IMG/VR virus record: IMGVR_UViG_3300045988_005395
Location: 1 to 5,959 of that record
DNA length: 5,959 nt
DNA from: a virus
Reading direction: 5' to 3' (one strand)
Notes under the pieces: generated by a model
Database searches by the model: none
Told to the model about the DNA's origin: nothing
The model's input: the letters and a program-made list of their open reading frames with translations, nothing else
Made by a program: the position numbers and the translations under genes
Shown: in pieces, positions 1 through 5,959 of the stretch
Numbering within the stretch: the first letter of the stretch is position 1
Layout of the letters: every line of letters starts with the position of its first letter

Positions 1-141
1 CTTTTTTTTTTTTATACTGAAAACAGTTAAACAGCACAAAAGTGCTTTTTTACAAAACCATTTATACAAAATAATTTTTAGGAGGTATGTGCTCTGACTC
101 TCAAGGAAATTGACGCGCTGTTTAACAACATCCGCAAAATC
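1..141. repeat. Terminal redundancy, copy A. Identical to 5819..5959, so this is a circular genome linearised with overlap (unit length 5,818 nt)
   Basis: Base-by-base reading shows C + T12 + ATACTGAAAACAG...CCGCAAAATC at both ends. The offset is 5,818 nt, which fits the Microviridae genome size range. Confidence 0.96.
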
Positions 142-201
142 TTAGCCATGCTGGATAAGATTTACCACGCAGTAGAAGGCAACAAACCCCAGGAGTAAAC
201 A

Positions 202-429
202 ATGAAAGAAAAAGCATGGAACGTAAGAGACCAGACCGATATGAACCTCATGCAGGAACTGACACGAACCTACAAGGAAATAGACAACGCGTACAAACTG
301 CTACGACAGGCCGCAAAGTACGACGACGCAAAATTCTACCTTGACATGGTGTTCAGAAAAAAAGCGAAAGCAAAGGAAATCGAGGTAGAAATCCTCAGAA
401 GGGAAGTAAACCATGGGAAAGAGGAATAA
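202..429 (+). CDS. Hypothetical 75-aa protein, predicted helical and charged; function unknown
   Basis: ATG at 202 is preceded by AGGAG (191..195) at 6-nt spacing. It is on the same strand as all core genes, and its 3' end overlaps the next ORF by 17 nt. I recognise no family motif. Confidence 0.6.
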   Translation: MKEKAWNVRDQTDMNLMQELTRTYKEIDNAYKLLRQAAKYDDAKFYLDMVFRKKAKAKEIEVEILRREVNHGKEE

Positions 430-532
430 AGTCCGCAAGTCCAAAGACGCAAAAATCTACAACAAGACCGCACGAAAAACCAAAGCAATCAACCTTGGCA
501 GCGGCGCAATGCGAGGAGGCATTAGATTATGA
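413..532 (+). CDS. 39-aa highly basic peptide, a putative DNA-binding/packaging protein (phiX174 J / gokushovirus ORF8-VP8 analogue). Not in the supplied ORF track
   Basis: Hand translation gives MGKRNKVRKSKDAKIYNKTARKTKAINLGSGAMRGGIRL, with 13 K/R and 1 acidic residue in 39. The C-terminal MRGGIRL matches, from memory, the conserved end of small basic microvirus proteins. Its TGA (530..532) overlaps the next ATG (529..531) as ATGA. Confidence 0.7.
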   Translation: MGKRNKVRKSKDAKIYNKTARKTKAINLGSGAMRGGIRL

Positions 533-768
533 TTAACGTTTATGGTATCTACGACCAGTGTGCTATGTGCTACATCACCACCATTAACGAGCGCGAGGAT
601 AAAGTCGCCGAGCGTAATTTTAAAATTGCACTCACAGACGAAAACAACATCATGAGCAAGACGCCGAGCGACTACAGACTGGTCAAACTCGCAAAGTTTG
701 ACGAACGCGACGGCACGTTTGAAAATGAAAAGGAGAACATTTACGATGGCATTTCGCTCAGTAAGTAA
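529..768 (+). CDS. Hypothetical 79-aa protein, possibly a conserved small non-structural microvirus protein
   Basis: ATG at 529 is preceded by GAGGAGG (513..519) at 9-nt spacing and has an ATGA overlap with the upstream ORF. The pattern VYGIYD...DYRLVKLAKFDERDG resembles small ORFs I recall in gokushovirus-like genomes. This is unverified. Confidence 0.65.
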   Translation: MINVYGIYDQCAMCYITTINEREDKVAERNFKIALTDENNIMSKTPSDYRLVKLAKFDERDGTFENEKENIYDGISLSK

Positions 769-1255
769 CTTCCGAGAGACGACGACGGCATGGCCAACTG
801 AGGCCGGAGAAAGCGTAAGACGAACATACCTTTGGGAGCGCAACGAAAAGGGCGAAAAGGTGCTGAAGCTCGACCAAACCATTGACCAGCAAGCTGAAAT
901 CGATAGCTATCTCGAAGAAACCAAAATCGAAAACATCATCCGCCGAGCAAGCATCGACCCGAGCATTGCAGAGCGAATCGCACCGGAATTGGGCGGCGAC
1001 ATCCAAGACTTTACCGAGGTACCACACACGCTAGCAGAACTCCAAAACATCATGATTCGAGCCGAGCAGATTTGGGATGAAGTGCCAAAAGAAATCAAGC
1101 TCAAATTTGACAACGACGTGGACAAGTTTATCGCAAGCTTCGGAAGCATCGAATGGGCGGAAAATTTAGGCATTATGACGAAGAACACCCCTGAAACAGA
1201 ACCGGATGAAAAGGTAGAGACTAGCAAAATGACGAAAACCGAGGTGAAAGAATGA
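746..1255 (+). CDS. VP3: Internal scaffolding protein VP3 (Chlamydia-phage Chp2 scaffold family). The start is uncertain (TTG 698, ATG 725 or ATG 746)
   Basis: The ORF is open from 698, where the track start is TTG. ATG 746 has AAGGAG (730..735) upstream. The block ETKIENIIRRA...DFTEVPHTLAELQNIMIRAEQIWDEVPKEIKLKFDNDVDKFI matches the remembered VP3 signature (D-x-T-x-x-P...LP-x-x-[IV]-[RK]-x-x-F-x-N-[DP]...F). The stop overlaps the VP1 start (ATGA at 1252..1255). Confidence 0.8.
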   Translation: MAFRSVSNFRETTTAWPTEAGESVRRTYLWERNEKGEKVLKLDQTIDQQAEIDSYLEETKIENIIRRASIDPSIAERIAPELGGDIQDFTEVPHTLAELQNIMIRAEQIWDEVPKEIKLKFDNDVDKFIASFGSIEWAENLGIMTKNTPETEPDEKVETSKMTKTEVKE

Positions 1256-2952
1256 ACAGAAACAAAGATGCGGGATTTAACCAAGTTCCGCGACTGGACA
1301 TCACGCGAAGCCGCTTTAAAAGGCGTCAAGACGTCAAATTGACAATGAACGCAGGAGAACTTATTCCATTTTACGTAGATGAGGTGCTACCGGGCGACAC
1401 CTTCAGCGTTGACCAGGCAGCCATTATCCGTATGACAACGCCCATCTTTCCCGTGATGGATAACTGTTACATGGACATCTATTACTTTTTCACACCGAAC
1501 CGGATTCTGTGGAAAAACTGGAAGCGGTTTATGGGCGAAAACGACACCGGGCCGTGGGTACAAAAACAAGAATACACAATCCCGCAAATCAAAATCCAAG
1601 CAAGCACCAGCAGCAATGCATTACCGCTGGAAGGAAGCCTCATGGATTACATGGGAATCCCGACAAAAGTATGCAAGGATAAAAATACAGAATTTGAAGT
1701 AAACGCACTGCCATTCCGGGCTTACGCAATGATATGGCAGGAGTGGTTCAGAGACCAAAATGTAGATAACCCAGCTATAAACAGCATCGAAGACGCAACA
1801 GTAACCTACGCAGACGGCAACAATAAAAAAGACCTTGAAAAATGCCTGCAGGAAGCATATCGAGGCGGCAGACCATTACCGGTAAACAAGTTTCATGACT
1901 ACTTTACAAGCGCACTGCCAAGTCCGCAGAAAGCAGGAGAACCAGTAACCATTCCGCTAACCGGAAGTGCACCGCTAGGAATGTACAATCCGTCAACAGG
2001 AAAAGTAACAATCAACAGCGCCGAAATGAAAGCTATAGCAAAAGATGCAGGACTGTTAAGCACAGGCAGCACCTTTAACGCCGCAGATTGGGACGTCGGA
2101 GACGGGCCAGTTGCAAACAAAGGACTGGCAGTAGGAAAAAATACACTGTCCGTATACAGTGGAGTGACCATAGGAGCAGACCTCTCAATGGTCAACGCAA
2201 CCACTATCAACCAGCTGCGGCAGGCATTCCAAGTTCAAAAGTACTATGAGCAACTCGCACGCGGCGGCAGCAGATACCGAGAGATGATTTATTCGCTGTT
2301 CCACACCAAAATCAGCGATAAAACGGTGCAAATCCCGGAGTATCTGGGCGGTACGCGAATCACCATCAACATGAGTCAAGTCATCCAGACCAGCGGCACG
2401 ACAGCAGAAAGTCCGCAGGGCAACACAGGAGCAGTAAGTGTTACACCGTACAACGGTAGCATGTTTACAAAAAGCTTCGAAGAACACGGCTTTGTTATCG
2501 GCGTATGTTGCATCCGACATGACCATACTTACCAGCAAGGTCTCGAACGAATGTGGAGTCGTAAAAACAACCTGGACTTTTACTACCCTGTATTTGCAAA
2601 TCTGGGCGAACAGGCCATCCTGAAAAAAGAACTGTATCTTACTGGTACGAGCACCGATGAACAGGCATTTGGATACCAAGAAGCATGGGCGGAATACCGG
2701 ATGAAGCCGAACAGAATCAGCGGCAAATTCCGCAGCAACGCAACGGGAACACTGGACAGTTGGCACTACGGTGACAACTACAAGGAAACCCCAAGCTTAA
2801 GTCAAGCATGGATGAAAGAGGGAGACTCTGAAATCCAGAGAACTCTCGCAGTGGACAATGAACCGCAATTTATCATGGACACAATCATTGACAACACCAG
2901 CGTAAGACCAATGCCCATGTACAGCATTCCGGGTCTCGTCGACCATCACTAA
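1252..2952 (+). CDS. VP1: Major capsid protein VP1 (Microviridae F-protein family), 566 aa
   Basis: The N-terminal block FNQVPRLDITRSRFKRRQDVKLTMNAGELIPFYVDEVLPGDTF...TPIFPVMDN...FFTPNRILWKNWKRFMGE is present. The internal blocks HDYFTSALPSPQK and TINQLRQAFQVQKYYEQLARGGSRY are classic gokushovirus VP1 motifs. GAGGTGA at 1237..1243 serves as the RBS. Confidence 0.95.
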   Translation: MNRNKDAGFNQVPRLDITRSRFKRRQDVKLTMNAGELIPFYVDEVLPGDTFSVDQAAIIRMTTPIFPVMDNCYMDIYYFFTPNRILWKNWKRFMGENDTGPWVQKQEYTIPQIKIQASTSSNALPLEGSLMDYMGIPTKVCKDKNTEFEVNALPFRAYAMIWQEWFRDQNVDNPAINSIEDATVTYADGNNKKDLEKCLQEAYRGGRPLPVNKFHDYFTSALPSPQKAGEPVTIPLTGSAPLGMYNPSTGKVTINSAEMKAIAKDAGLLSTGSTFNAADWDVGDGPVANKGLAVGKNTLSVYSGVTIGADLSMVNATTINQLRQAFQVQKYYEQLARGGSRYREMIYSLFHTKISDKTVQIPEYLGGTRITINMSQVIQTSGTTAESPQGNTGAVSVTPYNGSMFTKSFEEHGFVIGVCCIRHDHTYQQGLERMWSRKNNLDFYYPVFANLGEQAILKKELYLTGTSTDEQAFGYQEAWAEYRMKPNRISGKFRSNATGTLDSWHYGDNYKETPSLSQAWMKEGDSEIQRTLAVDNEPQFIMDTIIDNTSVRPMPMYSIPGLVDHH

Positions 2953-2968
2953 AAACGAAAGGGGGAAA

Positions 2969-2997
2969 GCCCGGGGCAAAACCCCGGGCATATTTTT
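2969..2997 (+). terminator. GC-rich hairpin plus T-run between VP1 and VP2, a partial intrinsic terminator or mRNA stabiliser
   Basis: GCCCGGGG (2969..2976) pairs perfectly with CCCCGGGC (2982..2989) around the loop CAAAA. ATATTTTT follows and runs directly into the VP2 ATG at 2998. Confidence 0.65.
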
Positions 2998-3876
2998 ATG
3001 GGAGCATTAGCAACATTCGGACTCGGGCTACTCAAATCAGCATTACCAAGCCTAGTGGGAGCAGCAGCAAATAAACTGTTTGGAACAAGCTCAGGTTACG
3101 GACAGCAATCACAAGCAAACAGTCAGAGCAGCGGTTCAAGCTGGTCACAAGGCTCAAGCGACAGTGCAAGTTTCAGCAACGGCGGAACAAACGACGAGAT
3201 AAACAAAAACATTGCAGCACTAGCAAACCAGCTAAGCCAAGCAAGCATGGCCGGACAACAAAAATACAATCGCAACTCAATGCTAATGCAGATGGGGTAC
3301 AACACCTTATCGGCAATCCAGCAGGGTGTATACAATCACATCGAGCAGCAAACAGCCATGAGCTATAACAGCGCCGAAGCCGCAAAAAACAGAGCTTGGC
3401 AAGAGCAAATGAGTAACACAGCATACCAAAGAGCCGTCGAAGATATGCGAAAAGCAGGTATCAATCCTATCTTAGCATACACACAAGGCGGCGCAAGCAC
3501 TCCAAGCGGAGCACAAGGAACAATAGGCAGCGCAAGTATGGGCATGGCATCCAGCAGCGCACTGGGAGCAACAGCATTACCGGGCATCAAACAGGATGGC
3601 AGCTGGAGCAGTCATAGCGAAGCATGGAGTCACGCAGAAAACGCAGCACAGAGCATCCAGCAAGCTATCATGTCGAGCAGCTCAAACCCGGTAAGACTCA
3701 AAGGGGACATGGAGGACATAGCTGAAACAGCAGTGGAAAACGCGGCCAAACTGAAAGAAAAGTTCGCGGCCTTACCCGTAGCAGACAAAGCAAAGAAAGA
3801 GCTTGCGGGACAGTTCGAACAGGCAAGAAGGTACTTGCCCACAGGGTACATGAGTGTAAATCCAAGAGGTAAATAA
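2998..3876 (+). CDS. VP2: Minor capsid / DNA pilot protein VP2, 292 aa
   Basis: The N-terminus is hydrophobic and Gly/Ala-rich ([29 protein letters not shown]), followed by a Ser/Gln-rich linker. The block [29 protein letters not shown] matches the motif I recall as the hallmark of microvirus VP2 proteins. Confidence 0.88.
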
Positions 3877-4896
3877 ATGGGATGTAATAAACCGTTAATC
3901 CGGTTTTATGTACCTCATGACAGAGAGGCGAGTGGGCGAGTGTACTCACTCGCCTCTTTTAACGAGATACACAAGACCAAAATGACTTACGAAAATTTAA
4001 TGTACAGAAAAGATGTAATGTTGATACCATGCGGACAGTGTACCGGGTGCAGACTGCGCAAACGGAAAGATTGGAGCACACGAATGGAGCTAGAAGCATA
4101 TGGTCACGACAAAGAAAGCATCTGGTTTATAACGCTGACTTATGACGATGACCACGTACCAACACAGGACACGGAGACAGGCGAAATCTATAAAGGCGGC
4201 ATAAACATCTGGAAAGGCGTCTCAGAGCGTCCAAGAACGGCGCAAACGCTGAGCGTAGAAGATACCCAACTATTCATGAAAAGGCTCAGAAAGGCCATCA
4301 AAGAGCCTCTGAGATACTTTTTAGCGGGAGAGTACGGAGACAACACAGCGAGACCACACTATCACATGATACTATATGGATGGCATCCAGACGACTTAAA
4401 ACCAATCCACAAATTGTCAAGACACGGTCATTATACAAGTGATAAGTTGGTCAAAATCTGGGGACAAGGTACTGTGGACATAGCACAGGCAACACCGGAA
4501 ACATATAACTATGTTGCAGGGTATGTAACCAAAAAACTGTACGGCAACGACAAAAAGCGTTACCAAAAAATGGGTTTAGTACCACCATTTTGTACCATGA
4601 GCCGTAAGCCGGGACTCGGAGACAAGTGGTTTGAGGACAACCAAACACGACTCTGGCAGCAAGGGTACATACAGCTTACCAACGGCAAGAGAGCAGCCAT
4701 ACCAGAATACTATTGGAGAAAACTGGAAGCTGAAAACCCTGAAAAAGCATGGAGAATCAAGAAGTATCGGCAAGAGAAAGCTATCGCGTCCTTAATCGAA
4801 AGAAACGCGGAAACTGATAAACCATACGCAGAACAGTTAAAAGACAAAGAAACATCCATGTCGAAGAAGATGAGCAAAGCCAAAGGTGTATTTTGA
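3877..4896 (+). CDS. VP4: Replication initiation protein VP4 (HUH rolling-circle endonuclease, phiX174 gpA-like), 339 aa
   Basis: The N-terminus shows MGCNKPL and CGQCTGCRLRKRKDW. Motif 1 is FITLTYDD (from 4126). The HUH motif is PHYHMILYG, with H-Y-H at 4357..4365. The catalytic Y-x-x-x-Y-x-x-K-K is YVAGYVTKK (Tyr codons at 4510..4512 and 4522..4524). The ATG directly follows the VP2 TAA, with AGAGG at 3865..3869. Confidence 0.95.
   Translation: MGCNKPLIRFYVPHDREASGRVYSLASFNEIHKTKMTYENLMYRKDVMLIPCGQCTGCRLRKRKDWSTRMELEAYGHDKESIWFITLTYDDDHVPTQDTETGEIYKGGINIWKGVSERPRTAQTLSVEDTQLFMKRLRKAIKEPLRYFLAGEYGDNTARPHYHMILYGWHPDDLKPIHKLSRHGHYTSDKLVKIWGQGTVDIAQATPETYNYVAGYVTKKLYGNDKKRYQKMGLVPPFCTMSRKPGLGDKWFEDNQTRLWQQGYIQLTNGKRAAIPEYYWRKLEAENPEKAWRIKKYRQEKAIASLIERNAETDKPYAEQLKDKETSMSKKMSKAKGVF
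3924..3957 (+). other. Strong stem-loop with two alternative 5' arms inside the 5' end of VP4
   Basis: AGAGGCGAGTG (3924..3934) and the shorter GGCGAGTG (3935..3942) are both perfectly complementary to CACTCGCCTCT (3947..3957). TTTT follows at 3957..3960. Confidence 0.8.
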
Positions 4897-4907
4897 CACT
4901 TTGGTGT

Positions 4908-4956
4908 CACTCAGCCAAGTAACTATCAAGTAAGCTACTTGGCTGAGTGTTTTATT
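4908..4956 (+). terminator. Intrinsic terminator ending the main (structural plus Rep) transcription unit
   Basis: A perfect 14-bp stem pairs CACTCAGCCAAGTA (4908..4921) with TACTTGGCTGAGTG (4936..4949) around a 14-nt loop. TTTTATT follows at 4950..4956. It lies 12 nt after the VP4 stop. Confidence 0.8.
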
Positions 4957-4966
4957 GATTTGTTAA

Positions 4967-5008
4967 ATGCACACGCACGCGCACGTAATCGCGCACGCGC
5001 ACGTGCAT
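4967..5008. repeat. Two alternating purine-pyrimidine GC-rich tracts containing a 12-nt direct repeat
   Basis: ATGCACACGCACGCGCACGT (4967..4986) and CGCGCACGCGCACGTGCAT (4990..5008) alternate Pu/Py without interruption. GCACGCGCACGT occurs at 4975..4986 and 4993..5004. Confidence 0.9.
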
Positions 5009-5053
5009 TATATTATTATTATTATTATTAACTTGTTGTAGTAGTAGTAGTAG
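5007..5053. repeat. 47-nt tract in one continuous 3-nt register: pure A/T tract with (ATT)6, then AAC TTG TTG, then (TAG)5
   Basis: 5007..5031 contains no G or C. ATT x6 lies at 5012..5029 and TAG x5 at 5039..5053, in the same register. Confidence 0.95.
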
Positions 5054-5131
5054 GGAGTGTTGAAATGTTGAAAACTATGAATTTTTATCCTTGGAACGAT
5101 ATTTTTTGGTTAATTTTAATGTTGATACTTT

Positions 5132-5140
5132 TGTGGATAA
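5132..5140 (+). promoter_or_regulatory. Perfect consensus DnaA box (TGTGGATAA, the reverse complement of TTATCCACA)
   Basis: A 9/9 match to the E. coli / B. subtilis high-affinity DnaA box, read directly from the sequence. Confidence 0.8.
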
Positions 5141-5195
5141 CTTGTTGAATTGTTGAAAGTGTAGCAATATGCACAAAAACCTTTGTGCAACATTT

Positions 5196-5204
5196 TGTGG
5201 AAAA
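5196..5204 (+). promoter_or_regulatory. DnaA box variant (TGTGGAAAA, the reverse complement of TTTTCCACA)
   Basis: It matches 8/9 to the strict consensus and fits the relaxed consensus TTWTNCACA. It sits in a 21-nt unit (5193..5213) that is 19/21 identical to 5129..5149. Confidence 0.7.
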
Positions 5205-5351
5205 CCTGTTGAAAGTGTTGAAAGTGTTGAAAAAGAGAATAAAGGCCGTCCGACGAGCAAAACCGAAAAGTTACGTCATGCTCTTCGTACGGCGCACCGC
5301 GCCTAGCGCATGACCTTCAAGACAAAATTCTTCTAATTTTTTCAAAAAACC

Positions 5352-5380
5352 TTGACTTTTTACAAAAAAAATGATAGAAT
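5352..5380 (+). promoter_or_regulatory. Sigma-70/SigA-type promoter with extended -10, driving the two small downstream ORFs
   Basis: TTGACT (5352..5357), a 17-nt spacer and TAGAAT (5375..5380), with TG at 5372..5373. An A/T-rich UP-like tract lies at 5324..5350. A perfect TATAAT also occurs at 5380..5385. Confidence 0.75.
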
Positions 5381-5406
5381 ATAATCACAGAAGGGAAGTG
5401 CTTAAG

Positions 5407-5586
5407 ATGAAGCAAAAGGAATACAAGTTCTTGGCAAAAATCACCTACAACGACGGCAAAGAAGAGTTAAATCCTTTTATCGACTACACGGCAAGCGCAA
5501 GAGCGCGAGCCAAAAAAGTAGCAAGGAGACCAGACGTGTACACGGTAAACCTATACAGGATAGACAAAACCGAAGAATTCATCTAA
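5407..5586 (+). CDS. Hypothetical 59-aa protein, function unknown. The track ORF starts at 5371, but that ATG lies inside the promoter
   Basis: ATG 5407 is downstream of the predicted transcription start (about 5387), with a purine-rich AAGGGAAG at 5391..5398. The sequence is MKQKEYKFLAKITYNDGKEELNPFIDYTASARARAKKVARRPDVYTVNLYRIDKTEEFI. I recognise no family. Confidence 0.55.
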   Translation: MKQKEYKFLAKITYNDGKEELNPFIDYTASARARAKKVARRPDVYTVNLYRIDKTEEFI

Positions 5587-5613
5587 AGGCTGAATCAAAG
5601 GAAGGCAACAAAA

Positions 5614-5811
5614 ATGAAAAAGCCTAAACTGAACGAAAGAACCATCACAAGACTCGAAACCTACGGACAAGTATGGTGCAGCAGATATTACTACGAACTG
5701 AAAGACTACGTAGACACAGAAGGAAATTGTTACACGATACTTGAACGGACAAATCTTAGAACCGGTGACGTAGACGAATTCAATTGGGAAGGATACACTA
5801 AAGAGGCTTGA
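5614..5811 (+). CDS. Hypothetical 65-aa protein, function unknown
   Basis: ATG 5614 is preceded by AAGGAAGG (5598..5605) at 8-nt spacing. The stop codon TGA (5809..5811) lies in the terminator hairpin. I recognise no family. Confidence 0.6.
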   Translation: MKKPKLNERTITRLETYGQVWCSRYYYELKDYVDTEGNCYTILERTNLRTGDVDEFNWEGYTKEA

Positions 5812-5831
5812 CAAGCCTCTTTTTTTTTTTT
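5800..5831 (+). terminator. Intrinsic terminator of the small-ORF cassette
   Basis: GAGGCTT (5803..5809) pairs with AAGCCTC (5813..5819) around the loop GAC. The stem is extendable by A:T pairs to 10 bp (5800..5809 with 5813..5822). A 12-nt T-run (5820..5831) starts immediately after the core stem, and its first three T form those A:T pairs. Confidence 0.85.
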
Positions 5832-5836
5832 ATACT
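5808..5836 (+). promoter_or_regulatory. Main promoter overlapping the terminator; the -10 element is duplicated at 13..18 by the terminal redundancy
   Basis: Perfect -35 TTGACA (5808..5813), a 17-nt spacer made of the terminator 3' arm and T-tract, and -10 TATACT (5831..5836). The AGGAGG leader follows at 80..85 (5898..5903). Confidence 0.7.
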
Positions 5837-5959
5837 GAAAACAGTTAAACAGCACAAAAGTGCTTTTTTACAAAACCATTTATACAAAATAATTTTTAGG
5901 AGGTATGTGCTCTGACTCTCAAGGAAATTGACGCGCTGTTTAACAACATCCGCAAAATC
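5819..5959. repeat. Terminal redundancy, copy B (identical to 1..141)
   Basis: See copy A. Identical over all 141 nt by direct reading. Confidence 0.96.

Follow-up and report, generated by a model that had tools for sequence, protein, structure and literature searches.

A compact look-alike of a bacterial origin-opening module, probably recruiting host DnaA, in gut gokushoviruses

Organization of the cassette

The window, the whole 5,959-nt stretch analysed here, is the circular genome of a gokushovirus, a single-stranded DNA gut phage of 5.8 kb. The cassette lies in a 510-nt gap 3' of the replication gene VP4, between that gene and small ORFs. Read on the + strand, an A/T tract is followed by ACTTGTTG, five TAG triplets, a 4-nt spacer, a pair of boxes and eight further boxes that extend to position 5233. 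All ten boxes point in the same direction, and one of them is a perfect DnaA box, TGTGGATAA. The features of the gap are:

4908..4949, + strand: terminator-like hairpin 3' of the VP4 stop, with 17-nt arms and an invariant CTATCAAG in the loop (single-stranded DNA fold)
4966..5009, + strand: GC-rich palindrome of alternating purines and pyrimidines, outside the invertible cassette (inverted repeat and fold)
5007..5031, + strand: A/T-only tract of 25 nt, including ATT x6; candidate duplex unwinding element at the trio-distal end
5031..5041, + strand: phage-specific ACTTGTTGTAG, near-invariant, where the A/T tract meets the trios; overlaps the first TAG (conservation)
5039..5053, + strand: five TAG triplets of the DnaA-trio type (3'-GAT-5'), as read in the sequence
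5054..5057, + strand: 4-nt spacer GGAG, in the 'GC cluster' position
5058..5074, + strand: trio-proximal box pair, TGTTGAAA (5058–5065) and TGTTGAAAA (5066–5074), with an 8-nt offset
5120..5159, + strand: distal box cluster 1, comprising TGTTGATA at 5120, the perfect TGTGGATAA at 5132–5140, TGTTGAAT at 5143 and TGTTGAAAG at 5151
5170..5189, + strand: small hairpin TGCACAAA/TTTGTGCA between the distal clusters (inverted repeat)
5196..5233, + strand: distal box cluster 2, comprising TGTGGAAAA at 5196, TGTTGAAAG at 5207 and 5216, and TGTTGAAAA at 5225

The TAG tract is a perfect tandem repeat (period 3, 5.3 copies, 100%; Tandem Repeats Finder), preceded on the + strand by AACTTGTTG at 5030–5038. 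The opposite strand reads CTA x5 and so contains four TnnT motifs, the core of the DnaD recognition element (DRE). On the − strand the proximal boxes are ATTTCAACA and TTTTCAACA, with three and two mismatches to TTATCCACA, respectively; the perfect box at 5132–5140 reads TTATCCACA on this strand, and the box at 5196–5204 has a single mismatch to the DnaA box. Exact TGTTGAA is confined to the cassette, with all seven copies in the genome located within 5058–5231 on the + strand. Shuffled sequences contained a mean of 1.33 copies, and none of 200 reached seven.

An earlier note on this DNA had placed the A/T tract at 5007–5031, the TAG repeats at 5039–5053 and two boxes at 5058 and 5066 with an 8-nt offset, and the sequence agrees at each position. 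That stretch is only the left third of the element. The 'GGGAG' reported to follow the repeats does mark a spacer, but its first G belongs to the last TAG and the spacer is the 4-nt GGAG.

Comparison with chance and with BUS-type origins

The composite was defined by four elements: an A/T run of 10 nt or more, three or more TA[G/A] triplets, a spacer of 2–7 nt and two boxes positioned 8–9 nt apart, with at most two and at most three mismatches to TGTGGATAA. The window contains it once. None of 5000 dinucleotide shuffles of the genome or 5000 shuffles of the intergenic region alone, the type of control proposed in the earlier note, contains it. A search of 841 kb of bacterial DNA returned two matches, both of them dnaA–dnaN origins. 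Repeats are abundant in the region and contig ends often fall within it, so that low-complexity sequence arising by chance, a microsatellite or a chimeric assembly that includes host origin DNA might be suspected. This explanation was rejected, and its probability is negligible: the arrangement is absent from all 10,000 shuffles, triplet number and spacer are constant over at least 95 unique cores, and the module occupies the same locus in over 150 independent genomes, drawn from several studies and several countries.

By sequence, a bacterial basal unwinding system (BUS) is defined by a box with at most two mismatches to TTATCCACA or to the species-specific box, three or more consecutive NAN trios, and a distance from the better box to the first trio that does not exceed 16 bp and peaks at 10–13, within which an optional second box with at most four mismatches may lie; 3'-GAT-5' is the trio preferred beside the box (Pelliciari 2021, PMC8287927). 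In the phage, TTTTCAACA (the reverse complement of 5066–5074) has two mismatches and is also the commonest 9-mer in the origins of candidate hosts. It is separated from the five perfect TAG triplets (5039–5053) by 12 nt (5054–5065), composed of GGAG and the weaker 8-nt box ATTTCAACA with its three mismatches, and the A/T-only run of 25 nt (5007–5031) lies on the far side of the trios. A helicase-loading determinant in Firmicutes is the DRE, with at least two 5'-TnnT-3' motifs opposite the trios (Winterhalter 2023). The phage has four, which is weak evidence since such motifs arise automatically from TAG repeats. Judged on its sequence, the cassette matches the published BUS definition throughout.

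The order and strand polarity of the elements are those of the B. subtilis incC BUS (Richardson 2016; PMC6669920; PMC8287927). Both place a GAT trio beside the boxes, with 12–13 nt between the upstream box and the first trio, and both combine a proximal pair with a distal box subregion and carry TnnT (DRE) motifs on the opposite strand. Proximal and distal subregions are both required at incC (Richardson 2019, PMC6669920), and the phage has a proximal pair at 5058–5074 and distal clusters at 5120–5159 and 5196–5233. The B. subtilis trio sequence, which the earlier note had quoted, accords with PMC10201434, where the complementary strand is printed as 5'-CTACTATTACTTCTACTA-3' with boxes on the matching side. 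The phage cassette differs from the B. subtilis BUS in its box spelling (TTTTCAACA), in the insertion of ACTTGTTG, in the nearly uniform orientation of its boxes and, in most phage relatives, in a shorter A/T tract. A chromosomal oriC is the sole DnaA-dependent start site of its replicon and lies beside dnaA and dnaN. The phage site is found in a rolling-circle ssDNA genome of 5.8 kb, with VP4 on one side and small ORFs on the other, and so qualifies as an oriC-type module of a viral replicon but not as an oriC.

Conservation among related microviruses

The region is present in 56 GenBank phage records, in several of which it is the sole megablast match, and the module was found in at least 76 of 80 relatives picked by similarity of the VP1 capsid protein alone. 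The core remains near-invariant while VP4 identity drops to 43–56%. Across 95 unique cores, the nine positions upstream of TAACTTG are 98% A/T with free choice of base, the pattern expected if composition alone is constrained. The tract varies in length and sequence among relatives and is often only ~10–13 nt. Nearly all relatives have five triplets, and six are seen in a few. The fourth triplet is N[A/C]G, and the fifth and the three nearest the boxes scarcely vary. The relatives thus carry a fixed five-triplet tract with adjacent boxes, and not the length-variable microsatellite that the earlier note had considered as a contrary outcome. The spacer has the consensus (G/A)GNN. Its length is 4 nt in 16 of 16 BLAST-derived relatives and in six readable variant modules; it is also 4 nt in 66 tight VP1-selected matches, for which the search pattern fixed this length. 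The proximal box position is occupied by TGTTGAAA, TGTGGAAA or AGTGGAAA, distal cluster 1 is kept, and in many relatives the hairpin at 5170–5189 persists in the form ATGCACAAAnnnnTTTGTGCAAC. The trios, spacer and A/T tract are under more selection than binding alone would call for.

These constraints bear on the idea that the cassette is a DnaA sink that blocks host initiation after amplification of the replicative form (RF), or a site for DnaA-regulated phage transcription that would couple phage development to host growth, and does not start replication. With ~10 boxes per genome and a high RF copy number, a large share of DnaA could be bound. A promoter-like site is located ~120 nt downstream, and DnaA is described as a transcription factor (PMC8203912). 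Canonical TGTGGATAA arrays occur in at least 120 IMG/VR contigs, with one microvirus and one BUS composite among the matches listed; trio-less arrays are therefore common in viral contigs and boxes alone are unremarkable. A sink or regulatory site needs boxes only, however, which leaves the trios, the 4-nt spacer, the A/T composition and the co-orientation unexplained, and inversion of the cassette (see below) swaps the end that faces the promoter. We consider such a role improbable.

The near-invariant ACTTGTTGTAG has an information content of 1.5–2.0 bits per position in the 95 unique cores, and none of its positions was fixed by the search pattern used to gather them. It flips together with the cassette in inverted lineages, and it was not found in six host origins (see below) or in the distant lineage represented by L232 and L235. 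An alternative explanation of the cassette is DnaA-assisted rolling-circle initiation, where opening of the duplex would expose a single-stranded nick or recognition site for VP4, an HUH endonuclease, with no theta helicase loading. HUH endonucleases cut ssDNA, and protein A of phiX174 depends on melting or supercoiling of its origin, the core of which reads CAACTTG^ATA. A candidate site, ACTTG/TTGTAG, is found at the A/T–trio junction, where a DnaA filament would melt the DNA, and ACTTGTTGTAG scarcely changes in any lineage whose VP4 is 43–99% identical. Beyond AACTTG, however, the motif departs from the phiX174/pC194 consensus, and a better match to this consensus, CTTGATAG, is present in the loop of the 4908–4949 hairpin, outside the cassette. 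The nick would fall on the antisense strand in inverted lineages, and L232/L235 has the DnaA module without the motif. We know of no DnaA requirement in rolling-circle replicons, and phiX174 does without it. On balance DnaA-assisted nicking appears unlikely.

The L232/L235 lineage, with VP4 only 29% identical, is an independent lineage with the same layout: an A/T tract, TAG x5–6, GCAT and TGTGGAAATGTGGAAA. Its perfect TGTGGATAA boxes number four or five. By comparison, both the box cluster and a box-adjacent trio run are absent from SpV4, phiMH2K and Chp2, which indicates that the module is dispensable for the family as a whole. The perfect consensus boxes of L232/L235 also bear on whether the boxes could be iterons for the VP4 Rep, in the style of the pMV158 'bind' or of geminiviruses, or for VP5, with a coincidental likeness to DnaA boxes. 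Many rolling-circle and CRESS replicons do combine a nick site with Rep-bound direct repeats, and the small VP5 protein matches a PHROG family annotated as DNA-binding protein. Against this reading, the boxes stay constant across VP4 identities of 43–99%, and the same 9-mers in the same layout are found in dnaA–dnaN origins that have no microvirus genes. Iterons are thus a highly improbable explanation.

In L141, L218 and L244, and in the distant L232 and L235, five genomes that represent two lineages, the cassette has the reverse orientation relative to the genes. From the inverted copies in L218 and L244, we infer that distal cluster 2 forms the right-hand end of the invertible cassette. Inversion as a unit fits an element that acts on double-stranded DNA.

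The earlier note, reasoning that the trios lie on the coding strand, which is the one packaged, had favored assembly of DnaA on the incoming single strand, where it would prime the complementary strand. The phage needs some host route from single strand to duplex, and a DnaA-dependent 'ABC primosome' forms at hairpins with a DnaA box. The trios lie on the coding strand in 98 of 103 microviruses selected by pattern and in all 66 tight matches of the VP1-selected set. Known complementary-strand origins (the phiX174 PriA assembly site, G4 ori(c), sso elements of Gram-positive rolling-circle plasmids and the DnaA-box hairpin 'A site') work through the fold of a single strand. The phage cassette is like them in being noncoding DNA of a small ssDNA replicon that serves host factors, but it is found in either orientation, and its boxes are direct repeats (among the phages, 1335 lie on one strand and 14 on the opposite strand) with no complementary partner. 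The window contains no inverted box copies, and both minimum-energy and centroid folds of the + strand leave 5007–5125 unpaired, with no double-stranded box beside the trios. Filament loading requires double-stranded boxes next to the 5' trio tail (PMC8287927; PMC6669920). The conserved hairpins at 4908–4949, 4966–5009 and 5246–5315 are better candidates for a single-strand origin. A/T and G/C skews in the window, SpV4, phiMH2K and Chp2 gave no consistent pattern from which to assign the packaged strand. The inverted cassettes, the direct-repeat boxes and the unstructured 5007–5125 region make DnaA assembly on ssDNA very unlikely.

Similarity to chromosomal origins of gut Clostridia

Six MAGs of gut and rumen Clostridia (Oscillospiraceae and Ruminococcus; L017, L057, L064, L091, L130 and L136), among the matches listed, have the same layout with TGTTGAAA boxes in the dnaA–dnaN gap, and the flanking genes were confirmed as dnaA and dnaN. 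In the origin cores, an A/T tract adjoins a run of five or six triplets of the trio type, mostly TAG, which is followed by TGTTGAAAC TGTTGAAAA, and many further TGTTGAAA boxes are present. The spacer is G-rich and 3–5 nt long, with 4 nt in four of five readable cores (GGGG, GGTA or GGGC). The phage core at 5036–5076 is 84–92% identical over 37–40 nt to the origin cores of L091, L057, L064 and L130. The fourth base of the box is T in 81% and G in 19% of 1335 phage boxes, and T in 89% and G in 10% of 79 host-origin boxes; the top 9-mers are identical in the two sets. Based on its position and repetition, TGTTGAAAA would be the DnaA box of these Clostridia. Together with the BUS comparison, this agreement in order, polarity, spacing and spelling supports the suggestion in the earlier note that the phage carries a mimic or copy of a bacterial origin core.

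The Clostridia origins differ from the phage cassette in having a proximal box offset of 9 nt instead of 8 nt, more boxes, some of them inverted, and no ACTTGTTG, and the likeness is confined to the motifs. Recent capture is unsupported, as blastn of the intergenic region against the host origins recovered only the 37–40 nt core and individual boxes, which would fit either ancient capture or convergence. A prophage or integration relationship was rejected, since VP1, VP2 and VP4 are found in none of at least 120 bacterial TGTTGAA-array loci among the matches listed, and nothing points to the module as an attachment site.

Box spelling is also relevant to a possible role of Spo0A, whose 0A boxes (TGTCGAA) differ from TGTTGAA by one base. 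The likely hosts are spore-forming Clostridia, phi29 is silenced via Spo0A in sporulating hosts, and at the origin of B. subtilis the 0A and DnaA boxes overlap. However, C is found at the fourth position in none of the 1335 phage boxes, perfect DnaA consensus boxes are present, and the trios, spacer and A/T tract would be left unexplained. We give almost no credence to the boxes being Spo0A sites that silence the phage.

A proposed role in replication of the double-stranded form

The cassette departs from chance in its architecture, matches host origins, is conserved and occurs independently of orientation. Our comparisons show that this phage and well over 100 relatives carry a compact look-alike of the likely host's origin-opening module, which probably recruits host DnaA. 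The segment 5007–5233 is most likely a self-contained, chromosomal-origin-type cassette of ~230 nt that acts on the double-stranded RF. We are confident that it represents a DnaA-recognized, BUS-type unwinding module, where DnaA binding and unwinding are predicted from the motifs.

Host DnaA would bind the ~10 co-oriented boxes, which are spelled as in the origins of Oscillospiraceae/Ruminococcus-type Clostridia. Loaded at the proximal pair (5058–5074), a filament of ATP-DnaA is expected to form along the TAG triplets, all five of which lie on that same strand, and would melt them together with the ACTTGTTG motif and the A/T tract. The exposed CTA/TnnT strand could then recruit the Firmicutes helicase loaders DnaD, DnaB and DnaI. 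The resulting DnaA-dependent, theta-type copying of the RF may serve RF amplification, plasmid-like carriage or both, with the VP4 rolling-circle system making single strands for packaging. The full chain to helicase loading and theta-type replication is a tentative proposal, with chances that we place at or just under even. The earlier note had listed theta-type replication or plasmid-like RF carriage as an alternative, along with DnaA titration, and it is the alternative that we prefer.

Several points stand against this explanation. The box departs from consensus at position 6, which is a base-contact position in the DnaA box, and the A/T tract is short in many relatives. The theta model leaves the invariant ACTTGTTG, which host origins lack, without an explanation. 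Rolling-circle replicons are not known to require DnaA, and SpV4, phiMH2K and Chp2 lack the module. To our knowledge, the B. subtilis dnaA–dnaN region alone does not support autonomous plasmid replication.

The theta origins of pSC101, P1 (oriR), F, RK2 and R6K rely on their own iteron-binding initiator, with DnaA as an accessory factor. The phage shares with them the use of consensus-like boxes by a mobile replicon to draw on host DnaA. It differs in having no theta initiator, in repeats that are the host's own boxes and in the presence of a full trio-based core.

Replication of the Microviridae is described in textbooks as rolling-circle, driven by a phage-encoded nuclease and without a role for DnaA. 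We found no earlier description of such a module in literature on microviruses, phages, DnaA and hosts, in a search that lay mostly outside subscription journals. That a large and abundant clade of gut phages from humans and animals strongly conserves the cassette implies a second step in replication or persistence that would depend on the host initiator. If correct, this would help to explain the long-term stable carriage of gut microviruses, point to Oscillospiraceae/Ruminococcus-type Clostridia as likely hosts of these so far uncultured phages, yield a natural minimal origin (~230 bp) for use in bacteria without genetic tools and extend the BUS from chromosomes to a viral replicon. A more speculative extension, which we regard as rather doubtful, is that gut gokushoviruses are dual-mode replicons, with a DnaA-controlled RF minichromosome and a carrier state timed by the cell cycle, and VP4 rolling-circle replication only for virions. 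Box spelling would in that case report the host clade (Oscillospirales here, and a consensus-box host for L232/L235) and could serve as a sequence-only host predictor for uncultured Microviridae.

Elements flanking the cassette

The small ORFs flanking the region gave no informative Pfam or PHROG matches, and no Rfam family matched anywhere in the window. A distant blastn search of a plasmid database with 4950–5330 returned a single marginal and irrelevant match. The terminator-like hairpin at 4908–4949 occurs in at least 150 genomes as five covarying stem versions around one constant loop. Its orientation relative to the genes is unchanged where the cassette is inverted, which places it outside the invertible cassette. 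The palindrome at 4966..5009 is present in most but not all lineages and varies in sequence; it could form a cruciform or Z-DNA.

Extent and composition of the module

The window holds one circular gokushovirus genome of 5818 nt, read slightly past its own start, because positions 1–141 recur exactly at 5819–5959 as a 141-nt terminal redundancy. Every recognisable gene lies on the + strand. The origin-like module sits in the 510-nt non-coding gap between the VP4 stop (4896) and a promoter-like site. An earlier note had placed an unwinding core at 5007–5074, and sequence inspection and repeat searches located each of its elements there, but the true element is larger and includes a box array extending to 5233.

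Features of the window
near 413–768, +, VP5 and small basic protein
746–1255, +, scaffold/VP3-like protein
1252–2952, +, major capsid protein VP1
2998–3876, +, pilot protein VP2
3877–4896, +, replication initiator VP4
4908–4949, hairpin with T-rich tail just after the VP4 stop; stem variants covary in relatives
4966–5009, GC-rich imperfect palindrome of alternating purines and pyrimidines, CGCACGCGCACGT twice around TAAT
5007–5031, +, A/T-only run
5030–5038, +, AACTTGTTG
5039–5053, +, five TAG triplets
directly after the TAG triplets and ahead of 5058, +, 4-nt GGAG spacer
from 5058, +, box-like site TGTTGAAA
from 5066, +, box-like site TGTTGAAAA
5120, +, box TGTTGATA
5132–5140, perfect consensus DnaA box TGTGGATAA
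5196, +, box TGTGGAAAA
5246–5315, strongly conserved element; GTCATGCTCTTCGYACGGCGCACCGCGCCTANCGCATGAC nearly unchanged in 74 unique copies
5352–5380, promoter-like site TTGACT-17-TAGAAT

The genome contains seven exact copies of TGTTGAA, all on the + strand within 5058–5231, a number reached in none of 200 shuffles. Together with TGTTGATA, TGTGGATAA and TGTGGAAAA they form an array of ten co-oriented boxes. The arrangement of unwinding element, trios and boxes withstood comparison with chance: a composite in which an A/T run, three or more TA[G/A] triplets and a short spacer accompany two boxes appeared in 0/5000 shuffles of the genome and 0/5000 of the intergenic region. Bacterial DNA totalling 841 kb gave only two matches to it, each at a dnaA–dnaN origin.

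Published searches for the basal unwinding system (BUS) call for a box with at most two mismatches, three or more NAN trios and no more than 16 bp of spacer (peak 10–13), and allow a second box with up to four mismatches; GAT is favoured beside the box. The window agrees with all of these sequence criteria: its two boxes have 2 and 3 mismatches, five TAG triplets serve as trios and the spacer measures 12 nt. The single defining feature in which it departs is location, in a viral replicon rather than a chromosome. The proximal box pair and distal box subregion required by Bacillus subtilis incC are both present in the phage. The B. subtilis strand opposite the trios is printed as 5'-CTACTATTACTTCTACTA-3' with the boxes to its 5' side (PMC10201434), which bears out the trio sequence and shared polarity given in the note. 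The DnaD recognition element is defined as at least two TnnT motifs on the strand opposite the trios (PMC10201434); the phage has four, arising from CTA x5.

Conservation among microviruses

The region is common to 56 GenBank phage records, gokushoviruses except for a handful, from the faeces of humans, pigs, monkeys and dogs; for several of these relatives, 5118–5233 is the sole megablast-level similarity to the window. The 16 relatives that we fetched share one architecture: the post-VP4 hairpin, usually a GC-rich purine/pyrimidine-alternating palindrome, an A/T tract of varying length, AACTTGTTG and exactly five triplets (TAG-NNG-TAG-TAG/TAA-TAG). Next come a 4-nt spacer and a pair of boxes with an 8-nt offset, and a further ~50 nt lead to two more box clusters. 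A pattern scan of IMG/VR returned at least 120 contigs, and the 103 microviruses among the matches listed have VP1 38–88% and VP4 29–99% identical to those of the window. In an anchored logo of 95 unique cores, read at positions that the search pattern left free, TAACTTGTTGTAG and the trios carry 1.3–2.0 bits per position, and the fourth triplet is unconstrained. In the nine positions upstream, 98% of the bases are A or T and neither is preferred; such a composition-only constraint is the pattern expected of a melting element.

Among 80 genomes picked on VP1 similarity alone (54–93% identity), 66 have the tight pattern, six have slight variants and four are broken by a contig end inside the array; the remaining four contigs have no array, and three of these are clearly below full genome length. 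Since the module keeps its form across the 16 regions, the 95 cores and the VP1-picked genomes, the repeat tract is not the length-variable microsatellite that the note had considered. Several linear IMG/VR microvirus contigs (L268, L269, L310 and L314) start within the box array, marking the repeats as a place where assemblies often break. Metagenomic genomes may under-represent the module or contain it in truncated form.

We found no prior description of the module in the literature searched on microviruses, phages, DnaA and hosts. It is absent from the classical gokushoviruses SpV4, phiMH2K and Chp2, which may be why it was overlooked. Canonical DnaA-box arrays are frequent in viral contigs generally (at least 120 in IMG/VR); among the 120 listed, one is a microvirus and one has the full composite. 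Boxes by themselves are thus not unusual; what is unusual is that a rolling-circle ssDNA phage has the whole unwinding core. A Chp2-like microvirus contig of 4737 nt (L395; VP1 46% identical to that of Chp2) has three perfect TGTGGATAA boxes repeated in tandem every 11 nt and no visible adjoining trios. TAG-repeat and paired-box cores, each with further boxes nearby, also occur in three non-microvirus IMG/VR contigs: L176 (38 kb; 7920–8060), L200 (23.6 kb; 2030–2300, boxes spelled TGTTGAAA) and L376 (95 kb; ~5438, - strand; no dnaA or dnaN homologue in the stretch fetched). These contigs may represent misclassified bacterial DNA or further mobile elements that carry modules of the origin type.

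Relationship to Clostridia chromosomal origins

A scan for three close TGTTGAA copies covered one genome of each bacterial species; the matches listed, a lower bound, include no prophages. In at least six Clostridia MAGs the array is flanked by two genes, one ending ...EFGGRDHST... and the other beginning MKFICN..., which Pfam confirms as dnaA and dnaN. Of the six, three are Oscillospiraceae, one is a Ruminococcus, one is a 'Clostridiales' rumen genome and one is a Clostridia genome. The B. subtilis unwinding region likewise occupies the dnaA–dnaN intergenic region. In phage orientation, the origin core of one MAG (L091) reads aatataaatacag tag tag taa tag GGGG TGTTGAAAC TGTTGAAAA and that of another (L057) reads tatatag t tag tag tag tag tag GGTA TGTTGAAAC TGTGGAAAA; three more (L064, L130 and L136) have similar cores, and each MAG origin contains many additional TGTTGAAA boxes beyond the core.

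The box spectra also correspond. The fourth base is T in 81%, G in 19% and C in none of 1335 boxes from 140 phage modules, and T in 89% and G in 10% of 79 host-origin boxes; the commonest 9-mers are identical. Positions 5036–5076 are 84–92% identical to four host cores across 37–40 nt, and no alignment of the phage region to host origins was found outside the motifs. The module is therefore of host-origin type, as the note's idea of a mimic or captured bacterial core implied, but alignment confined to motifs gives no support for recent capture. That the boxes are iterons for a phage protein is unlikely, given that identical repeats populate host origins and stay constant as VP4 changes. Spo0A sites are also an unlikely identity, as TGTCGAA never occurs among the 1335 phage boxes.

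Position and repetition suggest that TGTTGAAAA is the DnaA box of these Clostridia. The DNA-binding helix of DnaA reads GGRDHST(I/V)VY(A/S/T) in five loci (L017, L057, L064, L091 and L130) whose adjoining origins are of the TGTTGAAA type. The same helix reads RDHTTV(L/I)HA in Escherichia coli and B. subtilis. The Thr-to-Ser and His-to-Tyr changes might be the cause of the altered box (TTTTCAACA).

Proposed mechanism and the form of DNA acted upon

In the mechanism that we propose, DnaA would bind the boxes on the replicative form (RF) and load a filament onto the TAG strand, melting the trios, ACTTGTTG and the A/T tract, and the host helicase would then be loaded. Initiation would be theta-type and DnaA-dependent, with VP4 rolling-circle synthesis kept for progeny single strands. 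The trios, the spacer length and the A/T composition are all under selection, which points to opening, not mere binding, as the selected activity and makes a role limited to titration or transcription less likely. In the main rival reading, DnaA opening would serve VP4 rather than theta initiation. This reading draws on ACTTGTTGTAG (5031–5041), an invariant, phage-specific sequence that is positioned exactly within the zone predicted to melt and resembles the 5' half of the phiX174 cleavage site. ACTTGTTGTAG is near-invariant in every lineage with VP4 43–99% identical, and is found neither in the host origins nor in a distant 4.7-kb microvirus lineage (L232 and L235). It may be a site for a phage-specific protein, perhaps VP4, inside the zone that DnaA would melt.

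The L232/L235 lineage (VP1 38%, VP4 29% identical to the window) has its own module on the strand opposite the genes (L232 ~390–565; L235 ~1290–1470, module orientation). This module comprises a 35-nt A/T-rich tract, five or six TAG triplets, GCAT, TGTGGAAATGTGGAAA and four or five perfect TGTGGATAA boxes, and lacks ACTTGTTG; origin-like modules with differing box spellings thus occur in at least two microvirus lineages. In three relatives with VP4 ~55% identical (L141, L218 and L244), the segment from the A/T tract through the last box is inverted as one unit, and the post-VP4 hairpin, GC palindrome and genes keep their orientation. Nearly all boxes are direct repeats (1335 on one strand versus 14 on the other), 5007–5125 is unpaired when the + strand is folded as DNA, and published BUS/incC work indicates that DnaA filament loading requires double-stranded boxes. 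Together these observations argue for action on the double-stranded RF and against the note's preferred idea, DnaA assembly on the incoming single strand.

Flanking conserved elements

The hairpin at 4908–4949 has an invariant loop sequence, CTATCAAG, and at least five covarying stem versions in >150 genomes. Its antisense reverse complement, CTTGATAG, matches the phiX174/pC194-type nick consensus CTTG^ATA. The hairpin could act as a terminator, as the rolling-circle nick site or as both; if nicking occurs here, the strand packaged by this clade may be the antisense one. In the L232 lineage, ACTTGATATAT forms a hairpin loop on the sense strand, and the + strand of SpV4 contains AAACTTGATAAG.

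The palindrome at 4966–5009, which is not moved by cassette inversion, might adopt a cruciform or Z-DNA structure. Most lineages have a version of it, variable in sequence; it is perfect in L006 and absent from the L010–L012 type. The 5246–5315 element has no Rfam match and may be a complementary-strand origin or a small RNA. A fold is predicted for it in ssDNA, and its small upstream hairpin has compensatory variants (CCGG...CCGG versus CGGC...GCCG). In other lineages its site is taken by one of two unrelated modules, the first in L007/L009/L016 and the second in L013–L015.

Follow-up and report, generated by a model that had tools for sequence, protein, structure and literature searches.

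Genome and Setting of the Repeat Array

The stretch of DNA analysed here (the window, 5959 nt) represents a circular genome of about 5814 nt, bases 1-145 recurring at its end. It is the genome of a gut gokushovirus, encoding VP1, VP2, VP3, VP4 and VP5, all on the plus strand (Table 1), and its nearest relatives are gut Gokushovirinae from the faeces of human, monkey and pig. The repeat array that forms the subject of this study lies in a gap (4897-5370) with the VP4 terminator on its upstream and the next promoter on its downstream side. The terminator hairpin is strong (-16.2 kcal/mol, z = -7.3; 0/200 shuffles fold equally well), and since it and the promoter-like sequence bound the gap on either side, the gap is probably not transcribed. 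A scan of the window against Rfam gave a single sub-threshold chance match. Small ORFs overlap the array, and a family search with those at 5169-5306 and 5075-5260 was without matches; together with the ORF at 5185-5313 they were rejected as the source of the signal, as the conservation pattern tracks the 8-9-nt repeat.

Table 1. Positions of genes and sequence features in the window.
Feature	Position	Strand	Remarks
VP5	529-768	+	
VP3, scaffold	698-1255	+	
VP1, capsid	1252-2952	+	
VP2	2998-3876	+	
VP4, HUH initiator	3877-4896	+	Intact; stop codon 4894-4896
Terminator hairpin with T-tract, after VP4 stop	4908-4949	+	17-nt arms, 94% complementary
GC-rich (CGCGCACG)n palindrome	4966-5009		Outside the DnaA module; orientation fixed with VP4 when the module is inverted
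AT-only run, 25 nt	5007-5031		Candidate DNA-unwinding element, on the trio side away from the boxes; GC 0.20
AACTTGTTG	5030-5038	+	Directly 5' of the trios; phage-specific, nearly invariant
Five TAG repeats	5039-5053	+	Match to the DnaA-trio single-strand binding motif (consensus 3'-GAT-5'); 0.01 expected
GGAG	5054-5057	+	Short GC cluster between trios and first box; GGGGC, GGGGG or GGTA in hosts
S1 TGTTGAAA	5058-5065	+	Host-type box, adjoining the trios and abutting S2
S2 TGTTGAAAA	5066-5074	+	Host-type box, abutting S1
S3 TGTTGATA	5120-5127	+	
S4 TGTGGATAA	5132-5140	+	
S5 TGTTGAAT	5143-5150	+	
S6 TGTTGAAA	5151-5158	+	
Perfect 8-bp hairpin between box clusters	5170-5177 / 5182-5189	+	Only in some relatives; a different short hairpin, or no hairpin, in the rest
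S7 TGTGGAAAA	5196-5204	+	
S8	5207-5214	+	
S9	5216-5223	+	
S10	5225-5233	+	
Promoter-like TTGACT-17-TAGAAT, TG extension	5352-5380	+	Downstream edge of the gap; ~120 nt downstream of the array

The Repeat Array

Ten same-strand TGTKGAWW sites, all in one orientation, are packed into 176 nt (5058-5233; starts at 5058, 5066, 5120, 5132, 5143, 5151, 5196, 5207, 5216 and 5225), where about one would be expected by chance. The count takes in TGTTGAAT (S5) besides nine matches to TGTKGAWA. The exact 8-mer TGTTGAAA occurs in six copies, every one on the plus strand and within 5058-5232 (0.52 expected; 0/200 shuffles reach six), and TGTKGAWA has 11 matches in the window compared with 1.0 expected (0/200 shuffles reach 11), nine of them on the plus strand at 5058-5232. 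Sites S3 to S6 are spaced at 12, 11 and 8 nt and S7 to S10 at 11, 9 and 9 nt, the last three sites (starts 5207, 5216 and 5225) forming a triple repeat with a 9-nt period. Two 21-nt units, at 5129-5149 and 5193-5213, are identical at 19/21 positions (90%). These elements, together with the hairpin between the box clusters, had been described in a first-pass annotation made from the letters of this DNA, and all of the sequences and coordinates quoted there are found in the window; its central observation, an array of ten sites in a single orientation, is confirmed.

That annotation had further singled out two DnaA boxes in the array, and TGTGGATAA (S4) and TGTGGAAAA (S7) do fit TTWTNCACA on the minus strand. 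Four matches to this consensus occur in the window against 0.57 expected, and one of 200 shuffles also reached four, so that by this count alone the enrichment is modest. As a class, the sites do not follow the canonical DnaA box consensus (TTATCCACA / TTWTNCACA), which two of the ten in the window fit. When treated as single-stranded DNA, the array (5115-5240) folds no better than shuffled sequences (z = -0.87), and 5055-5125 is unstructured (MFE 0).

A Trio-and-Box Core Upstream of the Array

The array provides the boxes of a module of about 215 nt that begins near 5007 and ends near 5233. The first-pass annotation had started the array at 5120 and joined it with 5007-5074 into an origin-like region; the joining into one unit stands, while the start at 5120 comes too late. 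The AT-only run at the left end, which is about 10-15 nt long in many relatives, is split from the trios by CTTGTTG. The neighbouring AACTTGTTG proved nearly invariant even when relatives were retrieved independently of this motif, and neither it nor CTTGTTG is present in the host origins compared. It has six bases, AACTTG, in common with the phiX174 cleavage core CAACTTG|ATA.

The TAG repeats lie on the same strand as TGTTGAAA, with the polarity seen in host dnaA-dnaN regions and in modules with canonical boxes. They are the most informative part of the region, and in the first-pass annotation they figured only as part of the interval 5007-5074.

The basal unwinding system was worked out for B. 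subtilis and occurs in most bacteria. It comprises a DnaA box with at most two mismatches from the box of the species, a tandem second box with at most four, a spacer of up to 16 bp that includes a short GC cluster (peak 10-13 bp), and three or more trinucleotides whose middle base is A (NAN; consensus 3'-GAT-5'), the box-pair strand reading 5'-trios...TGTGGATAA-3' (PMC8287927); the DnaA-trio motif is defined in PMC8287927 and PMC7561715. In the window, S2 (TGTTGAAAA) is identical to the box most often found in the hosts and S1 agrees with the first eight bases of that box, the two having 2 and 3 mismatches, respectively, to the E. coli consensus. Five TAG trinucleotides are present at 5039-5053 where at least three are called for, and the spacer measures 12 nt, made up of GGAG and the 8-nt S1. 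Judged from these features, S1 and S2 are the predicted box pair of a basal unwinding system, and the layout of 5007-5074, with the AT-only run as a candidate unwinding region, is at the level of sequence that of the basal unwinding system of Firmicute origins.

Conservation and Variation among Relatives

The region is conserved in relatives. The gap is kept at 70-94% identity in 47 GenBank phage records, some with coding regions ~67% identical, and searches with two independent DNA anchors found the module in more than 140 IMG/VR gokushovirus genomes. Fourteen of the 47 GenBank records were fetched, and 110 non-redundant modules were aligned to obtain a consensus. From the left, this consists of an AT-rich stretch, AACTTGTTG, TAG-NNG-TAG-TAG-TAG, 4-5 GC-rich nucleotides and the pair TGTGGAAAA-GTTGAAAA, and the later blocks are ~45 nt of variable sequence, four sites, ~30 nt and another four sites. 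There are about 9.9 sites per genome, and 1086 plus-strand sites vs 49 on the minus strand.

Of the 1086 sites in relatives, strict DnaA boxes make up 2% and sites that fit the relaxed consensus 11%, and position 4 is T in 84%. At the S4 position, where the window has TGTGGATAA, 66 of the 110 relatives read TGTTGAAAA and 21 read TGTGGATAA; at S7 the figures are 43/110 for TGTGGAAAA and 47/110 for TGTTGAAAA. Because the majority reading at S4 is TGTTGAAAA, the "perfect DnaA box" at 5132-5140 is, on this alignment, a subclade variant of the repeat, and the earlier picture of a strong box set among weak ones had to be given up. Spo0A boxes (TGTCGAA) were also considered as the identity of the repeat and dropped, since position 4 is never C in the 1086 sites. 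In 21/110 relatives the module ends with an inverted TTTTCCACA that could pair with a box.

With an anchor free of trios, nearly all new microvirus loci still carried them, the two box-proximal TAGs being the best conserved; the trios are missing in two of the retrieved genomes (L260 and L293). In other IMG/VR viral contigs this scaffold carries boxes of the canonical type, (TAG)n-GGGG-TGTGGATAA-TGTGGATAA, which confirms the polarity and indicates that the two box types are interchangeable in one frame. When other microviruses were sought with (TAG)3-N2-8-TGTGGATAA, one microvirus contig was returned (L332), with a single box and no array, and the good matches were long phage-like contigs. A further set of long viral contigs (L031, L041, L085, L088, L262, L267, L271, L274, L282 and L294) was discarded as chance matches in coding, low-complexity regions.

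Orientation and Exchange of the Module

In 86 of 119 genomes the module follows VP4 in the orientation of the genes, and in 33 it is inverted, lying between VP2 and VP4 in 30 cases and in place after VP4 in three. The in-place inversions (L019, L103 and L280) involve the ~215-nt module alone, the GC palindrome and the downstream block being unchanged. The 4-fold sites of VP1 are strongly skewed (A 0.41, T 0.13), equally so whichever way the module points; strand asymmetry thus follows the genes and not the module, on the assumption that skew reflects the strand that is packaged or replicated first. Five genomes carry a module 91-94% identical to that of the window, together with a VP4 that is 44% and a VP1 that is ~50% identical. 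By these comparisons, the module is one that has been exchanged between distant gokushovirus lineages and is tolerated in either orientation.

Taken together, orientation, skew, exchange and structure point to an autonomous element that a host factor would recognise, and that would act while the DNA is in duplex form rather than as the viral single strand. They speak against VP4-specific iterons, a nick site or a strand-specific single-strand origin.

Chromosomal Origins of the Probable Hosts

Bacterial genomes, one per species, were scanned with a query of three tandem TGTTGAAA sites. Many matches were plain TGTTGAAA microsatellites in unrelated bacteria, and about 25 loci, with 11-19 same-strand sites in 600 nt, came from Ruminococcus, Oscillospiraceae, Acutalibacteraceae and Clostridia assemblies. 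Microvirus genes were looked for in 120 bacterial loci and none were found. Pfam searches placed the array between dnaA and dnaN in L242 (R. flavefaciens), L167 and L140, and by tblastn 20 loci adjoin dnaA and/or dnaN. At one locus (L226) a further box cluster is found on the rnpA-yidC side, as expected for the other half of a bipartite origin.

Eleven dnaA-dnaN intergenic regions each contain 16-41 same-strand boxes. Their logo, T-G-T-[T.78 / G.15]-G-A-A-A-[A.63 / G.24], is near-identical to that of the 1086 phage sites, T-G-T-[T.84 / G.15 / C 0]-G-A-A-A-N. A TAG-repeat block of four or five units, five in most, is present in 10 of the 11 regions, and the layout in 10/11 is AT-rich / TAG block / GGGG(C/G) / TGT(T/G)GAAA(N)TGT(T/G)GAAAA, situated 100-350 nt from the start of dnaN, the AT-rich stretch occupying the same relative position as in the phage. 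Over the core of trios, GC cluster and boxes, the window is identical at 37/39 bases to four host origins (L252, L235, L181 and L140), and one relative (L066) matches the origin core of R. flavefaciens at 36/36 bases (E = 7e-16).

In these bacteria the dnaA-dnaN and dnaA-rpmH regions are filled with boxes of the type TGTTGAAA(A), equivalent to TTTTCAACA. The substitutions P423A/V/N/Q, T435S and H439Y (E. coli numbering) are present in each of the 15 host DnaA proteins examined. P423, T435 and H439 belong to a set of six residues with base-specific contacts that E. coli and Firmicutes otherwise conserve (PMC7561715), so that three of the six base-contacting residues are replaced in the DnaA of these hosts and the recognition helix is altered. 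The location at dnaA-dnaN and these residue changes suggest that the variant DnaA binds TGTTGAAAA (equivalent to TTTTCAACA), and the best reading of this sequence is that it serves these bacteria as their DnaA box. A literature search for Ruminococcus and DnaA box returned no prior description of a TTTTCAACA-type box, and searches with the box strings gave unrelated primer sequences only. The hosts of the phages are likely to be Ruminococcus- and Oscillospiraceae-type Firmicutes.

These findings bear on how the repeat had been interpreted. The first-pass annotation saw TGTTGAAA as either a weak DnaA site or an iteron for a phage protein, and both suggestions are at odds with a sequence that fills the dnaA-dnaN origins of Ruminococcus and Oscillospiraceae in 16-41 copies. 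Its wider proposal of an origin-like, DnaA-related region is strengthened, the layout matching that of host dnaA-dnaN origins.

Proposed Function of the Module

Phage module and host origins agree in their elements and in how these are ordered, spaced and oriented: an AT-rich stretch, five TAG trinucleotides, a GC cluster, two abutting boxes and more same-strand boxes. Very probably, then, the repeats are host-type DnaA boxes and the module mimics a host origin. That it works as a DnaA-dependent unwinding and helicase-loading element goes a step further, and is put forward with less assurance, as the probable function on the analogy of known origins.

The steps of such a mechanism can be modelled on B. 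subtilis-type origins. Host DnaA would bind the boxes on the double-stranded replicative form, and ATP-DnaA would spread from the trio-proximal sites S1 and S2 onto the TAG strand and open the adjacent AT-rich DNA. In the published basal unwinding system DnaD recognises the strand opposite the trios, and in the phage the complementary CTA repeat might offer TnnT motifs to DnaD. The host replicative helicase and primase could then be loaded, the outcome being a start or priming event on the replicative form that depends on the host initiator and takes place beside VP4 rolling-circle synthesis. The stage served could be replicative-form amplification, lagging-strand priming or episomal maintenance.

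A bolder version may be entertained, tentatively and with more doubt than belief, in which the replicative form is kept and amplified as a DnaA-controlled minichromosome of the oriC type, replicating in theta fashion under host timing and giving a non-integrating carrier state in Ruminococcus-like bacteria. VP4 rolling-circle replication would then be needed only for progeny single strands, and phage lineages would freely trade an origin cassette tuned to the variant DnaA box of the host.

Alternative Explanations

The boxes might have no origin role and act instead as a sink or sensor of DnaA, titrating the host protein and so blocking host initiation, or coupling phage transcription to DnaA-ATP. 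In E. coli, box clusters such as datA are known to titrate DnaA, the hosts also have non-origin box clusters, about ten host-type boxes per genome would be multiplied by the copy number of the replicative form, and in the window a promoter lies ~120 nt downstream. Titration needs boxes only, however, and leaves the conserved trios, the GC cluster, the abutting pair, the AT run and the host-like spacing unexplained, while the tie to a downstream promoter that a sensor would use does not hold in the 33 genomes where the module is inverted or relocated; we regard a sink or sensor as rather unlikely. It is hard to see, too, how the module could be passenger DNA without function in the phage, whether captured not long ago from a host origin or arisen as a simple tandem repeat, even though the core is near-identical to host origins and plain TGTTGAAA tandem repeats occur in many unrelated bacteria. 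It is 70-94% identical where capsid and VP4 are 35-55% identical, has conserved phage-specific features that hosts lack, and is carried in more than 140 genomes of only 5-6 kb, so that this explanation can scarcely be credited.

Two other explanations are based on the phage's own replication cycle. With the HUH initiator VP4 encoded next door, and iterons adjoining nick sites being common in HUH replicons, the repeats could be iterons, bound by VP4 or by a small protein of the phage, with AACTTG|TTG as the nick site of a rolling-circle origin, as in the bind/nic regions of rolling-circle plasmids or in CRESS-virus origins; the six bases that the invariant AACTTGTTG shares with the phiX174 cleavage core speak for this. 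Repeats of an iteron origin co-vary with their own initiator, whereas here the same 8-mer with the same logo occurs in bacterial chromosomal origins that have no VP4, and a VP4 of only 44% identity goes with a module that is 91-94% identical. AACTTG is all that is shared with the viral-strand origin of Microviridae, the module flips relative to the genes (33/119) with the strand skew unchanged, and it is the GC palindrome, not the module, that stays fixed with VP4. A rolling-circle origin at this place is accordingly judged improbable, and AACTTG was dropped as a phiX174-like nick site and left as a mere resemblance, because the motif flips with the module. The first-pass annotation had raised the idea that a DnaA box on the viral single strand nucleates an ABC primosome, which would make the region a complementary-strand origin of the R6K A site type, with the box held in a hairpin. 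Pairing is conceivable, as TTTTGTGGATA (5129-5139) is complementary to 5168-5178 at 10/11 positions in the window and the inverted TTTTCCACA of 21/110 relatives could pair with a box. Against this, these partners are not conserved, the array lacks strong structure (z = -0.87) and 5055-5125 has none, and in 33/119 genomes it is the opposite strand of the module that lies on the coding strand while the skew is unchanged. Hairpins were likewise rejected as conserved single-strand signals, their sequences and stems differing among relatives and the array of the window not being significantly structured. The primosome proposal is thus not supported, and we consider it very improbable.

Significance

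Microviridae are the textbook case of self-initiated rolling-circle replication, using an HUH initiator of their own. A literature search on gokushoviruses or Microviridae with DnaA gave no precedent for a DnaA-dependent step in the family, and one on DnaA-trios and phages gave no description of such trios in a phage genome. The module would be the first indication of a member of the Microviridae using host DnaA together with an unwinding element of the chromosomal type. It also allows hosts (Ruminococcus, Oscillospiraceae and relatives) to be assigned from sequence to a large clade of gokushoviruses of the human and animal gut that are uncultured, and offers an example of an origin module that behaves as an exchangeable, orientation-independent cassette. 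On the bacterial side, it has exposed a probable divergent DnaA box in Oscillospirales, TTTTCAACA, with matching changes in the recognition helix of DnaA, and this variant affects the prediction of origins in a major group of gut bacteria.

Comparison with Known Systems

The kind of element, a DnaA-dependent unwinding module, is known; its setting is new, namely an ssDNA rolling-circle phage and a host-specific variant of the box. Several other systems share some of its features. DnaA-titrating clusters, such as datA of E. coli and the DnaA-box clusters of B. subtilis, have in common with it many boxes of the same type outside the chromosomal origin, but such titration loci are without trios and an unwinding element. 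The origins of plasmids and phage-plasmids (P1 oriR, pSC101, F, R6K and RK2) likewise show mobile replicons recruiting host DnaA through boxes at their origins. In those cases one to few boxes assist the replicon's Rep protein, which acts on its own iterons of 17-22 bp, whereas the phage has no separate iteron set and carries the whole host unwinding module, single-strand trios included.

The A site of the ABC primosome, reportedly described by Masai and Arai in R6K and pBR322 hairpins with a DnaA box, is similar in that DnaA is used by a replicon with a single-stranded stage. That site is strand-specific and requires its box to sit in a hairpin of the single-stranded DNA, in contrast to the phage array, which is unstructured and found in both orientations. 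With the viral-strand origin of phiX174 (gpA site CAACTTG|ATATTAATAAC) the phage shares the virus family, the two-tyrosine motif type of VP4 and the hexamer AACTTG. The phiX174 origin lies inside gene A, is without repeats or DnaA and must be on the packaged strand, while the phage module flips.

The closest likeness is to the basal unwinding system of Firmicutes, as found in B. subtilis incC and C. difficile oriC2, where an AT-rich stretch, 5'-TAG-3' trios, a GC cluster of ~4 nt, two abutting boxes oriented as TGTGGATAA, and more boxes also occur. Chromosomal origins are located at dnaA-dnaN or rpmH-dnaA, and the window is the genome of a gokushovirus, so the phage module is a mimic and not a chromosomal origin. 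It differs further in being placed in a 5.8-kb ssDNA rolling-circle phage, away from dnaA and dnaN, in having ~10 boxes vs 16-41 in the hosts, in the AACTTGTTG inserted between AT run and trios, and in boxes that are of the Oscillospirales variant TTTTCAACA and not the canonical TTATCCACA. The trios themselves are very close: in C. difficile the trio block 5'-CACCTACTACTATTACTACTATGA reads TAGTAGTAATAGTAGTAGGTG on the other strand, which is nearly the trio sequence of the phage (PMC7561715).

DnaA boxes in bacterial origins and phage-like contigs

Judged from sequence, TTTTCAACA is the main DnaA box in the origins of Ruminococcus, Oscillospiraceae and Acutalibacteraceae, a reading drawn from the dnaA genes and dnaA-dnaN regions of L242, L167, L140 and 12 more retrieved loci. 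DnaA from these bacteria carries P423A/V/N/Q, T435S and H439Y (E. coli numbering) in its DNA-recognition region, and a literature search found no earlier account of the TTTTCAACA box or its matching DnaA substitutions in these bacteria. Some retrieved contigs bear other taxonomic labels. In L175, labelled Alistipes, TGTTGAAA boxes lie upstream of a dnaA sharing 71% identity with the R. flavefaciens gene; this contig is probably mis-binned. The trio-and-box layout of these origins, here as (TAG)4-GTAC-TGTTGAAAGTGTTGAAAAC followed by about 10 further boxes, was seen in the Thermotogota-binned contigs L153 (5230-5290) and L172, both from Mesoaciditoga MAGs; no dnaA was detected within this locus, and the layout reflects either a box variant held in common or a binning error.

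Canonical modules of the form (TAG)n-GGGG-TGTGGATAA-TGTGGATAA, with 4-7 extra boxes, occur in long IMG/VR contigs bearing phage-like genes (see table), where the adjoining genes include those for DUF1064, a cell-wall hydrolase and an ExoX-like protein. Neither dnaA nor dnaN lies in the neighbourhood of these modules. Double-stranded DNA phages too may therefore carry origin-type unwinding modules.

Coordinates of features in the window and in retrieved IMG/VR contigs
Feature	Source	Position	Remark
GC-rich (CGCGCACG)n palindrome	window	4966-5009	immediately 3' of VP4 terminator
AACTTGTTG	window	5030-5038	beside the trios; near-invariant across phage modules
AACTTGTTG, second copy	window	5140-5148	within box cluster
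GC-rich block	window	5240-5315	downstream of box array
Terminator-like hairpin	window	5800-5822	overlaps promoter
Promoter TTGACA-17-TATACT	window	5808-5836	overlaps terminator-like hairpin
Canonical-box module	L309	1208-1232
Canonical-box module	L335	12777-12801
Canonical-box module	L299	711-732
Canonical-box module	L310, L328, L325, L334

Other features of the gokushovirus genomes

The (CGCGCACG)n palindrome is kept in most relatives and, where the DnaA module is inverted, remains oriented with VP4; it is a candidate true origin, either for rolling-circle or for complementary-strand synthesis. Of the 110 aligned modules, 21 (including L020, L029, L018, L021 and L040) finish with a box in inverted orientation that follows the last of the direct ones, some 180-200 nt past the trios. 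This terminal box is always the canonical-like TTTTCCACA and never TTTTCAACA in those 21 modules, and could pair with a neighbouring box. The GC-rich block beyond the array has moderate single-strand structure (z = -2.3), and its position is occupied by at least four distinct sequence types among relatives. The window record is a complete, circularly permuted genome, as shown by its terminal redundancy, in which positions 1-145 are repeated at 5815-5959.

Two features invite comparison with phiX174. AACTTGTTG, which is missing from the host origins compared, has AACTTG in common with the phiX174 gpA cleavage core CAACTTG↓ATA. At 4-fold degenerate sites on the coding strand of VP1 (1252-2952 in the window), A (0.41) far outweighs T (0.13) across 109 related genomes; this very strong bias runs opposite to the T-richness for which phiX174 is known.
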